A stretch of 64,000 nt of DNA from Eledone cirrhosa (taxonomy: Eukaryota). The notes under the pieces are model-generated. The model saw only the letters and a list, made by a program, of their open reading frames with translations, had not been told where the DNA came from and did no database searches. Made by a program: the position numbers and the translations under genes. Location of the stretch: the NCBI GenBank assembly GCA_964016885.1, contig OZ024758.1:29078001-29142000 (forward strand), in the 5' to 3' direction. Of this stretch, positions 1-64,000 are shown piece after piece; within the stretch, counting starts at the first letter, position 1; each line of letters opens with the position of its first letter.

Positions 1-632
1 AAGGGAGAAATTAGAAATAAGAGGGATCAGATGTTGTTTACTCGAGAGAAGACTACGTTGGTATGGTCACGTGATGCACATGAAAGATGACGGCTGTATA
101 AAAAAAGTGCAGGGCGATAAAAATAGACGGTAGCCACGGAGTAGGCAGACCCAGAAAAACCTGAGACGACTTGATAAATTCCGACCTCACACACTTACAC
201 CTCTCCAAGACAATGTCACTGGACCGAGATCTTTGGCGCTACACAGTAATACAGAAGATCCGCCTTGCCTAAGTACAAAGCGAAACCTACAGTCAGTAGG
301 CACCTCTAACAAGAATACACCCCCCCCCCCACCCCCACCCCATCCACACCACCCCTTTCGATGTAAAGTTATGTTGGTACCACAACATCCAGTCCAAAAT
401 AAATGAGGTCGTGTAGGTGTCACACAAAAAAAACACACAGTCCACGCTGTAATGTGGCCGTATAGGTAACACAGTAAACGTGTTTGGTGTTAGGAAGAGC
501 ATCCAGCCTTCGAAAACCTGCCAGACAGTCCTATACGAGCAGGACAACCAATCTTGCCTCAAGTGGGAAAATTCCCGTCCAAACCCATGCAAGCTTGGAA
601 GATGGACGTTAAACAACGATGATGATGATGAT
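1..632 (+). mobile_element. RTE-clade LINE 3' fragment (family A) with (GAT)n tail
   Basis: Begins with RLRWYGHVM..GRPRKT coding remnant; co-linear with 7810-8448; ends gacgttaaac(gat)n. Confidence 0.85.
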
Positions 633-668
633 GATATATATATATGTGTATGTGTATATATATATATA

Positions 669-707
<39 letters not shown>

Positions 708-1260
708 ATATATATGTATATGTGTGTGTGTACCCTTGCAAGTAGGGAAAAGCGGACGTATGATGTATATATATATATATGTGTGTATGTATATATATAT
801 ATGTATGTGTGTATGGGTATATATATATATATGTGTGTATGTATATATATATATATATATGTGTGTATGTATATATATATATATATATGTGTGTATGTAT
901 ATATATATATATATATGTGTGTATGTATATATATATATATATATGTGTGTATGTATATATATATATATATATGTGTGTATGTATATATATATATATGTGT
1001 GTATGTATATATATATATGTGTGTATGTATATATATATATATATATGTGTGTATGTATATATATATATATATATGTGTGTATGTATATATATATATATAT
1101 ATGTGTGTATGTATATATATATATATATATGTGTGTATGTATATATATATATATATGTGTGTATGTATATATATATGTGTGTATGTATATATATATGTGT
1201 GTATGTATATATATATGTGTGTATGTATATATATATGTGTGTATGTATATATATGTATGT
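633..1260. repeat. (TA)n/(TG)n compound microsatellite
   Basis: gtgtgtatgt(at)n units; source of spurious Y/I/C/V-rich ORFs. Confidence 0.97.
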
Positions 1261-1663
1261 AGGGAGAGATGACCCCTTAGCCTTTGTCAAGGCAGAATTC
1301 TAGGAGAAGGAAAACTCTGATATAACACCTGCAACCCTGATGGTATCCAATGATGTTGACTTGTTCTTCTTTTTGGTAAATATTATCTTGGTTAAGAGAG
1401 TGGGACTGGCTTTGTGCAGTGCCTTTGCTCACTAAAAAAGCTTCACGGCACAGGCATTGCTTTATATCTGGAGATCTCTCTGCACTTGTCATCACATGGG
1501 CCCAGCACTATGTGTCAATAATTGTCACAGGTGTAGTGTTTGTACCAGAATTTTCAAGTCGCTGGCTGGACTAAAAAGTCACACCCGTTCAGCGCATCGG
1601 TAGGGGTTTTCCTACATGGATATAAAGTAGTGGCCGTACTCGAAAACGAGTTGGCAGCCACCG

Positions 1664-2265
1664 TATGTATATATATATGTGTGTATGTATATATATATGT
1701 GTATGTATATATATATGTGCGTATGTATATATATATGTGTGTATGTATATATATATGTGTATGTATATATATATATGTGTGTATGTATATATATATATAT
1801 ATGTGTGTATGTATATATATATATATATGTGTGTATGTATATATATATATATATGTGTGTATGTATATATATATATATATGTGTGTATGTATATATATAT
1901 ATATATATGTGTGTATGTATATATATATATATGTGTGTATGTATATATATTTATATGTGTGTGTATGTATATATATATATATGTGTGTGTGTATGTATAT
2001 ATATATATATATGTGTGTATATATATATATATGTGTGTATGTGTGTATATATATATATGTGTGTGTGTGTGTATATATATGTGTGTGTGTGTATGTATAT
2101 ATATGTGTGTGTATATATGTGTGTATATATATGTGTGTGTGTACCCTTGCAAGCAGGGAAAAGCGGACGCATGATGTATATATATATATATATATGTGTG
2201 TATATATATATATCTGTGTGTATACATGTATATGTGTGTATATATGTATGTGTGTGTGTATATAT

Positions 2266-2312
<47 letters not shown>
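1664..2312. repeat. (TA)n/(TG)n compound microsatellite
   Basis: Same unit structure as 633-1260. Confidence 0.97.
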
Positions 2313-2313
<1 letters not shown>

Positions 2314-2505
2314 CAAATTATCCTGAGTCAGTTTTGTCGTTGCTTTGGTCCCCGCGGCTGGCTTACCGGTCGTAATCTTCAATTTGCAGAGCTGTCTAAA
2401 CGTAATGTTATTACTCTAAGGTAAAATACCTTATTGAGTGCTTAGCTGCACAGTCGTTAGCTTAGCTGCAGCCAGAGCTTCGATTATGCTGTACTTCCAT
2501 ATATA

Positions 2506-2889
2506 TATAAACGTTTGTATATGTATAATAAAGCCAAAACAATGCAGGTATGGACATAGAATAAAGAATGCAAATACAAAAGATATTGTTGATAATTAGT
2601 CTTTTACCTTAGATTTATTTAAATGTCCTTAATTTTCGAGATATATCTTCTTCGGAGGGAAGTAAAGCTGTTAAACCAGTGTTCTAAATAGTTTGGCAAG
2701 CTATTTAGAACACTGGTTTAACCGCTTTACTTCCCTCCGAAGAAGAGATATTATCTCGAAAATTAAGGACATTTAAATAAATCTAAGGTAAAAGACTGAT
2801 TGTCAACAATATCTTTTGCATTTGCATTCTTTATTCTATGTCCATACCTGCATTGTTTTGGCTTTATTATACATATACAAACGTTTATA
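2506..2889. repeat. ~190-bp-arm, nearly loopless palindrome, possibly Penelope-like inverted pLTR
   Basis: tataaacgtttgtatatg...gttctaaatag mirrored by ctatttagaac...catatacaaacgtttata; centre near 2696. Confidence 0.9.
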
Positions 2890-3285
2890 CCTCATTACAC
2901 AATGCTTCAAGTGAACTATAACCTCCTTCATATATATATATGAAAAATTTGGGACCCCAATGGCTGAGCTCCAGCCATTTCAACAGCTAGATCCGAACTA
3001 AAGCACCAGTATTTGGGCAGCAGGAATCTAGCTGTTCTTCTCAGGGAGTAGAGTCCATATATGGGTAGACAGTCTGTGCATAAAAAAATTCTTTGAAGTT
3101 CTCTTTTTGTTTGGGGGGTAGGGGGGGGTGTACATTTATTCAAATGTACATCTTTGTAAAGTTACCTGTTTTAGTCCTGCTTTATCAGCCATCAGGGTCC
3201 CAAATTTTTTCATATTACCCACTCTACTACCCCAAATATTGAGTACTCTGGTGAGTAATGGTCTAACTGGTTTTTACCACCTCCA

Positions 3286-3328
<43 letters not shown>

Positions 3329-3587
3329 CTGTTCTGGTCAAAAGAGGGAATCAATTAAGTAAATGTACAATATTGTAAAATGGTTGTATAAAAAATTAAC
3401 ATATTTCAGATAATAAATCTAAATTTTATTTTTTTATCTTTTTTTAAAATAATTTTACTATTTATGACTTTTGCTTGAATATCATCATCATCATCAAATC
3501 AAATTAACTAAATATAAAATACAACTATTACTATTGCCACTATTACAATTTAGCCAATATCAACATTTTCAATTTGTTTATTTTTAG

Positions 3588-3694
3588 GTGAATCTGGTTT
3601 GGGAAAATCTACATTGATAAATTCTTTATTTTTAACGGACTTATATTCTTCTGAGTACCCTGGACCATCACTAAGAATTCAAAAGACTGTCAAG
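3588..3694 (+). CDS. SEPT7: Septin-7 coding exon A (P-loop/G1 and switch I), first coding exon seen in window
   Basis: tttttAG|GT GAA TCT...GTC AAG|GTagac; translates (G)[35 protein letters not shown], the septin GxxGxGKS P-loop with SEPT7-like YPGPS.RI.KTV; 107 nt. Confidence 0.96.
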
Positions 3695-4702
3695 GTAGAC
3701 ATCCATTTTTATTACATTTCTATTTAAAAGGATAGTTTTATCTATCTTTCAAGGTACAATCATGTTGAAGTAGAAAAAACAAATTATTTCTGTTTACTAC
3801 CCTAAATATGCAGTGAAGGCGCGTTGCTGAGTGGTTAGATAATTGGATTCACAATCGTGAGGTTGTGAGTTTGATTCCCAGACCAGGTCATGCGTAGTGT
3901 CCTTGAGCAAAACACTTTATTTCACATTGCTCCTTCTGCCTAGATTTGTGGCTGGTAGATAGTACTAGCAATTGGAAAGACCAGTGGAAACGTTTCCTTG
4001 ATCCAATTTGACAAGCTCCACCCAACTCATTAAGCAAATGAGGTCTGGAATCTTATCGATCGACTGTTATATACACGAAATATAAGCCAAGGAATATGTG
4101 ACCAAAAAAGATCGATGGCAAAAGGAGTGTTGGCTTATATTTGAAGTCAATATTTTGACGATTTTCATCAACTCTATTCTGCCAGTTGATACTGAGAAGT
4201 TACTTCTTGAGATTGTCCAGTTCTCAGACATTCAACAAAGTGAACCAAGCCTAAGGCACCATTCAGATATCAAATCTACAAGATGGGAAAAATTGCTCTA
4301 TTCCATTAAAAGGCATTGGAAGTATTACCATATTTTGCAAGCAGTATAATCACCAAGTGGTCTAAAATGTAATAGGATTTCAAACTGCGATTTCATATTT
4401 CATGCTATTTATAAATGCCGGAACTAACTAGGTGACTTAATTATGTGAGTTGAGTGGGCGACAGCTATGATTCTATCTCTGTATAAATATTTTCATATAT
4501 ATATGTTGGAAGTATGTTGTTTAATAACAAAGTATGATTAGTAATGACAGAGGTCCTACAAAATTTAGGAAAAGCCAGCGGACATGATTTGTTTGATGTG
4601 GAACATAATGTTCATGTTTACAAACAATAAGTGAATGAAGAAAGCAACTGTCTGAAGTAATGCCCGTTGTCAAAATACTGGATTCTCTCACAATCATCAT
4701 CA

Positions 4703-4914
4703 TAACCCTTTAGTATTTAAACTGGCCATATCTGGTCAGAATTCTCTCACCTCTTTTTACTCAAACTGGTTGTGACCAGCCACTCATACTTATGTTAAAG
4801 TATTGTTCTCAAAATAAATATCAAAATCTCATAGATTTGATATTATGTGATATAAAGCCTTTACCGTGAAAATATGATAGTAAATATAGAGTAATGTAAA
4901 TGCTGAAAGGTTAA
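4703..4914 (+). mobile_element. piggyBac-type MITE (TTAA-CCCTTTAGCATTTA family), degenerate copy
   Basis: taaccctttagtattta...taaatgctgaaaggttaa; shared internal sequence with other copies. Confidence 0.8.
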
Positions 4915-5874
4915 TGCCCATTTTTCCTGTTAGTGAAGATGAATATTGGCTACTTTCCTTTTTTCTGTGGAAAAGGATGCTGCAACCAATGTCAGATCAC
5001 ACAGCATACTGGGCTGGGGTAAAACTGTATTCAACATCTTTAAGAAATACTTTTTGAAAAACATTGAGGTGAAGTGTCACCACTTGATTATCACATCAAG
5101 AAGTATTTCATTTACAAATTGGAGTGGCAATCATGGGAATTTATTTAATAAGGCCTCTTTTGGTCATCATTGACACGTGTGTATGTGGGTTAGTGCCAAC
5201 CATCACTAATGTACAGACAAAATTAGCACTTATATAAATTTTACAAAGTGCCTTGCACCATTTAGTTGCATCCTTTTACACTCAAAGTTCTAAATCCTGC
5301 TACAGTCATCTTTGCCATTCATTTTTCTGGGATCAATAAAATATAGTATTGACCAAGTAGTAGGGTCAGTTTAATTGACTACACCCTAGTAGTTGATAGA
5401 TTTTTTGGTTTTTTGCCAATGTTAGAAATCAATATTTTGGTGTAGAAAGAGACATACAGCATCATGATTCAATAACATTCCATGGACCCATGCTAGCATG
5501 GAAAATGGATGTTAAAGGATGATGTAGTTTTCTGCCATGGAAAACTAAATTTGTTAATTCTTGATAATCTTGCTGCTGGCCAGTATCACATTCCAATGAG
5601 CTGTTGATAAGATAAAATGATCAATCAGTATGTGTATTAAAGGGATGTCCTCTCAAATTTCAGGACATAAATAATACAGTGGTTGAAAAATATTGGACAT
5701 TGCAAACAAGATAGGTTAAAAATAACCACTACTATAGATACAGCAGCTTGGTTATGGACACCTTGTAATAATTTAGCAGAAAATATCTAAAAGCAGGTTT
5801 GTTAATTCAAATGTTTATAGTATCTTTACTAGTGAACAGATTGTTGTGAACATTGTTTTTCTGTTTGCTAAATT

Positions 5875-8448
5875 GACTGTGGAATATGGCAGTTAAAGGA
5901 CCCCACAGCCACAAATTTAAAAGCTTATTACTTGATGCTTTTGACAGTAAGGAAGAGCAATTAGAGACATACAATATAGAGGAACAGTGGGAATTTTTGA
6001 AAATTAACCTGCTGAAGGCAATAGATGAAATTTGTGGCTGGAGCAGACTTATAGGCAGGAGGAGAGTAACTTGGTGGTGGAACAGTAAGGTGGAGTCAAT
6101 CAGGGCCAAAAAGCAGGATGGGGGAAGTAGAGAACACTATCAAGTGGCCAGGAGGGAAGCTAGGAGACAAGTGTACTTTGCAAGAAGGGAAGCAGAGAAA
6201 AAGTTCAAGCATGTTCTACAACGTGAGGACTAAAAATGTGAGGTGTTCAGGATTGCAAGACAATGAATGTGTCAAGGAAAACAGTGATATTGTCGGGGAG
6301 AAGTGTGTCCGTAATGATGATGGTGTACTTGCCATCACTGATGCTGATAAGAAGGTAGCTTGGAAGTGTCACTACGTGAGACTACTAAATGAGGAGAATA
6401 AATGGGAAAAAGATAGTCTGCCCCAAATCGATCCAATAGAAGGACCAGCGGTGCAAGTTAAAGGTAGTATAATAAGGCAATCAAAGATATGAAGACAGGG
6501 AGGCAGCTGGGCCTTCGGAGATAGTTGCTGAGATGTTGAAGGCATCTGGAATGGTGGGACATACTATTGTCACCCGTATAGTAAACCAAGTAATACAGAA
6601 TGGGGTCATACCTAAGGACTCATCATAGTTAACTGCTACAAGGGTAAAGGAGATGCTCTAGATAGAGGAAACTCTAGAGGCATTAAGTTAGTTGACCAGG
6701 TCATGAAGGTCACAGAAAGAGTTATAGCGCAACAAATCAGAGATCAAATTGATCTAAATGAAATGCAGTTTGGGTTTGTCTCAGATAAAAATACTACAGA
6801 TGCTCTTTTCCTTGTACGACAACTACAGGAAAAGTACCTAGCTAAAAGTAAACCCCTCTACTTAGCTTTTGTTGACTTGGAGAAAGCCTTTGACAGTCCC
6901 CTACACTCCATTATCTGGTGGGCCCTTAGAAAGCTCGGAGTAGATGAATGGCTTGTGAGAGCTATACAAGCCATGTATAAAGATACAGTCAGCAAGGTTA
7001 GAATTAACAACGAATATAGTGAAGAATTTAGCGTAAAAGTCGGTGTTCATCAAGGCTCTGTCCTTAACCCCCTCCTATTTATTATTGCCCTTCAGGCTAT
7101 AACAGAGGAGTTTAAGATTGGCTGCCCATGGGAACTTCTAGAGGCAGATGATCTAACACTCATAGCTGACTTTATGGCTGAACTAGAGAAGAAATTCCAA
7201 ACATGGAAGCTTGGCCTAGAATCAAAAGGCCTTAAAGTTAACTTGTCTAAGACTAAAGTTCTAGTATGTAGAAAGGAAAATAGGGCACAGGTGCCCTCTG
7301 GGAAATGGCCATGCTCAGTGTAGGAAAGGAGTAGGTAGAAATTCCATTCTATATCCCAAATGCAAAGTATGGGTACATAAAAGATGTAGTGGGATCACAG
7401 GCAAGCCATCTAAGAACGTAGATTTTATATGTGGCCGATGCTCAAGTACAATAAGTAGCAAGTGCCCACAAAATACTGTCCAGATGGTTCCATAGAAATA
7501 GTGGACACTTTACGCGACCTGGGTGACAAAATCAGCAGTGGTGGAGGGTGTTCTGAAAGTTCAGTAGCCAGAGTTAGAACGGGATGGAAAAAGTTCAGAG
7601 AGCTTATACTGCTGTTGGCTACAAAAGGTTTCTCTCTGAAAATGAAAGGCAGGCTGTATGATGCTTGTATACGAACAACAATGTTACATGGCAGTGAGGC
7701 ATGGGCATTGTGTACAGAGGACCTGTGCAGACTAGAAAAGAACAAAGCATGCATGCTCCGCTGGATGTGTAATAGTAATATACATGAACGGCAAAACATA
7801 AATGAACTAAGTGAGAAATTAGGAATAAGAGGGATCAGATGCTGTTTACTCGAGAGAAGAATACGTTGGTACGGTCACGTGATGCGCATGAAAGACGACA
7901 GCTGTATAAAAAAGTGCAGGGCGATCAAAATTGAAGGAAGTTACAGAGTAGGTAGACCCAGAAAATCTTGGGATGACATAATAAAGTCCGACCTTGCACA
8001 CTTGCGCATCTCTAAGACAATGTCAGTGGATTGAGATTTTTGGCGCCATGCAGTATTACAGAATGTATTACAGTATTCCCTATGTGCAAAGTTAACCTAC
8101 AGTCAGTAGGCCCCTCCAAACCAAACACCCCAACCGACTCCCACCAACACCACCCTTTCTCTATAAAGTTATGTTGGTACCACAACATCCACTCCAAACT
8201 AATGAGATCGAATAGGTGTCATGACAAAAACACGCAGTCCACGCTGTAATGTGGCCGTGTAGGTAACATGGTAAAAAGTTCGCAGTCCACACTGTAAATT
8301 AGGTTGGTGTTAGGAAGGGCATCCAGCCATAGAAAACCTGCCAGATAGTCCTAGCGAGACACGGTCACCCAACCAATCTTGCCTCAAGTGGGACAACTCC
8401 CGTCTAACCCGTGCTAGCGTGGAAGATAGACGTTAAACGATGATGATG
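5875..8448 (+). mobile_element. 5'-truncated, decayed RTE-clade LINE (family A): RT domain, PHD-like finger, 3' UTR, (GAT)n tail
   Basis: ORF pieces QFGF, LYLAFVDLEKAFD, GVHQGSVLNPLLF, EADD (catalytic YADD altered), RWYGHVMR, GRPRKSW; stops and frameshifts. Confidence 0.93.
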
Positions 8449-8837
8449 GTGATTTGCAACATTAGAATAAAGAGTTTACTTTTTAATGTGATGCAGTCAT
8501 AGCGCTGTTTATACTTTTCAAGAATGTCTTGCTCATGTGGTTTCATGCCGTATAAGACATTAAGTTTGTAAACAAATAGGGATTTATTTAGGTGTATAAA
8601 TGGATGCATAAAGTTCATACTACAATTATCATGAATTACTGCCTTTGTTGTGTGCATTTGTCGAATCTGTAATTCAGTCAGTCAAAAATAGGGCGTCAAT
8701 TGAAAATTGTTCTCACACTGAAGCTTGGAATGATATTATATAGATGTGGTTAGAATGACATGTTAGAATCTGGTGAAATCACTTGCAAGAAAATGTCAAT
8801 TCAAGCTGTGGACATTTTGAACATTATTATGATTTTT

Positions 8838-9250
8838 GCTGTGGATTAGCAGAATCGGTAGAGCGTCGGACAACATGAGTTATGACCCTTTGCGTTCTGA
8901 GTTCAAATCCTGCCGAGGTTAGCTTTGCCTTTCATCTTTACGGGATCGATAAAATAAAGTACCAGTAATGCACTAGGGTTAATTTAATCGACTTTCCTTT
9001 TCCCCCAAAATTGTTGGCCTTGTGCCTAAATCAGAAACCATTATTATGATTTGAAGGGCGGTGGATGGGCAGTATCGGTAGGGGGTCGGACGCCATGCTT
9101 TGACGCATAGAGTTACGGCCCTTGCCATTCTGAGTTCAAATCCCGCCGAGGTTAACTTTGCCTTTCATCCTTACAGGGTCGATAAAATAAAGTACCAGTA
9201 ATGCACTGGGATAATTGCTGGCCTTGTGCCAAAAGTAGAAACAATTATTA
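8838..9250 (+). mobile_element. Two head-to-tail tRNA-derived SINEs (family 1)
   Basis: A-box-like tggcagaatcggtagagc, B-box gagttcaaatcc, body ctttgcctttcatcct..ggtcgataaaataaagtaccag, (ATT)n tail. Confidence 0.85.
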
Positions 9251-9381
9251 TGATTTTTGCTTTTTGAATGTATTTTTCTTTTAAATTCCTGTTGGGCAAC
9301 TTGTGTAAATATATGCTGTGTGTTGTTGATGTACATTGAAGGGAAAAAATATAGTGTCCCATGCAGGAGCTAGCAGTGGCA

Positions 9382-9737
9382 GATTTGGTGTCACGAAAAA
9401 TGCACCCAGTACACTGTGTGTTGATTTGGTGTCACGAAAAATGCACCCAGTACACTGTGTGTTGATTTGGTGTCACGAAAAATGCACCCAGTACACTGTG
9501 TTGATTTGGTGTCACGAAAAATGCACCCAGTACACTGTGTTGATTTGGTGTCACGAAAAATGCACCCAGTACACTGTGTGTTGATTTAGTGTCACGAAAA
9601 ATGCATCAAGTACACTGTGTTGATTTGGTGTCACGAAAAATGCACCCAGTACACTGTGTTGATTTGGTGTCACGAAAAATGTACCCAGTACACTGTGTTG
9701 ATTTAGTGTCACGAAAAATGTACCCAGTACACTGTGT
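9382..9737 (+). repeat. 39/41-bp minisatellite, ~9 copies
   Basis: gatttggtgtcacgaaaaatgcacccagtacactgtgtt repeated, running into the retroposon motif gttaggaagggcatcc. Confidence 0.93.
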
Positions 9738-10030
9738 TAGGAAGGGCATCCAACTGTAGAGACCTTGTCAAATATGGAATGTAATGAGCAAGATTGGTTG
9801 CTCCAATCTGTCTGGTCATGAAATGTGATAGCAACCTAATTGATAGTGTGGGAAGGTAGATGTTAATGAGGTGAAACTGTCTGGCAGGCCATTTCAATAC
9901 CTATATCTTTGGGTAAAATGAAGTTTAAGCAGATGATGGTCAAAATATAAAGATAGTCAATTAACTCAACCTCATTGCATTACTGGTACTTTATTTTATC
10001 GATCTTGTAAGGCAAAACTAGCCTCAGCAA

Positions 10031-10442
10031 GATTTGAACTTCTTATGTCCACAAGAGTGTTGGTTACAAAGCTTAGCTAGATATGGTTCTGCCACAGCTG
10101 AACACATTGCTGCCTTTTCTCATTAAACTCTGCCAAGTCTGTTGTGCAGGGGTGTTCCAGCAGGGATTTGAACTTCTTATGTCCACAAGAGTGTCGGTTA
10201 CAAAGCTTGGCTAGATATGGTTCTGCCACTGCTGAACACATTGCTGCCTTTTCTCATTAAACTCTGCCAAGTCTGTTGTGCAGGGGTGTTCCAGCAGGGA
10301 TTTGAACTTCTTATGTCCACAAGAGTGTCGGTTACAAAGCTTGGCTAGATATGGTTCTGCCACTGCTGAACACATTGCTGCCTTTTCTCATTAAACTCTG
10401 CCAAGTCTGTTGTGCAGGGGTGTTCCAGCAGGGATTTGAACT
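10031..10442. repeat. 134-bp tandem triplication
   Basis: gatttgaact recurs at 10031, 10165, 10299, 10433 with near-identical intervening sequence. Confidence 0.95.
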
Positions 10443-11180
10443 GATTGGAAATAATAGAAAAAATGATCAGTTTCAAATAATAAATAGACTAAAATCTTAA
10501 TGAGACTTTCTTATGATTGCTTCACACCAACTATAATTTTCACTCATTTTGAAAGGTCTGCAAAAGTCATGGACACTGTCCCTTTCTTCTAACTAAACCT
10601 TAAAAAATAATTTTTTAATGCTAGTTTCTATATTTTAGTGGGGTTTTTTTTTTTTTTTTTTTTTTTTTTTCAAAATTAAATATTTTTAAATGTAATAAGT
10701 AGTAAATAAATTTCCTATTATTAAAGCTCGTGCTATGTGGCACTGTTGTGAGAAGTAGGAATGGTCATAAACTACTGCAGCTTATTCCACTTATCTTTCT
10801 CTCTATCAACTTGTGTTTGTTTTATTCCTATCTCTCATGCCAGCTACTTCTTTTGTACCAGCTACCTCTCTGATGACTTCCACCATCCTCCTTCACCTCC
10901 TCCTCACTGACACTTCTGTGTCCTCCTACATACACACCACACATTCACATACCCCTAATTCATGTATATATAAGGCTACATATGGTAAATACATAAACAT
11001 CTAGGTATTAGTCACTAATATAACTTTGCTAATTTAAACTTTTTTTTTTATCCATTATGTTGATGTACTTATTTCAGGGTATTTAATTGTATAAACCTAA
11101 TGACTTGCTAGCTAAGATGTATGCCATCATTCTGTTATGCTCTTCAGCTTTATTTCAACACTTTTGCTCTACTTACTACC

Positions 11181-11398
11181 TTAACCCTTTAGCATTTAAA
11201 CCGGCCATATGCAGCAAGAATTCTCTCACCTCTTTCTGTTCAATCTGGCTGTAACCAGCCCCTCATACTGATGTTCTCAAAATATATATCATCAAAATCA
11301 CATAGATTCGATATTATGTGAAATAATTATGTGTGATAAAGTGTTTACAGTGAAACTGTAATAGTATATATAGAGTAATGTGAATGCTAAAGGGTTAA
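11181..11398 (+). mobile_element. piggyBac-type MITE, intact ends
   Basis: TTAA ccctttagcatt ... aatgctaaaggg TTAA. Confidence 0.9.
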
Positions 11399-14061
11399 CC
11401 CTTTTGATACTAAATCGTCCATGGTTCTATCATGAAAAACCTTTTGTTTTCATGTGTTTATATTTGCATTTAACCCTTTCATGACCACATTTCTAATGAA
11501 ATAGACTATTTTAATTAATTAATCAAGAATTTTGAGGGATTTACTAAAATTATTAATTATCTCATTACTTAGATTTTAACTTATAAAATTAGGTTGGAAG
11601 ATTTTAATTTAAATTGGAAACCTTTAAAATGGGTGATTTTATTTTATAGAACCAGAGCTAATTTTGGCCAGGCTGGTAACTAATTTCATGTTAGAACATT
11701 TGCTATGTTCCAAACATCAAATTAATTTTTTTTTGTCACACACACACATGCCATGGTCCTGCCTCATACTGTAAACCAGACAACCCATCCAATACAGTCA
11801 TTTTCTCTTCTACATGTCTTCTCTTATCATCAGTTTACCCAGGCGAAGCTGGGTACGTCAGCTAGTATAACATAAAATGAAATAAACCTTTGTGGAGAAC
11901 ACTTTTTACTTTTATAATTTCTAAGTTATTCAAATGTATCGAACTTTTTAAATAGGGAACAGGGTTATGAATATTTTAATTTATATTTTGGAAAGTGTGT
12001 CTTCAAAACTGGTAGATTAAACTTTATTGAAGTTATGGAAAATATTTTACAAAATGCCAGTACATTGCTGGTACTTTATTTTACCTCGTAAGGATGAAAG
12101 GTAAAGGTAACCTCAGCAGGATTTGAACTTAGAACGGGAAGGGCCGTAACTGTGCTGCAAAGTATGGTGTTCGATGCTCTTGGAAGATTATAATTAAATA
12201 GGAACCCTTTAAAATGAAAGGTTTTGTTCCATAGAACCAGAGCTGGTTTTGGTCAGACTGGCATCAAAATAGTTGATATATATTGAACCTTGAGTTTCTT
12301 GTTTATCAAAAAGTGATTTAGACATTTTGTTCAAACAGTTTGTGTAAATTTTATATATTTATTATATTTTAGTCAATAATTATATTAAAATTAATAATAA
12401 ATACTATGTGAAAGTATAGTTTACCAAGTGGTTAACAATCATAAGGTCTTAGGTTCAATTGTTGGATCAGGCAGTGTGTTATGTTTTTGAGGAAGATATT
12501 ACATTTTATGATAGGGTGCCCCTACCATTAAAACACCAGAGGAACCTTTTATGAGATGTAACCTTGTAGAAAGCCTGCTAAACCTGCATTATAAGGGTGG
12601 GCTGTAATTTTTATTTTTTTTTTTTTCCCCATTTCAATAAAACTGGAAAAAATAAATTACTTTAGAAATAGCTAATTATCATTTTGCAAAATTTATTATT
12701 TTCTATTCTGATGAAAAAATGCTATCTAAACATATTTAACCATAGGAAGGGCATCCAGTTGTCAAAATATTTGCACCAATTATATATGGTAATAATATTA
12801 AAGTTGGCAAAATCCATCATTAAATCCTTCCTAGCAGAGAAAAATAGATATAAATAAAAGATTTGTGAACTGAACTTAAATGTTAGCATTTCCACTATCA
12901 ATAAACAGCAGTCACAACTTCCTCAAACTAAAATGTTCAAACATTAAACAAAAAGGTTTGCTAAAAGCTGAATGATAAGATAAATGGATTACTGTCTGTC
13001 AGAAATTGCCACACTAAGCTAGAATCAAGAGTGTAGATGGTGAAAATATCTTTAACAATAAACAAGTTTTGATTGGAGAAATTTTATTTTAAACATATGC
13101 TTTAAATTGGAAGTTATATAAACTCTACTTTTTGTTCAAATGTAATAGTTTTTTAGGTATGTAATTTTATTCTCTTGGATTTACCAGAAAAAGAAAAAGA
13201 ATAAATTAGTATGCTGACATACTTTCTGTCTACATTGAACAAATACTGAGAGTGACCTGCTTAGAACTAAGTGGATTTTAAGAAATGTGTTTTTCATCAG
13301 TTATCTTTGACCAATATACTAGCAGTTTTGGGTTCCCAAAGTAACTCTGTTTATGTTACTTTCTAGCTATAAGCATGCTCTTCCTCTGAATTTACTCAAA
13401 GAAAATAATTGTTTGCTTATTCACTTGTATATAAAAAAAAATTGTATTCCCTTACCACATCTTGTGGATTCTTACTTGCTGATTCATAAATGGCTTCAAG
13501 TCACTAAAGTAAATTCCTTGTATTCATTTTAAACTAGTTTACACATCCTTTCACGCAACCTAACTTTACAACTGTTGTAATTTGTTTTCTTCCCACTGTA
13601 TGTAAAAATTTCAAATGTTGATGTAGATTAATTAAACTAGCAAATCAACATTTTATATTTCTTGTGCTTTAATAGCTAACAACATTAGAATATATCAGTT
13701 TTATGTATTTCAACAGCTAGTAGAATGTCAGAAGCTATGGCACCTCTCATTTCTGTGAGTGAATGTAACCTAGTTGTTTTGCCATGCATCTCTTAGATTA
13801 ATCATCATAACTAAAGATGTAGAAAAACAGATATTGATTTTTTTTTTTCTTTTTTTTTTCGGGTCATTATGCTTTGCACCTGGATAACCTATTTTTGCCT
13901 TTTGTACCCCCCCAAGCAAAACCCACATTTTTTTGTTTGTAACATTCTGAAACTAATTACTGAGAGGTATTTCAATGTATCAGTGGCCCTAGTTGAGCTT
14001 TTTGTCACTAATTTAATCCTTAAACATTTACATTACTCTATATTTACTATTGTATTTTCAT

Positions 14062-14313
14062 GTTAACTGATGCAGGTCGTTTGTCCCAAGCTTCAGCAAC
14101 TTTGAGCATGAAAAAATGTTTCCAAAAGCAATGAGAGCTGTGCTGTTTTCTGACTTTGTAGGCTTGCCCACGTGTGTTAGACACATGGAATTCAAAAAGG
14201 TGCTCAGGGTTGTTGTTGGCAAGGTGGCTAATAATTTTGTGGGTGTTTACCAAGTCAGTTGTCAGGCGTATGAATGTATTGATGCCCAGGGAAGCAAGGC
14301 GTTCAGAGTATGG
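14062..14313 (-). mobile_element. CR1-clade LINE 3' fragment
   Basis: PYSERLASLG..DLVNTHKII..TRGQAYK..FF..VAEAW; same family as 50930-53810. Confidence 0.88.
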
Positions 14314-16616
14314 TAAAAGAAAAATGTATGTAAAATGAAGATGTAACTTATGTTCCAGTGTGACATATACCCTTGTATATATGGTGATTATAACATATAA
14401 TCTACTCATTAGAAATAGTCATGAAAACAGTTGAGAACTAAATTTAAATGGCTATAAAAAAAAAAATATGTGTATAATTTTATTTGGGGAAATATGTATT
14501 AGGATATTAAAAGTTAATTTAATGTTAGACTACTTTACTAAACCAACCACTTTTATTTATTTATTTTTAAATAATCTGTAATTATTTTCAACTCAAGCTT
14601 GTGACTCAGAATAGAATCTCTATTTCCTAAATGAGTGTAATATAACAAAAAACATCATCATCATCATCACCATCATTTAATATTGGTTATCACTGCTAAC
14701 AACCCATAGAAAATCCTTCAGATAAGCTAGATAAATTATTTTAGTATTCATAAAATGTGTTTCTTGCGTGCTCACACATGTTTGCGTGTTCAGTGATCTA
14801 TTTGAATAAAAGTGAGTAGATAACAGGAAATAGGACACATACAGAATAAATTATATTAATTTATTTTTTAATTAATTAGTCAAAACAGTAGAGACAGCAT
14901 CCATAAGCTTTGGAAGCAGCCCCTAATCAAATCCAGACACAGGCATGGCTATGCTGTGAAGTCATCTGCAACAACATGATTTCAAGTTCAATCCTGCTAC
15001 AAAATCTTGGACACCTCTCTTCTATCAGATCCTTGGGTTGACCAAAGCTTCCTGAGTGGAATTTGGTAGGCATAGACTGTGTGGAAGCATTTTAGAGGGA
15101 CTGTTCCTGTGCCTTTGGGGTAGGGGGCTTAACCCAGTTGTATCTGGCCAGAATTCTCCCTCCTCTTTCAGTTCAAACCAGCTGTAACTGGCTGCTCATA
15201 TCTACATTAAGGTATTTTCTCAAAATAAATAACATCAAAATCTCGTAGATACAATATTATGTGAGATAATTATGTAAGATAAAGCCTTTACTGTGAAAAT
15301 ACAATAATAAATATAGAGTAATGTAAATGTTATGTGAGATATTATGTAAGATAAAGCCTTTACTGTGAAAATACAATAATAAATATAGAGTAATGTAAAT
15401 GCTTAACGGTTAAATCCACATCTCTACCTGGCCTTTGAATGTTTTTAGTGGCGACCACCCTGTAGCTGAATGGTTAAGAGGTTTTCTTTGCAATCATTAG
15501 GTCTTGGGTTGGATCCCACTGTCTGGTGATATTTTGAGTAAATGTCATTTACCGTAGCCTTTGTTTGATCCAAGGGCCTTGGTGGGTGTAATTAGACAGA
15601 AACTGATTGGATGCCTGCTGGATGGACTGTAAATCAAAGGGCCAGCTTTGTCACACATTTCCATGCTGAATCTCTCTGAAAATTACATAAAGGGTACATG
15701 TGTCTGTGGATTGCTTAGCTACTTACATGTTAATTTCATAGGTTGTTCCATTGATCAAACAACTGGAAGACTCATCATCAAAACCTATGGGAGTCCATTT
15801 TGTTGTAATTATTCAGGCTATCTCCAGTCTGAGGGTAACTCCTCTCACCAATTACTGACACCCTGAAAGGGGGCAATAAATTCTGCTGCCCTTCCTTCCC
15901 TGATTAACCTTTTAACATTTAAACTGGCCATAACCGGCTGTTCATACTTATGCTAAGGTATTGTTCTCCAAATAAATATCAAAATCTCATAGATTTGATA
16001 TTATGCCATAAAATACAATAGTAAATACAGAGTAATGTAAATGCTAAAGGGTTAAACCATTAACAAATTTCATGTGGCTGATGTTCAGGTTGAAATGTCT
16101 GTAGCTTGATGTCTGTAGAAAATGCCTGAGTTGGAAGTGAATGTGAGAGGTTTGGAGTTCTTGGGAGAAAAGTTGGAAGAATGTTTAGTCCAGGAGGTCA
16201 GTAAGGGTGAAATAGAGTCAGGAGGAGAGGCAGGAACGTAGGATGATTCAGGATGGATATAGTGTGTAGGGAAGTAGAAACTATTTTAGTTAGTGATGAG
16301 AAAGAGAGAATGAAACATCACAGGTGTGAGTAAATAATTGTAGGGGATAACCTTTGTCAGAGAGTGTATGAGTGTAGCAGCAGTGTTTGGATATGAGTCA
16401 TTTAATTTATTTTGTAGTTGGCAGCTGATTAGATAGATATTATTTTCTGGCTTTGTATGTAGAACAATCGTTGCCGTTCTATAAGTGTAAGGTTTTTGAC
16501 ATGTAAACACATACACCTATACTGGTATTTATTGAAATATAGGGGACAGTCAAATTCTCTGCCACACTGACTAAATGATATTCCTTTGTTAACTGCAACC
16601 ATTAAAGCTCCTACCT

Positions 16617-16644
16617 TTAACCCTTTAGCATTCACATTACTATA

Positions 16645-16675
<31 letters not shown>

Positions 16676-17004
16676 CATCATTTTTACGTCCGCTTTTCCC
16701 TGCTTGCAAGGGTGGGATGGGAACTGATTCTGGCTTGCTTTCTACAGCTGGATGCCCTTCCTAACACCAACCTCATTTACAGTGAGTGCTGGGTACTTTT
16801 TTGCCGTGGCACCTCCACGACCACTTTACAATATACTATTATATTTTCATGGTAAATGCTTTATTTCATATAATATCAAATCTGAGATTTTGAAAGTATT
16901 TATTTTGAGAACAATACCTTAACATCAGTTTGAGTGACCAGTTACAGCCAGTTTCAACAGAAAAAGGTAGAGAATTCTGGCCGGTTTGAACATTAAAGGG
17001 TTAA
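16617..17004 (-). mobile_element. piggyBac-type MITE interrupted by (TA)n and a SINE-2 3' fragment (~16675-16827)
   Basis: ttaaccctttagcattc ... cattaaagggttaa; MITE sequence resumes after the insertion. Confidence 0.85.
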
Positions 17005-17801
17005 ACTTGCTCAGTTTACATTTTATGTCAAAAACTCTGCTTGTTTACCAATCTTTTCATCTCAGAAAAATATACATTTTACAGCCTGCTGAATTTTCAC
17101 TTCAGACTTCAGAAGAATTAGCAGAGAGTAACTTGCATGCCCTATATTAGAAGAATATGGCCATCTCAAAAAAAATCTTTCATACTCAATCTATCTATTT
17201 TTATTGATTCATACATTTTGAAAATAAAGTTTGATTTCCAGAGGTAATTGAATACTTCATTGAAAATGAGCAGACCATCAGTGGCTCAGGGATCTAACAC
17301 TAATTCTATAGGAGTGAGATGTTAAATGGAGGTAGAAATAAGAAAGCTTATATTACAAATGCCTACATATATATTGGCTAATAGTTGGTTTTTATTTTAC
17401 CTGTACTACCATGAGGGTTAGGTGCATATATTTATATCAGTCATAGCTTCTGGCATATCCTATACATCAGTCATGGGCAAAACTATGGACTGTGAGCTGC
17501 TCGCAGCCCATTTAGCTTTCTGAATGGCATGCCTAATTTCAGAATTGCCTTGAATTTTTTAGTAGTGCTGCCTACCTTTATGATGAACCACATCCTATGT
17601 AAACCACTGCTTAGAAAAGGTTGCCTGTACCTGCTATACATTTGATTTAGTCTCAGTGTGAATAAATAGTTTTATTTATTAAAGGATTTTTTTTTAGTTG
17701 AGCTTTCAAAAGTGTGCATCATTCAGTATTTCATCACTCTATCATATAATCTTTCTACATTACCAATTTCATATGCACAGATACAATATATTACATACTT
17801 A

Positions 17802-18366
17802 CTAGCAGAAAGACCACTCTTCGGGTGGTTTTCTGCTAGCATGTGTAGTGTGTATATTGATATTATATGCAAGTATATGTACATGTAGATATGATACCTC
17901 AAATAAAATTGTAATTGACAATATAAACAGAAATTGAACGAAGACTGCGTTACACTGTCTTATGTAATCAGTAACGTAATCCATGATACATTAAAAAAAG
18001 ACGATATTATATATAAACTGCATTAGGAGAAAATTATTATAGTTTAGATAGTGACAGAAAATTAGTATGTTTATTTAAGTGATCGCCACCGGAAGAGTTG
18101 ACATCACTCTCTCTTTCTATATATATGGTAGTTGAAGTGGTGGTGGTGGTGGTGGTGGCAACGATACACCGGAAGTGCAACTTTGAAAAGGGGTCAATTT
18201 TAAATTATTTATTTTTAGGAAATCATTTTTGTTTACGAAATTTAGTAGATAAATTATGTAATATTCGTTCATTATTTATTCAAAGTAATCCAACTTATTT
18301 TACTAACGGGATAAAAAAATATAAACCGTACGCAATCCCACAGACCTTCCTTTATTATAGTTTAGA
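17802..18366 (-). mobile_element. Non-autonomous Helitron-like element
   Basis: On minus strand: A|TCtaaactataataaagg ... hairpin accacccgaagagtggt ... CTAG|T; AT target site, no TSD. Confidence 0.7.
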
Positions 18367-18463
18367 TTTGATTTTTCCTAATTGAACACTTGTTGATTAT
18401 ATTGTAAGAAAGAGATTTGTTGCTGTATTATTTATGTTATAGTTGAAGTCAGAGTTAGTGGTT

Positions 18464-18796
18464 AGGCGCATGGCTTAGTGGTCAGAGCATTAGGCTTGCA
18501 ATCGAAAGGTTGTGAGTTCAATTCTCAGACCGGGTGATGTGTTGTGTCCTTGAGCAAGACACTTTATTTCACATTGCTCCAGTTTACTCAGCTGTAGAAA
18601 TGAGATGATAGGGACTGGGGTCCATATCATTCCACTGCAAATTGGTTGTGGAGGTGCTACGGCAAAAAAGCACCCTGCACTCACTGTAAATGAGGTTGGT
18701 GTTAGGAAGGGCATCCAGCTGTAGAAATCAAGCCAGAATCAGTTCCCGTCCCACCCTTGTAAGCAGGGAAAAGCGGACGTAAAATGATGATGATGA
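18464..18796 (+). mobile_element. tRNA-derived CORE-like SINE (family 2) with RTE-derived tail
   Basis: ggcgcatggcttagtggt (A box), gagttcaattc (B box), gttgtgtccttgagcaagacactt (CORE-like), 3' cccgtcccacccttg..cggacgtaaaat(gat)n. Confidence 0.88.
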
Positions 18797-19574
18797 TTGT
18801 GTTGGCTATGGGAATTTCTAGAAGCTCTTTTATTATGAATAATAAAGCAAAATTTATAATGTAATCATACTGTTATTGGTGAGAATTTAAGAAATAGACT
18901 TTGAATTCAGTTGAAACTAAAAATTGTAAATATATATATCCATGAAAGGGTTGATACTCAACATAGCACTTAGAGAGTCCATCAGTGGAGCCACTGACAA
19001 CCTGTCTAGTGTCAGTGCCACAATAAAATACACCTAGTACACTCTGCAAAGTTGTTGGTGTTAGGAAGAGCATCCAGCCCTAGAAACCTTGCCATACTGG
19101 AATGTATATGAATGATGGCCCTTGGTTGATTTACAAGGAGAGTAGCCCCTGTTATGGACTGGCTGGGCCTTCAACGATCCGTCAAACCCATGCTAGCATG
19201 GGAAAACAAACTTCTAATCTTTTTTTTTAATTTATAATTAAAGTAAGGATTCTAAGTGGTGGTGGTGGGGGGGTATATTCTTTATTTTCTTAAGGTCGTA
19301 TAACTTAGATAATGAATAATAATGATTGAGAAGAATAAAATTGAGGTCAAGGTTGTACAGATTTTTAGACAAAGACCAATAGTTTGAGGAAGTTTAGGCT
19401 TCATGTTTCTTTAATGCTTGTATATAGAGGTACTTAGGGAGAAATATAGACTCCTATATTTTAATGACCACCACTGCCTTAACCATCTCAATAACCCCTT
19501 CCTCCCTCCCCCCTTCTTCCTAACTCTCTTCTATACTCACTTATTTTAGCATACTACTCTCCTCCCTCTCTCTC

Positions 19575-20550
19575 TGTCCCCCTCACTCTCTCAATCACCA
19601 TTCTTTTCTGTCTCACCCCCTCTCTCTCAATCACCATTCCTCTCTCCCCCTCTCTCTCAATCACCATTCCTCCCCCCCCCCCTCTCTCAATCACCATTCC
19701 TCTCTCCCATTCCTCTCTCCCCCTCTCTCTCAATCACCATTCCTCTCTCCCCCTCTCTCTCAATCACCATTCCTCTCTCCCCCTCTCTCTCAATCACCAT
19801 TCCTCTCTCCCCCTCTCTCTCAATCACCATTCCCCTCTCCTCTTCTCTCTCAATCACCATTCCCCTCTCCTCCTCTCTCTCAATCACCATTCCCCCCGCC
19901 TCTCTCAATCACCATTCCTCTCTCCCATTCCTCTCTCCCCCTCTCTCTCAATCACCATTCCTCTCTCCCCCTCTCTCTCAATCACCATTCCTCTCTCCCC
20001 CTCTCTCTCAATCACCATTCCTCTCTCCCCCTCTCTCTCAATCACCATTCCCCTCTCCTCTTCTCTCTCAATCACCATTCCCCTCTCCTCCTCTCTCTCA
20101 ATCACCATTCCCCTCTCCTCTCTCTCAATCACCATTCCCCTCTCCTCCTTTCTTTCAATCACCATTCCTCTCTCCCCCTCTCACCATTCCTCTCTTCCCT
20201 TCTCACCATTCCTCTCTCCCCCTCTCACCAATCCTCTCTTCCCCTCTCACCTCTCACCATTCCTCTCTTCCCCTCTCACCATTCCTCTCTTCCCCATTCC
20301 TCTCTTCCCCTCTCACCATTCCTCTCTTTCCCTCTCTCTCCCCCTCTCTCAATCACCATTCCTCTCTCTCCCCCTCTCTCAATCACCATTCCTCTCTCTC
20401 CCCCTCTCTCAATCACCATTCCTCTCTCTCCCCCTCTCTCAATCACCATTCCTCTATCTCCCCTCTCTCTCAATCACCATTCCTCTCTCCCCTCTCTCTC
20501 AATCACCATTCCACTCTCCCCCAATCACCATTCCACTCTCCCCCTCTCTT
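19575..20550. repeat. ~30-bp polypyrimidine minisatellite
   Basis: ctctctcaatcaccattcctctctccccct units, almost no G on + strand. Confidence 0.95.
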
Positions 20551-20724
20551 TTCTATTCCTCTCCGTTTTATCCTGTCTCCTTACATCTTTGTATCTCTCT
20601 CCCCCTCCTCCTCCTCCCCACTCCTCATTCTTATTTCCTTTTACTTCTCTCTCTCTCTCTCTCTCTCATTAAATTTTAATCTTTACTCTCTCTAATTTAT
20701 AGTTTCCTTAGAAATGGTAAAATA

Positions 20725-21060
20725 GTTGCCTTTCATCCTAACAGTAAATAAAATAAAATACCAGTAATGCACTAGGGTCGATTTAATCGACTCCCCCCCC
20801 CCTCCCTAAAATTGCTGGCCTTGTGCCTATAGTTGAAATTATTATTATTATTTGGCAGTGTCGATAGAGCATCGGACACCATGCTTCGTAACGTAGAGTT
20901 ACATCCCTTTACGTTCTGAGTTCAGATCCCGCCAAGGTTAGCTTTGTCTTTCATCCTTACGGGGTCGATAAAATAAAGTACCAGTAATGCACTGAGGTTG
21001 ATTTAATCAACTTTCCCCTTCCTTTGAAATTAATGACCTTGTGACTGAAGTAGAAACAGC
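20725..21060 (+). mobile_element. SINE family 1, partial plus full copy in tandem
   Basis: Same body and B box as 8838-9250. Confidence 0.8.
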
Positions 21061-22145
21061 TATTTTAAATATCCTTTTCAAAAAGCCAAACAAAATGGAG
21101 TGTATCTGTAGGAGATTATGTGGCCCCAGTGTTTAGTTTACATTATAAGATTAGTTTTCTAAACTGCAATGTAGATATGGTTTAGTGTGGTTAGTTTAGT
21201 AGTTTGAATTGAAGCAGGCGACGTATGGTGTAGGATTGACTAATAGCTGATGATGGTATCAGGAAATGACTAAGAAAAGATAGGGACAGCTGGATAAAGC
21301 TTGTGTTTTAGGCCAGAGTTTTTGTATACACACACACCACATGGCGATAATTATATATATAGATCTGTCTGTGTGTGTGTGTATGTAAATGTATGAATGT
21401 GTTTACATGATATTCATATGTATCAAAATATGAAATGTGTTCTACAAAATATATTATCCTATTTGTCATAAAATAACCTGATTATAAAAACAAGAAGCTG
21501 ACATTGTTCTAATGCCTTTGTTATTAAATAATAGAATTGTTGCTATTTTTTATGGGAGCTGAGTATATAGTAGGATAGTTCTACTACACCGTAGATGGTT
21601 TCATCGTTACCAAGTCAAATCTCACCAGTTTGAATGAACTACTCTAATGAAAAACCTACTAATGTAAAAGCCTTGTGTATTTGTCTGTCACACACTAGAG
21701 ATGACTGAGGAAGGGAGGGGTGTCTAAGCAGCATCTAAGATTCGCTACACCTGTGTGTGTATGTGTGTTTGTGTAAATTATATTTATATGTAATATTTGT
21801 GTGAGTGTATATGTGTTTGTGTGTGTTTATTTAGAAAGATACATAGACAATAGAATTGCAAACACACGAATCTACACACATATATGTAATGACTGACGAA
21901 GGAGGGGGTTGAGTAACTATAGAAGTCCAGCATTCTAAGATTTGTCACACTTGTGTTTGTATATGTGTAGCGAATTCACTACACATATTGACTGTGTGTT
22001 TCTACTTGTGTGAGTGAGAGCAAAGGAACCAACCAACATTTCTTTTTTATATTATGTATAGATATTACAATTAGCCGTCATTTTTGATGGCATGGGGTCA
22101 GCTAGTGTTTGAATAATATAGCATTATAAATGTAAGAAGTTAGCT

Positions 22146-22691
22146 TCATCATCATCATCATCGTTTAACGTCTATCTTTCATGCTAGATGGGTTTAGACG
22201 GGAGTTGTCCCACGTGACGCAAGATTGGTTGTCTTGCTCGTATAGGACTGTCTGACGGGTTTTCTACGGCTGGATGCCCTTCCTAACACCAACCACGTTT
22301 ACAGTGTGGACTGGGAGGTTTTTACCGTGTTACCTACACGGCCACATTACAGCGTGGACTGTGTGTTTTTTGTCGTGACACCTACACAACCTCATTTATT
22401 TAGGACTGGATGTTGTGGCACCAACATAACTTTAGGTGTAGATGGGGTGGGGGTAAGGGTAGTGTACTGGGGGTGTATTTTTGGTTAGGAGGAGCCTACT
22501 GACTGTAGGTTTCGCTTTGTACTTGGGCAAGGCGGGTCTTCTGTATTACTGAGTAGCGCCAAAGATCTCTGTCCAGTGACATTGTCTTGGAGAGGTGTAA
22601 GTGTGTGAGGTGTGGAATTTATCAAATCGTCCCAGGTTTTTCTGGGTCTACCTACTCCATAGCTTCCGTCTATTTTAATTGCCCTGCACTT
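22146..22691 (-). mobile_element. RTE family A 3' fragment
   Basis: Reverse complement of ~105-632 with (CAT)n at left end. Confidence 0.88.
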
Positions 22692-22896
22692 CGTATATTA
22701 AAACAAATATAATCCTAATTTTTTAAATGTCAGAGCATAGAATGTTATGAAACACATGACTAACACAATTATATAAATGAATACAAATGAATCTATTAAT
22801 TACAATTGCACTAAATAATGGTTGAGCAGATTTTGATGAATTAAATTAGGTTCTTTATTTTGAATTAAATTAAATATTAGCTGATGCAAAGGTTTG

Positions 22897-23104
22897 TTAA
22901 CCTTTTAGCATTTAAACCTGTCATATCCAGACAGAATTCTCTCACCTCGTTCTGTTCCTACTGGCTGTAACTGGCCACTCATACTGATCTTAAGGTATTG
23001 TTCTCAAAATAAATAATATCAAAATCTCATAGATTCGTATTGAGATAATGCCTTTGCTGTAAAAATATAATAGTAATAGAGTAATTTAAATGCTAAAGGG
23101 TTAA
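22897..23104 (+). mobile_element. piggyBac-type MITE
   Basis: ttaaccttttagcattta ... taaatgctaaagggttaa. Confidence 0.88.
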
Positions 23105-23289
23105 TTTAATTTCTTTGATTGTAACAACCATTAAGATATAGGGTATGTTAATTTATTAGATATTTTAGAATTATTCTGTTTTCAATGTCATACAACACCT
23201 ACAATGTCCCTATTGTAATTCAGACCTAATCTTATTCAGTGTAATTGTTGATGAGTTTTATAACCATAGTTTTCATCATCATTATCATG

Positions 23290-23475
23290 AGTGGATTGGC
23301 AGTATAGGTAGAGGGTCGGACGCCATGCTTTCCAGCATAGTTACGTCCCTTTACGATCTGAGTTCAAATCCCGCCGAGGTTAACTTTGCCTTTCATACTT
23401 GCGGGGTCGATAAAATAAAGTACCAGTAATGTACTAGGTAATTGCTGGCCTTGTGCCAAATGTAGAAACAATTAT
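23290..23475 (+). mobile_element. SINE family 1
   Basis: gtggattggcagtataggtagag...gagttcaaatcccgcc...gtagaaacaatt. Confidence 0.85.
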
Positions 23476-23871
23476 CATCACCATTTAATGTCCATTTTTC
23501 CATGCTGGCATGGATTAGACGAGTTATCCTGTTGTGAGCAATGCAAGGTCAGGTGACCATGTCATGCTTATACAGAACTGATTTGGGCTTCGTTTCTACA
23601 GCAGGATGCCCTTCCCAGTGCTAACTTCATTTACTGTAAATATAAAACCTCTTCCTTCTCTAAAATACCTCTTTGGGTATTTTAGTGAACATAAAGTTTC
23701 ATCAAATCTGTGACATAATTGTGGGGCCCTAGTTGTAGTACATTGCTAAGAATTAAACCCATTTTGGAATCAACCTTATGGTTCACAAATTCAAACTTTT
23801 AGAATTTTCTTAAATCTCTTGAACTTTTGAAGGTATGCAACAACTTGTAAAAATGCTGTGCCCTAAAAATG

Positions 23872-24430
23872 GTTTCTGATTTAGGCACAAGGCCAACTAT
23901 TTTGGAGAGAGAGGGTGGAAGTTGATTAAATCAACCCCAGTGCATTACTAATGCTTTATTTTATTGACCCTGAAAGGATGAAAGGCAAAGCTAACCTTGG
24001 TAGGATTTGAACTCAGAACGTAAAAGGCCATTGCTAAATACTGCAAAGCATTTTGTCTGTCACTTTACTGATTCTGCCAATCCATCGCCTTAATAATTGT
24101 TTCTACTTTTGGCACAAGGCCAGCAATTACCCCAGTGCATTACTGGTACTTTATTTTATCGATCCTGTAAGGATGAAAGACAAAGTTAACCTCGGCTGGA
24201 TTTGAACTCGGACTGTAAAGGGGCGTAACTCTATGCTGCAAAGCATGGTGTCCGGCACTCTACCGACACTGCCAATTCGTCGTCCTAATAATTGTTTCTA
24301 ATTTAGGCACAAGACCAATAATTTGAGAGAGGGTGGAAGTTGATTAAATCAACCCCAGTGCATTACTCGTGCTTTATTTTATTGACCCTGAAAGGATGAA
24401 AGGCAAAGCTAAACTCGGCAGGATTTGAAA
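23872..24430 (-). mobile_element. Three tandem SINE family 1 copies (long-short-long)
   Basis: Reverse complement of SINE-1 body repeated three times head to tail. Confidence 0.85.
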
Positions 24431-26021
24431 TGTGCCCTAATGATAATGTTTGTGCATCATATTGCTTTCTTCTTAAGAAGAAAGATGGTGGATTTCCTAG
24501 GTGCTATTTTTTGTCTGCCTTAGAACTATATTTCTAATTACATCAGATAGAATGCTTTGTGGTGTTTGTTCTGTCTGTGCTCTGAGTTCAAAATCCTCCA
24601 TGGTCAACTTCACCTTTCATCTTTTCAAAGTTGATAAAATAAGTACCAGTTGATTACTGGGGTTGATTCTTCCTCTCTTTCAATCTCTCTCTCTCTCTCC
24701 TTCTCTGGAAGAAATCAACTGTGTCCAGACCTGGAGAGGGGTTCACCAAGTTTAAAATGCCCAAGACACAGTATGTCCTTACAGAACTCCCACAACTCCA
24801 ACAGGAGTTACAGGGCCATACATGTTTCTTATTATTTGATGTATGGGTTGGAGTTGTAGAGTTGTACCTGGGAGATGGTAGGAAGACTGTTAACTGTATA
24901 TATGGAGATGTGGGTAAGTGGACAGATAATTAAAAAGTATAAATGGAAGAACAGATCATTACAGGGCTCTGTTTTAAAAAAATTCCACATTTTAGATTGT
25001 TTCTAAACTTAGTGTCATGAGTGGTAGTTCGTTAGCCAACATTTTGTGTTGCATTTTAATTCTTTTGACACTACCCCCTACCCAAAATCATCTCTGGTTC
25101 CATGGAATAAAACCACTTGTTTTAAAGGATTCCTATTACATTAAAATCTAACATAATTTGATATAAGTACCATTTGTAATATTACAAATACTATTTTAAT
25201 GATGAAATCATAACATCACTGTTTAATGTCTATTTTCCATACTTGCAATATGACAGGCAGGCTGTCACATTCTGAGGTCAAGCAGGTCAGGTGACCAATC
25301 TCTTGCTGATATGCTTCATATTTGGCTTGGTTTTCTATGACTGAAATCATCATCATCATCGTCGTTTAATGTCCATCTTCAATGCTAGCAGGGGTAGGAC
25401 AGGCTATCCCATAGGGATCAGGTTGGAGGACCGTGATTCGCTCACACACAACTAATTTTGGCCTGGTTTCTACGACTGGATGCCCTCCTTAATGCCAAAC
25501 ATATTTACAGTGTGTGCTATAATCAATAATTTTAGTAAATCCTTCCGAATTCCTCATTAATTAATTCAAATACAGTGTATTTCGTTGATGACCAATCTTG
25601 CCTCAAGTGGGACAATTCCTGTCTAAACCCATGCTAGCGTGGAAGATAGATGTTAAACGATGATGATGTTTTTCATTAGAAATATGGTTGCAAAAAGGTT
25701 AAAATGATGTTTACTATTTTGTTATTAGATGGAGGTGGTGGGGAGGGGCTGGATAGAATAAAAGGCTTTGCTGCAATCAGTAACAGGATGAAAGGCTCTC
25801 CAATCATTCAACCTACTAGAATTAGCTGCTAAATCTTCTCCATGCTATCTCTCCCCTACCATCTTAATAATATGATGAAAATGCTGATCATATAAACCTC
25901 TTATTAATTTTTAGGGATTTCATAAAATCAGATTATAAAAATTCCTTAATAATTAAGTTATAATGTGAACCATATACTTTTTTTTTGTAAGATTTGCTGT
26001 TGGTAACTTTTCAAATGTAGA

Positions 26022-26430
26022 GTTCTTCTTTTTCTTCTCCTTCTTTTTCTTATTTTTCTTATTTCTTCTTTTTCTTCTTTTTCTTCTTTTTCTTCTTTTT
26101 CTTCTTTTTCTTCTTTTTCTTCTTTTTCTTCTTTTTCTTCTTTTTTTCTTTTCTTTTTCTTCTTCTCCTCTCCCACTTATTCCTGAGAGGGTCATGGGGG
26201 CAGAGTCCTCAAACGCTCCTTCCAGTAGGTCCTGTCAGAAGCGACAATCTACAACTGATCCCACTGGATCCCCAAGCGGGACCAACCAATCACATGGATG
26301 TTATCTGACCATCTTGCTCGGAGTCTACCCCTGGGTCTCCTGCCGGTTGGTTTGCCTGTAAAAATCTGTCCGGCAATTCTTTCCTGAGACATTCTAACCA
26401 CATGCCCATAGTATCGGAGCTGTGATCTCT
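26022..26430 (-). mobile_element. RTE-clade LINE 3' fragment (family C) whose tail expanded into a (TTCTTCTTT)n array (26022-26165)
   Basis: Minus strand GHVVRMSQERI..GRRPRGR..RW remnant; related copies near 33950-34150, 37720-37895, 56085-56355. Confidence 0.75.
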
Positions 26431-26440
26431 TGGAATATTT

Positions 26441-27008
26441 TTAACCCTTTAACATTCTCTCGCCTCTTTCTGTTCAAATCAGCTGTAATTGGCCGCTCAT
26501 CATCATCGTTTAACGTCTATCTTCCACACTAGCATGGGTTTAGACAGGAATTGAGGCAAGATTGGTCGTTCGCTCGTATAGGACTATCTGGCAGGTTTTC
26601 TACGTCTCAATGCACTGCCTAACACCAACCATATTTACAGTGTGGACTGGGAGGTTTTTACTGTGTTACCTACACGGCCACATTACAGTGTGGACTGTGT
26701 GTTTTTTTGTTGTCGTGACACCTACACGACCTCATTTATTTAGGTCTGGATGTTGTGGTACCAACATAGCTTTACATCGAAAGGGGTGGTGTAGATGGCG
26801 GTGGGGGGTAGGATTAGTGGGACAGGGGTGTATTTTGGTAAGAGGTGCCTACTGACTAGGTTTCGCTTTGTACTTAGGCAAGGCTATTGATGTTAAAGTA
26901 TTATTCTCAAAATGAATATCAAAATCTCATAGATTCAATATTATGTGAGGTAAAGCCTTTACCATGAAAATATAGTAAATATAGAGTAATGTAAATGGTA
27001 AAGGGTTG
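26441..27008 (+). mobile_element. piggyBac-type MITE interrupted by an RTE-A 3' fragment (26497-26884, minus)
   Basis: MITE ...ggccgctcat | (cat)n RTE tail ... | tattgatgttaaagtatt... aaagggttga. Confidence 0.82.
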
Positions 27009-27642
27009 AAGTAACCAATATAGATGAAAGTATGTTACAGTGTTGGGAATGGCATCTTATAGCACTGGACTTCAACAAACAGTCATTGTTACTAGCAAGT
27101 ACTTCATTTTCATAAGATACCATATGAGATAACTTCAGAATACACTTTAGTTATACATGTTTGTAGCCTCACCCTAAATATGTTATACTTGTAATTTTAC
27201 ACCAATTTCTTTGCTACAAAAATGTTAATAATCAACTTAACTGGCATTTTTTACTGTTGTTGTTGTTGGAGGAGGACTGTGATGAATTGTGACTTTACAA
27301 CATAAAATATTTAGGAGAGGTATTCCATGTCATAACTTCCTGTTTCCACTCATCCCAAAATCTGAAGTCTCCTTCCCACTTTACATCACTAGTAATATAC
27401 TCAGGAAAGGCATCTATGTCATAACTTCCTGTTTCCACTCATCCTAAAATCTGAAACACCATTCTTATATTATAAATAATTGTTTCTACTTGTGGCAACA
27501 ATTACCCCAGTACATTACTGGTACTTTATTTTATTAACCCCGTAAGGATGAAAAGCAAAGTTAAAAGTTAACCTCAGCAGGATTTGAACTCAGGTCGTAA
27601 AGGGCCGTAACTCTGTGCTGTATTACAAATAATATTTAATAT

Positions 27643-28581
27643 GGAGGCACATGGCTTAGTGGTTAGAGCATTGGCCTTGCAATTGAAAGGTTGTGAGTTC
27701 AATTCTCAGACTGGGTGATGTGTTGTTTCCTTGAGCAAGACACTTTATTTCACATTGCTCCAGTTTACTCAGCTGTAGAAATGAGATGATAGGAACTGGG
27801 GTCCCTATCATTTCACTGTAAAGTGGTCATGGAGATGCCACGGCAAAAAAGCACCCAGCCCACACTGTAAAGTGGTCGTGGAGGTGCCACGGCAAAAAAG
27901 CACCCAGCCCACACTGCAAAGTGGTCGTGGAGGTGCCACGGCAAAAAAGCACCTAGCCCACACTGCAAAGTGGTCGTGGAGGTGCCACGGCAAAAAAGCA
28001 CCCAACACTCACTGCAAAGTGGTCGTGGAGGTGCCACGGCAAAAAAGCACCCAACACTCACTGCAAAGTGGTCGTGGAGGTGCCACGGAAAAAAGCACCC
28101 AACACTCACGGCAAAAAAGCACCCAACACTCACTGTAAAGTGGTCGTGGAGGTGCCACGGAAAAAAGCACCCAACACTCGCTGCAAAGTGGTCGTGGAGG
28201 TGCCACGGCAAAAAAGCACCCAACACTCACTGCAAAGTGGTCGTGGAGGTGCCACGGCAAAAAAGCACCCAACACTCACTGCAAAGTGGTCGTGGAGGTG
28301 CCACGGGCAAAAAAGCACCCAACACTCACTGCAAAGTGGTCGTGGAGGTGCCACGGGCAAAAAAGCACCCAACACTCACTGCAAAGTGGTCGTGGAGGTG
28401 CCACGGGCAAAAAAGCACCCAACACTCACTGCAAAGTGGTCGTGGAGGTGCCACAGCAAAAAAGCACCCAGCACTCACTGTAAATGAGGTTGGTGTTAGG
28501 AAGGGCATCCAGCTGTAGAAATCAAGTCAGAATCAGTTCCCGTCCCACCCTTGCAAGCAGGGGAATGATGATGATGATGAT
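27643..28581 (+). mobile_element. SINE family 2 with internal 49-bp tandem array (~14 copies, 27814-28480)
   Basis: Normal SINE head and tail flank cactgcaaagtggtcgtggaggtgccacggcaaaaaagcacccaacact units. Confidence 0.92.
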
Positions 28582-28965
28582 AATTTTTTCCTAAATTTTA
28601 TTTTTTCTCCCTAATTTACAGTAATAAATCCATAGATAGTCGACTTTTCAAAATATATTTTTTTAATATTGTTATATCTGTATAATTTTAGCAAACAATT
28701 CCTATTACCAGTATTTAAGGGAGGAGCGGTGGGGAGCAGTCAGTTACTTTTAACTATCAGCAGCATTTCACAAAAGCTTTGAATTCTTTACATTGCAATC
28801 CCATATACTATTCACCTAAATTTGTTTGAGCGAGGCTGCTAATTTTTTTTCTTCATTGATTTGTGTAAATGTCTGTACTGGAAAATTGGCTAATATTTGC
28901 TGTAACAACAAATTTGACAAATTAATGACAGAATGCTGCCATACAATCAAATTTTTAAAATAATT

Positions 28966-31576
28966 ACCTTATATACTCGAATATAAGTCACCACCAGCCC
29001 CTATACCTTATATACTCGAATATAAGTCACCACCAGCCCCTATACCTTATATACTCGAATATAAGTCACCACCAGCCCCTATACCTTATATACTCGAATA
29101 TGTCACCACCAGCCCCTATACCTTATATACTCGAATATAAGTCACCACCAGCCCCTATACCTTATAAACTCGAATATAAGTCACCACCAGCCCCTATACC
29201 TTATATACTCGAATATAAGTCACCACCAGCCCCTATACCTTATATACTCGAATATGTCACCACCAGCCCCTATACCTTATATACTCAAATATAAGTCACC
29301 ACCACCCCCTATACCTTATAAACTCGAATATAAGTCACCACCAGCCCCTATACCTTATATACTCGAATATAAGTCACCACCAGCCCCTATACCTTATATA
29401 CTCGAATATAAGTCACCACCACCCCCTATACCTTATAAACTCGAATATAAGTCACCACCAGCCCCTATACCTTATATACTCGAATATAAGTCACCACCAG
29501 CCCCTATACCTTATATACTCGAATATAAGTCACCACCAGCCCCTATACCTTATATACTCGAATATAAGTCACCACCAGCCCCTATACCTTATATACTCGA
29601 ATATGTCACCACCAGCCCCTATACCTTATATACTCGAATATAAGTCACCACCAGCCCCTATACCTTATATACTCGAATATAAGTCACCACCAGCCCCTAT
29701 ACCTTATATACTCGAATATGTCACCACCAGCCCCTATACCTTATATACTCGAATATAAGTCACCACCACCCCCTATACCTTATATACTCGAATATGTCGC
29801 CACCAGCCCCTATACCTTATATACTCGAATATAAGTCACCACCACCCCCTATACCTTATATACTCGAATATAAGTCACCACCAGCTCCTATACCTTATAT
29901 ACTCGAATATAAGTCACCACCAGCCCCTATACCTTATATACTCGAATATGTCACCACCAGCCCCTATACCTTATATATTCGAATATAAGTCACCACCAGC
30001 CCCTATACCTTATATACTCGAATATAAGTCACCACCAGCCCCTATACCTTATATACTCGAATATGTCACCACCAGCCCCTATACCTTATATACTCGAATA
30101 TGTCACCACCAGCCCCTATACCTTATATACTCGAATATAAGTCACCACCACCCCCTATACCTTATATACTCGAATATAAGTCACCACCAGCCCCTATACC
30201 TTATATACTCGAATATGTCACCACCAGCCCCTATACCTTATATACTCGAATATAAGTCACCACCAGCCCCTATACCTTATATACTCGAATATAAGTCACC
30301 ACCAGCCCCTATACCTTATATACTCGAATATAAGTCACCACCAGCCCCTATACCTTATATACTCGAATATGTCACCACCAGCCCCTATACCTTATATACT
30401 CGAATATGTCACCACCAGCCCCTATACCTTATATACTCGAATGTCACCACCAGCCCCTATACCTTATATACTCGAATATGTCACCACCAGCCCCTATACC
30501 TTATATACTCGAATATGTCGCCACCAGCCCCTATACCTTATATACCCGAATATGTCGCCACCAGCCCCTATACCTTATATACCCGAATATGTCACCACCA
30601 GCCCCTATACCTTATATACCCGAATATGTCGCCACCAGCCCCTATACCTTATATACTCGAATATGTCGCCACCAGCCCCTATACCTTATATACCCGAATA
30701 TGTCGCCACCAGCCCCTATACCTTATATACCCGAATATGTCACCACCAGCCCCTATACCTTATATACTCGAATATGTCGCCACCAGCCCCTATACCTTAT
30801 ATACTCGAATATGTCACCACCAGCCCCTATACCTTATATACTCGAATATGTCACCACCAGCCCCTATACCTTATATACTCGAATATGTCACCACCAGCCC
30901 CTATACCTTATATACTCGAATATGTCACCACCAGCCCCTATACCTTATATACTCGAATATGTCACCACCAGCCCCTATACCTTATATACTCGAATATAAG
31001 TCACCACCACCCCCTATACCTTATATACTCGAATATAAGTCACCACCAGCTCCTATACCTTATATACTCGAATATAAGTCACCACCACCCCCTATACCTT
31101 ATATACTCGAATATGTCACCACCAGCCCCTATACCATATATACCCGAATATGTCACCACCAGCCCCTATACCATATATACTCGAATATAAGTCACCACCA
31201 GCCCCTATACCTTATATACTCGAATATAAGTCACCACCAGCCCCTATACCTTATATACTCGAATATGTCACCACCAGCCCCTATACCTTATATACTCGAA
31301 TATGTCACCACCAGCCCCTATACCTTATATACTCGAATATGTCACCACCAGCCCCTATACCTTATATACTCGAATATGTCACCACCAGCCCCTATACCTT
31401 ATATACTCGAATATGTCACCACCAGCCCCTATACCTTATATACTCGAATATGTCACCACCAGCCCCTATACCTTATATACTCGAATATGTCACCACCAGC
31501 CCCTATACCATATATACTCGAATATAAGTCACCACCAGCCCCTATACCTTATATACTCGAATATAAGTCACCACTA
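28966..31576. repeat. 37/39-bp minisatellite, ~2.6 kb
   Basis: ataccttatatactcgaatat(aa)gtcaccaccagcccct; mixed unit lengths; source of the 578-aa pseudo-ORF. Confidence 0.97.
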
Positions 31577-31639
31577 TTTTATGTCAGAGAAATGGGCAAA
31601 AATCCAAACCCCGTTTATAAGCTAACACAGCTACATTGT

Positions 31640-31941
31640 CGATTGGCAGAATCGGTAGAGCATCAGACATGTTTAATGACATAGTTATGGCCCTCTGCGT
31701 TCTGGGTTCAAATCCCACCGAAGTTAACTTTGCCTTTTATCCTTACGGGGTTGTTAAAATAAAGTACCAGTAATGCACTGGGGTTGATTTTAATCAACTT
31801 TCCCTTCGCCCAAAATTGTGCCTATAGTAGAAATTATTATTATTATTTGGCAGTGTCAGTAGAGCGTTGGACACCATGCTTTGTAACATAGAGGTGCGGC
31901 CCCTTGCGTTCTGAGTTCAAATCCCGCCAAAGTTAGCTTTG
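31640..31941 (+). mobile_element. SINE family 1 tandem pair, second copy truncated
   Basis: gattggcagaatcggtagagc...; second head begins in the (ATT)n tail of the first. Confidence 0.82.
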
Positions 31942-32055
31942 TTCATATGACGTATATAAGCCATCCCCTGTTCATATGACGTATATAAGCCATCCCCTGT
32001 TTATATGACGTATATAAGCCATCCCCTGTTTAGATGACGTATATAAGCCATCCCC
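31941..32055. repeat. 29-bp tandem repeat, 4 copies
   Basis: gttcatatgacgtatataagccatcccct. Confidence 0.9.
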
Positions 32056-32998
32056 ACAAACAAAGGAGTTTTCACCTACACTCCCTTTGTTATTCTACCT
32101 GCTTCAAATCCCTGAATTAAAAATAATTGTTTCTGATTTAGGCACAAGGCCAACAATTTTGGTGGAAAGGGAAAGTCGATTAAATTAACCCCAGTGCATT
32201 ACTGGTACTTTATTTTATCAGCCCCCTTAACAATGAAAGGTAAAGCTAATCTCGACGGGATTTGGACTCAGAACATAAAAGGCCATAACTCTGTGCCGCT
32301 AACCATGTTGTCCTATGCTCTACTGAAAATAATATATCACTCTTAATGTCCTGTACCACATGAAACCACATTAGCAAAACATGACTGCATCACTCAAAGG
32401 CAACGAGTTGTTGGTGTTACCTGTTATTTTATTTACCTCTACTAATATTTCGGTCTCAAAACCTAGTCTTCTGATGAAGGGTTTTTAGACCCAAAATATT
32501 AGGATAGGTAACCCCATTTGCTCACAATAGTGAGAGGTGGGGAGAGTAGAAGAGATGGAGGCGATGACTGGGAGTTTGGTTCTTTTGTGTTCGGACCTGA
32601 TGTATATATGTGTATATAAGAGAGAATGATTTTATTTTCTGTGAGAAAACATTCAGTACTCCCCTGATCTGTGATCAATGCATTATAAATTGAGTGAAAA
32701 TGGGTATAAATAAAATAATTGTTTCTACTTTTAGCACAGGGCCAGCAATTATTCCAGTGCATTACTGGTATTTTATTTTATCGACCCCATAAGGATGACA
32801 GGTAAAGTTAACCTCGGTGGATCTTGAATTCAGATCCCAATAATAGCCTTCAAATAACATACTGTGTTATACACAACACAATGTTTCAAGGAAACTACAG
32901 CACCCTATTATCTAGTTTTTATTTTTATCAGCAATCAGCATTTTCTACAAATTGAATTTTACTTTAAAAAAAAAATGTTTCACTTTTTTTTTTTTAAG

Positions 32999-33099
32999 GT
33001 TGACACAACTCAAGTTCTTCTCAAAGAAAATGGAGTTTCACTGCGTTTAACTGTTGTTGATACACCAGGTTTTGGAGATGCAGTTGACAACAGCAATTG
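32999..33099 (+). CDS. SEPT7: Septin-7 coding exon B (G3 DTPG motif)
   Basis: polyT-aAG|GTT GAC...AAT TG|GTatga; [33 protein letters not shown](C); 101 nt, in phase with exon A. Confidence 0.96.
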
Positions 33100-33476
33100 G
33101 TATGAATCTATTCCATACATTTTAAACACTCTTTATTAAATATGTTACATTTAATAAACATGTCTCACTTTCACACTGCATCACACTTCTTATACATTTC
33201 ATGGTCTTAACAACAGTGGTAAGAAACTCTCAGGAAAGCCGGACAGCAGAAGGTCTTCAGCCCCAGAAGTTAAGGGCCGTAATAGTGATATATGTTCATT
33301 AAATGTGCTTTGTTGTATTGGTGTTAGTATTCACCCAGGATAGGTTGAGCTAGCTTCATTCAGTGAATCCATGATATCACAAACAGAAGCCAACCGTTCA
33401 TGGCAATTACAGATGAACACTATATATGTGCAAACCAGATATTAATTTAAGATCTGATTTTATTGTACTAATACAT

Positions 33477-33788
33477 GGAGGCACATGGCTTAGTGGTTAG
33501 GCTTGCAATCGAAAGGTTGTGAGTTCAATTCTCAGACCGGGTGATGTGTTGTGTCCTTGAGCAAGACACTTTATTTCACATTGCTCCAGTTTACTCAGCT
33601 GTAGAAATGAGATTATAGGGACTGGGGTTCCTATCATTCCATGGCAAAAAAGCACCCAGCACTCACTGTAAATGAGGTTGGTGTTAGGAAGGGCATCCAG
33701 CTGTAGAAATCAAGCCAGAATCAGTTCCCGTCCCACCCTTGCAAGCAGGGAAAAGGCGGATGTAAAATGAAATGATGATGAATGATGA
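33477..33788 (+). mobile_element. SINE family 2
   Basis: Co-linear with 18464-18796, with internal deletions. Confidence 0.88.
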
Positions 33789-34665
33789 ATACACATTTTC
33801 AACTGTCCATTTCACCATTTACATCCCAGGAGAGGTTCTGGTTTGATTACCTCATAATTAAGTTTGTCTGAAGGATGACAGGGTGCAGGACCAACATTTT
33901 TAGTAGGGCTTGAATGGAATCGATCTAGCAGTGATGATGAATTTAGGAGCCTTCTTCTTCTCCACCCACATATTCATGAGAGGGTTGTGGAGGCAGAGTC
34001 CTCAGTCACGCCTTCCAGAGGGTCCTATCAGAAGCAACTGTTTCTAAATGCTCTGGCTGGATCCCCAAGCGAGGCTAACCAAGGTTATGGATGTTATCCA
34101 ACTATCTTACTTGGGTCTCCTGCCAGTAAAATCTGCCTGGTGATTCTTTCTTTTGACTGAATTTAGGAGTTTGACACAAAATCCAGTGCACTAACATGAA
34201 GGATTCAACAAAGACAAAAAGTGGCCAAATACTTCCAGCTTGCAAAATTTCACTGCTCTCACTAGCCATAAATTGATCAAACTACAAAAAGCAATTGTTC
34301 CAATTGCATCTTAACTCTTTGAACCCTGATCTCTCTCTCCATGTATGCAGTCCCTAATTCAGGGCCTCTGCATGAAAATAACTGGATAAAATGATATTTA
34401 TCAATTAAGCCTAACATAAATTCCAGCAATGTCTTACAAAGAACTCTGACTAAAGCAACAGCGTAAAACGACAACCACTGATTCTTACAGGAAGTGGTAT
34501 AAATAACAATGGTAAACAGCTGTGGGTAGCAAAACAGAAACGTGGGATACAGTGAAACATCATCACTACTGGAATACCAAGTTTAAAGCAACAATATCCT
34601 AATCGCAAAATGTGTACCAGTCACGATACATAGAAGAATAGACGTAAAACTGTGAAAAAAATGTT

Positions 34666-34880
34666 TAACCCTTTAGCATTTAAACCGGCCACATCCGTCC
34701 AGAAACTCTCACCTTTTTTTTGTTCAAACCGGTTGTAACTGGCTGCTCATACTGATTGATGTTAAGGTATGGTTCTCTAAATAATATCAAAATCTCATAG
34801 ATTTGATATTATGTGAGATAAAGCCTTTACTGTGAAAATACAATAGTAAATGTAGAGTAATGTAAATTCTAAAGGGTTGA
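34666..34880 (+). mobile_element. piggyBac-type MITE
   Basis: ttaaccctttagcattta ... taaattctaaagggttga. Confidence 0.86.
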
Positions 34881-35091
34881 CTTATGAGGACTGGATTTAG
34901 TTAGTAATTTCCTTTCAAATCTACAATCTGGTTTTAATTCTCTTTCAACTTGAATTTTTAGTTAAAAAAAGTACAAGTGTCCCACTCATGTGAGCAATAC
35001 ATTTTTATAAAAAGCCTTCTTTTCGTTTCTAATTTTATCTTTTACCCTTCTCTAAACAAAATGTATTTTTTTTTTTTTTTTATTTCAAAAG

Positions 35092-35226
35092 TTGGCAGCC
35101 TGTAATTGATTTCATTGACACAAAATATGAGGAATATCTCAACTCAGAATCGAGAGTTAACCGAACAACTATGCCTGATAACAGAGTCCATTGCTGCTTA
35201 TATTTCATTGCTCCCACAGGTCATGG
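35092..35226 (+). CDS. SEPT7: Septin-7 coding exon C
   Basis: aaAG|T TGG CAG...CAT GG|GTgagt; (C)[44 protein letters not shown](G); 135 nt. Confidence 0.96.
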
Positions 35227-35262
35227 GTGAGTAATCATTTTAACAGTTTCAATTGGTTATGA

Positions 35263-35467
35263 TACATGGGGATCGGTGGAAAACTTTATAGGCTGACCAA
35301 GATACTCTTTTTGGAATTATCACATGAGGTTTATCTTTCAACATAGGCCCTGGAAAAAACCAATGCAGTTATTAAGAAGAAGAGTTGAAATTATTGCATG
35401 CAAGATTTCACTGCTCTAGCATCAATCCTTCATAGTCCACCTATGACCTTTTCAGCCGACCCTCGTA
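35263..35467. mobile_element. mariner-type MITE relic
   Basis: Right end reads TA-CGAGGGTCGGCTGAAAAGGTCATAGG on minus strand; degenerate left end tacatggggatcggtggaaaactttatagg. Confidence 0.6.
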
Positions 35468-35570
35468 TAATATTACTAAACATATAGTCAAATAAACAAA
35501 AGGCTAGAAAAAGTTTTAAATGTGTGTGTGTGTGTAGGAATTTCTAAAGAATAGTATTTCTAAAGAAATG

Positions 35571-35873
35571 CAGTATGTTTATAAATAAACATTTAGAAAG
35601 CCGTAGCTATGCAAAATCACTGGCAGCTATCGCCACCTGGCGGTGTCCAATAGAAGCAAGGGGGACAATCGTCGATGCATTTCGATCTGAACTGGTTCTC
35701 ATTAGGACTATCCCTGCTGCTCTTGCAACTGCTGGACTTTGAAAACAGGCGAGAATATATAGTTTTCTCGTCTGTGTAAATGAGGTGATTAATCTCATTT
35801 GCATATGAAGCTTTATAAGTTGGCTCAACATATAATAGAATAACTACGGCTTTCTAAATGTTTAAACATACTG
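35571..35873. mobile_element. ~300-bp MITE with ~30-bp terminal inverted repeats
   Basis: cagtatgttta..taaacatttagaaagccgtag versus ctacggctttctaaatgtttaaacatactg; CAG...CTG ends with TA on the right flank. Confidence 0.75.
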
Positions 35874-35932
35874 TATAACATCTGTATACCACTATGCTCA
35901 AAGCCTAATTCTATATATATATAAATATAAAT

Positions 35933-36675
35933 AAGATGTAGCGGGATAGCAGGCAAACTAACAGGTAGGGAGAAATAGATGTACAGGGAAATTAGAAAGT
36001 AGAAGTCGCATTGATAGACACATTTTTCAAATGCAGGAGGGCGCTATAGAAGTGGTGAATAGCTTCCGGTACCTAGGAGATCAGATTAGCATGGGAGGAG
36101 GGTGTTCCGAGGCCATAGTATCTAGAATAAGGACGGGTTGGAAGAAGTTTAGGGAGCTGCTTCCTCTGTTGACGAAGAAGAGTTTCTCCCTGCGTACGAA
36201 AGGCCGGTTGTATGATGCCTGTGCGAGGAGCGCGATGCTGCATGGTAGTGAGACATGGGCAGCAACCGCAGAGGATATGCGACGGCTGGAGAGAAATGAG
36301 GCAAGCATGCTCCGTTGGATGTGCAGTGTAAATGTGCGTGAACGACCCAGCATAAATGTGTTGAGAGAGAAACTGTGTCTGAGAGGGATAGAATGTAGTG
36401 TACGGGAGAGGAGACTGAGGTGGTATGGACATGTGATGCGCATGGAGGATGACCGATGGGTGAAGAAGTGCCAGGAATTGCCAGTTGAAGGAAGACGTGG
36501 TAGAGGTAGACCACGAAAAACATGGGCGGTGGTGGTGAGAACAGACCTCAGATCATTGAAGCTCACGGTGGAGATGACGAGGGACCGTGACGAATGGAGA
36601 GATGCTGTGCTGAATAAGACCCGTCCCACCCTTGCAAGCAGGGAAAAGCGGACGTAAAATGATGATGATGATGAT
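35933..36675 (+). mobile_element. Young-looking 5'-truncated RTE LINE (family B), ORF2 C-terminus open (36031-36657)
   Basis: FRYLG..RIRTGWKKFRELLP..LHGSETW..LRWYGHVMR..GRPRKTW; CpG-rich; (GAT)n tail; TA-repeat flanks. Confidence 0.93.
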
Positions 36676-37278
36676 ATATATATATATACTTGCTGTTTCA
36701 CACATTTTTTTTTTGTAAGAAAATGATGATTGATTTTAAATCAGCGATATAATTTATGGAGAAAAACTCTGCATTTCAATATTACTCAATGTAAAATGTA
36801 ATGCATGAAAAATTGGAAAACATTATTTTTGATAATATATCAAATCAAATTACATTATTAAATCTTATTCTTATTTTGTTTCTTGTAAATAAATTTTTTT
36901 TAAATATCAATTCAAAACCTTTGTGAATAGGCATCATATCTTGTCATTTACCTATGGTTTAAATTTCATATAAATCAAAGGGAAAACATTTTCAGCTGGG
37001 GTTTGTGCCCCGGGGAACCCTAATAGGAGGTTTAACCCCAATTAGGGTGTTTTCATATTATTGAAATTTGCTGAAATTTTGTGTCCCCGGGGTACCTTTT
37101 GATTAAAATGAAATATACTTATCCAAGTACTCTGGGCAATGTATTTTCAGAATATATATGGTTATGGGGGTCTATCTCCAAAACTATAGGAGGATTTTGT
37201 GAACAAACAGACTTGAACTACAACTTTATATATATTGATATATATTTAATATGGTAACTATTTCTTTAACTACTTCAG

Positions 37279-37396
37279 GTTGAAACCTCTTGATGTTGAA
37301 TTCATGAAACGTCTTCATGATAAAGTAAATATTATTCCACTTATCGCTAAAGCTGATACATTGACACCAGATGAGTGCAGAGATTTCAAGAAAACT
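37279..37396 (+). CDS. SEPT7: Septin-7 coding exon D (G4 AKAD motif)
   Basis: ttcAG|G TTG AAA...AAA ACT|GTaagt; [39 protein letters not shown]; 118 nt. Confidence 0.97.
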
Positions 37397-38185
37397 GTAA
37401 GTTGTTTCTATTTATTACTATTTTCTTTTAATGTGCAAGGATTGTTAGTTTTTTTAAATAATTAACCCCTTCATGGAATCTTTTATCCCTCAATGATCCC
37501 AAGCTTTTACAAAAATAAATTAAATAAATGAGTAGAATATAAAATAAACTATCAAGACTAATTGTATATAAATCAGAAACTTGTATAATGTATTTTATTG
37601 CATTTTCATTTTTTATACAAATGTCAGATTTGGTTCAAAAGTTAGATCAACACACACCACCACCATGATTCCCTCACCCCCAGGGGTTGATATTGACCAC
37701 TCTGGGAAAGTCCTCAGGTAGGCTTTCTTGAGGATCCTATCAGAAACACCATTTCTGAAGTTATGGATGTTACCCAACTAACTTGCTCGTGGTCAAACCT
37801 CTGGCTCTCCTGCCAATTAGCTTTTCCTGTAAAATCTGTCCTGTGAGTCTTTAGACATTCTAACCACATGCCAGTAGTACTGGAGTTGTGATCTCAGAGG
37901 TACACACCTTATCAAGTAAATTTATTGTAGTAAAATAAATTCAGAGAGTTATTGACAACAAAAGATTCATCTGCGTTCAAAAGGTAGATAATATGAAATA
38001 TAAGAAATGAGCTACTACATAGAAATAAGATATGAGGGTTACTTCTGATTTCCTACAGCATGGAAACAATTTGGTTCTATTAAGCTGAATTGCCTTTGGC
38101 AAACAGCCTGAAGTGTAATTGGGACAACTAAACACACTTTCAACAGCTACAATGTCTTTCATAAATTGAAACGTTAAAAATTATT

Positions 38186-38361
38186 CATTAGTTAGTTAGT
38201 TCCTCCTATTGGATCATTGGGCAGCAACAAAAGCTCTCCATCCTCTGTGGTCTTCTGCAAGAGATTTGGCATCCTCCCAGCTCAGCTCTTCCACATTTAG
38301 ATCCTTCAGGACTGTCCTCTTCCGTGTTGTTAATGGGCGTCCAAGTTTCTTTTTTCCACCT
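38186..38361 (-). mobile_element. RTE-clade LINE 3' terminal fragment (family D)
   Basis: Minus strand GGKKKLGRPLTTRKRTVLKDL..SWEDAKSLAEDHRGWRAFVAA, short (CTAA)n tail. Confidence 0.7.
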
Positions 38362-38690
38362 TATTCATAAAATGTCAAGTTATAACTGAGAAGGTCTCGT
38401 ATCTCCTCGCCTATTTTTCCTTAACAAGGGAAATAATCCATATTGATGAAATAATCACATTTTTAATCAAAATTGTTTTAGAGATCTAATTGAAAAGCAA
38501 AACTTAATATATCTTCTATAGAAGAATATAATTTTATAAATTATTTGCATAGACGATAACTTATATGCAAATATCAACTGTGAAATAGCAAGAACATCTC
38601 AATTTTACTTTTGAAAATCATAAAAACTGTGAAACCAATAAAGTAAATAAATATTTTTAAAAGACTCCAGTTGCATTTTCAATTTCTTTT

Positions 38691-38740
<50 letters not shown>

Positions 38741-39358
38741 TTTTTAGAGCATAAGTGTATGTTGATTAGAAATACCGAAATGTTTTAGATCAACCCTCTC
38801 ATGGATATCTGACCCCTTGTTGAACCCAGGCATCTACAAAAATAAATAAATAAATTGATCTACACCTGGGGATCCCTACAATAAATAATATTATAATAGA
38901 CATCTATAGAATGAATGAAATTATAGCATCATTGTGCAGAAGGGCAGTGGATTGGCAGTATTGGTAGAGCGTCATACACCATGCTTCGTGGCTTAGTTAC
39001 AGCCTTTTATGTTCTGCATTCAAATCCCACCAAGGTTAGCATTGTCTTTCATCCTTACGAGTTTGATGAATAAAGCACCAGTATCCAGCTGTAAAATACC
39101 TGGCCAAATTTACAGTCCTCACTGGAGCAAGGTGTGACATGGCCAACCATGGCCAGACTTGCTTCCCGGACGACCCATCTAAACCATGGAAGAATTGACA
39201 CTAAACTGGGGTCGATTTAATTGACTCTCCTCTCCCCTTCAAATTGCTGGCCTTGTTCCTAAAGTAGATACAGTTATTATGCAGAATAATTTATCATATC
39301 GTCACTAAATCAACATAGTTTTCAATGTTTAACAATCTTCTGTAACTATTTTATTCAG

Positions 39359-39454
39359 ATCTTAAATGAAATAGCACAACATAAAATCAAAATCTATGAG
39401 TTTCCTGAATGTGATGATGAAGAGGAAAATAAGCTGCAAAAAAAATTATTGAAG
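39359..39454 (+). CDS. SEPT7: Septin-7 coding exon E
   Basis: ttcAG|ATC TTA...TTG AAG|GTttgt; [32 protein letters not shown]; 96 nt, phase 0-0. Confidence 0.95.
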
Positions 39455-40514
39455 GTTTGTTACTTCCTCTCAATGTTTACTTAAATGTTTGTTTTCATTT
39501 TATTTTTTTATTTTTCTATTTTATGGTTTGTTTAATTTTAATTTTTATTTTTTTGTCCCCCCATTTCATAAAACTATTTGAATTTGAGAGCATCTTTTAT
39601 CAATAGTTTATAAAGTTGTCATATTTTATTGAAAAATCTGCTGAAGTTATGTTTTGTGTTCTAATTAATGTAGGTAGAATTTTTAAGACTATTTTAAAAT
39701 GTTGCCACTCAACACATTTCAATACATTTATATTTAGCTTTATTTGCCTGTTTATTCTTTTCAATTACTTTAACTAATTGCATTTCAAATTACTTAACAT
39801 TGCTTAGTGCAGTCGTACTTTTATCCACAAAGAATATAAGGTTATTTAAATTTATATCAATGAATTGTAAAGTATATAAATTGTTGGAGTTGTACTTGTT
39901 TAGTCCCGGAGATGGGCTCCACCAGTTTGTATTTGCTCAAGATTTACTTCATGATGCAGTTCTCCCATGACCCTAGAAAATCAAGGGAAAAGTGAAGTGA
40001 TTTGTTTAGTGGGCGGCCTCAACTTGGACTGTCTTCAAACTGAAACAGTTAAATCATAGCGTTTCCGTTTTTCTTTTAATACTACTACAATGTATTATGA
40101 AGTGTCAAAAAGTTCCATCGCACCTCTGCAACAGTTGCAACAAAACATTTTGATTTATTCTAATACACTGAAGAGTGATGGGCTCCACCAGGCTTAAAAT
40201 AGCCAAGAAACACTGTATGGCACTACAGTGCCCCTACAATTCTATCATGAGTTGAGGGACTATCACATCACATCAATAGCCTGTACTCTTAAGTCAAGTT
40301 TAAGATATTTCAAAATATTAAGTATTAATAAGAAATTCGTTAAAATCATAAATTTCAAATGAAAAATAAATTTAGATTGAGAAGAAAGGAATGTAAAATA
40401 AAATATTAAACAATGGAAAAGGAAGGGAATGGCAAGGACTCTAGTGTCACAGAAGAATAGGGGGAAGGTGATTGGGCTCTGGACCTAGGACGCAGCGGTT
40501 GTGGGCCTGCACCC

Positions 40515-40717
40515 GGAGACAAGTCTGCAATAGCATTCCTGTGGACAATGGCCAGCGACACCCACTGCAACAGCCACCTCACCTCACGGGACTCCTTCTT
40601 TAGACAGGCTGCCAACATTCCAATCTTGCAGAAGAGCTTGGCAGTACGGTGTGCACGTATGCCTGAGGTCTCGACAGTGACCAGTGTGAAGAGGAATCAG
40701 CTGGACAGTCCTCTGTA
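40515..40717 (-). mobile_element. C-terminal relic of a CRE-like (restriction-like endonuclease) non-LTR retrotransposon
   Basis: YRGLSS*FLFTLVTVETSG...KIGMLAA..KKESREVRWLLQWVSLAIVHRNAIADL resembles the CRE-type F.P.A.ET.G...QR.S.A..RGNA terminus. Confidence 0.65.
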
Positions 40718-40852
40718 TAATATATTTAGATATATAACTTTTATAGCACTTATTTCTATTACATCAGTTTAGAATGTTGATCAAAATTTAGCAACCAAGA
40801 ATTGCTTTTCCTTTGTTAGTTTCCAAATTTCCGAATAATACACTAAAATAGT

Positions 40853-41102
40853 ATCATCATTCATCATACGTCCATCCTCCACGCTAGCATGGATTAGAAT
40901 GGAGTTGTCCCACTTGAGGCAAGATTAGTCGGGTGACCGTGTCTTGCTCATATAGGACTATCTGGCAGGTTTTCTACGGTTGGATGCCCTTCCTAACACC
41001 AACCTCATTTACAGTATGGAACTGGGAACTTTTCACCGTTTTACCTACACGGCCACATTACAGTATGGACTGTGTGTTTTATTTGTCGTGACACCTACAC
41101 GA
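40853..41102 (-). mobile_element. RTE family A 3' UTR fragment
   Basis: (cat)n then reverse complement of ~8210-8440. Confidence 0.82.
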
Positions 41103-42323
41103 TCTCGATATCTCATTTATTTGGAATATAAAAATCATTATATCAATTATGATATAATGATTTTTATATATATACCATTTTAGTGTATTATTTGGAAATT
41201 TGCCAACTATTAAACCATCATCTTGCTTTGCTATTAATACTAATAACCACATTAATATCATAACTTTCTGCCTTATTACATCTTGTTTGCTTTTATTGAA
41301 GTGGTTTTGGTGTAATATTAAGCATTTTTCCACTAACATTCATATGGGTGCCTTTAATGTTGACGTTTTTTGTTTTTTTTTTCAATTATAATAGATTTAT
41401 TGAAATTTAGAAATTTAGCCTTGTTTTTGTTTTTAATTTACAATGGTCAAACTTTCTTTACAGGCCATATTTCTGAGTAGAGCTATCATCTTTTTCATGG
41501 TTTTTTTAACTACTCTAAAATTTCCTTAAATTTAAAGTTATGTAGTTGCAAGACTGGGTTATTGAAAAGTTCTTTATTTCAACATCTTGTAATGATTTAG
41601 CAGAAAATATCTAAAAACAAGTTTGCTAATTAAAACGTTTATAGTATCCTAGTGGACAGACCATTGTAAAAATTTACAGTATTAAAGTAAAGGCTTTTAA
41701 AAAAAATGATGGCACAGTCATAGTGTGGTTTTGTGCTTTTCAAGAAGGTCTTGCTAATGGGGTTTCATGTGGTATAGGACATTGAGAGTTATATTTGATT
41801 AATACAGTCATCCATTTACCTATAAAAATTGAAATGGGGTGAAGAAATGTGTGGAAAACTAGATGTTCAATTTAATATCTCTATATAATAGTTGTCATTC
41901 TTTTCTCTGTCATTTTTTTAGGAAAATTCTTAACTACTTTTATTTATGTACTGTGCTTGTAGCTGCAATAATTAAAGAAATCTATTTATTTAATTGAGGT
42001 TCTTATAGTGGTAGTATTGGTTAACGTTGGCTTATATGTGATATTTTAGTTTCATCTTTAATAGAATTATGAATATATCATTTTAGATACAGTCCAAATT
42101 TTATTTTACAAATAATTATTTTGATTTGATTTCCTTTATTTTTCTTTTTGAAAATTTGTTTCAAATGATTTATATAAAGGTATGGAACTTTCTTTTCTGT
42201 TTGGTGTAGCTGTATCAAAAATAAGTAACCAGGTGTTAGCTTGTATAAATATACATTTTGTCTTTATTATATTATTCCTCTTGAAGTACTGAGATTGTTT
42301 TGTCAATTTCAGAACAATCTTCT

Positions 42324-43208
42324 TTAACCTCTTCAGTGCCGTAGATGAGATAACTCATCCTAACATGTTTTGAACTCATTTACAACATTTCATAACTTCA
42401 AAGTTATGAACTCATTTCCAACAGTTCATAACTTCAAAGTTATGAACTCATTTCCAACAGTTCATAACTTCAAAGTTATGAACTCATTTCCAACAGTTCA
42501 TAACTGCAAAGTTATGAACTCATTTCCAACAGTTCATAACTTCAAAGTTATGAACTCATTTCCAACAGTTCATAACTTCAAAGTTATGAACTCATTTCCA
42601 ACAGTTCATAACTTCAAAGTTATGAACTCATTTCCAACAGTTCATAACTTCAAAGTTATGAACTCATTTCCAACAGTTCATAACTGCAAAGTTATGAACT
42701 CATTTCCAACAGTTCATAACTTCAAAGTTATGAACTCATTTCCAACAGTTCATAACTTCAAAGTTATGAACTCATTTCCAACAGTTCATAACTGCAAAGT
42801 TATGAACTCATTTCCAACAGTTCATAACTGCAAAGTTATGAACTCATTTCCAACAGTTCATAACTTCAAAGTTATGAACTCATTTCCAACAGTTCATAAC
42901 TTCAAAGTTATGAACTCATTTCCAACAGTTCATAACTTCAAAGTTATGAACTCATTTCCAACAGTTCATAACTGCAAAGTTATGAACTCATTTCCAACAG
43001 TTCATAACTGCAAAGTTATGAACTCATTTCCAACAGTTCATAACTTCAAAGTTATGAACTCATTTCCAACAGTTCATAACTTCAAAGCTAGATGGGTTTA
43101 CATGTTTATTGACATGACGTCTGTCAATCAAAATAGTCATTTTACATGGAAAAAATCCTGGCACAGCAACTGTAGCTGTGTAAAATATACGTGGCAGTCA
43201 ACAGGTTA
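42324..43208. mobile_element. TTAA-flanked MITE containing a 36-bp palindromic tandem array (~20 copies, 42371-43086)
   Basis: TTAAcctcttcagtgcc ... ggcagtcaacaggTTAA imperfect TIRs; unit AGTTATGAACT-catttccaac-AGTTCATAACT-(t/g)caa. Confidence 0.78.
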
Positions 43209-43444
43209 ATGTAATATAAATTATTTAAATTGGTGGGTATTCCTATGTGTACATGTGTCCAGAGACATACACAGTCTATTCAACAGATTAATATCTGTAT
43301 GAAGGAAAACTTCTAGATGCTAAAACAATCCCCTAAAATATTAAGTTGGTTTTTCACATTTAATCATATCATCTATCTGGGAAGTGAAGAATTAGCTCTC
43401 TGCTAAGTCGGATCTTGCACACTATTTTATTTTCAACCTTTCAG

Positions 43445-43474
43445 AAAGACTTAAAAGGCGGTAAATTCTTCAAG
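43445..43474 (+). CDS. Candidate alternative 30-nt micro-exon of septin-7 (KDLKGGKFFK)
   Basis: ttttattttcaacctttcAG|AAA GAC TTA AAA GGC GGT AAA TTC TTC AAG|GTATGT; strong splice sites, no stop, phase 0-0 matching the intron between exons E and F; no homology support. Confidence 0.55.
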
Positions 43475-43961
43475 GTATGTAACTAAATTATTTTCTGCTT
43501 TCTGTTTTTTTTTTTGTTTTTTTTTTTGTGTCTTATAGTGACTCCATTGCCTGTTGTTCTTACCCGAACTCTTCATTTTCCCTTCATGTCTGTACCTAAT
43601 ATAGTATCGCAATGTATGTGTTTTAGTTATTGCAATAGCATTCATTAGGTGTGCTTTAGTTTCTAGATGCAATTTTATGTAACACTGGCACATTCTATCC
43701 CAGTCTTCATGATAACATAAATCTAATAATCAAATGTTGTGGTTTTATTTGTTAGTCACTTGTTATTTGTCTGTATAATATAGGATTGTAAGTAAAGTGG
43801 CTTGTGTTTAAATCCCTTTTCACTGCTCACTGGTTGAACACTTGGGGATCAAACTGAGAGTTACTTGACACTGAACAGAAAATAATTTTTGTTTTTTTTT
43901 CACATGAAAATTTTCAAGTTACAATTACCTATGAATCCCAATATGCAGATAGTTTTACACG

Positions 43962-44157
43962 TTTAAAACTATTCCTGCTGTATTCATTTACACATTTAAA
44001 ACTATTCCTGCTGTACTCATTTACACATTTAAAACTATTCCTGCTGTACTCATTTACACATTTAAAACTATTCCTGCTGTACTCATTTGCATAGTGAAAC
44101 TATTCCTGCTGTACTCATTTACACATTTAAAACTATTCCTGCTGTACTCATTTACAT
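43962..44157. repeat. 33-bp tandem repeat, ~6 copies
   Basis: catttaaaactattcctgctgtactcatttaca. Confidence 0.9.
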
Positions 44158-45744
44158 AGTGTAACTATGCACTTATTAATATAGTTGAATTGCTTAGTGA
44201 AACTATTATATATTTTTGGTTAGCCCCAGTTATATTAAATGTTGTATTTGTTTGTCATAATATTGCTTAGCTGATTAGTGTCCGATATTTCTGCTAGTTT
44301 TAAATAATCCAGATTATTCAGAATTCTAATTCAGAAGAAAGTTTTTTAAGTGATTTTTCTGAAACTAGTTGGTATAATTGATCAATATAAAATGTTTTTT
44401 CATAAAAGGAAAGATGGTTTTCCAGTATAAAACTGAAAATAAAATGCTGAGCAATTTTAATGGTCTTCAGTTTTAAACTACAATAGATTGCATTAAAATA
44501 TGTCTAAAAGTTTGTTGTAAAGAAATGAGTGAATCAATGGAAGTGTTCAATATCTGACTTCAAATTCGTTCTCTTGGAAGGATTGAAATAAAGTAGATTT
44601 GAAAAATACCATGGTTATTATTCCTCAAATAAAGTAGTGTTATAAATTTATTTTGAACACTATTGGTTAAGGAGATGAAATAGTTGTTACAGATGTTTAA
44701 TTAGAAAAATAAATGTATTTTGCTTTGTTCCACTTAAATATATCCTTTGATATCTATTACGATGTCTGTAATTATAATTAATCGTATTTATTAAAACCAG
44801 GTCAATGAAATAGTCACGTACTTAGGAAATGCACTGACCACAATTATTTTTCTCGGTTTTACAGTTTTAGATACTTAAAAAATAATTATAATTAAAAAGA
44901 AAAGTATTTTGGAAATTTATTCTGTGAGTGGAAAGTGATATACAAATTCACTTTTGTTTTTAAAACCATTTAACCCTTTTGCTACCATATTTCTAATGAA
45001 AGAGAGCCTATGATCTTCAAATATTTTTGAAGATGATAAAAAATTATAAGGGATTTAGTAATATAGCTTTCTCATTATTAAACTAGCTTTCTCATTATTA
45101 AACTCATTATAATTTAACAAAAATTCTTAAATAAAATTACAATAGAAGGTTTTTAAAACAGTTTTATGCCATTACTGATACTATCTTCCAGTTGGTCATG
45201 TCATTACTGGTACTATCTGCCAGTTGGTCATGTCATTACTGGTACTATCTGCCAGTTGATACTTCTGGCAGAAGAAGCAACATGGAATAAAGTTTCTCGA
45301 TCAAGAGCGCAACATGTTGCCCTGCCCTTATGATTGCGAGTCCAACACGCTAACCACAAAGTCACATACCTTCACATAACAGTACAATATGTTGATAAAT
45401 AATGCATAAAATACTCTTACTGGCATTGTTGCTATCATATCCTTAGTCAAATGTGTGAAAATTCTAATTGCTTTATGGTATTACATTTGGTGCCTAATTC
45501 TTCTAATTTGTATAGTCAAACTTTGCCCCATTTTTCCAGGTCAATGATATAAGGAAAATAAACTGATTCCTTCCTATCCCCTACATTACTGTGTAAATAT
45601 TGTAACTAAATCATTAAATTTATCATAAAATAAATGCTTTCAAATTCAAACTTAATAGAAATGCAACAGTTTTGTACAAGAGGTTAATATATATTTAAAT
45701 TTTCTTTTTGTTAGTATTATTAGTTATTTACTAATTTATGTATT

Positions 45745-45932
45745 GGTGGATTGGCAGTATCGGTAGAGCGTCAGACAACATGCTTTGTAGCATAGTTATG
45801 GCCCTTTGCATTCTGAGTTCCAATCCCACTGAGGTTAACTTTGTCTTTCATCCTTATGGGGTTGATAAAATAAAGTACCAGTAATACACTGGGGTAATTG
45901 TTGGCCTTGTGCCAAAAATAGAAACAATTATT
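45745..45932 (+). mobile_element. SINE family 1 (short form)
   Basis: ggtggattggcagtatcggtagagc...gaaacaattatt. Confidence 0.85.
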
Positions 45933-46650
45933 AGTTATTTAATTTTATTTTATTTATTTTTTATGTTATGCTGCAGGGAAAATTATTTTTTAACTGAATA
46001 TTATACTTAGATTTTATTACAATGTTAAACTTGTTTAATATTTGAATTAAAAAGTTGGGGTTTTTTTTACAGAAAATATTAGGGATAATTAGTTTTGTGG
46101 TGAAAATTGTCTTGTTTTCAAATCATTGTAATTAGCTACTTTATTCTTTGTCAATTGCTAGCTACCAGAATGTCTGATAAAATTATCAGACAAGTATGAA
46201 AAATGAAATAAAGTTTACATCTCACACCTATGTAACTTTAGCTAGGCTCATAAGAGGTTGTATATCATAGAAAGTTTCTTGGATGTTTTAATAATACGGA
46301 CCCAGTTGTTGTTGCTGATATTACAGCTCATACGTATGCAGACTTAGCTGGCCTCTTCTGGAATTGTAGCTCAAAGTTGCTTGAATGTTTTAATGATAGG
46401 CTCCCAGATGTTTTAGTTGCCATTCATGCTTATGCAGGTTTAGCTGGCCTCCTATAAAGTTGCATCTCAGACATTTTGCGGGTGTTTTAATGATAACACC
46501 CCTAGTTCTATCATGAAAAGCAATGTGAAATAAATCATTTTGCTCAAGAACACTATGCAGTGTCCAATCTAGGAATTGAGCCCACAACCTTATGGATCGT
46601 TGAAGTTCATGAAAAGATGTTTGTTTTTTTTTATTTGTTAAAGTAAGAAA

Positions 46651-47022
46651 TTAGCCCTTTAGCATTTTCTCTCACCTCTTTCTGTTCAAACCGGCTGTAA
46701 CTGACCACTCATACCAACGTTAACCCTTTAATATTCACATTACTCTATATATACTATTATATTTTCATGGTAAAGGCTTTATCTCACATAATATCGAATT
46801 TATGAGATTTTGAAAGTATTTATTTTGAGAACAATACCTTAACATCAGTTTGAGTGGCCAGTTTCAGCCAGTTTCAACAGAAAGAGGTAGAGAATTCTGG
46901 CCGGTTTGAACATTAAAGGGTTAAGGTATTGCTCTAAAAATAAATAATATCAAAATCTCATAGTCAATATTATGTGAGATAAAGTATTTACTATAAAAGT
47001 AGTAAATGGTTAGACTAATGTA
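46651..47022. mobile_element. Nested piggyBac-type MITEs (inner inverted copy 46724-46920)
   Basis: Inner copy bounded by TTAA at 46720-23 and 46921-24, inside the internal gTTAAggtatt site of the outer copy. Confidence 0.85.
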
Positions 47023-47637
47023 ATGAGTCAACTTGGTGGTACACTACTTGCTACTTCAGAAAACAGATGTATTTATGGTTGTAGTCTATTGGTGAACAGA
47101 AATTTTCTTTGCCAATCAACAGGATTGCATCTTTTGGGTGATACCATCTAAGATGTACCAGCATCCAGATCCTATGGTAGCATAGAAAAATTGGAAAGAA
47201 AGAATAATGAAAATTTATTTTGTAATGAATTATATATTTAAACTCTACTTACAAAGTGCTCAGTCAGTTAATATTTGAATGTTTTAAATACAATATTTTG
47301 AACACCCATTTTAGTATATACATATCATCATCATCGTTATATATATCAGATGTTCTCAGTTAAATAAAATATTAAAAAAAGACCAAGCTTAAAAGAGTCA
47401 TCAATGTATTACATAATAAACAACACAATATAATTATTTCATTACCGAAGGTTTCGAGAAACCAGATGATTCTTGCAAGAAACTTCCAGCTCGTTTGTCA
47501 GACAAAACAATTATCTGAAATAACTATATTGTGTTGTTTATTATGTAATTAAATAGCTCTGTACCATACATTGAGTATTCTTCTTTCCTTTACCCTTTCT
47601 ACAGAAATACTACACACACACACACACACACACACAT

Positions 47638-48084
47638 ACTAGACCTGAAAAATGCATAAGCTCAAAAGAGCCCCAGAATGTTATAATAAACCTTCAAAAG
47701 TGTGGGACTAGAGTTGTTGCTCAAAAATATTGTAATCATTATCTATCGTACACTCTGTGGCATCCTTTTTATAAAAAAGAGACTCATAACGAACTCAAGA
47801 CGACACGATAATTATTTAAGCTAATGTTCAATATCTCATATTAGATGTTTAGTAATGATTAATACGAAATGCACTTAAACCAAATTCTATATTATAAATT
47901 CACTTAAATAATTATCGTGTCGTCTTGAGTTCGTTATGAGTCTCTTTTTTATAAAAGGATACCACAGAGTGTACGATAGATAATGATTACAATATTTTTG
48001 AGCAACAACTCTAGTCCCACACTTTTGAAGGTTTATTATAACATTCTGTGGCTCTTTTGAGCTTGCGCATTTTTCAGGTCTAGT
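47638..48084. repeat. Inverted repeat, ~183-bp arms, 82-bp spacer
   Basis: actagacctgaaaaatgc...ttatttaag / cttaaataa...gcatttttcaggtctagt. Confidence 0.93.
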
Positions 48085-50929
48085 TTAATATTTTTTTAAG
48101 GCAACGCTTGTAATAACTCTATTTAAACATGATATATATATTAATAATAAATTATTGTTGTAATGTAATTAGATTATATAATTGTTATTTTATAAATGAT
48201 CTTATAGATATTATTGTAAGATGTATAAAAAATATTTTCAGACTTTTAATATAAACAACTACAAAAAACAATCAATATTAAATAAATATATTTTACATAA
48301 TTGTTATAGTTGAATTAATAAAAATTAAATATTACATACAAATAGTCTAACATAATAATAAAAAAAATAATCTAACAATAATAATAAAATAATCTAACAT
48401 AAAACGAACAATAATATGGACAAATATACAAGTAAATATGATACAACCAATATTATAAGCATGTTATAACGAACTGAAAAAAAAATAGTTAATATAAATT
48501 TAAAAAATCATATATAAATTAACAAAAAATCATATATAACTTACCAAAACGAGAAAAATATTTTGATGATAAACGACGAAATACAGGAGGAAGATTCGAA
48601 AGCGAAACGATAAATAAACATGCAAACAAAATCGCGGATGCTTTTGAGCAACAATTACTCTCGCTGGTTAATTAGCCAATAAGACGATGAAATTAGCCTA
48701 TAAGACGATACATTACAAAACATGTTTGGCAGTGATCATCACCACGGCCAGCGACACCCCTTGAATTTTTTATTCACAAGCTACGCATATATGTCAGACA
48801 CGCAGACTTAAAACATTCTGTTGTTAGTCACTGCGTGTCTCACAGATGACATGAAATGGTGGAGTTCACCATAGAGCCTAAGGATATATATATATATATC
48901 AAAAGTGATCAATATATGATTTATAACAATCATGTGGTTCTATGAGAGAATTAGGGCTAAAAATCCAAGACCTCAGAGCTTTGCACACTACCACAAAAAC
49001 TAATACTTTGCAGAGAATAATCTTTCATGTATATATATTGTAATAAACACTTTTTAATGCTATGAAATAGTTTGGGTTTAAAAGTTGATTTTATTGTACA
49101 ATAAACTAGTGTTTTATTACCATTTTCCCTGTTAAAGGCCTTGTGATTGACCTTAGTCTTTTTTTTTTTTTTTTTTTGAGGCTATGTTTTACAGCTAGAT
49201 GCCCTTTCTGGTACCAACCCTTTTAGTTACTTCATACAACACACACACAGATATGGTCTACCTATTCTAATTTTCGATGCCACTTAGCTTTTATTATATT
49301 CAGATTCGTTGTTTTGTTTAACCTTCAGTACGCTAGATAATGTAGTGTCAAGGGAAACAACTCATAAAAATTACTAGCATGTTAAAGGTTAAATACAAAG
49401 CTGTTTTAAATGTTAATAACTCGTTAATGTTCAATATAAGTTCAAAGTTTGCTTATGTTCTTGTTTTATTGCTGTTTGTCTTTTTATTTTTGTTAATATT
49501 TTTTCAGGATCATTTTAAACTATCATCATTCAAGTCTGCATGTTTTGCTTACTATGCTTATTCATTTTATTCCTTTATATCTTTACTATTTTTATAATTT
49601 GGCACCATCTGTGCTTTTAATTTTGTCCCTGCAAATTACCTCCCTATTATTTTATAATTGAGATTATATCAAATATATGCAAGCTGATTGTTTTAGCTAA
49701 ATTTGATCTTTATCTTTCTATATCATTTTATTTTTATTTCAATTCTGGATCTCTGAGAAAGAAATTGGTTTGTTGTTTCCTTATTTTATTTTTTTATTTT
49801 ATAGTTTCAAAATATTTTATTCATTTGTATTTGATATTTTTACTATGTTTGTGTTAATTGAAATTTCAGAAGCTTCTTTTGTTTCTACTGAAATATTGCT
49901 TCAGTTTTGTTTTTTTTTGTTTTTTTTTTTGTTTTTTGTTTTTATTATTATAGTTGATTAACTAATTATTTTGTATGTGTTATCCAAGCTGTTTTCAATC
50001 TTTATCATTTAACAGCAGTATAAAGTTATGTTTTCATGTTACATGAAATGTTTATTAGCATTAATATCATTAACAATTGTTACTTAACTCAGTGAATGGC
50101 TTTGACATTAAAAAACTATTAAGTTAGGTTTCTATTTATATACTCTATTCTATCTTTATTAATATTACTAATGGAAAGAATTATTAAATATGAATCTTTT
50201 ACTGTAACAAAGTCAAAATATATATCTGAAAAATACGAAGGGAATTTGTAGCATGTTAAAAGATAATTTATTGGCCTTCTCTTCTAGATCATTGAGTCCT
50301 TGATGCTGGTTAAACAATCTTTCTCTTCAGTGGCTTATTCTACATTCTTATTTGTAAACCATATTCTTCACACCTGTTGGCATTTATATATTTTTAATCA
50401 ATAGACATATGCTGCATATATCATGAAAAAAGTATTGAGTGAAGTGCTTAAAAATTGAGGGATTATATCGACTATTTCAGCTTTTGACAATAGTGAAGTT
50501 ATAAAGTGCCATGAAGTTATAAATCACCATATTTCTAATGAAATACACTGCCTGTTTCAATTGATTTTGAAATCAACAAAATATTTCAAGGAATTTAAGA
50601 AAATAACTGTTTTTCATTAGTAAACTGATATTTAGAACTTAATTTAAGAAAAATTTCTAAAATAAAATTATGATAAAAGGTTTTAATATAAGTATAAACA
50701 TTTTAAAGTTTTGTTTCATAAATCTAGAACAGTTTCAAGCAGTTTGGTATCAAAGGGGTTAATCAGTTTATCACTGTTCACTATCCTTATTAGTTGCAGT
50801 AGGTTTCTGAGACACGGTTCTGTGCAGTGTTGTGCTTTATATTTTCTATTGCTTTTTAAGCCCCTCTCTTCAACGGTTGCCTTAAACTGACCATTATAGT
50901 TTTGAAAACTAAAATTTTGGATAGAAAGT

Positions 50930-53778
50930 TATAATATATATGCACGTAGTCTATGTAATAAGATACATCTTTTTGCCTCCTACATCAAAAGTATTGACTC
51001 TGACTTCATTACAGTCTCGGAAACATGGGCACATTCCTTACTCTTTGATGGGGTTTTCAGCATAACTGGCTACAACTTGTTTCGTAAAGACCGCATTAAT
51101 CGTCGTGGTGATGGTGTAATGGTCTACGTTCGGTCAAATTTTCGGCAATTCCTTGTGTTGATTTGAACCAATCGCAGTAAGATATACGTATGACCATGAC
51201 AACACTGCTACTTGGAGTCTTTTACCGTCCCCCAAATTACCATCAGGACACTCAACTTTGTGATATCCTCAGAGCTGCTGCCAGGAAGACAGCCACTTAT
51301 GTTTTTATTGCAGGGGACTTCAATCACCCTGAGATTGACTGGGAAACCTTTCTTTGGCCGCAAAGTGCAAATGACTTCCTTGAGCTAGTGCTGGACTCGA
51401 ATTGGTCCCAAGTAGTCACCTCCCCAACAAGAGGTGACAACACTTTGGATCTACTCTTCACCGCTATTCCTGAAACGGTTATTAGTGTTACTACTGAGGA
51501 ACTTTTAGGTGACTCTGATCATGCTATGATCATTGCCAATCTGTCCCTCATGGGCAGTAACAAAAACCACAGCCATCTCCAAACTGCTCACTTTGACTGG
51601 AATAAAGCAGACTGGAACTGTTACTGCACCGAGCTGCAACGTCCAAACTGGCTTCAATTTTGCGACTCTAGAGATGTCAACACTGTACTCCAGAACATCC
51701 TGAACTCAATATGGACAGCATGTGCAGCATTGGTGCCATGTAAGCAGAAAAAAACCACCCCAAAGGTGCAATTTGGGAGACTGCAGCAGTCCGTCTTGCC
51801 AGGAAAGAACGTTGTAATGCTGAACGGGAGTACAAACTGCATAAATCAGATATCAAATAGGAAAAAGGGAAATAAATCATCCAACCATCTCAAACAGGTG
51901 ACAAAAAAGGCAGTGCTTAAATTTAAGCAGTGCATAGCAACCAACCTTGACAGTAAGGTGTTCTGGAAGTATGTATACTCAAAACAGAGGCCTCACTCTC
52001 TAGTTGGTCCTCTTCGAAATCCCCACACAAGCCAGATTACTGATGACCCCAAGGAATGCGCAGAACTCATTGCTGAATGCTATGCAGACATTTTCACTGT
52101 TGAAGACCAGAGTGTACCGTCTCCACCACCTCTAACATCAGGTTCTATTACAACTATGGAATTTACACCTGCAATGCTGCGACGTCACCTTAAAAATAAA
52201 CGCAACCATGCCTCTCCTGGTCTTGGTGTTACGTACCTGCTTCTTAAGCATGGTGGGTACTTCCTTCTGCACCAGCTATCGCGCTTCAATTCTGTCTGAA
52301 CAACAGTGCTACTCCAGAACAGTGGAAAACTGCCAGTGTCATTCCTCTGTTGAAAAAGAGTGACCGCACATCACCTGTGAACTATCGTCCAGTCAGTCTT
52401 ACTAGCTGCATTGCCAAACTGATGGAATCCTGCGTCAGAGAAACACTTTAGAGTTTCTGGAACTCTCACAGTCTTATCCGGCCCTCGCAATTTGGATTTA
52501 TCCCTAACTCCAGCTGCTGTGATCAACTTATCGAGTTTCTTGAAGACATCACCCGGATCACTGATGGCGGCTTATGGGTGGATGTTGTTTACCTTGACTT
52601 TGCTAAAGCTTTCAATTCTGTGCCACACAAAAGACTTATGGCAAAACTCTCTGCGATGGGTGTGAAGGATGATCTTTTTAACTGGTTGAAGTCCTTCATT
52701 CTCAGTCAAAGCGAGGTAGTCACGGTTCTAGTTACAGCATTCCTCACCGTATGAGATGTCATTTGGTGTACCACAGGGATCTGTTCTTGGCCCCCTTTTG
52801 TTTGTTGTATATATTAATGACATAGATGCCAACTTAAAGAATTCCACAGTACTAAAGTACGCAGACGACATCAAGCTGTACCTTGAGATAAAAAGGACAG
52901 ATCCTGAACACTATAGATCTTTCCTGCAATCTGACCTGGACACAATGCAACAATGGATCACGGACTGGCAACTCGAGCTAGCTGTGGACAAGTGCACCAC
53001 CATGCATTTTGGGAGTAAAAACCCAGCGTCCACATACTCCCTCCACAGCACTAATATCAAGAAGTCTTCTTGTGAACGTAATCTGAGCATTACGGTCAGC
53101 AGCGATTTGATTTGGCCGAAGCACGTCTCTAAAATTGTCAAGAAGGCCGAGGGTGTCTTATCATCACTCAGCAAGACCTTTGTCAGCCGCTCTCCAGATA
53201 TCTATTTAAAGCTGTATATAGCTATGGTGCGGCCACACTTAAAATTTGCATCACCAGTCTGGAACCCTTATCTTGTTCAGAGACGTGCAACCAAGTGAAT
53301 ACCCTCCATCAGGCATCTACCATACTCTGAATGCCTTACTTCCCTGGGCATGGATACATTGAAGCTCCAACGTCTGGCAACTGACTTGGTAAACACCCAC
53401 AAAATTATTAACCATGTTGCCAACAACAACCCTGAGCACCTTTTTGAATTCCATGTGGCTAACACACCTGGGCATGCCTACAAAGTCAGAAAACAGCACA
53501 GTTCCCATGACTTTCGGAAACATTTTTTCACACTCAGAGTTGGTGAAGCATGGAACAAACTACCTGCATCAGTTGTTAGCTGTCGAGACACTGCATCCTT
53601 TAAGGCCTCCATGCTTCCCGAGATTCGCCAACACTACACCTGATGTCCCTCCTCCATACACACGCACACATCTATTTCATGACTCGTACACTATTCACTT
53701 TCCTGACATTTCTATATTATTCTATGTACTATACATGCACCTTTGATGAGTTGTAGTGCACCTGAGCACTGTACACAA

Positions 53779-53810
<32 letters not shown>
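50930..53810 (+). mobile_element. Nearly complete but frameshifted CR1-clade LINE ORF2 (AP endonuclease + RT) with (ATT)n tail
   Basis: ARSL.NK, SETW, YNLFRKDR, YRPP, GDFN, LDLLFT, SDH; NYRPVSL, YLDFAKAF, GVPQGSVLGPLLF, YADDIKL; FF..RV..AWNKLP. Confidence 0.94.
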
Positions 53811-53813
<3 letters not shown>

Positions 53814-54442
53814 GTAATGTGTCAATACCTCACCCCCTTTGACACTTGATTTACTGCATGCTTTCATTTTCCTGTAAAGGTAGGGATATTCTATATTTAG
53901 CAAATTTTCTCCAGTTTGATGCCATTTCTAACACCAACCACTTTACAGAGTGTACTGGGTGCATTTTTCACAACACTAGTACTAAAGAGGTTGTGTTGAT
54001 GACATAACTGAAGTCTTCACAAGCAACAGGCGGGGACTTGTCTCAAGTCATGTGTGGTGGGGGGGGGGGCTGTATGTGGATAAGGAGAATAGGTATGATG
54101 TCATGGGTATATGTGTTGTGAGATTTAAGGGGTGAATGTGTAATGTGAGGGGATGAGAAAGCATGGCATCAAATGTGACGGTATTTTACTGGGTGGTGTG
54201 AGAGAGAAGAGGGATAAGGGTGATCTTAGGTAGAGTGGGCTGGTGCAGTGGAGGTGGGGGCTGTATAATGGGGCATCTTATTAATGTACAATAATGATAA
54301 TTCTTCAATTCAGACAAAGAAACCCTACACATGTACTTGTAACATTTTTCTCTCTTCATTTCAAATAACTGATACATTTTCCACTGAACATTTTTATTTT
54401 TCTGGGTTTTTTTTTTTTTAAATATAACCTTTTATATTTTAG

Positions 54443-54539
54443 GACCGAGTTCCTTTTGCTGTTGTTGGCAGTAACACTGTGATTGACTGCAATGGAAAGA
54501 GACTGCGTGGACGTCAGTACCCTTGGGGAATTGTTGAAG
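54443..54539 (+). CDS. SEPT7: Septin-7 coding exon F (start of septin unique element)
   Basis: ttttAG|GAC CGA...GAA G|GTtcga; [32 protein letters not shown](V); 97 nt. Confidence 0.96.
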
Positions 54540-54567
54540 GTTCGAATTAATATTCTGAAAGATATGA

Positions 54568-54795
54568 GGGTAGTGAATTGACAGAATTGGTAGAGCATCT
54601 GATAAAATGCTATTGTGATATTTGTTCTGTCTCCTTTACATTCTGAGTTCAAATCCCACCAAGGTCATCTTTGCCTTTTAGCCTTCCAAGGTTAATAAAA
54701 TAAAGTACCAGTCAAGTACCAGGGTTGATTGGATCAACTTCGCCCTTCCCTTCCCCCAAATTTGTTGGCATTGTGTCTGAATTAGAAATCAATAT
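54568..54795 (+). mobile_element. SINE family 1
   Basis: gagttcaaatcccacc...aaaataaagtaccag...agaaatcaatatt, starts ~30 bp after exon F donor. Confidence 0.8.
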
Positions 54796-54826
54796 TCTGA
54801 AGAATATAAAAAGAAGAAAAAAATGT

Positions 54827-55905
54827 TTTAACCCTTTAGCATTTACATTACTCTATATATACTATTGTATTTTCACAGTAAAGGCTTTACCTCACATAAT
54901 ATCTCACATAACATTTACATTACTCTATATATACTATTGTATTTTCACAGTAAAGGCTTTACCTCACATAATATCTCACATAACATTTACATTACTCTAT
55001 ATATACTATTGTATTTTCACAGTAAAGGCTTTACCTCACATAATATCTCACATAACATTTACATTACTCTATATATACTATTGTATTTTCACAGTAAAGG
55101 CTTTACCTCACATAATATCTCACATAACATTTACATTACTCTATATATACTATTGTATTTTCACAGTAAAGGCTTTACCTCACATAATATCTCACATAAC
55201 ATTTACATTACTCTATATATACTATTGTATTTTCACAGTAAAGGCTTTACCTCACATAATATCTCACATAACATTTACATTACTCTATATATACTATTGT
55301 ATTTTCACAGTAAAGGCTTTACCTCACATGATATCTCACATAACATTTACATTACTCTATATATACTATTGTATTTTCACAGTAAAGGCTTTACCTCACA
55401 TAATATCTCACATAACATTTACATTACTCTATATATACTATTGTATTTTCACAGTAAAGGCTTTACCTCACATAATATCTCACATAACATTTACATTACT
55501 CTATATATACTATTGTATTTTCACAGTAAAGGCTTTATCTCACATAATATCTCACATAACATTTACATTACTCTATATATACTATTGTATTTTCACAGTA
55601 AAGGCTTTACCTCACAATATCTCACATAACATTTACATTACTCTATATATACTATTGTATTTTCACAGTAAAGGCTTTACCTCACATAATATCTCACATA
55701 ACATTTACATTACTCTATATATACTATTGTATTTTCACAGTAAAGGCTTTATCTCACAAAATATCGAATGTATGAGATTTTGATGCTATTTATTTTGAGA
55801 ACAATACCTTAGCATCAGTCTGAGTGGCCAGTTATGGCCGGTTTGAACAGAAAGAAGTGAGATAATTTTGGCTGGATATGGCCAGTTTAAAGGCTAAAGG
55901 GTTAA
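54827..55905 (-). mobile_element. piggyBac-type MITE with internal 72-bp tandem array (~13 copies, 54839-55760)
   Basis: ttaaccctttagcatttac ... ctaaagggttaa ends retained; period 72 (54841 to 54913). Confidence 0.92.
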
Positions 55906-56761
55906 TCTAAAATTATATCTAAAAGAATTGTTTTTTTAACATTCTTGAATATTTTTATTGTTGTAAATTGATTGCCGATAATACATTTATATTGAAGAGA
56001 CGGTGGATATTTGTTCATACCATTCCCAAAGACATATTGGTTAAGATAATAAATCAAATATTCAAACACTTAGTGAATCTCTCATCTCTTTTTCTCCCAC
56101 TTATTTCTGAGAGGGTCGTGGGTGCAGGGTTTTCAAACACTCCTTCCAACAGGTCCCATCAGAAGCAATTGTCTCCAACCAATCCTGTTGGATCCCCAAG
56201 AGTGACCAGCCAAGCTCATGGATGTTATCCAACCATCTTAGTTGGGGTCTTCCCCTGGGTCTCCTACCCATTGGTTTCACCCATAAAATCTATCCAGCAT
56301 TCTTTCCTGAAACATTCTAACCACGTGCTCATAATATCGGAGCTGTGATCTCTCAATTTTACTTGCAAATTAATTTTAAAAAAAAACAAAAAAACATTCA
56401 ATATAACCTGATGTTATCCAACCAGAGATCTAGAGATCTACTCCTGGGTCTCTTGCCAGGGTTTTGCTCATAAAATCTGTCCAACAATTTTTTTTCCTGA
56501 CATTCTAACCACATGGCTATAGTATCTCTCATCACTACTATTGTAAATACTGTTATGTGTTTTCTTACATTGGCATAATACCAACATTTTGAAGAGAGAT
56601 TTGAACTCAGCCTGTAAAGAGCTATAATTAAATACTAAAGGCCAATTTTGTTCAATACTCTAACAATTCTGCCAATTTACTGAACCAATGACTGATATGA
56701 ATTTAATATTTTTTCTACTGCATCATTTTTTTTCTGATTATCGATATAAAGCTCCCTGTAT

Positions 56762-56965
56762 TTAACCCTTTAGCATTTACATTACTTTATATTTCCGATT
56801 GTATTTTCACGGTAAAGGCTTTACCTCACATAATTATCTCACATGGTATCCAATCTATGAGATTTTGAGGACAATACCTTAACATTAGTATGAGTGGCTG
56901 GTTACAGCCAGTTTGAACAGAAAGAGGTGAGAGAATTCTGGCCGGTTTAAATGCTAAAGGGTTAA
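56762..56965 (-). mobile_element. piggyBac-type MITE, intact ends
   Basis: TTAA ccctttagcattta ... taaatgctaaaggg TTAA; further minus copies near 57249-57418 and 58493-58707. Confidence 0.9.
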
Positions 56966-57141
56966 AATGTTAATACAAAGTATATTGTGTTTACAAGGTG
57001 ATAGCATCTAAAATATTTATTCTCTAAGCATCTCTAATTTTCTATGCCGAGTGTATAGCCTTGTTTAATATTTTGTGTTACTTCTAATTTCAGTCATTGT
57101 ATGATAGTCTCTAATAAGTTTCTTGTTTATTTTACTTCCAG

Positions 57142-57193
57142 TTGAAAATCTTGAGCATAATGATTTTATTGCTCTTCGAAATATGCTGATTCG
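57142..57193 (+). CDS. SEPT7: Septin-7 coding exon G
   Basis: ttccAG|TT GAA AAT...ATT CG|GTaaga; (V)ENLEHNDFIALRNMLI(R); 52 nt. Confidence 0.95.
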
Positions 57194-57752
57194 GTAAGAA
57201 AAAGTTTGAAATATTTGAAAATAATAAGAAAATAAAAAAAGTCTCCTATCCCTTTAACATTTACATTACTCTATATTATCTCACATAATATCGAATCTAT
57301 GAGATTTTGATGTTATTTATTTTGAGAACAATACCTTAATGTAGATATGAGTGGCCAGTTACAGCTGGTTTAAACAGAAAGAGGTGAGAGAAATTTGGTC
57401 GGATATGGCCAATTTAAATCATCTCCTTAGTTCTAGATGATCAGTAGCTTTAGCAAAGGCATGCCACCTTGGGGTTGTAGTGTCAGTTTCACAGTTGTAA
57501 GGTTATAAGTTTAATCCTCAGAGCAGGTAGCCCAATGTTTTTGAGCAAGATACTTCATTTCACATTGTTTCAGTTCACTCAGCTGAAAAAATGAGTACCA
57601 GAAGCAGTTGAGGGTTCACCTTGCAATGGACTAGAGCTCCATCTTGTTTTGCAGTCACTAGGGTGGCCAATGTAACTAGATGATCTGACATGAGGAGCCT
57701 CTAGGTTTGGGAAAGACTTCAACATTTTAACATCATTTGCTTGGATATGCAT

Positions 57753-58090
57753 TCATCATCATCATCATCATTTTACGTCCGCTTTTCCCTGTTTGCAAGG
57801 GTGGGACGGGAACTGATTCTGGCTTGATTTCTACAGCTGGATGCCCTTCCTAACACCAACCTCATTTACAGTGAGTGCTGGGTGCTTTTTTTCTGTGACA
57901 CCTCCACGACCACTTTGCAGTGGAATGATAGGGACCCCAGTCCCTATCATCTCATTTCTACAGCTGAGTAAACTGGAGCAATGTGAAATAAAGTGTCTTG
58001 CTCAAGGAAACACCTCACCCAGTCTGAGAATTGAACTCACAACCTTTCCATTGCAAGGCCAATGCTCTAACCACTAAGCCATGTGCCTCC
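57753..58090 (-). mobile_element. SINE family 2, full length
   Basis: Reverse complement of 18464-18796. Confidence 0.9.
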
Positions 58091-59409
58091 TAATTGTTAA
58101 TATTTTTATTAGGGCCTCCTAGGCTGGTGTGAGGAAGGGAGTATATTATCTTGAATGCAGAGGCCTAGATTGAATGCCTGCAACAGAAGGGGCTCTGCTA
58201 AAAATACCTGGAACCATGTGGTTGTGTTGAATCAAGCAAAGGATGCAAAGAACCAGAACAAATGCCACAAGGCATTTTGTCCAGTGCTCTCACAAATGTG
58301 CTAATCCACTGCCCTGAACTGGTATTTTATTTTATCGTCCCCATTAGGATGAGAAGCAAAGTTGACCTCTGTGGGATTTAAACCCAGAGTAAATATGATG
58401 TGCCTATCATTAAAGCACCCAAGAAACCTTCTATGAGATGCAACTTCATAGAAGGTTGGCTAAACCTACATGTGTGAGCCATCACAACAACATTAACCCT
58501 TTACCGTTTACATTACTCTATATTTACTATTGTTTTTTCACATTAAAGGCTTTACCTCACATAATATCGAATCTATGAGATTTTGATATTATTTATTTTG
58601 AGAACAATACCTTTAACATCAGTATATGGGGCTGATTACGGCTGGTTTGAACAGAAAGAGGTGTGAATTCTGGCCAGATATGGCCGGTTTAAATGCCAAA
58701 AGGTTAAGGGAAAAACTAGACAAAAAAAAACTTTGTAAATATTAATCATTTGTCAGCTAGAAATACTCTCATTTTAGAATATAGCGGAGAATGGAAAAAT
58801 GGATTACACAGCCTATGTGTTTCAGTTAATTTTGAAAATAATTCAGTATTTGAAAGAATTTAGTAAAATAAATAACTTGTTCATTATCAAGTTGGTATGT
58901 GGAGTATTACTTATATATATGAATTTCTGCGATTCTGTCCCAACATGTAAAGAGTGAGTAGTTTGACTACCTCATACTACTCCTCTCTCTTTACATCTGT
59001 TGTCTGTGTGAATGTATGTGTGTGTAAAAAGAAGGAAGGAGTAGTGAAAAAACTATAACAAAATAGCAGCTGGCGTTCCATTTGTTATGCTATGTGTGTG
59101 TTTGTGTGAACGTATGTGTGTGTTTGTGTGAATGTATGTGTGTATATGTGAATGTATGTCTGTGTTTGCACGTTTATATGTATATACTCATACATATAAA
59201 TGTGTGCATATGCACACATACGCACACATATGTGTCAGCATGTTGAAAAAAATCCTAGTAATAAAAAGTTCTTACATAAAATTGTGATGGAGGTTTTTAA
59301 TATAAATACTTTCAAATAAACAGTTTTGTATCATAGAACCAGGACCAATTTCAGGCAGTTCTGTATCAAAAGGGTTAATGTTCCTTTTTCTTTGTCTCCT
59401 TTATCTTAG

Positions 59410-59523
59410 GACACACATGCAAGACTTAAAAGATGTGACCAATAATGTACATTATGAAAACTATCGCTACAGTAAACTAGCCCCTGTCACTGCTGATGGA
59501 AAAGTTAAAGTATCTCTTGGAAA
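59410..59523 (+). CDS. SEPT7: Septin-7 coding exon H
   Basis: cttAG|G ACA CAC...GGA AA|GTaagt; [37 protein letters not shown](K); 114 nt. Confidence 0.95.
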
Positions 59524-60012
59524 GTAAGTATTCATTGTTCTTAGTTTATTTTTCAAGTGAGATGGAGTCTTATGTTTGTATGCCTTAGTTTAACCCATAT
59601 ATCACTGCTAGGTTGATATTCATTTAGTCAATTTAAACGTCTGCATAGAGCTAGTAAGTCAGGTCAGGCTAGGGGGGAAATATCTAGTACTTTCTGCAGT
59701 TGAGGGACAAAACAAAAAAAACAGAAGATATACAGAGATAAGTGAATATAAAATTAAAAATTTAGATTTTTTTTAATATGAAATAAAATAAGCATTTAAA
59801 AAGATAAAGAAGAAAATGGGAAACAAAGGAAACTGTAAAGCAGCAAGGAGGTTCTGTTGTTGAATATTTTTGTAACCTTGTACCCAGATATTTTGTCTAT
59901 TGGGAATATCAGACTCAATAATGTAGCCTAGGATATTACACAGGCAGTGTATTGGTTTTAAAATATTCTTTTATTGCTTTTGACAATTAACCTAGTGATT
60001 TTTGCTCTACAG

Positions 60013-61034
60013 CAAAGGTTCTCAACGGGGAGGGGGGCGGGGTTCGGAGCTCCAGTGGGGGGCGCTAGACAGGCGCTGGAAGCCCCTTTAGTTTGGTAAG
60101 TTTCATAAGTCATATTTGTACGTCTCTTAGACAGCCAGTGTGAATGCATTTGAATGAAGAAAACGAAGAAAATAAATAAAAGAAAAACAAAAGAAATCAA
60201 ATAAAAGAAAAACAAAAGAAATCAAAGAAAATGAACATAAGAACAACTTCAACTTTGACAAGTTACAAGAACAGAAACAAGAAAAAGAAGCAATGGTGAT
60301 GAAAGGTGTGGGTGTATACATATACATACATACAATCCAATCATACACACACATACATACATACATACATATACACACACAGGCCTGCGTTAGTGTTTGA
60401 TGAGGTTGAGAACCTGGTCAGCTTTCAGCCAGAGGTGTGGTATTTAATCCCCCTGGGTAATAAAATCTGGAGACAGATTTTCTCCTTACCAAAATATCCT
60501 TACACACTTAAATATAAATGCATAGCTATATACATACGTAAATGTATGTATGTAGATTTATATATATATAAATATACATACATACATATATATATTTATT
60601 TTGGTCGTTTTGGAAGCCTCAACAATGCAGATGGGTAAATCTCCGGGTAACAGAATCCGGTGGTGAAGAGAGAGAGATGTAAGGGAGTGTAGAATGGGTT
60701 GTATAGTGTGTAGAGGAACGTAGGAAAGAGCGTAAAAAATAAAAATAATAACACGAGATAGTTACCTTGGGAGAGATTCACATCCATCAACTGGGGGGTT
60801 TTCGAGGGGGGGGGGGTATCTGTCGGAGAGGAACGGTACGTGTCCTCTGCTAGTCACAAACAGAGGACAAATTGAATATCCCTTTTGCTTATATATATAT
60901 ATATAAATCTACATACATACATACATTTTACGTAAGTATATAGCTATGCATTTATATTTAAGTGTGTAAGGATATATATATATATCATCGTTTAACGTCT
61001 ATCTTAAAAAAGAAAAAATGTGTGTGTGTGTATA

Positions 61035-61075
<41 letters not shown>

Positions 61076-61404
61076 TATATTTTTTTTTTTTTTTCTTTTT
61101 TCAGTCTGGTTTACCATGTTTGAGCCCCCTATTGGAGATAGATATGTTTCTTTATTAGCCACAGGGGCACAAAAGAAGGGGACAAATACAAATGGGGAAG
61201 TTTACATATAATAAAAACGTGGAAATAGATAGATAGATGTGTACCAAACACACACACACACATTTCTTATATATATATGGCGTTGTTGAAAAGAGCAGTG
61301 GCCTTTGACCTGGCAATAAAAACTGGAGACAAAATTCTTTCTGTACCAAAATCAAGGCACACACACACAAGTTTGCGTGTGTGTGTGTGCGTATCTATAT
61401 ATAG

Positions 61405-61454
<50 letters not shown>

Positions 61455-61716
61455 GATACAGATATTGCTTTCTCACTGTCACCAAGCTTCTCAATTCATT
61501 CGTTGCTACTATTTTATTTTGCTATGAGGTATATTATTTTGCAAGGTACTATTTTTCTCCCGAGTTTTGTGATTTCAGAGAAGGGTAACAAATTCTTCAT
61601 ATTTTGCATCTTTTGTATTTTGACTTTACAGTTTGAATTGTCTATCCACTCAAAATATTACAACAGCTAACAGTGAAATATAAAATTTAAAAAAAAAAAG
61701 CTTTTTCAACTGAGAT

Positions 61717-61756
<40 letters not shown>

Positions 61757-61961
61757 ATATAATTTGAAATAGCTAGCTTTTGTTTTGGACTGAAACTTTT
61801 TTGTATTTAATTCGTACGAGTATTTTTTAAAGATTCTAAGATAACTTGATTTGGCCCAGTAATCTACTGATATCAAAATTAGTAGTATATTGAAAAATTG
61901 AAAAATAGGGTAGGGGGACGTTTCGTGATTTCGAGGGGCCGAAATGGGTTGAAAACCTTTG
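60013..61961. mobile_element. Non-autonomous hAT (Charlie-like) DNA transposon
   Basis: 14-bp TIRs CAAAGGTTCTCAAC / GTTGAAAACCTTTG (1 mismatch); 8-bp TSD CTCTACAG (60005-12) / CTCTACGG (61962-69). Confidence 0.8.
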
Positions 61962-62093
61962 CTCTACGGTTAGGACAATAGCACTAAAAACACTTTGTCA
62001 TTATAAATATCAAAAAATGTTCAAAATATCCAATGAGAGAAATGAATATTTGATATACTATATACTAAATTATCTTTTTTTCTTTTTTTGTAG

Positions 62094-62229
62094 GGACCCA
62101 CTTACACAAATGCAAGAGGAAAAACATGAACATGATGCTAAAATGAAAAAGATGGAAGCTGAAATGGAACAAGTTTTCGAAATGAAGGTTAAAGAAAAGA
62201 AGACCAAATTAAAGGACTCTGAAGCCGAT
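62094..62229 (+). CDS. SEPT7: Septin-7 coding exon I (coiled coil); gene continues past window
   Basis: tttgtAG|G GAC CCA...GCC GAT|GTgagt; [45 protein letters not shown]; 136 nt, SEPT7-type [12 protein letters not shown]. Confidence 0.96.
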
Positions 62230-63288
62230 GTGAGTTAAATTAAGTTTCTCTATACACGTCTACAGTATATAGTTATAAAGGACTCTGAAGCCGATGTGAG
62301 TTAAATTAAGTTTCTCTATACACATGTCTACAGTATATAGTTATAAAGGACTCTGAAGCCGATGTGAGTTAAATTAAGTTTCTCTATACACATGTCTACA
62401 GTATATAGTTATAAAGGACTCTGAAGCCGATGTGAGTTAAATTAAGTTTCTCTATACACATGTCTACAGTATATAGTTATAAAGGACTCTGAAGCCGATG
62501 TGAGTTAAATTAAGTTTCTCTATACACATGTCTACAGTATATAGTTATAAAGGACTCTGAAGCCGATGTGAGTTAAATTAAGTTTCTCTGTACACACGTC
62601 TACAGTATATAGTTATAAAGGACTCTGAAGCCGATGTGAGTTAAATTAAGTTTCTCTATACACACGTCTACAGTATATAGTTATAAAGGACTCTGAAGCC
62701 GATGTGAGTTAAATTAAGTTTCTCTATACACATGTCTACAGTATATAGTTATAAAGGACTCTGAAGCCGATGTGAGTTAAATTAAGTTTCTCTGTACACA
62801 CGTCTACAGTATATAGTTATAAAGGACTCTGAAGCCGATGTGAGTTAAATTAAGTTTCTCTATACACATGTCTACAGTATATAGTTATAAAGGACTCTGA
62901 AGCCGATGTGAGTTAAATTAAGTTTCTCTATACACATGTCTACAGTATATAGTTATAAAGGACTCTGAAGCCGATGTGAGTTAAATTAAGTTTCTCTGTA
63001 CACACGTCTACAGTATATAGTTATAAAGGACTCTGAAGCCGATGTGAGTTAAATTAAGTTTCTCTATACACATGTCTACAGTATATAGTTATAAAGGACT
63101 CTGAAGCCGATGTGAGTTAAATTAAGTTTCTCTATACACATGTCTACAGTATATAGTTATAAAGGACTCTGAAGCCGATGTGAGTTAAATTAAGTTTCTC
63201 TGTACACACGTCTACAGTATATAGTTATAAAGGACTCTGAAGCCGATGTGACTTAACTTTCTATACACATGACTACAATATATAGTTG
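62211..63288 (+). repeat. 68-bp tandem array (16 units) containing the septin exon I 3' end and splice donor
   Basis: gactctgaagccgatgtga at 62215, 62281, then every 68 bp to 63233. Confidence 0.97.
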
Positions 63289-63862
63289 TTTAAAAATATA
63301 CTATTTTACTTGTTTCAATCATTAGACTATGGCCATGTTGCAGCACTGCTTTAAAGGACTTTAGTCAATCATATCAACCCTAGTACTTTTTTTTTTCAAG
63401 TCTATTTATTTCATCAATCTCTTTTTGTTGAACTGTTAAGTTATGGGATATAAACACAGGTACACTCACATACATATATACAATAGGCTTTTGCACAGTT
63501 TCTGTCTTCCAAATTTCATTCACAAACATTGGTCAACTCAAGGTTATAGTAGAAGACCCTTGCTCATGGTGCACACAATAGGACTGAATCCCAAACCATT
63601 GATTGTGAAGTAAACTCTTTAACCTCTCAACTATGTGTGTGCCAATATTATATATTTTTATTTCATTCTGTTCTGAGCTGAGTGACTAATGAAACAATTT
63701 ATATAAAAGAATAGAAAGCGGCGAGCAGAGTTTGAAAATTGAAATAGAGGGCTTCGGCATATCTTTTGACTAAATAGAATAGTAAAATAATGGGGCATAT
63801 AAACCCACTCAATGGAAAAAGATAGCCACTTTTTCCATTGAGGAAAAAATAGCGCCTCAATA

Positions 63863-64000
63863 GAGTGGTGGATTGGCAATATTGGTAGAGCATTGGACAC
63901 CATGCTTTGCAGCATAAAGTTACGACCCTTTATGGTGTGAGTTCAAATCCCGCCGAAGTTAACTTTGCTTTTCATCCTTATGGGGTCGATAAAATAAAGT
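63863..64000 (+). mobile_element. SINE family 1 (cut by window end)
   Basis: gtggtggattggcaatattggtagagc...gagttcaaatcccgcc...ggtcgataaaataaagt. Confidence 0.85.

Follow-up and report, generated by a model that had tools for sequence, protein, structure and literature searches.

Tandem repeats in which the unit spans an exon-intron boundary and thereby reiterates its splice signal are known from amphioxus, where the excerpts of two papers describe them in the Adh3, globin (BflGb6/BflGb9) and troponin C genes (PMC3087553, PMC3902484). The name 'mirages' was coined for this amphioxus class, in which splicing is described as normal, array lengths as unstable and the edge units as escaping homogenisation (PMC3087553). 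The birth of exons or introns from mirages has already been proposed there as a hypothesis, with which the excerpted part of PMC3902484 agrees. For humans, the excerpted text of PMC1557585 lists minisatellites whose first unit spans the boundary, namely the 37-bp VNTR of F7 intron 7, LMNB2 (100 bp), PDGF (81 bp), CBS IVS13 and 6-16. The first donor alone is used in F7, LMNB2 and PDGF, two further donors are used in CBS and 6-16, and in the mutagenesis of F7 the most upstream donor wins (PMC1557585). A literature search whose coverage left out most subscription journals returned no report of this locus or of mollusc mirages, and the part of PMC13282606 available to us contains nothing on satellites in introns.

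Here, we describe an array of this kind in septin-7 of Eledone cirrhosa. The window is the whole stretch of 64,000 nt that was analysed (assembly GCA_964016885.1, contig OZ024758.1, positions 29,078,001 to 29,142,000, forward strand), and coordinates refer to it unless the contig is named. The array is a further member of the known class of mirages and donor-spanning minisatellites. Four of five mirage features are found here, namely a boundary-spanning unit, a reiterated splice signal, a homogenised array of inner units with a diverged edge, and a normal main mRNA, the latter being seen in one same-species contig, and contigs do not display minor forms. As in amphioxus, the unit size falls within the 10-160 bp given in the excerpts; unlike there, the host is a mollusc. 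The array also resembles the human F7 type, with the true donor in the first unit followed by identical pseudo-donors (4-25 copies in the human cases as excerpted, 14 intact ones here), and beside these features the septin-7 unit contains an AG that, with each donor copy, frames an in-frame 30-nt pseudo-exon. Our results suggest that one mollusc example is to be added to a known oddity, with the first of several identical donors also winning in an octopod.

Septin-7 and the anatomy of the array

The host gene is septin-7, given that the 45 residues of exon I are 98% identical to Octopus septin-7 and match solved SEPT7 chains. Two Octopus proteins were mapped on 184 kb around the window, which yielded 13 coding exons plus two alternatives for the last exon; the 13 together form an open frame of 597 codons. 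The features considered below are as follows, X4 being a sequencing run with the same species label.

59410..59523, + strand: exon H, coding exon 11 in the mapped long form (tblastn with P0003/P0002, AG/GT boundaries, loose end of the X4 contig)
62094..62229, + strand: exon I, 136 nt, ending in phase 0, encoding the first half of the C-terminal coiled coil; covered by X4 with 0 differences
62210..62275, + strand: unit 1, 66 nt, made of the 20-nt end of exon I and 46 nt of intron start
62230..62235, + strand: authentic donor GTGAGT, the 5' splice site of a 2,274-nt phase-0 intron; the X4 contig exits after 62229
62236..62238, + strand: in-frame TAA, reached if any downstream donor extends exon I
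62266..62295, + strand: first 30-nt pseudo-exon, YIVIKDSEAD, in no X4 contig (X4 depth 0 over 62240-62310, no joint listed)
62276..63227, + strand: units 2-15, 68 nt each, with an exon-end copy and a pseudo-donor GTGAGT in every unit
63228..63288, + strand: unit 16, degenerate terminal unit, with intact exon piece, GTGACT, a 7-nt deletion and the CAG acceptor changed to CAA (pairwise alignment)
OZ024758.1 29142504-29142649, + strand: exon J, beyond the window end

An initial sequence-only reading of the window had proposed a 16-copy array with a 68-bp unit, and this is borne out both by the 16 starts of the exon-end motif, the first at 62210, the second at 62276 and the others in steps of 68 nt up to 63228, and by TRF (period 68, 15.4 copies, 98% matches). 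Its count of fifteen GTGAGT donors and a last one reading GTGACT agrees with the unit sequences: donors 1-15 read GAT/GTGAGT and donor 16 reads GAT/GTGACT, so that 14 further GTGAGT follow the true donor. Donors 2-15 match the latter over the 20 exon nucleotides and the intron start, and this donor agrees with the consensus at 6 of 9 positions. Several finer measurements had to be adjusted. The shared exon piece, given as 19 nt, is 20 nt long (62210-62229). The GT..AG segment of 38 nt holds for the inner units, the first one being 36 nt because unit 1 has only 66 nt, and the intron obtained by skipping one unit, put at about 106 nt, has that length between inner units and 104 nt from the true donor. 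Fifteen 30-mers are indeed present as micro-exon candidates, just 14 of which end in GTGAGT. The translations YIVIKDSEAD (30 nt) and DSEAD (15 nt) were confirmed, both in phase 0 and stop-free, and the anatomy agrees with the view that segments of 36-38 nt are probably too short to serve as introns. Each unit offers six AGs, which define two in-frame stop-free pieces, one in-frame piece of 63 nt that contains a stop, and three frameshifts (53, 23 and 5 nt).

Units 2-15 fall into three types, with 9, 4 and 1 copies, told apart by two intronic positions, and the order of types ends A-A-B, twice over. Two variable sites among these 14 units, next to a diverged unit 16, are the pattern of concerted evolution inside an array with a diverged edge. 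Unit 16 is the sole old copy, with a donor weakened by a +5 G to C change and no acceptor AG. Selection on the exon piece of the inner units was considered and rejected, as both variable sites would fall in the 38-nt part with a chance of about 1 in 3. Three units folded as RNA gave a weaker structure than any of 200 shuffles (z +2.7), which gives no sign of a hairpin masking the pseudo-sites.

The array in reads and its local origin

We compared contigs from four of the 23 listed runs (X1, X4, X5 and X8) over 61790-62310, with three RAD-seq runs set aside; the stretch of the array compared with reads was 62210-62310. In the DNA run X1, the unit is collapsed into a 98-nt contig of depth 115.3, next to an adjoining single-copy flank contig of depth 11.1. 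The resulting ratio of 10.4, for which contig depth is a rough guide, is near the 11.75 expected from the assembly, so the array is present in the reads. An assembly artefact, or a greatly over-expanded array, is conceivable for units that are near-identical, the more so as X1 may be the assembly's own sample; we nevertheless regard it as extremely improbable, given that a separate de Bruijn assembly recovered the collapsed unit at this depth and that the array shows three unit types in patterned order together with a diverged edge. The reality of the array, on which the sequence-only reading depended, is upheld by that collapsed unit at about ten times the flank depth.

When the unit was searched against the 3.0-Gb assembly, with a search that skips very common words, it matched at the septin-7 locus only, which argues that the array was born there. 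An origin as a dispersed repeat or transposon was rejected on the same result, although such a search is no proof of rarity. The surroundings are rich enough in arrays to account for the position: in the 184 kb around the window, 17 minisatellite arrays (period of at least 20, at least 3 copies, at least 90% matches) have summed unit lengths equal to 0.5% of the DNA, and random array starts would put about 1 donor in 200 inside a founding unit, an estimate from one region that ignores selection. Since roughly 1 in 200 splice sites would lie in founding units by chance, no special cause is needed for the duplication of a donor; among 26 septin-7 boundaries tested, one is duplicated by the array.

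Other repeats of the window were recorded along the way. Six further young intronic minisatellites lie at 28965-31574, 42367-43087, 54840-55765, 27814-28484, 9382-9738 and 10031-10442, with units of 37, 36, 72, 49, 39 and 134 bp, respectively, and 95-98% matches; none of the six duplicates a septin-7 exon boundary. A high-copy interspersed repeat lies at ~61790-61970, just 5' of exon I, with a summed contig depth of up to ~110,000 in X1, and is present in the other three runs (X4, X5, X8) too. Broken frames at ~6070-8030, 35960-36740 and 51180-53640 resemble, by eye, LINE reverse transcriptase/endonuclease.

Splicing across the array

X4 carries the species label and study of X1 with a different sample; its tissue and library are not on record, and it behaves as RNA. 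A single 2,822-nt contig of this run (depth 48.5) covers exactly 62094-62229 with zero differences, and one of its loose ends matches the 3' end of exon H, the other the start of exon J, each over 30 of 30 letters, which makes it an H-I-J product. On the first repeat (62240 to 62310), the X4 contigs have zero depth and no listed joint. Because this contig joins exon I directly to exon J, the main mRNA seen uses donor 1 and skips the array, with the limits that X4 is a single sample known from contigs, from an animal that may or may not carry the array. Minor use of pseudo-sites would be compatible with these data, as assembly drops rare isoforms and a 30-nt insert would form a bubble that is removed. 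The possibility that the contig stems from a processed septin-7 copy was rejected, since exon I matches one place and X1 has one contig over the exon that runs on into the intron.

Two further runs come from relatives. X8, an RNA run with 7 differences in the 136 nt of exon I, has the same exon I-J junction as X4, which we did not count as a test because this relative may lack the array. X5 is a DNA run of another organism, in which one 495-nt contig has a single match at 62203-62240 and continues ~457 nt into the intron; no second match is listed along those ~457 nt (of which 30 letters of the end are shown), and the intron differs where the 30-nt acceptor would sit. Since a young array would be expected to collapse in assembly, as it did in X1, the X5 relative probably lacks it, and by these sequence comparisons the array is probably lineage-specific.

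The same picture holds on the protein side. Of 160 proteins compared, 114 carry the exon-end motif, 92 of which run directly into exon J, the remaining 22 being genomic read-throughs into the intron. None of the 114, which are from other species that probably lack the array, has an insert at the exon I/J junction. The alignment shows an invariant junction among homologues and is silent on its use in this species. The functional roles suggested in the sequence-only reading (added micro-exons, decoy sites tuning splicing) find no support in the X4 contig, which uses the donor at 62229 alone, or in the 114 proteins, 0 of which carry an insert.

Read-through into the array

That reading had also predicted that extension of exon I to a later donor hits a stop, and the read-through indeed gives D-V-S-stop. 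Later donors would yield exons of 202-1,154 nt with the stop two codons in; for donor 2 the exon has an ordinary size, 202 nt, and the distance from the stop is 57 nt to the junction made by this donor and 203 nt to the following one. In mammals, nonsense-mediated decay (NMD) follows a 50-nt rule. The stop position agrees with that rule, so transcripts from later donors would be NMD targets if this mammalian rule also holds in octopods.

Leaky pseudo-donors are therefore one alternative to silent copies: donors 2-3 would extend exon I over the TAA, feed transcripts into NMD, and let copy number tune septin-7 output. Besides the fit to the mammalian rule and the ordinary size of the donor 2 exon, the sequence of donors 2-15 is identical to the true donor and decayed transcripts would be invisible in contigs; human 6-16 and CBS, according to the excerpts of PMC1557585, use two pseudo-donors. 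We hold this to be unlikely, as the intron start is covered by no X4 contig and as identical downstream sites in F7 are described to compete only when they are a perfect consensus (PMC1557585, in part), while the donor here agrees at 6 of 9 positions. Moreover, reported leakage involves the nearest copies, so that total copy number would matter little.

The micro-exon parse and chance

The second alternative is a cassette in which at least one YIVIKDSEAD or DSEAD unit is included in the mRNA by means of introns of at least 104 nt, lengthening or kinking the coiled coil. Both options preserve the frame and are stop-free, as a micro-exon should be. The repeat itself is far beyond chance and its micro-exon parse is within chance. 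Tandem duplications that take in 10-30 nt of the exon and 30-70 nt of the intron were simulated at the other 12 donors of the gene. An in-frame stop-free piece of at least 12 nt arose in 2,770 of 10,332 (27%), and in 1,719 of 10,332 (17%) the acceptor of such a piece also scored -1.5 or more, the level of the weakest real one; these figures are rough, as the simulated geometries overlap and single donors range from 0 to 47%.

Acceptors were scored with a small model trained on the 13 real acceptors of the gene, which range from -1.5 to 11.8 when left out one at a time, with 10 of 13 above 3. The acceptor of the 30-nt option scores -1.1 to +1.4, at the 91st-96th percentile of 5,766 intronic AGs. 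It overlaps the three weakest of the 13 real acceptors, including that of exon J (-0.96), which in part favours the sequence-only reading, but ~240-540 AGs in the introns of this gene score just as high. It contains UCUC within a 7-nt pyrimidine run, and its last letters are CAG. The acceptor of the 15-nt option is poor (-5.9, 69th percentile).

Neural micro-exons are described in the excerpts of PMC8797185 as having UGC, CUAAY and a long AG-free zone. Like these eMIC/SRRM4-dependent exons, the pseudo-exon is short and frame-preserving, with a weak 3' site and UCUC in the tract (PMC8797185, in part). Unlike them, it lacks conservation and seen inclusion; the scanned array unit contains no UGC and no readable CUAAY, and its AG-free zone is short, with another AG 23 nt upstream of the 30-nt acceptor.

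The gene has a real alternative 30-nt exon at 43445-43474, so machinery for micro-exon splicing exists, and the array acceptor scores like the weakest real ones. We nonetheless judge the cassette very improbable. It is absent from the X4 spliced contig, which rare or neuron-limited inclusion would escape, and from all 114 homologous proteins, again from species probably without the array. Its parse amounts to a 1-in-4 to 1-in-6 chance event, the signals of the unit fall short of those of the real micro-exon (acceptor score 7.0, with UGC upstream), and the oldest copy has lost its acceptor. In addition, the exon I/J junction falls about half-way along 8sjj_C, an 88-residue C-terminal construct of SEPT7 with a solved structure, and is gap-free in the alignment from molluscs to insects, and an insert of 10 or 5 residues would shift the heptad register of the coiled coil.

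A minisatellite born at the exon I boundary

Very probably, then, the array is a minisatellite born at this locus that straddles the boundary between exon I and the intron of septin-7, with donor copies that are silent and neutral. The repetition of the splice donor is a by-product of a first unit that straddles the boundary. In such a scheme, a chance tandem duplication of ~68 nt at the end of exon I would have been amplified and homogenised by slippage or unequal crossing-over, and the copy at the 3' edge would have been left decaying. By analogy with human F7, the first donor may be favoured as it is met first and defines, with a strong acceptor, the normal 136-nt exon. The 30-nt pseudo-exons would be skipped, being short, with a middling acceptor and a branch point that must fit in 38 nt also holding the U1 site. 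The snapshot of tandem duplication offered in the sequence-only reading stands as an account of origin; the functional readings attached to it found no support.

A bolder version, which we consider decidedly improbable, sees in this young minisatellite up to 14 ready in-frame micro-exons, spliced in some neurons or leaking into NMD depending on allele length; the figure follows from each unit pairing a donor copy with an acceptor of exon J grade. If true, it would show a micro-exon of a septin coiled coil at the moment of its birth, and use of the pseudo-exons in RNA would make a direct case of exon birth from mirages, the model that the excerpts of PMC3087553 present as a hypothesis. The locus is a natural substrate for studying 5' splice-site choice outside vertebrates.

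Other features of septin-7

At 62126, exon I encodes His in place of the Arg or Lys of the aligned septin-7 proteins; here the contig from the same species has the genomic sequence, and the relative X8 reads G. The two alternative terminal exons lead to the C-termini AWSTFFRLKR and KKDKKKSIF, both of which are found in Octopus proteins. Between these last exons lies a 25.5-kb satellite (OZ024758.1, ~29157313-29182839) with a 48-bp unit in ~545 copies. The alternative exon at 43445-43474 (+ strand) is genuine and encodes KDLKGGKFFK. It is present in proteins P0003 and P0007 and absent in P0008 and P0009. Proteins from octopus, argonaut and other cephalopod-like ones vary in having it, and the six aligned non-cephalopod rows all lack it, which makes it a candidate for a cephalopod-specific micro-exon of the septin G domain.
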